Source: Adineta vaga
Lineage: Eukaryota > Animalia > Rotifera
Assembly: GCA_021613535.1 (NCBI GenBank)
Contig: CP075497.1
Location: 3,844,001-3,908,000, forward strand
Direction: 5' to 3'
Length of the DNA stretch: 64,000 nt
Part shown: one piece after another, positions 1 to 64,000 of the stretch
How positions within the stretch are numbered: position 1 is the first letter of the stretch
How the letters are laid out: each line of letters starts with the position of its first letter
Translations under genes and position numbers: made by a program
Notes under the pieces: model-generated
Databases searched by the model: none
Told to the model about the DNA's origin: nothing
The model's input: only the letters and a program-made list of their open reading frames with translations

Positions 1-403
1 TTCAATGTGTTTATGGTATTTTTGTGTAAAGCTATTGATGTGTGTTATTATTTCATCATGGTACAACGATGAAGATGAAATTGCGAAAATATTCTTTCTC
101 AGGAAAAGGAAGATATAACGATTATGCGATAGAGAATAAGAGGATTCAATAATTGTGCAACCAAACAAAAATTTTTAGTAAGAAAATTTGAAATTATCAA
201 TTTTTATTTGGTTGATTTGTTAATAGAAAATTCAAAGAGTGTATTCGTGTAGGCTACAAAGCATAAAGAATTGTATTGACCTCAGAAGATTTTTGGAAAA
301 TTTTCCTTATTTTACGAAATTTGAGAAGTGTTATAGGAAAAGATTCAAGTCTTGCAGAGACAAAATCCTGATTTCACTAGTATATTTGATAGTATATTTA
401 TTT

Positions 404-903
404 CATTATCGTAAACGACTGTTTACGGTCGAATACGGTGAGTGTATATTGCACCCAGGAGAATGGAAGCAGTATTCCAATCGGAATTTCTCGGACTGTT
501 CCGATGAATTCCGGTCGAAATTGTCGGAAAACGACTGGAACTTACTAGAAGTTAGTCAGAAGCGAGCGGAAAATCCGAAAATATCTGGTTCGGAATCCTG
601 CTTCCATGAAATTACCGGAATGTTCTGGTTCCGGTGGAATCCGGCTTGGATTTTTCGACCTGGGCAGTATTTACATCTAACGTTTACGGCATTTTACGAT
701 ACAATTCGGCTGTCGTTCACAGTCATCATACTCAATTAGGATAGTCGTAGACGGTGAACGTTCTCGATAGCTGTTTACGTTAACCGTAATATACCGTAAA
801 ACACCGTATACGACTATCTCGGACGATCACTGTAAACAGCCACCGTTTTCCGTCGTAAATCGTCTATGTACGGCCGTTTACGTCCAGGCGACTTCGACCT
901 GGG
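404..903. mobile_element. Outer, probably 5'-truncated MITE ending in TTCGACCTGGG
   Basis: Same terminal 11-mer ttcgacctggg (893-903) as the inner element; repeated gtttacg/cgtaaa motifs in both orientations; left terminus not found. Confidence 0.5.
454..664. mobile_element. Non-autonomous MITE, CMC/EnSpm-like (CCCAGG...CCTGGG ends, 2-bp CA target duplication), nested in another element
   Basis: cccagg 454-459 and cctggg 659-664; CA on both flanks (452-453, 665-666); internal inverted pair ggaagcagtattcc / ggaatcctgcttcc; GC higher than flanks. Confidence 0.7.
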
Positions 904-1560
904 TTGTATTGCCTGTAGTATCTGAAGGCATGTTCTATTGCATATACCTTTTCGTTTAATGAATACACAGAAAAAGAAAGTAGATAGTGTGAAATTAGTG
1001 AAGCGAATCATTATCGAATCACGCTTCACGATAACTGCAGTATGCGCACATATTTTTTGCTTTTTTTTAGTAGAAAATATACATTTTCGCTGAAATTTAC
1101 TTCGATCAATCGAGAAAACATTGTTTATTAAAATTATCAATGAATTTTTGACTCTGTTGGCCATGTCTGGGGGGGGGGGGGGCGGTGTCTAAATCTCTGC
1201 CCTCAGACACTTCAGCATTCTCTTTTAGATCGTGTTTCAAAAAACGGTATCAAATGAGCGATAAACAACCTCTGTTGAAGGCAACATCCAAATTACTTGA
1301 TAATGAGGACGACGGTGATGAGAATATTACAGATAACAAGAAAGTTGCATCGAACACGTATATAATATTTAATTTCTATGAAAAAAATATAACCCATTTA
1401 TTATATACAAGTAACGCTCGTCGGGCCGACTCACTTAACCCTCGACTGTAGAGGACGCCTATTTTCGGCTTGTCTCACTAGTGCGATGATTTCATATAGA
1501 AATTCAAGATACGAGAAAACGGCTCTCATGTTATTGTTGAAATATGTATTAAATTTCGAA

Positions 1561-1773
1561 AACAGGATATTAACTCTTTTGTGGTGAGATCAATTTCACC
1601 GACAGCCATCTGTATACTCCTACCCACTGTTTCACCCAACGTCCAAGTCAACACCCCCACACATGATTTCACCCAACAACAAGGTCCACACTCACACTCA
1701 CACCCACACCCACACCCTAACCCTCAACCACACCCACACACACCCTCACCCACACCCACACACCCTCAAGATG
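1561..1773 (+). repeat. Dispersed repeat copy with degenerate telomere-like (CCCACA/CCCTCA/CCCTAA)n tract
   Basis: Hexamer tract ~1686-1768 ending in caccctcaagatg; related pieces at 2764-3010, ~4070-4150 and ~9400-9495. Confidence 0.7.
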
Positions 1774-1912
1774 TTCTTTCTTTTTCGTTTTCTTTTCTTA
1801 TCAGATGATCGTCATTATTGTATTTGTAGATGTTATAAAAAGTAAGGTAGTTTGTATTCTCTCATTCTTACATTCGTTGTTGGTGGAAATATCCACAAAT
1901 ATCATAGTCTAA

Positions 1913-2638
1913 ATGGAAGAACGAGACTATGTTCGTGAAGCTCGTCGTAAAGCCATGATCGAAAAATCTTATGCTGACAAGGAGAAGCATACAATATCAT
2001 TAGCCGGTCACGAATTCATCATCCATCCAAACGTGTTCAATCCTAATGTATTTAAATCTACTCATTTGATTATCAATTCATGGCTTAATTTAATACGCAC
2101 AATTAAGCCGAATGCTTTGCTTGAAATCGGTGCTGGAGCTGGCTATCTCTCAGTACTTGCTGCACTCAATGGTGCGAATATGGTCACCTCCACGGATATC
2201 ACACCAGAAGCAATAGTTAATATTCAGACAAACATAGAGAAGTACAATTTGAACGATCGGATACGAACGCTGCAAGGTAGCGTGTTCGAACCATTGGAAG
2301 AAAACGAGCGATTTGATGTCATTTTCTGGAATGTACCGTTCGGTTATCATATTGACAAATCATCGGAAGAGCTGAATCCAATTGAACGCACTGTCTTCGA
2401 TCCTGGTTACCAATGCATAACTATTTACATGAAAGAAGCGCACAAGCATCTAACCACCAAAGGTCGTCTGTTTGTCGCGTTTTCCAAGGAAGTAGGCAAT
2501 TTCAAAAAGTTGACAGAAATGGCCAATAACAATGGATGGCATTTAGAACTAATAGAAAATTCGGAATATCCTCAGTTGCAATTTTCTGACATCCATGATA
2601 ATTTCTGCGTTAATATTTATGAACTTTTAAAAATCTAA
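1913..2638 (+). CDS. Intronless class I SAM-dependent methyltransferase, HemK/PrmC/MTS-like, 241 aa (candidate horizontally acquired gene)
   Basis: Motif I LLEIGAGAG, motif II TSTDI, GSVFEP, FDVIFWNVPF (NPPY/F-like motif IV), HLTTKGRLFV; intact ATG to TAA, no introns. Confidence 0.85.
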   Translation: MEERDYVREARRKAMIEKSYADKEKHTISLAGHEFIIHPNVFNPNVFKSTHLIINSWLNLIRTIKPNALLEIGAGAGYLSVLAALNGANMVTSTDITPEAIVNIQTNIEKYNLNDRIRTLQGSVFEPLEENERFDVIFWNVPFGYHIDKSSEELNPIERTVFDPGYQCITIYMKEAHKHLTTKGRLFVAFSKEVGNFKKLTEMANNNGWHLELIENSEYPQLQFSDIHDNFCVNIYELLKI

Positions 2639-2763
2639 TATATGTAGAACTATTTTTTTCAAGTAAAATCAAATGATTCGTCTTTCAAGCTGATACTTTG
2701 CTCACTAATAGGTCTCGTTGAGACAAAGACAAGGTCTATAAGCATTTTTCCTATTGATTATTG

Positions 2764-3010
2764 CATCTTGAGGGTGTGGGTGGGTGTAGCTAGCTGCTAT
2801 GACGCGTTTCGATCCCTGCTAAAGAATCTCATCAGATGGCTTTTATTTGGATCCTGAGATCAAAATCAAAATAAAATTATCCTTATAAGTATATACATCT
2901 TCATTTATTTTTCTTTCCTATGACATGTCACATGTGCAAGTCCTTGTAGAAGTCTTGGGTGTGGACGTTGGTGACGCTGCGGGTGAGACTCGTGTGTTAA
3001 TATGTTACCC
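2764..3010 (-). repeat. Inverted copy of the telomere-like dispersed repeat
   Basis: catcttgagggtgtg (2764-2778) is the exact reverse complement of 1759-1773; further similarity at gggtgtggacgttggtg (~2957-2973). Confidence 0.65.
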
Positions 3011-3661
3011 ACATCCTCAAGATAAAAGCAAAACGTTCAATAATCATTTTTGTACTTCAATGAACATTTCTTCGTCGTGCAACTCGACCACTTAATCACC
3101 CTCAAGATAAAAAAATTACGAATCCAAAATTTTATATCACACTCAAATGTTGACAAAGATTTTTTCTTCTAAAATCATTTGAGGTTCGAGGCGATTATCA
3201 CAACTAAGTTGAATTAAAAGAACCTCATCAATTAATACTGAAAAAACGAGAAGATTGTATTGATAGGATGTCAGATCTCAATCGATAAACTAATTAGTCC
3301 TCATTGTACAACAATCTCTGCTTTATTGGAAATAAAATTTAATTAAGAACATTGGCTTGATATGTGAGATTCGCTATAAGTAAGATATTACTTAAGAGTT
3401 TTTGTATTGAAAGCAAAAGAAGAAATTGTCATTATTCGTTACATCTTAGAAAAGATATATGCATATTTTGATTCATTAAGATTTTCTAATTAAAGTTCTT
3501 TCTCAAAACTGATCTATCGCAGAGATTCGAGTAAACTCAATTTAGCCTCACAAATCTGTCCATTTGCATGCGACAAAGAAAGAAATGAATCAAACGTTTT
3601 TCAGTTGATCTGTCTTTGATTTCGCTATGTAGAGAAGTGATGATATTTTTTTCATTGAAAG

Positions 3662-4008
3662 AAGTGTTGCTCTGGCAGATCAATGTCGCCACCGATCCGC
3701 ACGATTTCGTCATCGCAACATGTATTTTATTCGTAAGAATATTTACCTCTTGGTAAGTTGTAATAAGTAACTTGTCTAGATGAGGTGTGGAGCAAGACGT
3801 TTTCATTGTCCCCACATCTATTGTTTTGGAAGAACCAAAAGAAAAGTGCAAAGTGTAGAGACAGCGTAGATGTCGTGCTCCACATGTTGTGAAGATAAAT
3901 TGCTTATTAAAACTTACCAAGAGGTAAATATTCTTACGAATAAAACACATGTTGCGATGACGAAATCGTGTGGATTGGTGGCAACACCGATCTGCCAGAG
4001 CAACACTT
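3662..4008. mobile_element. Foldback MITE with ~140-bp inverted arms and ~70-bp spacer (Mutator-like)
   Basis: 3662-~3800 is a near-perfect reverse complement of ~3870-4008; flanks tcattgaaa / tcattcaaa resemble a degenerate 9-bp target duplication. Confidence 0.8.
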
Positions 4009-5713
4009 TCATTCAAAAGAATATAAATAAAATTTACATCTATTCAAGTGGAATCTTACAGAATAGTAACGTGGTTGATACCTATCTAGGATATGGGTGT
4101 GGGAGAGTACAGATGTTGATTGTTAGAATCCTCACGCGAGTTCAATAACTTCAATATATTTTCTGAAGAAATTGATCAAATATATAATGAATAATAAATA
4201 TCTTTCTTTGTATGCAAGGAAAGACATCAACTGTCTTCATATTTCGCTGCATTCTTTGAAATCCACATAAACAAAAATCAAAACTTTCTTTCTAATGAAT
4301 TCGTCATGGATTGACGAGTTCAGTCAATTATATGATATCGTTAGAACCTGATTAAATGTGTATCTTTTGAAAGAGTAAGTTGATATTGAAACATGCTCAT
4401 TTTTGTGATCATAAAAGATGCGGACAAAAGTTTCACATTTTATCATCTTCACTAATTACGATTCAAATAAGAAGTATAAGGTTATCCTTAATTCGTGTAA
4501 AACTACTTAATTGATTGAACTGAGTATTTCAAAGAAATTTTCAGTGATGATCATTTTTGGATAATTTTATGTATTTGAATATTCATTGATAAAATAAAGG
4601 GTATTGCTATGCGTAGAAGTATATTTATTCTTGGAACATTATCTGAAAGCGATATACTTCTTTGCTAAATCGAGATTTAAACTACTGAAAACTTTCTGAA
4701 ATGATAAAAGATCCTCGAGAGAATGTGGAGAAAGAAGCATAAAATCAATTCAATCGTTCTCTATAATTCTGATAGAAACCTTGACATTACTCACCAATTG
4801 AAAATAAGATTTTGACGTGCTTCTATAGGATTTATATATATCTCTACTGATTCTGTACTAGTTCTTGATTCATTAAACTGTTCAAACCGATTTGCATTAC
4901 ATTAATCGATTGGAATTGTGGACAGAATAAACAAATACTTTTCTCGAAATTGATTCGAATGCAAAACCTACAGTTTTATTCAATTATTTGAATTGTTCAC
5001 GTTGAATTAACATCCAATTACTATGAAATTGATTCATGCTTCAATATAGATATAAAAATCTATTAATTAATCCTAAGATGATCAACTGACTCTTGTATTG
5101 GGCTTCAGAAAAAATCGCTCATAATGTATTAATTTAAAATCTTTCAAAATAGAATTTACTAGAAGAAAATTAGCATTCTGTTGCATATACAATTAGTAGA
5201 AGCTGAACTATAATCAACATTTGATTTTTACAAAAAGAAATATTCGATTGTCGTCAATCTTTTCGTTAATCTTCAACTTATGATAAAGTAGAAGATTCAT
5301 GTAGAAAACGATATAATCATGGTCTCATCCCATCAATTTCTGATATGTCACTGTTGTCACGATGTGAAAAGTGAAGAAAATTAATTTCAATGTCTCTACC
5401 CGTATTCACTCTAGACTAAGCTTTAAGATGCTTGACATTTATAAATACATTTAAGACAGGCTAGATGCTCGAAAATTCAAACAACGCAGTCGGAGATAAT
5501 AACGAAGTCTACTAAATATAAAAACCTATTGTTTGCCTCAAAAGAATGCCTTGGGAGTGAATTCAAAGATTAAAATGTTCTATGGAATATAAGAGCAATT
5601 ACATCTAATAAATAATGTAACGAAATGAATAAAATATCATGCTTTGAAATAGATCTAACAAAGTGACAAAACTTTGATGAAATAAAAACTTTTGTGTATA
5701 TATTATCGGGGGT

Positions 5714-6103
5714 CACAGCAGCCTGTGTTGAAAAATCAGGACATTTTAAAACATATGCTGATGCTACTGTTCTATATCAAATTTACATAAAAGTGGGAAA
5801 AGTGTAACGATTGAGAGTCAATACTATGACATACATTGGTTGGAACTGACTGAGATTGACTGGAAATTGACGTAAGATAGTTAACAATTTCCGCCGACAT
5901 CGTGAGATCTGCTAGGAAACTAATTCGAAATGTTTGTCGTTAATGGAATTTCGTGTGACATTAGCTAGAACTGTTCGAAACTAGTGTTGATTGAGTTACA
6001 ATTAGTAATATTTTTTAGTCTATTGCAGATCAATCCCAGTCAATTCTGGGTCAATTCCATTCAATCCACACCCATCAAAATTGACGTGTTCGACACGGCT
6101 GTG
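5714..6103. mobile_element. Degenerate MITE with imperfect terminal inverted repeats
   Basis: cagcctgtgttgaa (5719-) vs ttcgacacggctg (-6101); internal attgac / gtcaat subterminal repeats in inverted orientation. Confidence 0.45.
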
Positions 6104-7966
6104 TTCTCATACACATGACTCAGATTATTATGCAGTTTACCAACACTGATCTATCCTGATTACTGAGGCAAACATCTCGTAGAAAATAGATACTCGACTT
6201 ATAAAACGTAGGATTGATAAAGAAAACGAAAATTTTTCATGGATTCGTAAAAACATTTGAATTATAATATTGTAAAATATTTTGGAATGTGTTTTAAAAA
6301 ACGTTTTTGCCTCTTGTATTCTCGTTGAGATAAATGAGTAAATTATTGAAATATATTGTTTAGTAGTACTTGGCGAAGATTATCAGCCAGTACATGAAAC
6401 ATCTTGGAAGTAACATTTATAAATCGATATATTTGCACAAGAACATTGCAAGCTTTTTTGGCTACAACTGTATACAGATATTCTTTTTTCCTGTGGAATA
6501 TGTATTTGCCTGCTTAATCATCATGAGACGTGATGCTCCTCTCCTATTGCATAATTTCTTTTTCCTTTTTTTTATTATTGCTGCGTTTGACTTCTTTTTG
6601 TTTATAAGGGTGTCTTTGCTCAGACAGACAAATAACAAAAGAATGGCGTTTTTGCGCTAAAAATAATTTTTCAAAGAAACATCTAAATTATTAACCTCCT
6701 AAATACCAAGAAAATATTTTCATTCTGTTGGGTACAAAAAATAGATGGTGAATCACTCTCTCTAGTGAATATAGCTGATGAACAATATGACAAAACAAAA
6801 TAAAATATATCATGCCTCTATTTTGATTTCAATTGAAAACAGCGGTATTCTAGAAGTTAACTGACAATGCCGTTTCAATTGTTCATCTTGAAGTTAAAAA
6901 AGGTTGTTAACACGTAGAAATATGCGCTTTTTACGTATGAAAACGACATTTTTCCTTCCCTATCTGTCTGGGTCGTTTTCTTTTTTATTACATAGAGAGA
7001 GAGAGTTTATTTTTCCAACTACGCCACTTCTTGATATAAATACGGTGCCATAGCTCATTATTCTTGAAATCAAGTGCTAGTTGTCTTTTTTTATTTGTGC
7101 TTGTAGTATTCAAAAAAACCGTAGTTTTCTGATTTTAATAACTTAGGAACGGAAAATCGAAAGATTTTCCTTCAGACGTCAGAATAAAATATAGAAACTG
7201 TACTGAGAACATCCGTCTTCAAATTTTAAATACGCCCTTGGCTTCGTATATAAACCATTCCAAAACGAGACAATATTGAATACAATTTTCCCGAGCTATT
7301 TAAAGAAAACCGTGAAAATCGAAAAGTTTGGTGCCACTTTCAGTGAGTAACACATGGTGATTTTGATTAGTCAACCGAAATGATATTTCGTAGTTCGCAC
7401 CGCATTTCGCATAGGCGCGTAAGCTGTGTGTCATCTAGTTTCATAGAGTGCTCATCTTTTTTTTCTTCACTAAAGACGAACAACAACCTTACATTTCTCT
7501 ATTCATCGGATCAAGATACAATAGAATTTTGATCGTGAATTTTCTCGATCTCAGTTCTTTCCATATTCATTTGAGCTCGATCTTTAGTCTTCGATCATAT
7601 TGGAGGTTGATGCTAGTCTTCATTCTCACGTCGAGAAAATAAATAAAAGCTTTAGAGTATGCCCGTTTTTGTCTTTGTTGCTATGAAATGTTAATTGTTC
7701 ACAATCATGATTTTATTTTGTGTGTTTGAGCGCGTTGCAAACACTTTAATTAAAAAAGTATTGAGAGAATTAGCATGTTCCATTACAAAAATGTAGGTTT
7801 TAATTTCAGCATATTTTGTCTTATTAGGCAAAAGTCATTCGTTGCCTTGGAACTTCTATTTTCTAATACGATTCAAATTTCAGTGTACATGATATATTGT
7901 CAATCAGAGTAAAGAACAATTTAGAGTATAAATAATGTCATAATTTCTTTCGTCTAGAAAATTTCA

Positions 7967-9339
7967 ATGACAGAAGAAGAACGTCTATCAAATAATTTAG
8001 AAACCGAAGAAAATGTTTTCTCGAAGGAAGATAAGAAAACATATTTGCAAATTTAGCATGAACAATGGAAAACAATTGTCACAAGTATTTTATTGTGTTT
8101 TGCTTCTATATTTCTTGTGACTTCATATTCATTCAAATCAGTCACTATTAGTGGAAAAAATTCAAACGTATGTAATTGTCGAAAACAAGCAAAAAACAAT
8201 TATGGATATCCTTCGGAATTAATTGAAAATCTCGTTCGTGATAAAGATATTAGTTTTGTATTTCCAGTATATTCTGGCCATGCAGAATCTTTACTTAATC
8301 TTCTTCGATCAATACGAAATCTTTGTGATGATTGTACCCAAGTGCCAATTATTATAATCACTGATGATGAAAGTCAAAAATTAATTCATGAAATTTTACA
8401 TAAAAATCATAGTTTATCAGATCCTGCAATGAAGCAATCATTTCCAAATCTTTCGATTAAACTTCTTCGTGATGTAATGCCATATTATGAAGCGAACAAA
8501 TGGAATGATAATAGTCTTCTCGTAAATGGAAAGTATCTTTTTCAATCACATAAAAAAATGTTCGGAGTTCTTAATGGTGCTTCGACCCGTTTTTCATGGG
8601 TAATGGATGTTGATGGTTTTATATTTAAACCAATGTCATTAGCAAAAATATTGAAAAACTATCTCTCATTACCTTATATATTTACTGCACATGGTTGGTC
8701 AGTTGGCCGAGATGTATTTGAATGTGCAGAAAATCTAACCGGTAATTTTCTCTCGACTGGATATACTCTTGAAATCATGCATTGGATATATGATAGAGAA
8801 ATTGTATCTGATTTCAATAAAGTTGTTCTTTCACAATATCCAACATGGAATATACCAATACTTTTTCAAAAAACTTATTTCTTTGAGGTTGTTTATTATC
8901 ATTTTATTATGTCAAACCAAATTTTATATAGAAAATACATGGAATATAGAATTGTTGATGTACGAACTTTACTTGGTGGAAATTTTTCATCTTTATTACA
9001 AACAGTTGCGAATAGTGCAAATGGTGGAATGATCGAAAGGATTGGTATTTCAATCACAAGATTTCCTAAGATTTATAATGGTATTGTTCATATTTGGAAA
9101 AAATTTCAAATACCTTTTTATCGTCCTGAAGGTGATGAACGACTTATACCGATTTTGCTCTCGATACTGATGTAGTCGTTATGACAAATAATTTTATACA
9201 TGGATTATATAGAATGGGAATATCAGGTTATTGGAAAAATCCAGCAGAAGCATTGGAAAATGCTGAAAAACAACAATGGAAATCATTAGCAGATCATTTG
9301 AAGAAAAGAATCAATAAAACTGAATTTCGTCGAGAATGA
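7967..9339 (+). pseudogene. Type II membrane GT-A-fold glycosyltransferase-like gene, intronless, with a premature stop and a frameshift
   Basis: ATG 7967 is in frame with the 8093-9175 ORF but TAG lies at 8054-8056; hydrophobic anchor IVTSILLCFASIFLV; ISFVFPVY, IIIITDD, WVMDVDGF (DxD); after ~9150 another frame continues DFALDTDVVVMTNNF...RRE to TGA 9337-9339. Confidence 0.7.
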
Positions 9340-9399
9340 AATAACTGAAAACATTTTAATTAAAATATTTCTTGTATACATAACAGATGTGTGATTTAT

Positions 9400-9495
9400 T
9401 TGAGTGATGGGTGTGGGTGTGGGTGTAAGTATGGATTTGGATGACAGCTGTAGGTGAGGAGTTTGAATGTGGATGTACAGAGATGGTATTGGGTT
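9400..9495 (-). repeat. Copy of the telomere-like dispersed repeat (TGGGTG)n
   Basis: gatgggtgtgggtgtgggtgt followed by sequence loosely similar to the reverse complement of 1600-1660. Confidence 0.55.
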
Positions 9496-9789
9496 ATTGT
9501 TGTCGAAAGACACACTCAGCCGTGCAGAAATTCACGCCAAACTGGCACGCACCTACACCTACATTCTTATGCTATATTTTCTGTTTCGAGTTTGCCGATT
9601 TTCGAGATTTTGATACTAATCTCTCTAGTGAGACTTCATCTTATTCTTTTCTTCTCTCAAACAATATTTACATGAATTCTTGTCTGTTTCCAGCAACAAC
9701 AAACATTGGTTCATTTATAATATGATGAATGCTGTCATTTGTTAAAGAAGAACTTATAAAAGATTTCTCTTGTATTGAAAAAAAACAAT

Positions 9790-10899
9790 TTTTTTCCAAG
9801 ATATTTGTCTGGTATATTGTTGTGTAACGGTAAGTAATAATATCAGGCGAATTTAATTAAATCATTACTATTTAAGAATGATTTTTTACGATATCTCAAA
9901 CGTCTTCAACTTTTAGTTCGAAAAGAAGAAACTTCCCAAACAAGTAATATGTTCTTTGCACGACATGTTCCACATTTATTAACTAACGAAGAGGTGAATT
10001 GAGTTGATGCTAAATGGCATGTTTATCAGATAACTGATATACCAGAAGAATGGTTCGGAAAAATTCAAATTTCTTCGGACAATTCCATTAAATGTTTATC
10101 TATTGATACATATTGGTATCAAATATTTTCTAATACTACATCACAATATGAAATATTAAGCAAATTCCTGAAATGCTTGTTATCTTTAATGGCAACAGTA
10201 ATTTCGAAAGAGCGATACGCCTTCGAAAATAATCACATTGTATCAGATGAACGTTCATGATTAAATGAAGTATCTATCAATGGTTTAAAAGCTACGAAAG
10301 CTGGTATTAAATTTTTTAGCGGTGGTAAAATTCATGCAGTGAGTATAGTTCTGATATATGCGAGATGTTGTATTTTTCATATTTACGTTATATAGAAGAC
10401 AACGAACAAAAACAGAAATTAATTAAAAACGAAGATTTGATGCTGAACCTGAACGATTAGAAGGAAAAGAAACTTGATTGATAAATGAACAAAAGAATTG
10501 ACAAAAAAAATTGATTAAAGTGACTAAACTGTTGGACAAAGAACCACAAGACTTGCTGCAGCAATGAAGAATCAAAAATTTGATGATATCAGTACAGTCC
10601 AAGTACGGATGAGTGCTGCTAATACTAAATTAGCTGATTTGAAAACTAAATTAATGAAAAGAATGAAAATTTCAACTAATTAAGAAAAGAACAGGAAAAA
10701 TGAATGATTAAAATAAATATATATTGAACGTTATCTTTCATTTTTCTGAAAATACTCTAAACATATTATTTGCATAAATTTTAAGAATAGAAGGAGTGAA
10801 ATAAGAGACAAATTGATAGTTATCCAAACTTACTTCCTATGGGAATAGATCGTAAAATATCAGGAGAAAATCAGGACAGCGACCAGGCTGCCATGCCTG
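9790..10899 (+). mobile_element. Decayed hAT-superfamily DNA transposon: 3' part of transposase plus right end
   Basis: Stop/frameshift-ridden translation IDTYWYQIF...YEILSKFLKCLLSL/(H)GNSNFER...NHIVSDERS*LNEVSINGLK matches the hAT C-terminal dimerization motif; end region aaaatcaggaca...ccaggctgccatgcctg. Confidence 0.7.
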
Positions 10900-11416
10900 C
10901 TAATAGTATGTATGAAAATAATATGACGATCTCATGAATAACAAAATATCCAATGTAAGATAGAAAGTGAGCGCTATAGTCGGATAAAAATCCAAGATAA
11001 TGTATTCTCTTCTCTATTTATGCCTTTCGGTTCGTCTTTTCATAGATGAATACGAGATAAAATTATTTTTCTCATCTGCTTCGATTACACTACTATATAT
11101 AAACATATCTTCATTTCTCATTCACTTAATATTCATCTTAAAATAGTGAACTGTTCCACACTATTTTTGAATGGTATATATTTTTTTGAGTTTCTTCTCT
11201 ATGCATTTATGTGATGAATGATTCTTTTGTCGAAACACAAATGATTAATTTATCATATACATGTCTAGTACAAACATGTATTGTTTGCATCACTACGGTG
11301 GGTGATACTGCCCAGTTAGTGCTTTTAAAACAGTAAGCAGAGTTTCTATGTACGCGCGCGATTCATTAATTTGGTAATTTTCTCTTTATTACAAAAAAGA
11401 TAAAATAAAACACTAA

Positions 11417-13787
11417 TTACAATTTCTTTTTTACACGTTCGAGGTTTCCTCTATAGCCTTTGAGATAAGGATGTCCTGAAGGCAATGATTGTTGTGCATT
11501 TTGTACAGCACGCTCATAAAATGAACAGCCTTTTGAATAGTTGTTCATGTTTTCATACACTGTACCAATGTTGTTGTAACATGAAGCCAAATCAGGATGA
11601 TTCGGAGGAAGTGATTGTTGTCGAATTGCAAGGGCTTTTTCATGAGATGAAAGTGCTTTTGGATAGTCACCCATGTTATAATACACCGCACCGATGTTGT
11701 TGTAAGACATAGCCAACTTTGCATCTTGAGGGGAAAGAGTTTTTTCCTCGATGGTAATTGATTTTACATAGAATATGATTGCCTCTTCATATTCTCCTCG
11801 ATTGTATTTGATCCAACCAAGTTGGTGATAAATTGGTGCCTTGTCACTCTCCTTCATTGTTTGATCAAGTAGAATTTCATAAATCTCTTCAACTTTTTCA
11901 TTTTGACCCAATTGAATTAGTACTAAACCCATTCTTTCCCACCCATCGTTGTTTGGAAAAATTTCCTCTCGTATGTGCTCAGTCAGTGCATGTAATTCTT
12001 TGTCACTATCACTGGTCAGTATCAAACTCACTTCGAAGAGTCGGTTATTTTCACTTATTTGTTTGATATCCTGAATACGAAACACGCTGTGCATTGCAAA
12101 AAGTACTTCATCTTCACCCTCAATAGCACTAAGATCCCGAATCGATGCAAATGCTGCTGTTGATTGTTTTGGATCAATTGCCATCACAAACAAAATTGCC
12201 ACCAAATCTGGATTACTGAGATTTTGTTCTGCAAACCAAAGTGAAACTCCTTTATCCTTGCTAGTGGATAATTGTTCAAAATCTGTTTTTGATAATCCTT
12301 GTCCACGATAAACTGTGAAGATATGATTAATATGTTGTTCTTGATGCACAGATTCGATATGTTGATGTAGATCGTTGATAAAGAAACCCATCCGTGCCAT
12401 GATGTCACCATCCATCATTCGGATTCCACGATTGAGCATACCGTATAAGAAGCAATGATAAGTGTACCACCAGATAGGTGTTTTCTGATGATATTTGCGT
12501 TCCACTAATTTCACATTCTCTAATTCTCGATCGTTATCGGCGAAAATTTGACAACAGTATTTGACATAATCTTGAATATGTGTACCGTCGAATTTGATGG
12601 TCAATAAGATCTCCTCGAGAATCTGAGTGTACATAAAAGAAGGATCTAATTGATCCAACTTTTTGCCAGATGCCACGAAACTGATGGAAACCGCATTCTG
12701 TTCATATTGTGCTGCTGCTTGTTTGAGAGCTTCACAGATCGGTTTGATCTCTGTAAAGACTCCCTTGATTTTCGGCCATTCTTTCGCCCATCCTTCATGT
12801 CGTTTCTTGTTGCCACAAAAGATAAAGATGGCATCCACTTGAGACAGCTTATGTACCTGAGGTACAATAAGTTGTCCAAGTGAACCTGAAATAATCATCA
12901 AAATCATTCAAGTATTCAGTCATCGATATTCTTGCGGTTAGTGCATATGTTAATAATCAGATTGCATAAAATCGAATACTAGTCCGTTCGTTATGATTAA
13001 ATTAACTAACAATGTCAGAAGAACAATCTCAAATTTCATCTACAACAATACATAGGTCCATTTCAGTATTAATTAACCCATCAAAATGACACGAAGAAAA
13101 GATGTGAAAAAATTGAAGTCTTTCCTTATGTCGACATATAAGAGAATTAATGTGTCAAAATAAGACTCAAGTTAATCAGAAATTAAAAAAGATTAGTATA
13201 TGGTACTATTTTTACAGTTTTTCTCATTCGTAGAAGAAATTTGTATCAAAGAAGATATTCTAAAATTCTCGTTTTGTTTTCTATCTCATAGAACTGATAA
13301 AATAGGTGTGTTTGTGCAAAAGGGGTGACAATTGATTCTTCTGTTCATTGTCACGAAGTGTTTTTTCAAGTAATCCACCAAAATAAATTGCTGGATTTTG
13401 ATGAACTATGATTCTTAACAAAATCAATTTTGGATCGATAATGGTGATATATATGGTAGTATCTTTGCGTCAATGCACAGCTACATTTTGAAATTCTTCT
13501 TGGTATGCGATAACACAATACCTGAATTAACTCATACATACCTTACGATCTTTGATTACTTCAATAAACTCGATGCACTGATCGCCATCGGCGTAAGTGT
13601 TTAAATCATTGACAGCACGTCGAAGATGTTTCATTGTATTTCGACAATCTTCGTTGTTGTTATCGATATTGCTATCCAACCATATAAGCACCATATTTTG
13701 GATCTTTTGAATTCCAAGACGACGACGTTCACATGTGTCTCTCAAAGTTCCAGTTGTTTTTTGAGTTGTTGTGGTGCTACTTGCCAT
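11417..13787 (-). CDS. REC-like N-terminus + R-S-E ADP-ribosyltransferase domain + TPR repeats (bdelloid-expanded family), interrupted by a 633-bp insertion; possibly a pseudogene
   Basis: 13527-13787 (LIWLD...KVCM) joins 11417-12898 (IISGSLG...IFIFC); ART motifs VYRGQ, STS, EDEVLF; TPRs SYNNIGAVYYNMGDYPKAL and CYNNIGTVY. Confidence 0.8.
12899..13531. mobile_element. 633-bp insertion with imperfect terminal inverted repeats and TCAT duplication
   Basis: TCAT at 12895-12898 and 13532-13535; 12906-12925 vs reverse complement of 13508-13527 match 16/20; removing the insert plus one TCAT restores KVCMIISG. Confidence 0.7.
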
Positions 13788-16700
13788 TGATTTGTTCTAC
13801 TGATGAGTATAATGAATATTGTGAATTTTAATTCCTTTGAAGTTACCAATAATTGACTGACGAAAACTTGTTCATTATATAGGTCTCTGTTCTCTTCCTA
13901 TGTGTTTTTCTTTTGTTTTTGTTGGACAACGCCTTTTTTATTTTGCTGCTTTTTATATTTCTTCGGAAATCAGAAGCAAACAAAGGTATCCATTTAACGA
14001 GGTACTTTTACGTAGTTGCCAGTCATCGAAATAATCGCCGAAAATGAATGTTTTTTTATTTGTTCTGTCTTCAAACATACTCTTATTGTTTGCGATGGAG
14101 AATCGAAAGGTGGAAAATATCTTCATAACTCAAATCTATAAATAATGTTAATCATGAATGTGAAATTACATATCTCTTCTGTTCAAAGGTTACGCGTACT
14201 GAGAAATCAGATACTTTTCAAAAATATATTCAAATTCAAGATGGAATATGAGATATGTTAAAAAGATGACAACAATAATAAAAGAGTTTCAATCATTGTT
14301 CTTCTCTTTTTCATTATTTTAGAACAAAATTATCTGCAATAAGGATATGACTGCGGTTTATTGAAAGTGAGATTGAGCGAGAAAAAAGAAGTTTGTGTTA
14401 TTGAATTTTGCCTATAGATAATCTATACATATTATGAATAAATGTGAATATAGAATCTTTCCGCGAAAGAAATTTGACAGAATTTGTCTTATGGTTTTGT
14501 TTGATTTCTTCAAAAAAATGTGAAGTCAATAACGACAGCATAAATTTTGCACTCTTGTTTTTCTTTTTGAAATATTTTCAAGTTCTTTTAGCTGTTGTTC
14601 ACTTTGCTATTCTTTGACTAGATATAATATCCTGCAATAGGAAGTATTCTTTGTATTATTTCTTATAACATATTTCGATTTTTTCACGATTATTGTTACA
14701 TGAATATCTTCAATCTACAGAAGATTGAATATTAGTCTCATTATATCTAAGAAATAAAATATGTGATATTAGTCTTGAACACCTTTGGATAAACTAGTGT
14801 TTGTGCGACTATCGAAATCTCGATCGTATTATATTTAACATATATAATATACACTTTTGTTCATTTTCATCAATATTGCACATAAATAATGATGTTGAAC
14901 AAAAATTCATATCCATCTGATTTGATTTTTTCGTTTTTTAATCATAAACTTACTTTTCAGGTTGACAAAATCCTTTTGATATTTTTCTTCTTCGTTCGCC
15001 ACACGTTAGAAAAGATTTTCAATGAAAAATGGATTCATGTGTTTTTTTTATAGTTTCGATAAATTACGTAGTTGGAAAGAACAAATTATAACCTTCGATT
15101 TTGTGTCGATCTAAATGAATTTATATATCATTAAAATATTTTTGTATAATCCAAATATTCAATTATCTTTTGAGCTAATCAATCTCGTTTGAATAGCTCA
15201 AATGAATTCATTGACCGTGATGTAATTGTCCATTCTTGTTTATTTATTCGATAAATATAAACGTGTATATTGTTGTGTATAGTATTTTTTGGAGTTCTGA
15301 TCTGTTAACCAACAATATCATCTATAGATGTAGTCAACAAAAGTTTTCAATCAAATTTCGAGATAATCTAATGTTTTCTGATAAGAGCTAAACTTTAAAC
15401 AATAGATCAGCAGTATAATCTACTACGATTAATGTTTTTCGAGAAACTATTCTGAAAAAAAAACGAAGAGTGAAAGAGTTTTCATCAGATTGGAGACATT
15501 GAAAATCTGTCGTTTTCCGTTGGATGAGATACGATTTTGTTTGACTTTTCAAACGAATAATATGTGTCATGTGAACATATATGTAGAAGTTATTTCAAGA
15601 CTTTCTAATGAATAAGAAGTTACAGAAAATACTGTAGATTTACATTTAAATTGTTGCTGACTACGTTTTTCTCCAGAAAAATCCATCGAACACAAAACCT
15701 TTTTGTTATATATAATCCGAATGTTATAAATTTGCATCGTTCAGTATGAAAAGTAACTTAGCGAAAGGAAAATTCGTTTTATTATTAAATAAATAGCTTT
15801 GGAGCAATGAGTTTTTTTATAAATTATGATCAAATCAATAAGATAATCATTCATGGATTATTTAGTTTTTCAATACAGAACTTGTTGGCATCTAACTGTA
15901 TCAAAAGAACATTCTGAATCTTTTGGAAATGAATAACAAAAATTTGCTAATTTTTACATTCCTTCTCTCTCTCTCTCCAAAAACACTCTTGTTTGAGTAC
16001 CGAAAGTAGGAGAAAATATTCTGAACTCAAATCGACAAACAGCATTGGATGAAATTGTATTTATAATCAAAATTATTTGTCAGTATTTGACTGAGGTTAA
16101 TTCATTGAGAGAGAGAGAGAAGAATAAACTTAAAGTCAAACTATTTTGTAAAGAAATTGATTGCATTTACAACAATGACTAACAATAATTATTAGTATTT
16201 TTATTTATCTACAACCGTTGACATTCAACATAAGTGAATTCTAAAAGATATTTTTTTCCTTTTCTGAAAGAAAGGATTATAGGCATAGTAAAATTCTTAG
16301 TAGTTTGTTTGCTCAATCGAATGAAATTACAACAAAATTCTATAAGAATTAACCGAAAGATAATGTGGGATCAATGATGATGCAGCACTCATTTGTTTTT
16401 TAAATAAAATTATTTCGGATTCCTGAAAAGATATTATTCTTTTAGAAAAGGGTCTACGATTGGAAAGGATGAGCATTACTCTCGGTTTTGATACACCTTA
16501 TTGTTCTGCCATAGTAGCTATTGCTTTTTTCCTGAATTATTTAACTAGTTCAACAAATGTTTACTGTTGTTGACCATTTAAGGCTTGTATTTTTTGTCTT
16601 TTAGAAAGAGTGATGACGATAGTTTTGAAACATTTTTTTTTGTCTTCTTCAAATAAAATGAACTACCTAAATCGCTTTTCTATGACACAGCATATTAATT

Positions 16701-17276
16701 TATGTTAAAAACTAACGCCATCTATTCATGTTTTCTACGCAAACAGAATTAAATACATTTGATGTAATATGGCGATTCACAGAATGTAGCGCTGCTTGTA
16801 TCTTATTCCTATTGGTCTGTTTATTTATTCCTTCCAATATTTAGTTTAGTCACTTTTTCTTGTCTTCTGTCTGTTGTATGTGTATATCATATCATCCACT
16901 TTACTTGATTCTCTTATTTCTGTTCAATTTTAAGGACGAAAAATCAAACTAAGTAAAAACTCATAAATTATTCTATTGAGTGTTCAGCACAGACATGTAA
17001 ATACGTCTTAAAGTGTCATTACATCAGTATTTTCAGAAAATGTTAAAACCATTTTAAAACAAGTTTTTCAATTTTAAAGACACCGACATTTTCTTTGTTG
17101 TTTTGCTATACTATGCACTTTTTTTATCCTAAGCAACGGAAAAACGTGAGTGGAATGGATTATCTTTTCTTCATCGACATCATCATTTCATTTCTTTCTT
17201 TGCTTTAGATAAACTGATTTTAGTTGGACGAAAAATTAAATTCTATATTATTTTCTAGATCTAATAAAAACAACTC

Positions 17277-18389
17277 ATGAGTGACGAACAAAAATCTTCA
17301 GTAACTCTTGCATCTAATGGGCATATTATATCAGAAGGAAAAGATGAACCTGAAACACCTACAGAAACAATTGTTATTGATCCTGATGCGACTATCGTTG
17401 AATTGACTGCTTGTCGTCTTCGATCAATCGATGGACTCGAAGGTTTAACAAAAATTGAATCATTAAATATGCGTCAAAATTTAATTGAAAAAATCGAAAA
17501 TATTGGACAATTGACAACTTTAAAACAAATTGATCTATATGATAATCATATCACACATGTTGAAGGTTTAGAATCATTAGTTGAATTGAAACATGTTGAT
17601 CTTTCATTTAGTATGTTTATTAAACATTTTTCTGTTCAAATTTTCAAATATTTCCTTTCTCATCACAGATAAAATTTCAAAAATTGAAAATTTATCAATG
17701 TTAATCAACGTCGAAGCTTTATACATGGTTCATAATCAAATACGCGTTATAGAAAATCTTTCCGCATTAATTAATTTACGTGTATTAGAATTAGGTGATA
17801 ATCGAATTAAAGTTAGTTTTTCATTTCGAAGATGAAAATGAAAATATTGATTTGATGTTTTTTTTCTGTGTGTATTTAGAAAATTGAAAATTTAGAATCA
17901 TTGGTTCAGCTGGAAGAACTTCATTTGGGTAAAAATAAAATCGAAAAAATTGAAAATCTACATACATTAACACGTTTACGTATTCTTGGTTTGGGTGCAA
18001 ATCGTATATCAAAAATTGAAGGTTTAGAAAGTTTAACTCAATTAAAAGAGCTTTATTTATCAGAGAATCGTATAAAATCAATTGAAAATTTGAATTCAAA
18101 TCTTCAATTAACAATTCTCGATTTATCAAAAAATCAAATTGAACAATTAGATAATGTTCAATCATTAACAAATCTTTCCGAATTATGGTTTAATGACAAT
18201 CAAATAAAGAATGCTGATGAATTACATAAACTTGTTCCTATGGCAACGTTACAATGCATTTATATCCATGATAATCCAGCTTTTGATCGAGAAGAAAATT
18301 ATCGAGCGAAGGTTTTATTACTATTAAAACAATTAACTCAATTGAATGCAACAGAAACACGACGAGCTGCACCAGTGACATTAAATTAA
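17277..18389 (+). CDS. PPP1R7: Protein phosphatase 1 regulatory subunit 7 (sds22), LRR protein, 3 exons
   Basis: SDS22-type LRRs (DLYDNHI, LELGDNRI, LGKNKI, LYLSENRI, LWFNDNQI) and LRR cap (IYIHDNP...YR); introns ~17612-17668 and ~17812-17879. Confidence 0.9.
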
Positions 18390-18882
18390 ATGATTTTTTT
18401 TCTTTATTATTTGTTGTATGAATCTCTTTTGTCGTTAGAAACGTCTGTTCAAACAACGAATGAAGAAGAAAATAAAAACTGAACGTTTTCAAAAGTTTTT
18501 TTCATTTTCTCACATGTGTGTTTCTTTCTTTTAATTTTCGACGAAATTATAATCATTATACGAGTATGCTATCCTCTTCGTCACTTTTTAAATCCTACTA
18601 ATGCCGAAATAAAATAAAAACAAACACCGATGAAATCATATTCTTCTTTTTCTATCTGTTTTAGAATGAAATAGTTTCATCGATTTATGCTTGTTGTCAA
18701 CATACTATCTGAGGTCTGTGAATATTTCGTATAAAAGTTAATAGCATTCATCGAAAAGTATACATCTGCTAATGATTTTTTTTGTCAAGATTCGCTACTC
18801 ATTATGATTACAATGTTTAGGATTTGTAAATGTAACACATATGAGTCATTTTTTATTTTCATATATAAAAGTATTTATTTCA

Positions 18883-19800
18883 ATGAAGAACTTCAAACAA
18901 TTTTTGAATCTTGAAGAACCAGAACAAGAGCAAAATCCCATTTCATCCGAAGTAAAGGAAAATACAAGATTATAAAGTTCATACAATCATGTATATTGCT
19001 ATAGATATCTGGTTTATCATGGGATACACGTATCAAAGGATTTGGTATCTGTTTACTTGTTGCTTTTCTACTTGGAATCGGTGTAAGTTATTCTAATTTC
19101 TGATAGAAGTTGATTATGTTAGCTGGAAACGTTTCTATGAGTTGCTTTTTTTCTAATACTGATTTAATAAATTTCTTTGGTTCATGTTTAGGCGGTGATT
19201 GTGTATTTTCTTGGTGGTAATCTATCGGGCTTTGCTATTCTTTATAGTTTTGCTGTTATTTTTGGTGTTATATCGTGAGTTCAATATTCGTATCCTTGTT
19301 ACTGAACGATTATTTCGTGTTTTTTCTTCCAATTCTAGTACAATATTCTTAAGAGGTCCAATGAAACAATTGAAGACCATGTTTGATTCTACTAGATGGA
19401 TTGCTACTATTGTTTTTATCGTAAGTTATAGATGTCGTAGATCATTTGAAATAATTCGAAATTTTGTTTCTAGGGATCGGTTATAATGACACTTGTATCA
19501 GCTCTTGCTGTAAGTGTAATTAAAGTATGATAATCAACAATTCATTGATCTATTTAGATTAAAATCGGTATCCTTGTTCTTCTGTTTGTTATTGTTCAAT
19601 TTCTTGCACTTGTAACTTGAACAAATTAAAATATTTCTTTTTTCATTTGAAATTTTTGTTCATTTTAGGCTTGGTATACAATTACTTACATTCCATTTGC
19701 ACAGTAATTATTTTCTTATATTAAAATAATTGATATTTATTTTCTTCTTAATTTTAGGAGTGCGCTTAAAAGTTGTTGTGGAAGTATAATGGGTGCCTAA
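18883..19800 (+). CDS. SFT2D2: Vesicle transport protein SFT2-like (Got1/Sft2 family), ~8 exons
   Basis: Spliced translation LSWDTRIKGFGIC...FLRGPMKQLKTMFDSTRWIAT...QFLALAWYTITYIPFA. Confidence 0.85.
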
Positions 19801-20014
19801 TAAGAGAACCTGTGAAATTCTTGATTGTGAAAACAAATATCTATTCACTATACTTTTATTTTTTTTGTTATATGATGTTTATTGAAAAAAATAGAGAAAT
19901 ACATATTCTTTTCTTTATGTGATTTTAATTTATATGATGATTGAAAATTTGTAATCTTATTCTAGACATTGTTTATTTATGTGGAAGATTGAATGAGAAA
20001 TAGTCTGATAAGAC

Positions 20015-22425
20015 ATGTCATTAACTGGAATCAAGAAAAGTCCATTGATCGCTGTGCCATTTCTTAAAGTGAGTAGCAAATGAAGAAGAAAAACAACCAC
20101 ATGAAATTTTGTTTTTAAATAGAAACGATTACGACGAATTACAGCGTTGGGATTTCGAAATTTAACTGTAAATGATTTGAATTTTAATGTTCATTTTACA
20201 TTACATCGAACTGAGAAATGCGTTGGTAAATATAGCAAATATAATGATTAATACTTCTAATACTCTTCTAGCTTTTTATACAAGTGAATCAATCGAAAAT
20301 CAACGTGTAAGATATTGATTTATTTAAAAAAAAAAAGTCTTATTTCTTTCCATATAGAGTCCCGAATGGTCTTATTTAACATTTTCATCCAATGTTCAAT
20401 GTTTACAAGGTAGAAATGACTTCTCATATATCCGTTAATTATTCTGATTGATGTATATTCTTAGATTTTCTAATGCGTGTATGGATAACATCATCAAATA
20501 CATGTCGTTTATTTCTTGAATATGATATTCATCTTGATGATTCACTAGTTCCCGATGGACAGGTAAGGTAAGATTTGATTTGATAATTACAAATTTCATT
20601 TTGATTTTCTTGCAAGAAAGATGATTTGCCTACGGATAATAATGCTCTTTGGTTAGAAATGTTTGGATATCGATTTATTGATCATCAATCGATATTAAAT
20701 AATCAAACATTTCTTCAACAAATCAGTACAGAAATGTCATTAACTGAAAAGAAATCTAAACGTAGTCATTTAGTTAAATCATACAATAAATCAAGTATTT
20801 TAAGGTTTGTCTTCTCTAGAGATTTTTGGATGAAAATTTATTTTCAAAAAAAATTTAGGATGATCAGTGCAATTGATGCAATACGAACTGAAAATCGATT
20901 AGCAAAGGAATGTCTTGAACGTTTACAGATACTAAATGATGAAAATAAAGACTATCTATCAAAAGTATGAAGATCTTTGATTAAACAACATGTTATTCTA
21001 TTGTTTATTCTTAGATAAAAGAACGTGAAATGCGACAATTACGTATTGTACATTTGCGACAGTATTTACAGTCTCAAACATACATTTATGAACAAAAATT
21101 CAATACAAATCAACATAGTCAAAGACTAGTTAATGAAAGAAGTAAATATCTTCATTCTATTCCAATAAATTATGTTATCTGCGTGTTTTGTTTTCGTATA
21201 GAAAATCGACTCGATCAAAATTTATTGCAATTACTTCATCAACAAAGAGAACTGAAGTTACGTATTGATGAATTAAATCAATCAAAGTATAAAACAAATC
21301 ATCAAAGAATGTTTATAACTCATTGATTTTATAGATATTTTCTGCATGATTTAATTCAATTAATTACATTTCGACAAAAAGATATTATCAATGAAATATA
21401 TCATCATATTTATCCGATAAAGAGTGTTAATAGAAATGAATATTCAATTGCAAATGTTAAACTACCAACAGCACAAGATAGAATTTATCAAACAACATTA
21501 AGTTTGTTGAATTATTTGTAATTGAATTCGAAATTATTTTAATGAAATTTAGCTCGAGAACGTGAGAATGAAATCGGTGCAGCTGTTGGATATTGTGCAC
21601 ATTTTGTTCTTATTATTTCACAATTTCTTCAATTACCACTTCGATTTCCTATTGAATATAACGGTGTAGCAATAGCTAAAATTCATGATTATACATTACC
21701 ATTAAGCGAGTAAATATGTTTTTTGAATTTCATGAAAGAATCAAACTAATATTCAACAAATCAGTTCGAACGTACTCATTAAGATATGAATATATAGTTC
21801 TATAAATGAATTTTGCACTTGTAGAATACTTTGTTTAAATTGTAGTTTTCCATTATATCCAAGTTATGATATAAATTCTTTTCAATATGGTTTCTTTTTA
21901 TTGAATCGAAATATTGGTCAAGTAAGTTATTTATTTCCACGAGATTTGAAAACAATGATATATGTTCTTAGTTAATGTATCATTGCCGTGTTGGTGGTCG
22001 ACATACAGATTTTCGAAAGACATTAGCTAATTTAAAAGAATTACTAGAACAATATTTCACAAATACAAAGAACAATCATCAGTAAATTTGTCTTTCTATT
22101 CAATATCTTGAACATTTTTGAGAATGATTTTCTCTTCATTAGAATACAATTGTATACTTTCAATCAGTCATCTATCGAACCGATGATTCCGGATAATAGT
22201 ATGACAATAAATGACCAAGTCGTAATGCGAAATAAAACAAATCTATCCGTTAATTCTGCTTTTTCATCGTCACATTCAGCATCTTCGTCTTTCATTGAAT
22301 CTAGTGATTTGATCTATAATGATGATAATCATCATCATTCTAATGCTGTAGATTTATTTCCAAATTCAAGTGCCATATCACCTCGATTAGCAATGCAAAT
22401 TTCTGTTCAATCACAACAGCAATAA
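20015..22425 (+). CDS. UVRAG: UV radiation resistance-associated protein (PI3KC3 complex II subunit), multi-exon
   Basis: KRLRRITALGFRN, C2-like FYTSESI, coiled coil, IYPI...NVKLP, AAVGYCAHFVLIISQFLQLPLRFPI, FPLYP...FQYGFFLLNRNIGQL, DFRKTLANLK. Confidence 0.9.
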
Positions 22426-22672
22426 ATCAGATGTTAAACAAAAGATTTATTTCATTATATGTGATCTTCTATTTATTCCGTATGAGGGAAACAGTGCTAT
22501 GATTTTGTTATTTATTTATTCGTTCTTTTTCATATCATTTATGTATTAATTGGAATTTTGACTTCAAGAGAAAAAGAAAAGGATAAACGATAATGTAATT
22601 CTTTCATATATATATGTGTGTTTGTGTGTATTTGTTTAAGATCTTGAGAAAAGATATTTCTATTCAATTAAA

Positions 22673-23053
22673 ATGAGTCTTGATCCTCAAAAAATGGATG
22701 CTGGTCAACGTCAACAAATTATGTCGACAGTTCAACAACAATTGGCTATTCAAATGGCTCAGGAACTTCTTCAAGTAAAAGCAGATTACGAAAGCACTAT
22801 TTTCAATCATAAATATCTTTCTTTTTTATACGTTTAGAAACTATCTGATAAATGTTTTAAGGCTTGCATTCAAAAACCCGGTGGTACTTTATCAAGTTCT
22901 GAACAGGTTCAATAATCTATTAATTTATTTTATATCCTTGTTATTTTTTTCCAGAAATGTATTAGTCAATGTTCTGATCGTTATATGGAAGCATGGAATA
23001 TTGTCTCACGTGCATATGGTGAACGAATCAAACGTGAACAAAATCGACATTGA
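22673..23053 (+). CDS. TIMM13: Mitochondrial small Tim chaperone Tim13, 3 exons
   Basis: AQELLQ|[23 protein letters not shown]|[21 protein letters not shown]; twin CX3C motif; absent from the ORF track. Confidence 0.92.
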
Positions 23054-23198
23054 ATTTAGCCGAAAAGTTTCGTTTTTCACCTGTCTTTCTCAGCTAATTA
23101 TTTTTTGTCTTTCCGTCTTCATTTATGTTGAAACCAAAAAGAAAAGAAGACAAAATAGTTCCATGTTTAGACCTATGAAATCTTGTTTCATTTTCTAG

Positions 23199-24424
23199 AT
23201 GGCATCTTCATCTTCTACTGGAAATGGGAACAGTTATCCAAAACGATCTCGTCGTAGTGAGCCGACTATAATTCAAGTGAAAGAAGAGACGATTGAAATG
23301 GACAGTAATGATAGTCCATTTCAATCACCTTATGAACAATTAGTTCAACAAGAAACTGTTCCTGTACCTGTGGTTGTTCCAACCAAGAAACCTAAAGAAC
23401 AAAAATGTCGTTGGGATCGTTGTACACATACAGGCGATATCAATGGATCTTTATTTGAACATCTTCTTGAACATGTTAATGCTCAAAAGAATAGTAAAAA
23501 AGAACAAATGTGTCTTTGGGTTGGATGTCGCGTATACAAAGTCGCCTCGCGTAGTGTAAATTATCTTGAAAAACATATTCATAAACACACCAATGATAAA
23601 CCATTTCGATGTGTTTTTGATAATTGTACAGAACAATTTACAACACAATTTGCACTGGAACGACATGTTCAAACACATTTAAGACAACAAGATGCATCGA
23701 TGTTGTTTGATACAAGTGGCGAAACATCAATGAACGGAACAACGGATTTTGATGTTTCAAATGGAGATGAAAATCATCGATCATATCTTCGTGGCGGAAG
23801 TGTTAATGGTTCATATCAAAATATGCTTCTTCAACAAGTTCAACATCAATCAAATGAAAAAAAGATTAATCGAAAACGTCGAGCAAAAATCAATGGAGTA
23901 CCTGTCGCTTATGGTAAAATTATCAAGTTTCATATTTTATATATTTTTGAATGATTCAATTTCTAGCGGTCAATCGTGATTGTTTTACGGAGAGTGAAGT
24001 CTTTCATTTAACTCGTCTATTTGATACGTGTCCATATTTTTCAACAGATAAATCTGGTACAGTTATTGTTTTACAACCAAAAGTATGTACTAAAACCAAC
24101 GATCTCTATGAAAATATTTATTTATATTGAAGACTACTATGAAACGACAGATCGGTGATCGAGTTGAACAATTTGTCGAATGGACACCTGAAGATATGTA
24201 AGTAAAATAAAAAAAATCATTCTATTTCAATTAATGCTTTATATAATAGTTGTCCAGGAGAATGGATTAAAAGTTCAGATATTCGTTTAAAACCCAAACA
24301 TATTCCTATTAATGAATTAACTGCTAATCAACTCAATCGTTTATTACCAGCGATATATGCCTATCGTCCACGTAAACATGGACAACGAAAACGAACCATT
24401 ATCTCAGCAATACAAAGCAAATAA
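23199..24424 (+). CDS. AEBP2: AEBP2/jing-like C2H2 zinc-finger PRC2 cofactor, ~4 exons
   Basis: Three fingers CRWDRC, CLWVGCRVY...LEKHIHKH, DKPFRCVFDNC...LERHVQTH; basic RKRR patch; C-terminal WTPEDI...EW motif. Confidence 0.82.
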
Positions 24425-27400
24425 ATACTCGTTCTCTCTCAGAAGATTATACTCAAATTCAATGGGCTGATAGACAACGAATTCATACATAGTTGTATTT
24501 TGTTATTTCATTCTTTCTCTGATTTTGTACTGTTATCAATTGTAGATTAGTCCTTTGAAGTGAAGACTATACAGACTAATATCTCTCTTTCTTTCTCTCT
24601 CTCTCGCTCTCTTTTATTGAAAAGATAAAAAGGAATGTTTAATTTGTAACTGTAGACTTGTAAAATAAACCTTACAACTAGCAAGATGATAAAGAAAACA
24701 GGAATATTTATGAATATTCATTCTTTTTACATCAAGTGTTTTCATCTTGAAATACTTTTGTTTATAATAACATGTTTCAATATGAGTACAATCACTATGT
24801 GTTTACTTTAACTTGAACCATATGTAATTGCTAAGCGTTCAGTGATTCAATCGATTCCCAAGATAAATCGGATTATATCAGACTGTTCAGTGATGATGAA
24901 AATCAAAAATAAGAATCAACTCGTTTTCGTTCTGAAATCATATCAATGATTATATATATATATGATTTCTTCAGAGAATATCAATGGTTATTTATATAGA
25001 AATACATTAATATTTTTGATCAATAATACCGATCAAATCCTCTAGAAATTATCTATACGAAACAAAATCTCTATATAGAAATACAAACTGATCCAGATCA
25101 ATTTCTTTTGAATGGAAGCAAAACACTCTTCTAAGTAATATTTTAATTAAAAATCTTGTGAACATGTTGAGAATATCTCTATAACATATCGCATCTCTTT
25201 AAGACTCTAGAGAAAGTTGATAGAATATTCTAATTCCCTGATTGTCGTTTATTTAACATAACGTTCTTTTTTCCTAATATATCGATCGCTATATAAAACA
25301 GTTCAATAATCTTCTGTTTCGAATTATCCTATGAACAGAATTGCAGATAATTTTATTCTGCCATATGATTACTTAATAGATTCCAGAAAAAAAGAGGATT
25401 AAACAATCGATCAATTAGATTTTTATCTCAATAATATCTATCAGAAGTACACGTATTTGTGGACGATCATATAATGAAATATAAACAACACCAAATGTCA
25501 CTTAGAAAGCGTCCGTGACTTCATTCTATATTTCTTTTTCTTTTCTTCTTTCTCCAAACATTCATCTAGCATTACAAAACAAGTATTAGACGTTCCTATT
25601 CTTTGCGATATTGATTGAAATACATATGTTTTCACACAATCTAACTAATAGTATAAAATAAAGTTGAATATAATATCAAGATTGATTAAATTGACAATCT
25701 TTCCAAAATTACAGTAAGTGATGCGTAAATAATCATAAAACTTTTCTTTTTAAGAACTTAAAAGCATCTGCTTGTTGAAAATATCAATTCATCATGAGAC
25801 GCAATGGTATGCTAGAGATGAAGCGATTACTCTGTGTATGTCATAAATCATCGAAACTACTATCATTAATAAAAGCAAAATAGGCAACAATGATGAACAG
25901 GTGTAGATTTACATGTATATTGTCTACTATCTTCATTGAAACATTATTTTCTATTCAATGAATGTAGATTATCTAAATTCTCTTCTTTAATATTTATGAT
26001 GACATAGAATTTACAAGAAAGTAGGAGAAAAAACGTTATTAAAAAAGAAACAAAGAACTACTTTACCATAAAACTATTCAAGATTAGTAAAACTATGTTT
26101 CTATTGAGATAAGATGTGAGAATATTCTTTTGGAACACTTATTTTCTATATGACATGCTTTTTCTCGTTAGAAATTCATTTACTAAAATAAGATTCTTTA
26201 CCGGATATTACTTGATTTATGGGGGGAAAAAAACATTTTCACGTCAAGACACTACTGTCTGAGAAGAAAAACTCCTCAAGTCAAATCAAATCATATTAGA
26301 GTTGTTCTCTATCTCTTTTTCTTTCTCGTCATATAATATATCATTCTTATTCATTTACAATGTGCTACAGTAGAACGCATTCTAATACATATTGTCTGTG
26401 AGTTGTCATTATTTTTCATATGAAAGTAGAAAGTAAATGAATGTGTTCAGTATGTATAGTATCGATTATCATTTGTCATCCATACAGTCTACTAACAATT
26501 AACTGGTACGTAGTAGCAATTAATTTGAACGTGACTTGATAGAAAAAAGAGACAAATAATTCAATATTAATGTTGTATTATTAATCACATTATTTGTCGA
26601 TAATGGATCGTGCATAATAAAACAATAAGTGAATGTAAAGTATATAGATTGAACCTCATTATAACCCACCATAGGATTTCCTTTTCTGATTTATGTCATT
26701 GTTTCTAGTGAGTAAATCGAGATGAGAAGATGATTAAGTTATAATTTGTTTCATTCAATCATAATCATGAATATCAATGAATACAAAAGAAAAACAATCT
26801 GAACCTGTTCGAAACAAATAGGCATAGTGTTTTTCTATAGTATTATATCGGTAATATTTTACATAGTTTTCATTATGGAAGTAAGTGATGAAAAAAAAGC
26901 AGAGAAAGAAACAACATCTTTTTCTTGCAAATAATTTAATTCCCCGAAGTGATTTTCTTTTATACACTGAAGTCGCGTCGACATATACATGCAACAAGTC
27001 ACTTTTCTCTTTCGTGTCTATTCCTTCTTCTTTTGATATCACCGAATAAATGAGAGGTCGGTTTGTTTCTTTCGAACTAATCCAAATATAACAAAGACTT
27101 TTTCTTTTACACTATTCCAATACATATGTAAGTAGATGTAACTTGTTCGCAGTCAAGCTGTCAAACAATTATAAGTTTCTACTATACGGAAATAGTAACG
27201 TTAGTAATATAATAAGAGTTAGAGATCAACGACATAGTTCCCTAAATTGTATCCTAATATGATTATCTTATAAAGGGTATGTATGTCGATTCTATTTAGT
27301 GCATTACTAGTATTTGCGCTTTCTTTTTATCTGCTTGAAAAGGACAAAAGGCAAACATCTGCAATGAGAGTAGATTCTTCGTCTTTTTCTCGATTATAAT

Positions 27401-27604
27401 TGCATTGTAAAACATCAAGGAACCCAGCTGGATCTATTCAGTTAGATTGAGTTGATTTGTTAATAGTCAAGTTCGTTAGAAAATACCAACATTGATCAAT
27501 GAATATATACGATAATTTAATGATTGAATAGACAAATATTAATCAAGTAAAGAATATTGTTTTGCTTTCTTTTTAGATCAATAATATCTAATTAATTCGA
27601 AGAA

Positions 27605-29466
27605 ATGAGTCCATCATTAACTACTCCACAACGTTTTAGTTGTCGATTGTTTATGAAAGATGTATTATATGGTTTTGTCACGGAATATGAAACACCAAAA
27701 ATTGTTATGATTCATAGTTATACAATTACATCATTACTTCGTTTTATTCAAACAGTACTATTGCTTTATTCTCTAGGTTATTTACTTATTTACAGAAAAG
27801 GTTATCAACATCACGACACATCTGTGATTTCATCTGTTACATTGAAAGTAAAAGGTATTGGTTATATCAGTACAAAAGAGAATGAAACCTATGTTTTCGA
27901 TGGAACAGGTACATTTTTTTTTCTATTCAATTTTCAGTTAACATATCAAATATTTGTTTTTTAATTCACAGATTATATTGTTCCACCATCGGAAAACAAT
28001 GCGATATTTATTATGACAAATTTTATTGAAACTGATCAAAGTCGATCAACATGTACAGAAAGTTCATCAGTTCGCTCTGCAACATGTACAAAAGATAGTG
28101 ATTGTCAAAAAACATCATCGTATAGATCCGATATTAATGGTCGATGGACTGGTCGATGTTCATCAGGATCAAAGATTGATGTTAATAATACAACGAAAGC
28201 TCAAAAACGTTTATGTGAAATTCAAGGTAAAGTAATAGTTACACTTCCAATATTGAAATGACCTAAGAGTTTAATAAGTACACTGAATCAAATCGACACA
28301 TGACAAGCAAATATACTAACTATAACTATTGTTTCGTCGAATACAAATTCTAATAGAAATTATCTCTCAAGAGTATATTACAATTGACATAAACTTTAAT
28401 TCTTGTAAATGTCATATGTCAGACATTGCTCGGCATAAAAGTTAATCATATTTTAATATATGTCCATAAACCGAAATGTTAATATAACTTAGTCTCTATA
28501 TCTATAGAGTTCGTGAATAAAATAAAATTCAATTGGGAATATATTTGACTATTTATATGATAATAATGTCTGTACTATTAGTGAATTGATTGTATTCTAG
28601 GTTGGTGTCCGGTGGAAGATGACAGACAAAGTTCAACTGTTATTAAAGAAATTCCTAATTTTACGATATTTTTAAAAAATTTCATTGAATTTCCGACATT
28701 CAATATTAAACATAAGAATATGGTTGAGAATTTAAAATCATGTATATATGATCCAATTCAAAATTCCGATTGTCCAATATTCCGTCTTAGTTATATATTA
28801 AATGAAGCGGAAAAGAATGCGACTGAACGAGAATTAATGTTAATTCATGGTGCTGTTATACGTGTTAAACTTGATTGGGATTGTAATCTAGATCGAAATA
28901 TAAAATCATGTAAACCAATCTATTCATTTGCACGACTTGATACATCATTTCATGAAGAATCATTTTCAATTGGTTTTAATTTTCGTTTTGCATCAAACTG
29001 GAAATCGAAAAACACGTATGTACGTTCATTAAGAAAAGCGTACGGTCTTCGTTTTATTATTTCTGTTAGTGGTAAAGCTGGAAAATTCGATTTTATTACA
29101 TTAACATTGAATACAGGTTCATTAGTTGGTATTTTTGGATTAGCATCATTCGTATGCGATTATATTCTTTTGAATCTAAGTAAAAAAGCATCAATGTACA
29201 GAGACCAAATCTTCCAACGTGTCGGTTCAAAACGAGTAAGTCTTGATGGAGCTTTTGCACAATTTCAAGCACAAAGTAACACATTATCTACAATATTCCA
29301 AAATCCCGATGCTACAGAACAAGAAAATACACCAGCTTTTCATTTATCTGAATCTACAGAAAAATTTCAAAATGCAATTAATACATCATTGCCATCTACT
29401 CTTGTCAATCTAAATTACTTACCAAAATTACAACCAAGTTTAGGCCTAACGAATACAATGAATTAA
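27605..29466 (+). CDS. P2X purinoceptor (ATP-gated cation channel), 3 exons
   Basis: YETPK, KGYQ, TLKVKG, DYIVPP, MTNF, GWCP, CPIFRL, WDCNLD, GFNFRFA, KAYGLRF, GKAGKFD and two TM helices; exons ~27605-27908, 27972-28226, 28601-29466. Confidence 0.95.
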
Positions 29467-29682
29467 GGAAAATAAACACACAAAGTCATTCGTATTTTAA
29501 TCGTTGTTTTCTTTTTCGATTCTATAGACTTTGTTTTTATAAATATACTTTATGTGATAATGAATGATTTAGAATATATATATATGTATATGTATGTATG
29601 TCTTTGAAAGATTTATCTCCTTTGGATTTTTGTCATTCGCATATAATTAAATAGGCGTCTGGTTTTGTCGTATTTCAGTGAT

Positions 29683-30970
29683 TTATTCAGAAAAGTATTG
29701 CGCAACAAATGCATTCCGTACTGTTGTCCATTCTTCATCTGTCATGCCAGCATAGACATCGTAGAATTGATGTGCAAACAGTTTTTGTGCAGGTATATTT
29801 GATCGTCGTGTAATAGTTGGTGATGAATCATTCAATGATGAACGTTCAGGTGATCGATCAGAACCGTCTGAATCATGTTGATTTTCATTATCTTCTGTCT
29901 TTGTAGTTGATGCGAGATTGATTGCTTGTTTTTGAGGATCTTAAATAAATAGATAAGGTCGATTAAATGAAAATTTCTTTTTAATTACTTTTCTTTTTTC
30001 CCAAACGTGATTGTTGTGCAGTCAGTAATTCTTGTCGTTTTTTTCGTTCACTTGCTAGTTTTACTAATCGTTCTTCTCGTTGACGATTGGATTTTTCTAA
30101 TGCTTGTTCAGCTTCTGTACCTTGATGTTTGATAGCAATTTTCTCTTCACGTTCACGGATCATCGATTTTTCATTTCGCTTTTTCCATTTAAATTTTATA
30201 ATCGTTCGACGACTTTGTACTTGACCGAAAATTTCAGCAAAAGTTTCAGCTGTTTGTCCAAATATATCTCTTATTTTTAGTCGAGCACCATGATCTAAAA
30301 GCATTTCCATCTCTTGCAGTGAAGCACGAGCAACTGCAACCATTAATGGAGTGCGTCCTGCTGCTGTTTGATAATTAATACCAACATCTGTTAGAAGAAA
30401 ATCAAATAGTAACGAATTTTTCTATTTTATTGATGAGATTTCAATATTATCATACATACTATTTTCACATAGACGACGTACTATGCCATGTCTTTGACGA
30501 TGTGCAGCTGTAAATAAAGCAATGCTACCTCGTTCTCGAATATAGTCTTCTTTCTCTTCTGGAGATAAACTATCAGCAATTGCTGATGAAAATGGAACAT
30601 CGGGCAAAACACCGAGTTGAAAAAGCTAAATTAATTGAGCGCGTTTTTTTTACAATGGAAAAATATATCAACTTCAAAATTTTAGATCTATAGTTACCTT
30701 TGCTTCATCGTTAGCTACAACAGCTTGAACAATTGGTTCATAAATAAACCATACATCGAGTACAAACGTACAGTTTGGCACGGGATCATAATATTTCAAT
30801 TTTTGTCCATCAAGTAAATTACTTTCATCCAAATAATATATCCATTGAAGATGTGCTGGTATTCCACATATGATTTCAAGAATGATTTTCAATTCTCGAA
30901 CTTTTGTATTGAAATTTATTGTTCGTAATTTGAATCGTTCACCTGTTGAACGTAAAAATATATTAATCAT
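29683..30970 (-). CDS. ANKRD60: Ubiquitin-like + ankyrin repeat protein (ANKRD60-like)
   Basis: TGERF...VRELK..LE..CGIP.HLQ..YYLDE..L.D...LKYYD.VP ubiquitin-like domain; ankyrin motifs ALFTAAHR and GRTPLMVA; stop at 29683-29685. Confidence 0.75.
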
Positions 30971-31762
30971 TCGTTCAAGAACAACGACGATCGAGAGAAA
31001 TAAAATGAAGTTGACATTATAAATGCATACTATTTATTTGTCACGATGGAAGCAAGCAATTGAAGAAAAAATGACATGGCAATAGAGGGAGTACAGACGA
31101 TCAAAACTTTTTATTGGTTCGAACGAATGATTTTCATTTCAATAAATTCTTTTAATATGCGCACAAAATTCAAGAAAATGAAATTTAAAAAGAATCCAGT
31201 TGAAATTTGAAGTTTATCTTTTCAAACATATTATTAGAAAATGTTTCATCAGTGAGTATCTTTGCTAAAAGTAAAGTATGTAAAAAGAACAGATATCGAA
31301 TTCGATGATTGAGCGACCACAAATAAAATCATAGCATATACACACTAAAGTATCTTGAATTCCATTGAAAGCAAAAAGAAATAGAAAAATCCTATATTCC
31401 GTACCCGCAATTGTATCGAAACGAAACTAAAATCTGTTGTAATGTTCCATTCAGGTAACGATGAACTCTATTTATTAACTGATTAATTTGTATATTACAG
31501 ATAATCATTAGAATGAGAATGAGATCATTCGACATGCATTTTTTTCTTAATCTTTTTTTCCTGAATTTAAAAGTATGATCAGTAAAACAAATGAAAATTT
31601 TTTTTAATCGTATTAGTACAGATGATATAATGATTTTTGTCATACTAGTAAAAAAGATATTCATCTCTATCGAAGCATAGGGATACAATAGTATAACATA
31701 AATAATTCTTTTGCTTAACCTTGAACACAAGTATATCAAGTCACAAAATGTATGTTGTTGTA

Positions 31763-31874
31763 GTCAGCATGGCCGAGTGGTCTAAGGCGCCAGACTCAAG
31801 CGATATGCTTCCTCAGTGAGGTGGAGTGTTCTGGTCAGCGTATGCTGGCGTGGGTTCGACTCCCACTGCTGACA
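31763..31874 (+). tRNA. tRNA-Leu(CAA) with a 28-nt intron (31801-31828)
   Basis: Acceptor stem gtcagca/tgctgac, A box tggccgagtgg, anticodon CAA 31797-31799, long variable arm, B box ggttcgactcc, downstream poly-T terminator. Confidence 0.95.
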
Positions 31875-32833
31875 CCATTTTTTTGCGCATTCTAAGACTT
31901 GTTTTTCTCTTATTTTTCTGCGCGTTCTGTTCTCTTCAAACAGAATGGAAAGAAAAATCCAGTAAATACCATCAGTAACTAGAGACTAGACTCGTGTACC
32001 GTTGCTCTAGTATAGGAACAACGAAAATTCTCTTCTATGCTTTGAGATACATGTAAAGAATCCACTCAGAAAACCATATGATCACCGTGACATTATTCTT
32101 CTATCTTATTATCGAAAATTCAATGGCTTGTCTTCTCGATTATCAATCATTTAGCAATAAGTTTTGTCTCTCTCGTTCGCATGATCGCGGTATGATCTTT
32201 CTTTTTCTCTTTGCAAAAAATATTTGTACAAAAAGAAAACAAACAAAAAGATTGAGAACAAAAAAAACGAACAAAGTAATAATAGAAGAAGGAGAGAAAA
32301 AACAAACAACAGACGACAAAAAAAAAAGAAAAAAAACAAACATTACATATCGTTTGCAGCAACAATTCTAATAAACAAATGAGTCTAATTGTTTGTTTGA
32401 ACGAATCAATCATATTCAAAAAAGTTCTTTCGATACTTGCCGTATTACATACAAATATATGTAAATAAACGAACAACACTCAAGAATAGTAAATAATAGC
32501 AGGTAGGACGGAAGAATAGAGAATGATGACCACATCAACAACAACAACAAAACTGTCGGTGTTTGGTCGTGTTTTTTTTAATAATAAGGGCAAACGTGCA
32601 TATATATATTTATATAACTCTCTACAAAATGTACAATGTTTCAGAAGGCAAAGGACAACAAGTGTAACACCAAATAAAATATGGTTGAAGAGAAATATAT
32701 GTGAATATATATATATAGAGAGAGAGAGAAAGAGAGAGAGAGCGAGCGAACATATAAAAATCTAACTTAAAAGAAAGAATGCTCATCACTGCACAGAAGA
32801 AAAAGCACAAGAACAACAATTAACATGGTAGTT

Positions 32834-35800
32834 TCAATTCATCCATTTTCGACAATTAGTTGTACCACATAAACACGGAATTTTCGAATCTTCTTCGAAA
32901 TCAAATTTATAATCATACATTATTTCTTCACCTTTTGCAATACGTCGATTAGTAATGATAATGATTTTGCTGTCTTTTTCAATTTGTACAACTTCAGCAA
33001 TGGAATTTGGCTAATACAAAAACGAAAAGATAAGTTCAACTCAATGAATAAAATCATTTCATTTACCTCGCATGAATGATTTATATAACGAGCTAAACAA
33101 CCACTCATTGTTGCATCAACAACATATTCTTCATCTAATCGAAACATATAGATTCCACGATTTTGTTGTTCATATAGTTTTTCTCGTTTATTAGCAACTT
33201 CATTACGAATTAATTCACCTATATACTCAATAACCATTGTATGTTTTTCCAGATCACGGCCAGCAAATAAGCCCAATCCCTAATAGAATTCACGAATTAT
33301 CTTTATATACAAATAGAACATTCTGACTTACCTGAATACGTGATTTAGCAAGAAATACATTTTGACGCCATTCAGTTTTTAATTTTCGATATTGAGTTGA
33401 TTTTGATAGAACAAAATGTTTGACATAGGGAATTTGAGTACCTAAAAATCAAGATTAAATAACATGATCACCTTTAGTTTTGTTTATTTACCTTCAACAC
33501 CAAGTACAGTTCGTGGTAGAGCACTTCGAGTCGAATGTGAACTTGTCAATGTTTGTGCATGACTATATGATATACGAAATATGAATTCAATATTCAATTT
33601 GATAAACAAATAGTCTTACCGTCGAAAATGAGTATTTAATTTTGGTTCACTTCTTGCACAACCGGTTGGATTTAATGTTAATGGCATATCTAATAATTGT
33701 AATCGACCATATTTAAATGCATAGTTTTGTAACATTTCAACGCCTGGCAATGATTCAATGAGACGTATAATATGTGGCTCCTGAAAGAGACAAAATATTA
33801 AGTGTATATGATTTTATATTTATTAACTTACAGTTAGTCCGTACAAATCTTCTCCACTGACAAATATTGAAAACATTTTTACTAGACCATGTTGTCGTCT
33901 TAATGCATCAATTTCATCGACAATTCTATGCCAAACAGCTTTCGCAGTTCGTTCAAAAAATTCTTGTGCTGGTTCATCAATATTTTCTTGTATACGTATT
34001 CGAAACATTGGTTTATTATCAACATCAATTATTGAACAATGATAAGCACAACGACGATTTGGACGACGCATAGACCAATAAAATCGTGTAACAGTATAAC
34101 CGACCTGAAATTAAAATATGATTTTAAATACAAATCATCGCAACTAAACCAAATGATCATTTACAGGATAGATAAAATTTCGATTATGAAATACAGCTGA
34201 TTGTAATTGATGTGGTAACAATTGACCAACATTGTGAAGAACAAGACTACCGATACGAAGTGTATATGATGTTTCTTCATGTTCTTCTGTCATATAACTA
34301 CAAGCAAAGATAAACGATCAATATTGAACTGATTTTAGATGATTGCTTACGTTTGAATTTGTTTAACTTCATCTCTATTAATCCAAACTTTACGAATAAC
34401 AGATTTATCATCGAGTATTTGATCCATTGCCGTTGTTCGTGAAGCATGAATTGGACACATAATTGTCTATAAAAATGCAATAGATCGAAAAATAATAATC
34501 AATTTCTTCTCTCGACTTACTTTATTCTTATAAAATACACAACCACTACTAACCGCACATGGAAAATGATATGCATTTGGACAACGTTGAGAAAAACATG
34601 TTAAACTGGCACCTTTTTGTTTACATGATGCGCATTCGGTAGTAATTGAACGATTATATGCTTGTTCAACACACATTAGTGCACCACTAACTGTTTCATA
34701 GACTTCTGTTGACCATAGAGCACAATTTAAATGACACCATTGACCAACATCAAGATTAAGTAATCTATAACGAGAAAAGAAAAAGAAAAAGAAATGATAT
34801 CGATAAATATTCGAAATATTGATTCAATTATCAATATATACCTTCCAGGTCCATTTGTAGTCAAATCACCCACACCACTACAAAAAGCACAGATTCGTTT
34901 ATCTTGTTGAGCATTTGCTGACAATGGTATTTTCATTTCTGTAATTAATTGTTCGATTTCATTTGTATTTGATGGTCGTATAACAGTTTTTAATGTCATA
35001 CTTGGATCCCATCGTTTCCATCGAATATCTTTCCATCGTTTATCACCATTCGACTAAAAATAATTTATTTCTAAAATAATTATTCAAATATATATATATT
35101 TTTACTTTATTAAGAGTTTCATGCCGTCGTTTCAATGATAAACGTCGTGGTCGTCCATTCGGTGAACCATTTAAATCATTTGGTGTACAAGGTGGTGATG
35201 TTGTATCCATTGATTCATTTTTAATTGTTGGAGAACTATTTATTGAAGTATTAACAGTTAATGCTTGTTGTTGATTATGAGTATTTGATAGACAAGTATT
35301 AAAACATTGTTCATTACAAAAATAAATAAATGGTTCAGAATTTGGTATCAATTCTCTAACGGATGATGGTAATTCAGTTAAACGTTTTTTAAATAAATTA
35401 TCTGATGTTAAACGTTGTGTACAATTACGACAATGTTTTGGTTGCATTTCTATTAATGATTGAATACTAACACTTGTTTCTCGTCCACTTTTATATGTCG
35501 AAGTTCCTCGACTTATAATCGGTAATTGAGCAATGGTTGATGATGATGATGATGATGATGATAAAAAATGATTTGAATGATTTGTATTGACTGTTGTTGA
35601 ACATGAACAATTCTGATCTGATGCAGAAGAATATGGAGCATTGGAATTATTATTTAATGTTTGACGAACATCAAATGTTGATGGATAAGCTATTTTAAGT
35701 AAATCAGCAACAGCAGCAATGACACTTTGAACATTATTTGCAGCTTCAGTTGTTAATGTTAACGTTACTGATACCTATTTTCAAAAATAGAAATAAAAAA

Positions 35801-38800
35801 AAAAAACTAAAAAGAATGAGTTGTATGTGATTTTATTACCTTGTCCGTTCCTTCGACAAGTTGTCGATCTTTCTTTTCAAGTTCATTGCCATTTAGTGGT
35901 AGTGGTACAGTTGTGGTTGTTGAATCAATGGGTTCTTGTTTGATATCAACCGTTGTATTTGTTGTCGTTAGTGTTGGTGGTGCCGAGGATGACGATGGTA
36001 ATAATTCACTGTTCTTTGTTGTTGATATTTCATTTGATATTAATACAGGACTTAAAGATCTATAATCATGAGTAGATGATAATGTTTTAAGTAACTGACT
36101 ATTTTCAGTTTCAATATTATTTAATATATTATCATCATCAGCCAATGTTGATGTTGATATAATACTTTCGTCGTCCCGTATGTCATTATTTTCTTCTTTG
36201 ACTAATAATTTAGATAATTTATCATTTGAATCCATAGCTAATGGTGGCGATGGTAAACTAGGAGGATGATCGAGAAGTGTGGAACATATACGATAACGTC
36301 GTTCAAGTGCTGATAGAGGATTGGTAGCTAGAAAAAGGAAGAAACCAATGTTATTTTCTATTATATTACAAAAAAAATTGCAAAACTAAACTTACGGATT
36401 GTTAATGAGACTGGTTTAGGAGGAGGTCGTCGTTGTGGTCGATAATAATCATTAATATTTTCAATAAATACATGACCAAAATCACCTTGATATTGATATT
36501 TTTTCTCAGATAAATCGATCGGTAATGATAATGAAAGTTCATTATTAATATCAATAGATGGTTCGAGTGGTGTTAACATAGGTAAATCACGTAATTGTTG
36601 TAATGAATGTTCCACAAATTTCTCTGTTTCTTCGGTTCCTTTTTCTAAATAATATACAATTTTTGTTTAGTAGAACAAAAGAGAAAAAAAATTATCGATT
36701 GACATACTTTTACGTTTACGTGCTTTAGTTGGTACATCATCATCAAAGGATGCATTCATATCATTAGGTTTACGTTTTTTTCGTGGTTTAGGAATTTTCA
36801 CATTGGGAAGAGATGATGTTGAAGGATTCGGATGTGATAGAGTATTCATCGGTGGATTGTATAGATGATGATGATTATTCGAATAATTATGTGATGTATT
36901 ATCATGTATTGGCATTTGAGAATTGTCGTAGGGATCATTATTATCAGTCGCTATACCATTGGACATTCCATTACCTCCAACTCGTGCTTTCAATGAAGCA
37001 ATTTCTTCAGAATTCTATGCAGAAAAGAATACCAATGAAATATGAATGTTTGTTCTTCAAAAAAAGAATTGAACTTACAGCTTGTGGATTAATTTGTAAT
37101 AAAGATTTGAGAATATTATCATCAGTAGTAAGCATACCAGATGGCAAATGTAGAACTTGCTGTGGCATTGATTGTTGTTGATGTACATGTTTTTGTTGAT
37201 TTAAAAGACTATCATTCATGTGAGAATTGGTTTGAAGTGGTGTAATATGTTGTGATGATTGTTGAATTTGCTGAGGAGGAGGCGGTGCTGATCGATAGAG
37301 AGTATTATGATCATAAATAATAGGCTGTTGTTGTTGTTGTTGTTGCATAATTAGTTGAGAAGGTGGTGGAGGTCCACGCGGTCCAAATGCATTTGGTGGC
37401 ATCATACGTGGTTTCATCATTTGATAATTATGTTGTTGCTGTTGTAGTGGTTGCTGCGGTTGTTGTGAGGCTTGTATCATATGTGGATAACGTAAAACAA
37501 CAGCTGATGGACCTGAAGGTATTCCATTTGTTGGCATACCAGGTCTAATAGATTGTTGTGGCTGTAGAGATGTTTGTTGTTTAACTTTACCAATACCAGT
37601 TACAGTTGTGACTGGTGATGAAATCATTGGGCGAGTATTAACATATATTCCAGTTGGTGGATGATGAGGCGTCGATGAAAGTTGATGATGTGATCCATGA
37701 GATGCAATAATATGTGGATTATCTAGTTTATTTTGTACATTCATTTGTTGTGGTGAAATAAAATTATTATTGGTATTGGTTGCTTGAGGTGAGGATTGAT
37801 GAATAGAATAACCAGCTAGTATGGTTGGTGTTATCGATGCTTGATTCATATGATGCATATTAACACCTAAATTATTTGGTAACGGAGATGGAAGAGGTAT
37901 AAGTGATGTAATTGAAGTTGAATTCGGTGGAGATTGCGGAGTTTCATTTGCTCCTGGTTGTGATGGTTGTCTTGTCATTGGAACATTAATACCATAATTA
38001 TTTAATAGATCTTGATTAAATCGAACATGATGTGAACCAGCTTGAATTTGCTGTGGCTGTTGCTGCTGTGGCTGTGATTGCTGCTGTTGTTGTTGTTGTT
38101 GTTGTTGCAGCGGTTGTTGTGGAACAATATTTCGTGCTGTTGGCATATTTGTCATTGTACCATTGTTGGGTGCTTGAGGTAGACGAACTTGTTGAGAAGA
38201 ATGACGTTGTAGATTTCCAGACATTGATGGTGATGACATTGATACATCGTCAGAAAGTTGATGTGGAGTACCAGGTGTTGGAGTACGAGAAATAGTACGC
38301 GGCGATTGAACATTAGTAATACTATGCTGTTTTGAAGGTGATGGAGAATGAAGGAGATATTTATTCGCACCCGATGGATCATTGGACGGCTTAAATAAAA
38401 GAAGATAAATGAAATTATTTTTCAAAACACTATCAAATCGTTTCGATAATTCTTACATCTTCAATATGTCGTACAGGATCATCAAAAGGATTTTGAACAA
38501 CGATCGTCCTAGAATACAATAAAATATGATTGATATAAATCACAAATGACTTTTAATTTCATACATCGATTTTGAAGGATTATTCGAATTATCAACACTT
38601 GTTGTTCGTATCATTGGTGAATGATATAATCGTGCATCAGTAGGTGTACGTGGTGTATTGATAATAGTAACATTATTTCCAATTGCTGTCACTGATCGCA
38701 TATGTTGTGTTGTTGATCCATCTATTGTATAAACATTGTCTGTTTTAATATCAAGCTTAGTTGGTGGCGGCGGTGGTACTGACGATACTGAATCATTCAT
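32834..38800 (-). CDS. KMT2C: KMT2C/D (MLL3/4, Trr-like) C-terminal unit: Q/P-rich region, extended PHD, FYRN/FYRC, WIN motif, SET and post-SET
   Basis: GCARSEP (WIN), SRIQGLGLFA...HTMVIEYIG...YMFRLD...ARYINHSC...YDYKFDFE...CLCGTTNCRKWMN; candidate own ATG at 38800 with an in-frame stop upstream. Confidence 0.9.
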
Positions 38801-39336
38801 TGTCGATTTCAATTCGACAAATCAATCGTTCATGTATCATTGAATATAGACATATACAAAACAATACTGTTCGTGCTAATATCAGCAGAAGATATACATC
38901 TAAAACATGGAAGATAAAAGACAAAAAAGAAGAGAAACAAAAGAAAAATGTCATTATCTACAAGTTCATCAGCGAACAACATAAAACAAATAGCACACAC
39001 ATACGCTCACACACAATCTGTTTCGTAGTTTCGTGTTGTTTTTTGAAAGAAATCCCTGGAAGTGAATTTTTTTCAATGCTTAATAATACCGGAAGACGAA
39101 AAAGTCAACAAACAAAGATAACTTAATCACAAAAAGAATGGAAGAAGAAACATAACACATGAAAGTCTACTGTTTGAACTTGTTCACAACCGGATGTTGA
39201 TTGCATTGGCTCAAGAATAATGAGAGAGAGAGAGAAATAAAATGCAATGAAGTGCACCACAGTGAAAGAAAACAAAACAAAAGAAATCAAAACAACAAGG
39301 AAAAAAACGGAAATAGAAAAGTAAAACAAAACAAAA

Positions 39337-42300
39337 TCACATTGTTGCTGAAGATGTTGATGCACCATTGGATAATATCGAAGAAATAAGTTCAGCAACA
39401 ACAGTACGACCTGATTCGTGAGATGATGTCGATGGAAAATAATCATATTGTTGTGAAGATAAATTCTCTTGATTTAATGGAACATATGATGAATCACAGA
39501 TAACATTATGCTGTTCTGTATATGATAATCGAGATTGATAACGATGGCGTGTATTTTCCGATTCTATCGGTACTTCACCTTGACCAGAGATGACTGTCGA
39601 AATTACTTCATCAATTTTTTCGAGAACATCAACAGGTACATCTGAATTTGAGAAAAGAAATGCAATGAGGAAAGGAAAGTGTGATTGACAGAAATACTTT
39701 GTAAGATATCAATGCGTGGTGTCGATTTTTTTCCATTGGTTGGAAGACGATTTTCAGAAAATGATGAGTCAATAGTTGGATTTGGTCGATGTCCTTTAGT
39801 TGGTGGTATGACAGCAAAACACGATGTGGATCTCATCGGCGGTGGTTGAGAATGGTATGGATGAATTATATCAGATGAATTTGAACTATAAGCTGAATCT
39901 TTAAAGAAGAAAAATAGACACGATCAAAGAAAAATCAGTTATTTCAAGGAAATGGAATAGGTTATTTTACAAGGTGATGTTTTAGATTGATGTCTGTTAG
40001 TTTTTGTTATAAATGAAGCAGATGTATCTTTACCAAATGAAGATTGAAGGTCCAGTGGTGGTAACTATATATAGATGATATAATCATTCATTTAATTTAA
40101 AGAAAAAAAATTCATCTTACTGAATGTTGTTGATATGATTGTGAATGTTGGAGATCATTAGATTGATAATGTGTATTTGTAATACATGATTGTTTATCAA
40201 TAATCATCGTTTTCGGTAAGCTATCTTCCTGAATTTGTTGCTGTTGTTGATAGACTTGATATAGATGATAAGATTCATCCATACCTATCGATGATGAATT
40301 ATGTTTAACATCTAATTTTGAACGATGAAATTCAGGTGATTGAACTGAAATAATACTTCGATAATTTTTAGTTATAAAATAATTTGTAAAATTACCTGCT
40401 GATAATGATCGTCCATCAGGACATGAATATGTTGTATTAAGTAACGATGGTTGTGCCATATGTGGTTGTGTTAACCATGGCATATAACTAAAAGAATTGA
40501 AGATTTTGTTCGATTTTTCAAATTAATAAAATTTACTCTTGACGAAGAATGTTTTTATTTGTTTGAGAATGAAGTGTAGTTTGTAATGGACCAACGGTGG
40601 ATTCTTCTAATTCTCGAGCCATATTTCGAATAATTTGATTAGGATTATTCGTTTGATAGATACCATTATTGGACCAATCCATTGCTAAAGACAAGAAAAT
40701 CAAAGTTTAGAAATAATTTTACGACGAATGAATTACCTGATGAATTATCATTTTGATTTGGTTGATCAACAAATTCAATAAATTCCCAAATATCTCCCGA
40801 GGTATTACCTACATATAGGAAACTAATCAAATGAATACAATCAAAATCATTCTTTTTTACATGGCGGATTTGGTGCTGCTGGATTTAAAATATAATCAAC
40901 TAGATCAATGAATTCTTCATTATTAAAAATAGGTTCTAGAAAATAAAATAAATATTCAATTCAATTTCATCAAAGAATCATTCATACGCATTTCATTTTC
41001 TTCTTCATTTGGTAGAGATGATGTTGGTTTTTTCTTCGATGATAGATATTTTATTGTATCAGCATCTAATTGAATAGCATATTCATTATTTAAACATTTT
41101 AAATTCATCATCGTCGAATCATTATAAGATAAATCATCCTTCAATGGATTTTTTGCTTGATTTTGATTGGCAAGTTCCATACCAAAAAATGCTTCCTAAA
41201 CAAACAACAATTGCATAAGAGAAGAAAATCTAATGAGTAAATGATTTACCTGCATTTCTGGTGGCATATGTTCTTCAAGTATAGTCTTTCGTAAACGTTT
41301 ATTCTTCGTACGTAATAATTCACTATCCATATGAAGTAAATCTTGACGACGACGATTACCCCGAATTTTCACAATAAATCCTCCAACACCTTCAATATAG
41401 ATTAATAAACAACAGAATTATATCGATCTGAAAATGATGTTTTGTGTTGTGTAGAAATGAATATTCACCTGTATATTTTTTGATAGTCGTCTTTTTTATT
41501 TGTTGTTCATTTGTTAGATGAAGTTTTTCTTCATCGGATCGTTCATCTTCATTGATTAACGATGAATTTGTTCTTTTAAATAAATTTTGATTTTTTTGTA
41601 AGCTCTGCTTTGATCTTCTTGATGATTGTGTTGAAATTTTTGGTCGAATAGATTTTAAATGTGCAATACCATGATCTGTTAAATAAACTCCTTCATCAAA
41701 TTTCACAGGTTTCGTTTGTGAAATTTGTTGATCATTCATCGAACAATGCGATGAATGTCTCATTAATGTTAATGTTGATTGATCTGGTTTACATAATAAA
41801 CATGTAAATGATTGTTCATGACATTTTTTCTCAGCCATTTCTTCTGTAAAGATATTCGCACACATACTATGACACCAACGATTACAATTCATACATTGAA
41901 TAATTAATTCATCCGAAGAATATTTACGTAAGCATAAAGGACATGTATTTAGTGAATAACATTGACCACATTCAGTATAATTATTTTCCCATTGACAATC
42001 AATGCCTGGACTTGTTGAACCACATTTTAAACATCGCACACACCTATGAAAATGAAATTTTTCGATCTAATCGATATTTAAATATTACATATAAAAAGTA
42101 AATCATACCATTGACATTTCCAATTTCCTTTTGGTACTTGATCAAGTGGTGGTGTAAGACAATAAGTATGATATGATATATCACAATCATCACATAAAAG
42201 AAGTTTGCCTTCATCCGTTGTTTTACCACAACATTCACAAACAGTACAATCAAGACAACGCCAACCTTTATCAAATATAACTCGAGAAATCTAAAGAAGA

Positions 42301-43509
42301 ATGATACTTTGCAAAAATGAAATTTATTCAAATAGAAACGAACCATTTTTGTAAAACCAACACAATATGGATGATAACTTTGTCCACATTGAGAACATGA
42401 TATTAATTGACTTTCTTCATCAACACCTATACTTCCACAACTCACACACATATCCTAGAAATCAAAATAGTTGTTAAATTAAACAAACATTTTCTAGGTT
42501 TCCTACTTGAGAAACCGCATAAACTTCTTTCGAAGAACACAGAACAGTTACAGAATGATGTTCTTCATCTTCTTTGATTGATTCGTGTTGAGAAGAAACA
42601 TTTTCCTAAATAATTATTTCTTTCTAATCAACAAGTTCAATTATTAACTAACTACTGTTGTCGCTGTTGCAATTGTTGAAATACTATAATCATCTTTTCG
42701 TACTTTAATCGGTCGACCACGTGAACTTGATAATGTTCGATGACATTGTATAGATTGTAAATTATCTGAATTTGAAGAATATGATTGTGGACTTATCGAA
42801 TTTGGTGGTGTTGGAGAATCCAAACTCAATCGATGACGACGACGACCACCATTCTAAAAGAAATGCATTTCATTTTTTATTATTCTACCACTATTTCCTT
42901 TTAGAATCATACTCGTCTAGCACGTTTCCGATTTAATGCATCAGTATTAGTATAAGCTTGTGCTGGTTTTCCTATTCCGTGTTTACTATTTACACGAGCA
43001 CCTCGTGTTGTTGTTGTTAGCACCGGTTTTGTTGGTATCAATGGCTAAAATTTTTTTTAAAAGAATGAAAAAATCATCGAATATTTTTATTTTACTTCTG
43101 CTTCGAAATATGGTAAAAACGTATGTTTATCACAAAAAATATCATTGACATCTGCCATACAACTATTGCAATTTATTTCCGAATCAACTATAGACAAAAA
43201 AAAATAGAATTGATATTCATTATACATAGATACTTACAATTAAATGATACAAAATCCGATTGATCGTCGGACATTTTTCTATTCGATGAATTAAACAAAT
43301 CTTGTGAAGATGACTCATCGCTTAATCTAGAAATTAAATGAATTTGAATTGAATATATATATATATATATTTACATTCAATTTCTTACCGTTCATCATCA
43401 AATTGTTTCGAATAAATTCCTGATTGAATAGATGTACTGTTCTAAAGAGATTATAAACAGAAGATTAGAGAAAAAAAGGAATTAACTCTCATTTTCTAAC
43501 CTGACACAT
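39337..43509 (-). CDS. KMT2C: KMT2C/D N-terminal unit with triple-PHD cassette (Lpt-like); start codon uncertain
   Basis: MCVSCGSIG...[25 protein letters not shown]...[36 protein letters not shown]...CMNCNRWCH; last exon reads ...SATM then TGA (39337-39339). Confidence 0.8.
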
Positions 43510-45042
43510 TTCGACGACAATTGTCGAATTCAATGGAAGTATTTCAATTCCAGAAAATATTTCTGAAAAGTCCTGGTCATATACGTACTGTTCTAAAAAC
43601 TGATCATCATTTGTTTGTTTACTTTTTTTTTCTCTTCTCCCTTTCGTAGAACAACAACAACAACAACAACACAAGAGCAATTTGACAAATACTAGTGTCG
43701 ACCTCTGCTGATATATGAGACAAAGATCGAATAAAACTATTTATTTCAACGAAAGAATCTTTTCAGATAACTAAACTTCTTCGTTAATTTCCTTTTTATT
43801 TCTATACGTTTATGTATATCAAGATAAAAAGCCTATAACGAAGATTAGAGACGCCATTTTGAAATTCTCTCATTATCTTTCGAGGTCACTTGTCACGCTT
43901 AATAGATCTGATTAGATGAAATATTTCTCTTCGAAATAAAATCAATTATTTTTTATCGAATTTAAATAAAAAAATTTAAAACAATTAAATGAAAACTTCT
44001 TTCAATTGAGATATTTATTTAGTATAAAGCGACTTGATTTATTATTGGATAGACGGTAATTCAATGAGAAACAGTAGAAAGTAATAATGACTGAACTGAA
44101 GAGATGCATAACGACTATTGTCAAAACAAACGGTAATGGAAATTTTTTTTATCCATATGTAAGATCAATCTACAGAGGATTTCAGATCGAGATTTGAACA
44201 ATCAATTCTCTAGTTTTTGTGGGTTAACTGAAAAAATAATGTAAAAAGCATTCTACGCTTCATTTTTTATCACATTATAAAATTGATTTGAAACATTGTC
44301 TTTGAAAGGCATTCATAAAATCTTGAATTCGAGAAACTTTCCAATTGTAGATCTGTACAAAGTCTCTCTCTTTCCTAATACCAGTTTCTATCAAAATTGA
44401 AATCGATTCTGGACATTATTGAGTATCATCTGATGCTTTAGACTTCGAAACATGAAATAAATTCATAACTTTTTCCGAACCAAATTTGATTCAATACAGA
44501 TTTTCTTTGATTATTGGATTGTAGACCTTGGTAGTAATGTAAGAGTTTTTTTTTTCGTCGTTCTTCAAACGAACGTTTACAAGGTAACATAACATTCGAA
44601 TGTCTGTATTGTTCTTATTTCATTTTGTAAACGTTATTTTTTCTTTTCTATTCAATATTCATGCAGTCTAGTCCCTCTTCTTTCTGTTATTGCTCGTCTA
44701 TCGTTCTAATTCGTCCATCTCTGTTTTATTGCCCTCTCTTTGTGCTTATATGCTCAATAGAGAAATAAACAAAAGTGCACTAGGGATTTAGATTTTTTTG
44801 TTCGTCGTTTATTATTAATCAATGTTTACTTTAGTCGCCGTTTACTGAGTTTGTATAAATCAAAATGGAAAGAAGTCAATCTTTTATTCTTAAGTGAATA
44901 ATTTGCGAATAAGAGTTTCTTTTTTCTATTATTAATCCTTCAAACGGAAAAGTTATTTTGAAGCGCCAAAATTTGTTCTGTTTAATGATATTATGAATGT
45001 GTTATTGACTATTTTTTAGATAGGAAAAACGTTTATTAAAAA

Positions 45043-48000
45043 ATGGCTTCGATGACGAATAATTCGATGGAAATGAATGCTGATTATATTCCGCCAGTTA
45101 AATTAAAAAAGACAATAAATGAGGTAAAGATTTAAAATGAACTCTTTTTCGTCTAGGTATAAATTCTATTTATTTTTAGGTTGATCATAATGATTTATAT
45201 TGTTTTGAATGTCACGATGAAGGTGATGTGATTTGTTGTGATTCATGTTCACGTGTTTATCATCCTAAATGTCTTGCATTGACAAATTTACCAGATGGCG
45301 ATTGGACCTGTCCAGAATGTAAAGTATGTAGCGAAGAGTTTATTGTATCGATAGATCGTTTCATTTTGTTTTTCATCAGATAACACAATCATCATTTGAT
45401 ATCGCAAATCTTTCCATGAATGACTTTCATACTATGTTGAAATTTGCGCTCCGTCGAATGAAATCTCATCCACAAGTAAGATTTTATTTAATAATTTCTC
45501 GAATTAATTTTTTGTTTATTTGAAAAGGCTACACCATTTATGCATCCAGTTGATTCCAAACAAATGCCGGAATATTTGGATTATATTATTCATCCAATGG
45601 ATTTAGAAACAATTGATAAAAATATCGATTTAAAAAAATATCGATCAACTGATGCATTTCTTGCAGATGTGAAATGGATAACACATAATAGTGTTGTTTT
45701 CAATGGAAGCAAGTAGTCTTAATTTCACTACGACAATCCATTCATCATTGTGTATTTTCATCTTTTAGATCAAAGTAAATTCACTGCTATCGCACGTGCA
45801 ATTCTAAAAATTGCTCGACATGAAATGACAGAAATTGAAATTTGTTCCGAATGTTATCTACGTAGTGCACAACCATTAACACCAGATTGGTTTGCTGAAC
45901 CATGTACAATTCCACATACATTATGTTGGGCAAAAATGAAAGGTTATCAAGCATGGCCAGCGAAAGTCTTGCGAATTGTAAATGATGAAGTTGATGTGCG
46001 ATTTTTTGGTCAACATGATCGGTAAATTGATTTGAAAAAGAAAATAATCAGATTAAATTATGTTGACTCTTCTTCTTTTTCTTCGTTTGTTCTAGTGCAT
46101 GGGTACCGATTAATAATTGTTTTATTCTTTCTAAAGAATATCCAGGTTTAGAGAAGAAAAAATCAAATATGAATTTTGAAAAAAGTCTTACAGAGTTACA
46201 AACTCATATTGATAAATTAAAAGCAGTGTATGAAAATTTTCATTATGCACCACTTCAAACACCACTCAGTAAAACGAAACCGTTTAAATTCGTTTCAATT
46301 ATTGATGGTAAGAATTCTATGATTTATTAAAGATATATCTTTATCAGATATCTCTCCTATATTATATAACAATGTATTCTATAGATAGATTAGAAGATAA
46401 GACAGTGGTAGACTATCTATTTCTGATAGAAAGAAAACAAATGAGATTAGAACTTTCTCGATTTATGGCGTAGAACAAAAAGACATGAACAGAGAAGAAA
46501 ATGTCTTGTTTAAATAGATTCAATTTTACCATCTTATGTGACCATTGGAAATAATAGTAGTACACTTCGTTCATCAATCAAGTGTCTTAAACAAGCACGT
46601 TCACCTCTTCCACAACAAACAACTGAGTCAATGATGAATATTAAAACCACAGCAAAACGTTCGAATGAAAATTCACAAGATGCACAAGAATCTGTTAAAC
46701 GTGCAAGAGTTTCATCACGAACTGTTGAAGATAATAGTACGAATTCGAATCGTATTGTACTTCGAATTCGAAAACCTAGTGAAGATTTATCGAGCAGTCG
46801 AAGTGAAACATCAAATAGTGGTAGTAGTCATCAAGTTACAGTTCAAATTAAAGAATCATTATCAACTTTAAAAGAAGATGATGAAGATCAAATTGAATCA
46901 CAATCGATGAACGTATTTGAAATTTTTAATCATACTGATCAAACTCCTACGTCATCTCAAAAAGATGATGAGTAAGTATAATTTAACAATAAAACACATT
47001 CAATTCTTTTCTATGAATAGAATACCGGCTGAATCTCCTGAAAATCAATCAATACCGTCTCCACTTCCTCCGCTCTCAAATGATAATAAACAATCTTGTG
47101 TCTCACCTATCGAGCATATCGATTTAAATGCAACAGATGTCAGATTATCAATGAATGCTTTACTCGATGCTATTGATGCTCTTAAATCCATATCTGAAGT
47201 TCGTACAAATCAATCATTACTAATCGCAACAACAGCATCTACGAATGAATTTCGAGCACTACAACTTCCCTTTGCTGAACGACGTACAACTATGAAACAT
47301 CCAAGAAAATCTCGTTTACAACATCGCATAATAACATCTCAACCGAAACCATTTCCTACAAATAACATTCCTCTTCCATCTGTGGAACAACCACATTCTC
47401 CTACGTCAAACAATCTGCCATTACGACCATTATCTATAAGTCCCACGAAGTTAGTTTCAATCCACTTTTTATCCTCAATCTTAGTAACTGTTAAAATTCT
47501 TCCCTTTTGTTTTAGTACTGATATGTTAGAAGAGAATCCAATCTTAGCGAATGATGAATTAGTAACATCACATGGACCCGTTGAAAGAACGCCATCGATT
47601 GAAACGCATAATGTTAAATCTGAACCAATTGATAACGAAGAACATAAAAAACAACGAATAAATCTTCCACAAACATCTATTCAATCAACTACACCAAGTT
47701 CATCGTCATCACTCTCTACGAAATCGTTTCTTATATCACCTCCAGCAACTACACATCATCATCAGAAAACTAAATCAACTATACCTTCTCTATCGACGAC
47801 ATCCAATCCTCCTTTTCCATCATTGATACCAAATAGTAATACTACATTTGCACCACGAATATCATCAACCGCTCCACAGAAAACAAACTGGCCAACTACC
47901 GTACCGATGCCTTCTGCGACACGACAACTACCACATACAGCTCCGAAACGACCTGCTCCACCTCTATATCCCTCAACAGCACAACGTAATAGTAATATGA

Positions 48001-48773
48001 ATGCTGCAACAACGAAAATAACTCCTTCAACAGCATTACAACCTCAATCATTTGATCTTTTTTCTATAAATGCACCTGCACAACGAAGACCTAATGGAAT
48101 AACTCATCCAACATTGACTTCCAATACACCACCATTACCAACTCGAAATCCTATACGTGTAAGTTATCCTCTCATTATTATAAATAATCAAAGAAATTGA
48201 GATCTTCATTATTTTGTTTTGATTTCATTGTACTTAGATGCCACAATTTAATAATCATCTCATTCGTCCACCAATTGACGAGTAAGTTTTATCTTTAAAT
48301 TTCAAATTTTCTATTAAAATCATTACTCTTCATAGTCATCAAACACCTGGTGAAATACAAATGATTATCAAAACATTTAATGATAAAGTAACAAAAAGAT
48401 TTTCGGATTTTTCTAAATTTAAACAATTTTCTTTGTTTATTTAGTTTCAACAATTATTAACTGATTTTACTGTCAAAATTGAAACAGCATTAGAATCAAA
48501 TCGTATAAAATATGAAAAAGAATTAGAAGAGACACGTCGAACATATCGTATGTCAATGAATGAATTACGTACAATAACAAGTAAGCTAAGAAATGAGATA
48601 TCTATTTAATCTGATATCATCTTTTGTTTTCTTTAGCTCAACAAGTTCAAGAAATGCACAATAGTTTAGAATTACAATATTGGACACGTCTTTCTGAAAT
48701 GCGTAATCGTTATGAATCAACTCTGCAACAACATCCAAAACCTCCGAAACAACTCAATGGTGGCCCTCGTTAG
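45043..48773 (+). CDS. ZMYND8: ZMYND8/ZMYND11-like PHD-bromo-PWWP chromatin reader; no MYND finger visible
   Basis: NDLYCFECH...WTCPEC (PHD); PFMHPVD...HPMDL...[10 protein letters not shown] (bromo); [13 protein letters not shown]...[13 protein letters not shown] (PWWP); terminal coiled coil then TAG. Confidence 0.88.
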
Positions 48774-49086
48774 TCAATCATACTTATTTCAATGTATATT
48801 CTTTTCTTCGTGTTTATTTTCTTTTATACAGTATTGTTCTTCCGTTATCTTCTCACTATTTTTCTTGTCTGATCTCAATATATATATATACATGAAGATA
48901 TATATTTGACACATAATGTGTAATTATATTAATTTCGAAAAAAAAGTGCATTTATTTATTTGAAAATCCACACACATATATTAAAGCAATAAGAGATGAA
49001 TATCAAATAATATAAAAGGTAATTAGGGTGAAATAAGTAAAAAGGATAAAACAAAACGAAAAAGCGATGTTTTTTCGTTTGAAAAA

Positions 49087-49951
49087 TTAATCAAGACCAA
49101 GATTTAATGGGTGTTTGGGTGTTTCATTAAGAAAGAATTTTTTCATAAATTCGGAAAAAAGATTGTCTAAATCGAAAAAAAAAGATATTCTTATAATTGA
49201 TCTATTTAAATTCAAAAGTTACTTACAATCCATTTTCTTTTGGCCATGTTCAGTAATGAAATCAAAGGCTTTTTCAGCGCTTGATTCATCAATATCCCAT
49301 GAAATAAGCATATTAGCAAATTCATCTTTTGAAACGGCTCGTTCATCTAATATACAAAATAGATTCTTGAAAATATCACTTGTAAAACTATTGATTTACC
49401 CAAAAATTCATTGGCACGAAATAAAGCTTTATGTAATCCTTCGTACCATTCAGGGAATTCATTTTTCTCTTTTAAACCTCCAATAATATCATTCATAACA
49501 TCAAGCCATTCGTCTTGATAAGAGAAAACAAAACAAATTCTTTGATATAAATAAAAAAAGAAAATTGACCTACCTAAATCAATATTTCCATCATTATTAG
49601 CATCACCAACTGCGCATAAATCCCAGAAATATTTCTGAAAATGTTGTTCAAGACGTTTACGTAAAACTTTCAAACGAGCATTTTTTTGAGCATCTTCTTG
49701 TGATACAATCGACTAGATCCATGGAAAAATAGAAGAGGAAAAGTTCAAATTCATTGCTCTAATCAATCATAGAAGAACAAACCTCGATAGCAGCTTCAAA
49801 ATCTGTCCAGTTGACAAGGCCATCATTGTTCGTATCTAAAATAAACAATATAGGATGATATAAGATACATTAGGATTGACTTACCGAGTGTTTTAGAAAA
49901 GAATTGTTCAAGTTTTTTCACGGCAGTTTTCGGAATATTATCACGAGGCAT
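49087..49951 (-). CDS. Sarcoplasmic calcium-binding protein / calexcitin-like EF-hand protein, 6 exons
   Basis: EF hands DTNNDGLVNWTDF and DANNDGNIDLDEW; PEW motif; C-terminal FF...P.HPLN..G typical of the family. Confidence 0.85.
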
Positions 49952-52900
49952 GATAACAATTCGGTTGCTTTCCTACTTTTATAGTAACTGGGAATGAAAA
50001 AAATCTGAAATGAATAACTCAATAGGTCAATGTATCTAACCATCTATATATATGTACAAATATCTGTATATGAGTAAATTCATTCCTAATGCGATGAATC
50101 GACACATTGATAGAAAGACAACAAAGAAAATCTTTGCACACCGTCCAGAATATTCTAGAGAAATTATTATAACATCTTCTTCATCCATCCTACTCTTGGC
50201 TCCTCCGAGCAACACAAAAGATGGTTATACATAGCGATGGTTAATCATTTTACTGTCACTAGAGAGAAAAAAAAGAGAAAATACAACATATATATATATA
50301 CCGAACAATATGGACATTATTCATCAATGTTTTTTTTCTCTGTCTTTCTCTCTCCCGCTCTCTTTCTTCGTGCGGAAACACTCACCACTTGAATTAGGCA
50401 TTGATTGATTTCGATTCTCGAATATATCTACATAATGCTACAAATCACTCTGCTATAATAATCGTGTTTTTCATGATGTTGTAGATAGAGCGAAGTCATA
50501 CATCATCCGGACAAATGCGTTTCTCTTGAAAAAATCAGAGAGAAAAAGTGTGCAGTTCTTTTCTTAGTACGGGCATTATCCATACTTGGATATAGAACAC
50601 GCTCGTATACAAACAAATGACGTACGAACGGTCTTTCCATCTTCTAATATCGTCGTCAGAACGGACGAGCAAGCGGATAAACGAGAATTATTGTACAATC
50701 AAGATAGTATACCATCGTTTGCCAATGATATTTTTTCTCTAAATGTAGTAGCATAAGCTATTGATGATTAGAATAGACGACAACAGTTATAGCCATGGTA
50801 ATTTGTTTCTTTCTTACTCGGGATAGTTTGCGTATACATAGTAGAAAGGGTTAACAGCTGCTATAAATGACTGGAAAAAATCGTTAGGACAATTCATAAA
50901 AAGCCAAAAGAATACTACGATAAGATCATTGACGAATGTCAAGAATCAAATCTTGTCTTATCTTTAACAGAAAACTGAACGAAAAATAAATTTATTCATC
51001 ATTTCAAAGAAATAGAAAAGAAAAAACAAAATCTTTTCAATTTTTTTAATTTTTGAAGAAGAGATCTTGACTTGATCCTTTTAGGTTTGTTAATGATTTT
51101 ACCAAAAATCAATCAACACAACATATTTGCACGTTTTCTTTTAGATAATAAAATAAACCTCCACATGCCACAATCTCTTTGCATAATTTTAGTAGAAGAA
51201 AATAGCGAAAAGCATGTCAACTATCTGACAACATATATGTCGATGAATAATGATATCATTGAAGACTAAAAATAGATATAGACTAATAGAAATTTACTTC
51301 GATAGATTTCAATGTATAGAATGTATACAATTCATACAAAAAATACCATATTTTATGTTATATTTATAGCAGACAGATGTAAATTGATGAAAATTAAGAA
51401 ACAGATAAAATAGGAGAAACTATCATTAAAAATATAAATAAACTCCTACATTCAAGCATGTGAAAATGCATTAATCCCAATGAGATGTATGTCAAATGAT
51501 TTTCTTATGTTTAGAATAAACAAACATAAAACAAAAAAACTTCTCCGACATATCCACTTAACTTTTATTTTATTTATCTTAATGATTTCGTTCTAAATTG
51601 TGATATTTTCTCTTGATTATCATTTAGTTTTTAATATTGTTTTTCTATCATGCGAAGAATTACACATGAAGATACAACATTTAGTGATTTGACAAAAACA
51701 GATTCATTGTTTCTTCTATTTACACAAAATCTTGTTAAATCTAATCGCACATTGACTATTTATTCAGGCATGCTAATTTTCATTTCGTGTTTATTCATGC
51801 TCTCAATAACAAAGAATAGATTTCATATGTGAATACAATCATTATCATAAGCATGAAGCGATTTCTTTATTCTAAATTACTTGATAATTACATTAGTAAC
51901 GGTATCATAAAAGTGAACAGAATTCGATACGCATTTGAATAAAACAATAAAACTAATCATGTTTTCCATATCGATTTATTCACCATTACTTATAGCTATT
52001 CTTAAAAAGATAAGATATTTTCATGTTAGATCGTAACTTTTGATTCATAAGTGAGAAAATGTGTCGAACTGTTTTATCGTAATCGAAGATCAATAATATA
52101 AGACACAAGATACAGTTGCCGAAAGAGATGATCATTGACAAAGATTTTCTCATCAGATAAACATACTTAGATATTAATTGTTATGTTATCAGGTAGATTC
52201 AAGCGGTAAATATTAGTTTTGTCTTTAAGATGAAAGATGAGTCGTTCTAAAAATAAAACGTTTGTACTTTGGAATTTACATCAATTTCGGTTTCTATGAC
52301 ATGATAATATTTAAAACTGCGCCATATAGAAGAGTTCAGAGAGACTTCGAGTATATTAAATACGAAAGGTGACATAGCAGCTATAATGTGAAAATGTCTC
52401 TTTCTTTTTTTTTCAAAACAAATAACTCATTTTTCGATTCTTATCTAATTTATAAGAAGTTGAAAAAGTAATAGAAATGTAATAAAAAGTTATTTTATAG
52501 AACAATAGCTAAGCTATTTTCTCTGCTTTATTGTCTACTTGTTATCATACAATTTTAATATTAATGATAACATTCGACCTTTGAAATGAATATAAATACG
52601 AAGAAAACAAGAAATGAGACGTGCATTCTTCAATTTTTTTTTCTTTTCATTCGGTTATATGTATATAGATATTCAATGTTCATGACCTAGATTTATGAAA
52701 TAGTATCGCTCTGTAAGTCAGCTGTTGCTTCTCTTCGTTCGGCGTCGTCATCATCATAATCACCACCACCACCGCCACCACTGACTCTTTGCACTGTTCA
52801 AACAACACGACGAACGGACGGATAAAAAAGGATGGGAACAGACGAACACATAAGAGAAAAATGTAAGTCATAGAGAAAGAGAGCGAAGGACCATACGCTC

Positions 52901-53271
52901 ACGGCGTGCTCGGTCGATACTATTATAAGATGACATTCGTGTGAATGTACGTTGTCGAAGAGAGGGTAAGAAAATGTGTATGTGTGTATGTTTGATTTTC
53001 ATGTGAACTTTGGAACGAATGGTATGAGGTGATTGACAATATCCTTATAGACTCTACTCTTAGCTCGTTTTTTTTGTTTCAAGTTCCTTGATAATCGAAA
53101 TATAAGAAAAAAAAGCGAAAGACGAAGAAGAAGAAAGTAAAGGTAAGCATAATAATATTTATTATTCAAAAATCTTTCCTTAGGATAGATAATGTCGATA
53201 AAACAAAGAAAAGATCTGATGAAATGCAAAATTTCATAATAGAATTTCTTTTGTTCTTCAGATATTTTATT

Positions 53272-56200
53272 ATGAAGATAGCTGTAAATTCATTATTATC
53301 ATTACTTGATGTGGGAACAGGTTTTTGTTATTGGCTATTAGGACGAGATTTACTTCAAGATGAAATCAAACGTATAGAAGATGTATTCATTAGAGGTAAG
53401 TTTAAAAATAATTCTCGTTATTTGTTTATGTCCAATGCTTTAGTTGAAAAACCCGAAGATGAATATCATCTCATAGATGTACTAAATAGTTTGTCGCCTG
53501 GTAAAGATTTATTACTTGTGTGTGATCGAAAAAATCATAATCTTGTTCAATGGTGTGTATTAAACAAGTATATCCAAGCCCTTCTTGTATTACTCGAATA
53601 TGGATGTAATCCAAGTCGAACAGGAATATCTGGTTGTGATCTTCCACTTGCATTAGCTTGTTGTTTGGGTCAAATGGATATGATAGAATTATTACTTGAT
53701 TATGGTGCTAATCCATCTGAATCAACAATATTATCATCAGATATATTAAAATATTTATCGGAAGAAACGAATCATGAACGTTATTTAAAATTAATTGATT
53801 TATTAAAATATCGAACTTGTGTCACTTCATTGAGTATTGTTTTAACCTTTGATGATTTATCAATGTTTCATCTCTTGACCGGTGAAACAATACGTTCATT
53901 ATCAATATCAGGTTCATCGACATCATCTACATCATCATTAAATATCACTCAAACACTAGACGATACAAATATAAAACTATCTGATACAGACTATGATATA
54001 TTTCGTGAGAAATTAAAAATTGAGAATTTTGTAGAAAATATTCTTCCGAATGAAACCGATGAAGGTATATATCAACAGCAACAACACCAGCAAAATATTA
54101 TTACTAATGATGATCTATCAGATTATGCAGATCATGGACATTTCTTTTCTTTTTGTGATACTCTCGATGTTGAATCAGCTGTCAATAATCAGGATGATGG
54201 TATACAGGTTCGTTTTGTTACTTTTTTTTCTTTTCTTTTTAAAGAAATGCCAAAACGACACAACTGTGCACGTTACTAAACATATTTAATAGAGATTAGG
54301 GACGATATTTCGTTGTAATCAACTAAAAAGAAAGAAAGAAAGAAAGAAAGAAAGATTGAGAGATTAGTTACTGTGTATCAACTTTCACTCTTTCCATTGA
54401 TCATAAACGAATTACACGTTTTGAATTCGTTCTATCAGTTGAAGTAGATTTTTCTTCTCTTCTTTTTCTTCAAGAGTAATAACGATAGCATCTGATTTCA
54501 CTTTTAATCTGTATACATATAGAAGTCAAATTCTAATCTCACATCACGTACTTTCATTTAGGCATTATCAGATAAAGGTAATCACGTGGAAAGAATTCAT
54601 GAAGAAGAAGCTTTCATTCCTGGCGCAACAACAGATGGTGGTTATTATACTGTTGATGGAAGCTCAGGTCGAGTTAAAACACAACCATTACCAGTAGCAC
54701 CTGTTGAAAGACAAGAACAATTACGTGAAACACATCTTAAAGAAGTAATATCAAATTTATGTCCAGTTAATACTGAACAAATGAATCATTGTCGACAACA
54801 AAGTGAAGTTATTCATCGTACGAAAAGTCAACAACAATTAACGAAATTATCGAATTCAAGTCATTCAATGCATCGTCATTCTTTACCAATCAATGTTTAT
54901 GATCAAACCAATGATCAAACATCTAAACGTTTTCGTTCAACTTCATCATTTCTCCTTTCCAATATGTCTAATTCAACAAAACATACTGCTTATCTTTTAC
55001 GTTTATTACATCAAATGATTGAACGTGAAGCTGCAACTATTCTTGAATATTTTCTTCGTCGACATCTCGATGAATTTAATGATCATTTTCATAAAGCAGC
55101 AAGTAGTTCCGATATTCAATTGAAAACATATGAATTATTAGCGAATATCAAATCTGATCGAATCTATAATGTTCTTCTTTCATCCAACTGTGCTTATTTT
55201 AATACAGTTACAACTAGTTTATGTGATCGAGAAAATAATACATTAGTACATTCATTACTTGGACAAGATCCATTGAAATATCAACCAACAGAAATGATTA
55301 AAATGGTCGAACGTTATATGACATATGGATTAAAAGAATTTATTAATAGGTAAAAGAATATTTCTTTGAATATGATTTAAAATTGAAGTGTTTTTTGTTC
55401 TATAGACCGAATTTATCAAATTATTGTATGATACAAATACTTTTATGTAATGAACATTTTCTTAAAATGATCTTCTTTCCACGAAGTCTTCAATCATCAT
55501 CAAAACATTGTAAGTCAAACATTTCGTTGATGTCATTCAAATGAAACGAAACAGAAAGAATAGATTCAGTCTATCAGAAACGATTTTCTTTAGTGTAAGT
55601 AGAGAGTCTTCGGCATTTATTAACTCTTTTACTTACATTTTTGTTCAGTTCTCTTCAGCATGAAATTAATCTCTGTTTTTATTCGACCATAAAATTGATC
55701 ATCTTTTTTTTATTTTAGCTTCGTTAAATACCGAATCATTAACAGTATTATTACCGATCTATGATCCTGAAACCGTTGAAAAATGGCGTCATTCATATTT
55801 GATTCTAATTGAAATTTTAATAAAATATGGTGCACGAATTGATATACCTGTTGGTTCCTATCGAAATAGTCTTGATTGTCTTCTTTCATCTTTGATCGAT
55901 CTTGCAAAACGTTTATCATTGATTCCAACTATATTCGATATGAAATATCTTAAACGTTTAATTCTAGTTCTTCTATCATCTCTAAATCAAACAAAAACAC
56001 GTTTAATCTATTTTAAATACAATATCGAACGTTTAATTCATCTTCTTTATTCCATTCATATTCATAATGATGATTTATCTGATATACTTTCAATACTTCA
56101 TCTTCTTCTTCAATATGAATATCAACCATTGAAATTAAATACCAATACATTCATGCATCTATTTAAATTATGGTTAACAAATCCGAATTTTTTATGTTCA

Positions 56201-56827
56201 AGTTTGATTGGAAAAGATTTATTTATGCAACAATTTCTAACAATTATTGTTCGTCGAATTGGTTTAACATTACAAGTCAATGAAAATCCATTATTATTAC
56301 CAAGTACATCGAATTTATCACGAAAATCTTCATTAACATCACATGATAATGATATTAATCTACAAAATCTCTTTCTTATTCTACTAAATTTAATATCATT
56401 CAATCCAACATGTTTACAAATTCATTCAATCTATGAATTAATCTTAATTTTTCTTAATCATACAACGATTGATATAATTAATAGTGATCTATCACAATTA
56501 CCTATTGTGTATCTATGTTTACAAATGAAATTAATAAATTATACATTATTAATTCCATTTATTGATCTTTTTACCATGATTCATTCATCTTTAATGATTA
56601 CTAAAACAAAAGATACGTTAATACAAATATCCATAAAACGTTTATCAATTGATTTATATAAATATTTTCTTTCGATTGAAAAATCGAAAACATCTGTACG
56701 TTCACTTCGACATACAACAACAAAATATATCTATCATCATTTACAAAAACCATTTGTTGATAGTGTTAATAGTTTACCCATTGGAGATGCATTAAAACAA
56801 CGTTTGATACATTTTCTTGATATTTAA
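53272..56827 (+). CDS. Ankyrin-repeat protein with C-terminal SOCS-box-like motif (ASB-like)
   Basis: Ankyrin motifs LLEYGCNP, PLALACCLGQMDMIELLLDYGANP, LIKYGARID; C-terminal VRSLRHTT...VNSLPIGDALKQRL; exons ~53272-54207, 54562-55349, 55405-55509, 55719-56827. Confidence 0.7.
54327..54354 (+). repeat. (AAAG)n microsatellite in an intron
   Basis: Directly visible tandem aaag units. Confidence 0.9.
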
Positions 56828-58382
56828 AAGAAAACATTAATTTCGTGAATCTCTTCTAACTAGTCATTCTTTGGTTTTCTTTTTTTTATGAAAAAAAAAT
56901 TGCTCGCCAAGTCAGATTCTTCCTTTTATTAAACTGTGATCATATTACGTGTTTATTGGCGAGGATTTTCTTATTTGTCTCTTGTATAGATTTTCTTTTT
57001 TTTTACTCTTTTCTTTTGTACGGTGATTCTTCATATTTATTCTCTATTCATTAGCGTATCATCGAAATCTGTTTGTTTTTTGTTGTTTCGAATTCTTGTA
57101 TTGTTATACGAACATTCCTATAGGTCTTTTATTGTTTGATAGGATGCATTACAGATAGAAAGCTTGTGAATGATTAAATGCATTCGGATAGAATTTCATG
57201 AGTGCTAGTGAAACGAAGAATTTATGTTTATATAATTGATTTGATTAAAAAAAACATGTAGATTTATATATATGTATAGACTTGTTTCTTTCAATATTGA
57301 TCGGATAATAGTTGTATGAATGAGATATGTCGACTGATATGTTAAATAAGAGTCAAGGAGTAGAGATGTGTAGATGAATATTGCGCTTGCATAAAAATTT
57401 CTAACGGACCATCTTTTAACACTTACAGTATTCTATTTATGCAGCCAGTTCATCTGATTTAGAATTTATTCACGTTCTTCTATCTCAAACAACTTTTCTT
57501 TATTACTGATGAATGAGATCATCATCGTATGATCATATTACTCCTTTGAAATAAGTTTTTTCCTATCAATCTACCATATTCAGATTTGTTGTCTTGAAAG
57601 GAAACGAAATTATTTGTGATCCATTCTGAATGAACATGTTACAATTCTTTGTCTTTCTATTTCTCGATTAGTATCAATAGGTGAAATATACGGGTAAGAT
57701 TTAACATCAGTAAAAATCATAGATCAATGAGTATTTTTCATCTATCAAATAAAATACAAACACTGTGCACACATCATTTCATTTTAATCAGATTGAATTG
57801 TAAATACTGTCACTATAGAACGACGTTATATAACTTGACATCCATCTCATACTAGTCGTTGATAAGAATAGGTGTACTGATCAGTCAGGTAGTTTATTCT
57901 CAATGAAAAGAAAAAAGAACATCAACAAATGATAAATTCCTCGTTCGAACTGAACTCAACAGAGAGAGAGAGGATGATGTGTGCAAAATGTTCATAGTGT
58001 ATTGATAAGAAGCGCCCTCTATCTCAGACAGCCGATTATTACATAAAAGTAACCAACTGAATTGAAAGTCGAACTCATTCTTTGTTTCACTATTCATTCC
58101 ATCGCAACAGTAGTTTTCTTCTGAAGAAATGATCTGAATCATAATGCAATGACTATTATCTAGAATAAATAAGTTTCTATATATGATTGTCTATCATTCT
58201 GTTGATAGGCAACGTGAAAGAACTGTATTATTCCAGATCAAATTTCTTTACAACTATTTTCATAGTTGAACAACAAATGATTTTATTTTTATCAATTTTT
58301 TTTATTACAATAAAATTATATGAAAATTTAACAGTTCTATTGTAGTTTTCTAGGTGGTGAAAATATATAATATTCAAACGTT

Positions 58383-61233
58383 ATGAGCATATCCGGTAAC
58401 GACGTTAAACTATGTATGTTTTCGTATGATATTCAATTGCACATTATTCTTTCATATTATTTAGCATCTTTTCCTGTTGGTGAACCACGTACAAATGTCA
58501 CAACCGTTATATTTGGTCATCGATCAGGCAAGTTATTAGCAACAGGCAGTGAAGATCATAGTATTCATATTTATCTCATTGGTCAAACGACATCATTATT
58601 GGTAAATCTTAGATTCTTTAACATTGAATTTCTCTCATTTCATAGCGTTCTAGACATCACAATGTCAAAAGAGTGCTATAACAGCATTACGATTTTCACA
58701 TGAAGAAAATTTATTAGCATCAGGTAGTCGATCTGGTGCTGTACAAATATGTGATCTTGAAAGTCAAAAAGGTAAATTTATAACTCGAAACCATTATAAT
58801 AGGTTATTAGAATGGTTCTTTTTTTATAGTTATTCATCCTGGTGGTCATAAAACAAGTATTCGTTCAATTGAATATTTTCCATCCAGTAACAATTTTCTA
58901 GCAACAGGTGCTGTTGATGGTACAGCAAAGGTTTGTTCAAACCAACGAACTATTCTAGTTTCATATGTTATTGTTTAGCTTTGGGATCCAAGACGAAAAG
59001 GTTATATCTATGATTATAAAGGACATAATGGTGCTATCAATGCACTAAAGTTTTCTCCGGATGGACGATATTTAATTACTGCTTCGGATGACACAGCTAT
59101 TCAAGTAAAAGAAACTATTCATATATACATATATCTCAATGGAATTCAACTCTATGAAAATTAGATGTGGGATGTGACCGCTGGTAAATTGATCAAATCT
59201 TTTCAAGAGCATCAAGGACCTGTATATACAATTGAATATCATCCAAAGGAACTTTTATTAGCATCAGGTGGCGCTGATAGGTAATGATTGATAATTTAAA
59301 ATCAATAAAATTAACATTTGAAATTTTAATTTTTTTCATTAGACGAATCAAATTTTGGGACTTGGAAAAACTCCAATTTATTTCTGAAACTGACATTGAA
59401 ACATCAGCTATAAAGTATAAATTATCGAAACAAATGTTTTAATCGAGGAAAAGAACATCATTAAATTTTGTTTAGATGTTTAGCATTTGAACCGACAAAT
59501 GCCAATTATTTACTTTCCGGATCTAATGATATGTTACGTGTTTATAATTGGGAACCAGTTCAATTACTTGATAGTGTTCAAATTGGTTGGAAAAATATTC
59601 TTGACATGACAGTGCATAAAGATAAATTGGTAAATTTTTTCGATGATTTGTTTATCATTGAATGCATCTATTAACTTTTTTCTTCTAGTATGGAGCATCT
59701 GTTTCACAAAATAATGTTTATGTTGGTTCAATTCAACTACAGGTGTGTGTTCTTTTGTTGAATAAACAATTGAAAAGAATTTAAAGTGTATATTTTCTGA
59801 AAAGAATTTAAAAACAAAACGACGTATTTCACCTGTTCGTGATTATTACCCAAGTGATCCTAAAGCACCACCAGTAGCAACTGGTACTATTACAGGTCGA
59901 CGAAGTCAATATCAAGCAATGGCTGTCAAAGATGAACAAGTCAAGTAATGATAAATAAGAACTTTTCTTTTTCATCGATCTATTTTGTGAATTTATCTAT
60001 TAGACTTCAACGAGAACTATCTAGTGGTAGTAATATTGATGAATCAAAATCAAATGTTGCTGATAGCGTTATGATTGATAATCAAGCTGATTATGAACAA
60101 ATTTTCCGTGCTAAAGCACGTTTACCGCGTTCACCAAGCCATCAAGGTGTTGCTGCTCAACCTGCAGTACCATCATCATCAGCTGGATTTAACATGCAAG
60201 CAACAGCAGCAACTGAAACCTCATCAGTTCCACTTGCTGTAGCAGTTAAACCTAAAGTTTCTCAATCAATTTCACCTCCACCACAAGTAATTTCCATTCA
60301 TTTTCGTTCTAATAAATTAACTGAATGATTTGTTTCTGATAAATAAGGTTGATATGTTGATGCCTCCTATTCAAATGCCTAATCCATCAATAACTCCACC
60401 GGATACTGTAAGATCAAAAGAAATCATTTTGATTTTTACCTTTCTATTCATTTGTATTTAGCCTCGAACTAATGAACAAATCTTCTCAAATCTATCAAAA
60501 GGAAATAAAACGATTGCTTCAGTGCAACAACAACGACAACGTAATCTATCTTTATTAGTAGCATTATCACGTACAAGCGGTTCACAGGTAAAATTATTTT
60601 AAAAAAAAACACTCCGGCTAGTTCCAGTATTTTCACTATTTTTTATTGTAGACATTCCAAGCGGTTACAGTTTCACAAGATCTCTCACTTGAATCTTTTC
60701 TATTACGTTTTGTTCTCGACAAATTACCTAAGTAAATACTTTTCTTAAAAAGTTTCACAAGAGAGAATTATTGATGTTCAACTTTATAATCTAGACGTGA
60801 ATGGAATTTGGAAATATGTATATTAGTTTTACCAGCTATACGAGATTTAATTAAATCTCATTATCATGGGTAGGATCATCTGTATGAAGATTTGCTTTTC
60901 TATACAATCGTTTATTGTTTTAGATATAATCTAACAGCATGTCAAGGTTTGGGAAAGATTCTTGGTGATTTTGGCAAAATGATTTATGATAATGTTGGAG
61001 CAAAATCCATTGGTGTTGATATTAGTCAACAAGAACGGTAAGTAATTTGAATTGATTCAATTGTATGAGATCTTCTTTGAATGTTTAGACGTGAGAAATG
61101 TCAATCATGTCATCATACTTTACATGAAATTCGTTGTTTAATTGAAAGTCGACTGAAAAATGTATCTGATTCTTCCTTACAAAAAGAATTCGGTGACAAT
61201 TTAGCTTTACTGAACGCTCTTGAGCGTTCCTAA
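58383..61233 (+). CDS. KATNB1: Katanin p80 WD40 subunit B1, multi-exon
   Basis: [60 protein letters not shown]; C-terminal [13 protein letters not shown]. Confidence 0.93.
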
Positions 61234-61526
61234 ATGAACATATTTTTCTTCCTCTCATCATTGTTATTATCCGTCATTATTACTTTCGGTTTTTTTGCTT
61301 TTCTTTTCCATGCAGATACGAACCAATTTCTATTTCACGCACTGTGATACATTATCATCTTAACACTTTTTTTTGCTTCTCGCTCTCTTCTAAACTAATG
61401 ACACACGCACAGATTGAGTCGTCTTTTTTTCGTGATGTTGTATATCTTTATTAATATATATATATATATATAACAACACCATATATGTATGAATTTTGTT
61501 TTTCTTTTTTGGATAAATTTGAAATA

Positions 61527-63240
61527 ATGCAATTATGTGGATGTTTACCGGTTGGAAATGGTGCACGAAATGAAGAGAAACAATCGAATATAAAACAACC
61601 GATAAAGAGATATTCTCTCAAACATGGTATGTAGAAAATCATTGCCTTTTTTCATTGGAAATTTTCATTTATTCTTTGTAGATGTATCAATCAATGGTGG
61701 CAGTTCATCAGGAGAAATTAAGTAAGAACGAAATTGGTTATTTTAGAAATTGAATAAAACTTTCCGTTTAATTGTAGAATTCGAAAAGAACGAACTAAAT
61801 CGAATACAAGTGCAATGACTGAATCAGGCACAAAACGATAGTAAGTAGTTGCAACGAAAAAGTCGAATTCCGTTCTTTATGATTCAATCAAGAAATTATT
61901 TTTATATAGTTGTCTACATTGATCTTTCTAAGTAAGCGAATATTCTCTTTTCGTAGATGTTTTTGTGCCGTAAGCCTTCTTATGCATATAATTTCTTTTG
62001 CGCTTTGATTTGATGAATTTATTATGGTTAATCTCTTGAGATTTGATCTATTTTTGTTTTCATTTAGTGTATTGAAAAAACAATCTTCATCAGCTTCAGT
62101 TAATAAAGTTGATAATCATTATCATCATTCACAAAAAGATCTCTCGGAGAAACGAATAGCGTAAATGAATGATTACAAGAAAAAATATTGTGTTTAGATT
62201 TTCTTTTTTGTTTCAGTGCATATGTCAATGAAAGTGAAAATGAACAACGAAATTTTCTTAAATTAAATAAAGAAAAACGACGGTAAATCTCTTTGTTTCC
62301 ATTGCAATAAATTCTGATTCTCGTTTTAGATCAATCCATGAATTACAGTTTCATCAAACTATTTTTAGTGAAAAAAAACGTGCAAAGTACGAAGAATATA
62401 GACTCTGTTCGTTTTGTTTTCATTTCCGAGTTTTTAAGAAGTTCACCGGACGTTAATCAATTTATGGGAGGAAACACATCACACGAAAATACAACATGTG
62501 ATGAAAATGAGAATCCCGATTGTTCTCGACATAAAAGATCAGCTGTACGTCGTCGAAAGTAAGTTGGATTCTGTATGTAATATACATATATATATATATA
62601 TTGATTCATTGAATTTAGACGAAGTAAATCTCCTCGAAAACAAATGCCATCAGAAATATTAGATGCAATCAAGTATGAAAGATATATATTTTTCATAGGA
62701 TATTTTCATTATTTCTTGTTTTAATAGATTTGAGCTCGTAGAACCCAATGGTTTAGATGAAAATCAGCTCAAAGATATTCCCTATGAAAATATCAAGTAA
62801 GAATAATTGTTTATTACAATAAATTATCTGACTTATTTTTCTCTTCTACTTGGTAATCAAGAACAACCTCTCAACCATTTCGTATTAGTCTTTCACCACA
62901 TGCTGCTCGGCGACGACGTTCTTCTCCATTTAATCGTGCAGGGTATGTCATTGATTCACTAGATCTGATTCTATCTATTGTATTCTTCTAATTATCATAG
63001 AGATGTAGTTCATAATGCATCTAGTAATATGTTACCTTATCGAACACAACCTGCCGTTGTGTGTGTTGCTCAAGTTAAATCGACAGTAAGAAATCGATCA
63101 TTCTCTTTCGTTAAATTTTCTTGTTCTTTTCTTTTCTTTTCTTAGAAAATTATTAGTATTACTCGCACAACAGATAACTGTATGTATTGAAAAGAGTGTA
63201 TGATTTAAATGAATTTGTTTTCTTTCTTTTCTTTAGAAAA
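61527..63240 (+). CDS. Multi-small-exon gene with EPB41L4A-like C-terminal motif and no FERM domain; 3' end approximate
   Basis: MQLCGCLP start; RRSKSPRK...FELVEPNGLDENQLKDIPYENI...PFRISLSPH resembles the recalled EPB41L4A tail ELVDPSGLSEEQLKEIPYTKI; about 12 GT-AG-bounded small exons. Confidence 0.6.
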
Positions 63241-63812
63241 CGAAAATAATTCGATTGTTTTTCGATGAATTATTCCAATTGTTTTCTTATCTTCGTTCAG
63301 ATTTTCTAAGTAGACGTTTCTTTTGTTGTACAATCTTTATCTATCTGATTGTTCTTCTTATTTTTTTCTGTGGTTTATTTGTCAGATAATAGAAATACAA
63401 TGAATAATATTCTTCCTTATATTTATAACTTTCATCGATACTATCGAACGAAGAAAACGACATGATGAATACTTGAGGAAGTTGACTATTGTTCAACAAA
63501 AGAAAAAAAGAACATGATTGACAAGGATGTTTTGAAAATATCAATAAATGTATGTATTGATCGATCAATCAGAATATTAGCGAACAAATTGTTCGATTAC
63601 GATCAGATCTATTCTAATCTCTTGAGATAGTATACAATTTTTATGTATTAAAGAAATGAATTATTCCTCTGATAATTATAAAGTATACATTTTCATTAAA
63701 GAAGTATTTGATTGATCAATGATTTTATTCAATCAATGAACAAGACATCTTTTTGTCATGATTTAAAATAATCAATTTTTTTTTCTACAGAATATCATTT
63801 CATTTACCTTCA

Positions 63813-63958
63813 ATGAAAGCCGAGCAGACTGCATTCAAAGGTGATAAGAAACATATACTTGAACTCTTGAGAATAATAGAACAGAAAAACTTATCATCAC
63901 TTCTTTCATATGACTCTTCAACAAAAAAAAAGATATCATTGAACACATCGATCTCAAT
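63813..63958 (+). CDS. Possible first coding exon of an unknown gene running off the window
   Basis: Acceptor ttttctacag at 63790, ATG 63813, open frame MKAEQTAFKGDKKHILELL... to a GT at 63959. Confidence 0.3.
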
Positions 63959-64000
63959 GTATTAATATTGTCTCACAAATGAAAATTCAATTCTTTGAAA

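What the first reader, a model, noticed from the sequence alone, without database searches (positions are those of the whole stretch)
38457..39641. KMT2C/D appears split into adjacent PHD-reader and SET-writer genes, with a possible splice switch that re-fuses them
Seen (minus strand): the PHD-containing part ends ...GCA ACA ATG TGA (stop 39337-39339) and is followed by ~430 bp of T-rich, UTR-like sequence. The SET-containing part has its own ATG (38800). An in-frame TGA lies 24 nt upstream of that ATG with no AG between them, so this exon cannot be joined in frame at its 5' end; an orphan acceptor (ttttag, 38900) lies further upstream. However, the terminal ATGTGA also contains a phase-2 GT (AT|GTGATT at 39340), and the acceptor at 38509 is phase 2. 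Skipping the 38565-38800 exon would therefore give an in-frame full-length protein (..AT-M-TIVVQNPFDD..). Established: Drosophila splits this gene into Lpt and trr. Inference: an independent fission with the halves still in tandem, or one locus making reader-only, writer-only and fused products. I also see no HMG box or first PHD cluster.
Basis: partly seen in the sequence, partly recalled or inferred. Interest (0 to 1): 0.8.

Follow-up and report, generated by a model that had tools for sequence, protein, structure and literature searches.

The report
Rotifer KMT2C/D split into two genes

Summary

RNA contigs from three studies keep the stop at 39337-39339 in mature RNA and run unspliced to 38899. 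One contig carries a non-genomic poly(A) tail there. Contigs of the downstream mRNA begin at 38899 behind the last 11 nt of the rotifer spliced leader (SL).

- The upstream gene encodes 995 aa with one three-finger PHD cluster.
- The downstream gene (about 1650 aa) carries ePHD, FYRN, FYRC and SET, and starts at ATG 38800.

The stop, the roughly 0.5-kb gap, the acceptor, a 5-codon uORF and the ATG are conserved in seven other bdelloid loci, including records labelled Adineta steineri and Rotaria sordida. The syntenic homeolog on C3 is a stand-alone SET gene with a homologous start, and a PHD paralog stands alone on C1. Brachionus has the two halves in tandem, annotated as two genes.

The proposed re-fusing splice (39341->38508) is not among the listed joints, and two relatives lack the acceptor it needs.

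KMT2C/D fission is already known in dipterans and planarians, so this is a new lineage. The zero-spacer poly(A)/SL boundary is of the Ciona operon type. Other agents of this scan noted operon-like SL units elsewhere in this genome.

The parts
38899..43760 (-). Upstream 'reader' gene (N-terminal half of KMT2C/D; Lpt/Cmi-like). My model has 19 exons. The 5' end is uncertain: RNA contigs stop at a repeat near 43641-43681.
   Evidence: The 15 listed joints all resolve to GT..AG introns of 47-65 nt on the minus strand. Four more introns were inferred from contig piece ends or from sequence and homology. Joined locally, the exons give one open frame of 995 codons.
39337..43274 (-).
   Evidence: The last exon, 39641-39340, ends ...[16 protein letters not shown].
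41469..42454 (-). Single cluster of three PHD fingers (PHDb type), in exons 42454-42344, 42290-42109 and 42043-41469.
   Evidence: Pfam PF00628 scores 28.3, 44.8 and 17.6 bits; the third is below the cut-off. These exons are 77-97% identical to the same exons in other rotifers.
39337..39339 (-). The GT of AT|GTGATT may be a fossil 5' splice site.
38899..39336 (-). It is retained in mature RNA.
   Evidence: Contigs of X1, X3, X5 and X6 cover it unspliced and continuous with exon 39698-39898. They break only at the (GA)n repeat at 39229-39259. Composition and signal scan.
39180..39213 (-). Conserved non-coding block TGAGCCAATRCAAT..CCGGTTRTGAACAA, which contains a CCAAT motif.
   Evidence: Invariant columns of alignment A1. 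Also present in L027, L032 and L037. Absent upstream of the C3 gene.
38953..38990 (-). Conserved non-coding block TTTTATGTTGTTCG..GAACTTGTAGATAAT, 50-90 nt upstream of the poly(A)/SL site.
   Evidence: Alignment A1. It is not kept exactly in L027, L032 or L037.
38900..38901 (-).
   Evidence: X3 record 5 (and X1 record 1 by geometry) carries 9 non-genomic letters, reverse complement CTTACCAAG, in front of AG + 38899. X6 record 14 ends at 38899 followed by 13 non-genomic A on the RNA strand. The SL consensus GGCTTATTACAACTTACCAAGAG is from PMC3795323.
38801..38899 (-). 5'UTR of the writer mRNA, 99 nt, with four upstream ATGs.
38882..38899 (-). Conserved 5-codon uORF (MYIFC*) that starts at the first base after the spliced leader. 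Its stop lies in a conserved near-palindrome TGCTGATATYAGCA.
   Evidence: The same start, length and Cys-stop occur in L023, L024, L025, L027, L032 and L037.
32834..38800 (-). Coding region of the 'writer' gene (C-terminal half; Trr-like). ATG 38800; exon 1 to 38565, exon 2 38509-38459, exon 3 from 38389; the protein ends ...CRKWMN.
   Evidence: The first three exons come from RNA contigs. The rest is collinear with residues 11-1655 of P0088. Introns below 38151 were not mapped with RNA.
32837..34823 (-). ePHD (34823-34470), FYRN/FYRC (34110-33826), SET (33279-32923) and post-SET (33010-32837).
   Evidence: Pfam PF13832/PF13771, PF05964, PF05965 and PF00856.

Best explanation
The KMT2C/D (MLR) gene of Adineta vaga is a true, old gene fission whose two halves are still in tandem. 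The upstream gene makes a polyadenylated mRNA for a 995-aa reader protein with three PHD fingers. That mRNA stops at TGA 39337-39339 and ends after a 438-nt 3'UTR at 38900/38899. The downstream gene makes a separate mRNA whose 5' end is the rotifer spliced leader joined at the same AG (38901-38900). Behind a 99-nt leader with a conserved 5-codon uORF, it is translated from ATG 38800 into a writer protein of about 1650 aa (ePHD, FYRN, FYRC, SET, post-SET). Shown here: the two mRNA ends, the retained stop, the intact frames and the conservation. Inferred: because no base lies between the poly(A) site and the acceptor, the two transcription units must overlap. Also inferred: the two proteins work together in one COMPASS-like complex, as Lpt/Cmi and Trr do in flies.
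For: RNA:
- Contigs from three studies run unspliced from exon 39698-39898 through 39641 and the stop to 38899-38923.
- X6 record 14 ends at 38899 with 13 non-genomic A.
- X6 covers only 38899 to about 40100, as a 3'-biased library would.
- X3 record 5 and X1 record 1 start with SL letters, then run 38901-38564, exon 38509-38459 and 38389 onward.
- The SL identity comes from PMC3795323 Table 1. The SL's 3' 17-mer occurs 44 times in this genome and never in the reversed control.

The writer is collinear with a full 1655-aa relative.

No fusion is possible through the acceptor. All three frames close between 38899 and 38800, and an in-frame TGA with no AG before the ATG is present in every relative.

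Conservation: the same ...M-TGA, a 419-531-nt gap, the acceptor, the uORF and the ATG occur in L023, L024, L025, L027/L028, L032 (labelled Rotaria sordida) and L037 (Adineta steineri). In the last two, NCBI's annotation also ends one gene at this TGA and starts the next at this ATG.

Homeologs:
- Window 38543-32837 is collinear with C3, and window 42575-39544 with C1.
- The window's upstream neighbours are syntenic with C3 directly beside its SET gene.
- The C3 gene has its own homologous ATG exon, with a TAG just before the ATG.

All named bdelloid SET-half proteins lack PF00628. No AATAAA lies in the 3'UTR, as in Ciona operon upstream genes.
Against: The RNA evidence is from assembled contigs, not raw reads. 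They cannot give abundances, they drop rare isoforms, and 9 joints and 72 pieces were not shown. The poly(A) tail rests on one contig of one run. No dicistronic precursor was seen, so co-transcription is not shown. The conserved CCAAT block in the gap could be an internal promoter. There are no protein data, and it is not shown that the two products interact. The four uATGs make translation from ATG 38800 look inefficient. Taxon labels of the public records were taken as given.
Confidence: 0.85

Rival explanations
1. This is one continuous KMT2C/D gene. On this reading the stretch 39340-38510 (or 39365-38788) is a long intron, and the RNA seen in it is unspliced precursor or retained intron.
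For: Donor-like sites in compatible phase exist: AT|GT at 39341|39340 with the acceptor at 38509, and G|GT at 39366|39365 with AGs at 38789 or 38780. The order of domains is that of an undivided KMT2C/D.
Against: There is a non-genomic poly(A) tail at 38899 and an SL at the same AG. Contig depth in the gap is as high as in the exons. Introns here measure 47-79 nt, not 580-830 nt. The stop and the ATG are conserved in seven other bdelloid loci. The C3 homeolog has the SET half alone, with a homologous ATG exon. Two relatives have no intron at the proposed acceptor.
Confidence: 0.03
2. One reading: besides the two separate mRNAs, a regulated minor isoform splices 39341 to 38508, skipping the writer's first exon, and makes a fused full-length protein.
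For: The phases match, so the junction codon would be ATG in both forms. CAATGTGATT is invariant in all relatives, although the codons before it vary in number and kind, which a live donor site would explain.
Against: The joint is not among the 15 listed joints of four runs. In L023 and L027 the writer gene has no introns between its first three exon equivalents (P0009 is a 562-aa ORF and P0087 a 1434-aa ORF, both from the ATG), so the acceptor is missing there while CAATGTGATT is still conserved. The C3 and C1 copies are on different chromosomes and cannot be fused by cis-splicing.
Confidence: 0.1
3. There are two genes but no operon. The writer gene has its own promoter inside the reader gene's 3'UTR or last exons, and the SL merely removes a short outron.
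For: A CCAAT-containing block about 300 nt upstream of the acceptor is conserved. The C3-type and Didymodactylos writer genes work without an upstream reader gene, so the family can be driven by its own promoter. No dicistronic contig was seen.
Against: The conserved blocks lie inside the mature reader 3'UTR and may serve that mRNA. None of them is found upstream of the C3 gene. The zero-base boundary is the hallmark of Ciona-type operons. The tandem order has been kept since before the bdelloid-monogonont divergence.
Confidence: 0.35
4. This is an artefact or decay: the stop is an assembly error, or the upstream half is a dying pseudogene left after duplication.
For: This copy has lost the first PHD cluster and the HMG region that the C1 paralog keeps.
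Against: RNA contigs from three studies read the same letters. The 995-codon frame is intact across 18 introns. The gene is expressed and spliced. The orthologues keep the frame, at 61-82% identity in the last exon.
Confidence: 0.02

Closest known systems
Drosophila (dipteran) Cmi/Lpt + Trr, the split MLR/KMT2C-D pair
   Same: The N-terminal PHD reader half and the C-terminal FYR/SET writer half are encoded by separate genes (PMC10570056). The cut falls between the PHDb region and the ePHD/FYR/SET region.
   Different: The fly halves are described as separate proteins from an 'ancient split' in dipterans. Here the halves are still adjacent on one strand with a zero-base boundary resolved by a spliced leader. 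The tandem reader copy has only PHDb. Rotifers and dipterans are far apart, so the events are most simply independent.
Planarian Schmidtea mediterranea LPT + trr-1 + trr-2
   Same: The inventory is the same: N-half gene(s) plus two SET-half genes without PHD fingers (PMC3549883, PMC6128892). Both lineages are spiralians that use SL trans-splicing. Trematode and cestode SET-half proteins of 1400-1900 aa without PF00628 also appear.
   Different: The planarian LPT lies on a separate contig, whereas in rotifers one pair is still in tandem. Whether the flatworm and rotifer splits are one event or two was not tested.
Ciona intestinalis operons without intercistronic DNA (and the minor C. elegans SL1-type operons)
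   Same: [quoted passage not shown] A single SL serves for all genes. There is no AATAAA near the site. The two outcomes are predicted to be mutually exclusive per transcript (PMC1488885).
   Different: A dicistronic precursor was shown in Ciona but not here. As of 2021, operons had not been reported in rotifers (PMC7986045). Here the two cistrons are halves of one ancestral gene.
Undivided KMT2C/KMT2D (MLL3/MLL4) of vertebrates and C. elegans SET-16
   Same: Domain order: PHD cluster ... ePHD, FYRN, FYRC, SET, post-SET. The best named matches are KMT2C/2D/trr.
   Different: Those are one polypeptide with two PHD clusters and an HMG box. Here there are two polypeptides, and the tandem copy lacks PHDa and HMG.

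Membership tests
KMT2C/D (MLR; Trr/MLL3/MLL4) subfamily | C-terminal SET plus post-SET domain | tested here: met
   PF00856 at E 1.2e-14 on 33279-32923; the terminal exon ends ...CRKWMN.
KMT2C/D (MLR; Trr/MLL3/MLL4) subfamily | FYRN and FYRC close together next to SET, preceded by an ePHD (zf-HC5HC2H) | tested here: met
   PF05964 and PF05965 on one exon, 34110-33826; PF13832/PF13771 on 34823-34470.
KMT2C/D (MLR; Trr/MLL3/MLL4) subfamily | Conserved three-finger PHDb cluster in the N-terminal half | tested here: met
   There are three PHD exons: two above the Pfam cut-off and the third at 17.6 bits. Sources name the homologues 'MLL3'.
KMT2C/D (MLR; Trr/MLL3/MLL4) subfamily | First PHD cluster (PHDa) and HMG box | tested here: not met
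   Exon-level Pfam finds none in the window copy. PHDa is present in the C1 paralog and in Brachionus. Pfam called no HMG box in the C1 paralog either; a box divided by introns could be missed.
KMT2C/D (MLR; Trr/MLL3/MLL4) subfamily | Closest named relatives are KMT2C/2D/trr rather than KMT2A/B or SET1 | tested here: met
   Named hits are KMT2C, KMT2D/MLL2, MLL3 and 'trr' of Brachionus. No tree was built.
Split MLR pair (Lpt/Cmi + Trr type) | Reader half and writer half made from separate mRNAs with their own stop and start | tested here: met
   Poly(A) end at 38899/38900, SL 5' end at 38899, and the retained stop. Both frames are intact.
Split MLR pair (Lpt/Cmi + Trr type) | The two proteins assemble in one COMPASS-like complex | not testable with these tools
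   This needs co-immunoprecipitation or mass spectrometry.
SL-resolved operon without intercistronic DNA (Ciona type) | Same-strand neighbours, with the downstream gene SL trans-spliced | tested here: met
SL-resolved operon without intercistronic DNA (Ciona type) | The upstream poly(A) site abuts the acceptor AG; no AATAAA nearby | tested here: met
   X6 record 14 reads ...TTTTAG(A) followed by A13. No AATAAA or common variant occurs in the 438-nt UTR. The tail rests on one contig only.
SL-resolved operon without intercistronic DNA (Ciona type) | A dicistronic precursor exists | tested here: inconclusive
   No listed contig bridges 38899.

The most novel reading that the evidence does not exclude
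The locus is a living intermediate of gene fission made possible by SL trans-splicing. On this reading the terminal ATG|TGA is the unspliced 5' splice site of an ancestral intron (AT|GTGATT, the same phase and junction codon as the writer's own first donor AT|GTATGA). The writer's first exon arose inside that intron behind an acceptor captured by the spliced leader. It would also be a documented operon in Rotifera.
Probability: 0.3. Interest if true: 0.75.

Novelty: new member of a known kind. Interest (0 to 1): 0.58.

Why it matters
KMT2C/D enzymes mark enhancers and are among the most often mutated chromatin genes in human disease. Whether their histone-reading half and their catalytic half need to be one polypeptide is a standing question, and flies are used to address it because their gene is split. 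Rotifers add a further lineage, after dipterans and flatworms, in which the same cut was made and then kept. Here it has lasted across bdelloid genera, through a genome duplication, and probably since before bdelloids and monogononts parted. That argues that the two halves are modular. Unlike in flies, one rotifer pair is still in tandem, with the two mRNAs separated at a single AG. This shows a concrete route by which spliced-leader trans-splicing lets a gene fall in two without a new promoter. It also offers a natural system in which the ratio of reader to writer could be set by RNA processing. Finally, it adds a case to the still thin evidence for operon-like units in rotifers.

Tried and rejected
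- DNA search of the own genome with the gap found only itself; the homeologs are visible only at protein level.
- The first word search with the poly-Q exon timed out; restricting it to residues 150-481 worked.
- The exact 25-mer of the published SL plus GT is absent, because A. vaga SL genes differ at the 5' end. The 3' 17-mer gives 44 copies.
- I looked for the conserved gap blocks upstream of the C3 gene, to tell promoter elements from 3'UTR elements. None is there apart from a short GAACAGTA, so this gave no decision.
- I tested whether the C1 paralog's C-terminal extension is homologous to the writer's N-terminus, which would have made it a witness of the unsplit state. There were no hits.
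- The Rotaria magnacalcarata contig (L026) ends before the junction.
- A second in-frame splice that I noticed (G|GT at 39366|39365 to AG at 38789 or 38780) has no RNA support, and its 'donor' is ordinary coding sequence (NGA) in the relatives.
- The joint 38942->39217 with 35 foreign letters (X3, X6) comes from 22-25-nt low-complexity matches of another transcript, not from this gene.
- Chauhan et al. 2012 (PMC3347691) is not held.
- The big representative search, structure prediction and fold search were not needed.
Searches were made exon by exon by reference, or with the natural intron-free ORF of L027. Exons were joined only inside a local script, to check the frame.

Full report
WHERE WE ARE. 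The window is G000:C6:3844001-3908000 of a 100.8-Mb assembly in six contigs. A protein named Adineta vaga lies on a contig of exactly the length of C3, so the organism is the bdelloid rotifer A. vaga. On the minus strand lies a KMT2C/D-type gene region. Three PHD fingers sit at 42454-41469, an ePHD at 34823-34470, FYRN/FYRC at 34110-33826, and SET/post-SET at 33279-32837.

THE OBSERVATION.
- the stop TGA at 39339-39337, after GCA ACA ATG
- the ATG at 38800
- an in-frame TGA at 38824-38822, with no AG between it and the ATG
- the acceptor ttttAG at 38901-38900
- AT|GT at 39341|39340
- the phase-2 intron from 38564 to 38510

The 438 nt behind the stop are 49% T and hold no AATAAA.

WHAT THE RNA SHOWS. 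One search found transcriptome-like contig sets of this species from several studies. I laid four runs from three studies on 38151-44000. That they are RNA is shown by 15 listed joints that all resolve to GT..AG introns of 47-65 nt on the minus strand. Three results decide the case.

1. The gap is not spliced out. Contigs of X1, X3, X5 and X6 run from exon 39898-39698 across the 39697-39642 intron into 39641, and on through the stop to 38899-38923. They break only at a (GA)n repeat at 39229-39259.
2. X6 record 14 ends at 38899 followed by 13 A on the RNA strand. The genome reads ATGTATATC there, so the A run is a poly(A) tail. X6 covers only about the last kilobase before this point, as a 3'-biased library would (inference).
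3. X3 record 5, and X1 record 1 by its geometry, consist of 9 foreign letters, then 38901-38564, then 51 nt (exon 38509-38459), then 38389-38151.

The reverse complement of those 9 foreign letters is CTTACCAAG. With the genomic AG they give CTTACCAAGAG, the last 11 nt of the rotifer spliced leader GGCTTATTACAACTTACCAAGAG (PMC3795323, Table 1). The leader's 3' 17-mer occurs 44 times in this genome and never in the reversed control, often in divergent pairs. One SL RNA gene lies in the window itself.

So the upstream mRNA ends, and the downstream mRNA begins, at the same AG.

THE TWO GENES. Joined locally in a script only, the RNA-defined exons of the upstream gene give one open frame. It runs from ATG 43274 to the TGA, 995 codons. 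Four of its introns were inferred from contig piece ends or from sequence and homology.

The downstream gene is collinear with residues 11-1655 of a 1655-aa relative, from 38761 to 32837. Its leader of 99 nt holds four upstream ATGs. The first is the very first base after the spliced leader and opens a 5-codon uORF. All three frames close between 38899 and 38800, so no cis-splice into this acceptor can give a fused protein.

RELATIVES. Word searches by reference and contig look-ups gave these orthologous loci:
- three from one environmental assembly (L023, L024, L025)
- a more distant one seen in three samples (L027-L029)
- an NCBI record labelled Rotaria sordida (L032)
- an NCBI record labelled Adineta steineri (L037)

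Next comes the acceptor with a 5-codon uORF ending Cys-stop. Then comes the ATG of MN(D/E)SVS..., with an in-frame TGA and no AG before it.

NCBI's annotation of L032 and L037 ends one gene at this TGA and starts the next at this ATG. Alignment of the gap shows invariant blocks, among them a CCAAT-containing one and the first 45 nt of the writer's leader. All named bdelloid SET-half proteins fall into two size classes, about 1650 and about 1320 aa, and none carries PF00628.

HOMEOLOGS. Within A. vaga the writer half is collinear with a second copy on C3 (54-86% identity). The break in homology is the gap itself.

The window's upstream neighbours (45180-49712) match C3 directly beside its SET gene, so C3 is the syntenic homeolog. 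The C3 gene has its own first coding exon, MSEP...HHAKS-M. A TAG lies right before its ATG, and the exon is spliced in the same phase onto TIIVQNPFDD. The A. steineri counterpart is alike.

The stand-alone start of the writer gene therefore predates the divergence of the two homeologs. The C1 gene keeps the first PHD cluster as well and has no SET downstream. Its tail shows no likeness to writer N-termini.

DEEPER BRANCHES. The Didymodactylos writer gene has no PHD exons within 9.7 kb upstream. In the monogonont Brachionus plicatilis, an N-half gene (PHDa, PHDb, and a long ORF ending at 8483) lies about 2 kb upstream of 'trr' on the same strand, and the two are annotated as separate genes. That suggests, but does not prove, that the tandem split is older than bdelloids.

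THE SPLICE SWITCH. The phases do match. However, the joint is not among those listed. In L023 and L027 the writer gene has no introns at all in this part: ORFs of 562 and 1434 codons run from the ATG. The needed acceptor therefore does not exist there, while CAATGTGATT stays conserved.

A rare isoform in A. vaga cannot be excluded with contigs. I read the matching phase as a probable fossil.

HOW IT WORKS. Shown: two mRNAs, two frames, one shared processing site. Inferred: cleavage needs transcription beyond 38900, and trans-splicing needs a branch point upstream of it, so the two units overlap.

The layout is that of Ciona operons without intercistronic DNA. There too the tail follows the acceptor AG, AATAAA is usually missing, and any one transcript is thought to yield either the upstream or the downstream mRNA (PMC1488885). 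I put co-transcription at about 0.55 and an internal promoter at about 0.4. No dicistronic contig was seen.

As of 2021, operons had not been reported in rotifers (PMC7986045). Two other agents of this scan noted SL operon candidates elsewhere in this genome. These are unchecked leads, not support.

WHAT IS KNOWN. The same cut of KMT2C/D is described for Drosophila and other dipterans (Cmi/Lpt + Trr; PMC10570056). It is also described for the planarian S. mediterranea (LPT, trr-1, trr-2; PMC3549883, PMC6128892). I found no paper in the held library that links rotifers with KMT2C/D.

VERDICT. The re-fusing splice is not supported. This is a new lineage for a known kind of fission, with a tandem, zero-spacer, SL-resolved boundary as its special feature.

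LIMITS. The RNA evidence is from contigs only, and the poly(A) tail rests on one contig. Introns of the writer gene below 38151 were not mapped with RNA. Taxon labels of public records were taken as given.

Noticed in passing
window 3660-3771 (minus): A spliced-leader RNA gene: ...TTACTTATTACAACTTACCAAGAG|GTAAAT. Its 5' end differs from the published 23-nt consensus. The 3' 17-mer occurs 44 times in the genome, often as divergent pairs about 160 nt apart, with clusters on C5 near 9.88-9.93 Mb and 10.91-10.93 Mb.
   Followed up: partly
window 38871-38884 (minus), within the writer 5'UTR: The near-palindrome TGCTGATATTAGCA (perfect TGCTGATATCAGCA in most relatives) overlaps the uORF stop. It could form a small hairpin or be a dimeric binding site. 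The first 45 nt of this leader are more conserved than the neighbouring coding sequence.
   Followed up: no
All contig assemblies break there.
   Followed up: no
G000:C1:4127850-4136616 (L010+L011, minus): A stand-alone N-half paralog with both PHD clusters, an HMG-like stretch that Pfam does not call, poly-Q tracts and a further possible coiled-coil tail. It has no SET gene downstream, and its neighbours are not syntenic with the window.
   Followed up: partly
L027:5110-9414 and L023:10001-11689: Intron loss: the writer gene of one relative is a single 1434-codon ORF, and another relative has lost the first two introns. A. vaga and the R. sordida-labelled record keep them; the latter has an intron of about 1.1 kb.
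   Followed up: partly
one search hit list (not in the window): Trematode and cestode SET-half proteins of 1400-1900 aa, and several mollusc models of about 2200-2360 aa, show ePHD, FYR and SET but no PF00628. The flatworm ones fit a phylum-wide split. The mollusc ones may be partial models, because full-length proteins were outside the length range searched.
   Followed up: no
window 41742-41748 and 42147-42165: Clusters of 5-6 close differences appear in single RNA contigs of X3/X5 and X1/X3 against the assembly. They are probably the other haplotype.
   Followed up: no
window 39375-39395 (minus); also L023-L037: The C-terminal motif (A/V)[11 protein letters not shown] of the reader protein is invariant across all relatives and is partly kept in the C1 paralog (ERISSILAS). 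Its function is unknown; it is LxxIL-like.
   Followed up: no
window 29984-31033 and 45180-49712; L023-L025, L027, L037: Conserved neighbourhood across bdelloid loci: a bromodomain/PWWP gene upstream on the opposite strand, and ubiquitin-like, ankyrin and P2X-receptor genes downstream of the pair.
   Followed up: partly
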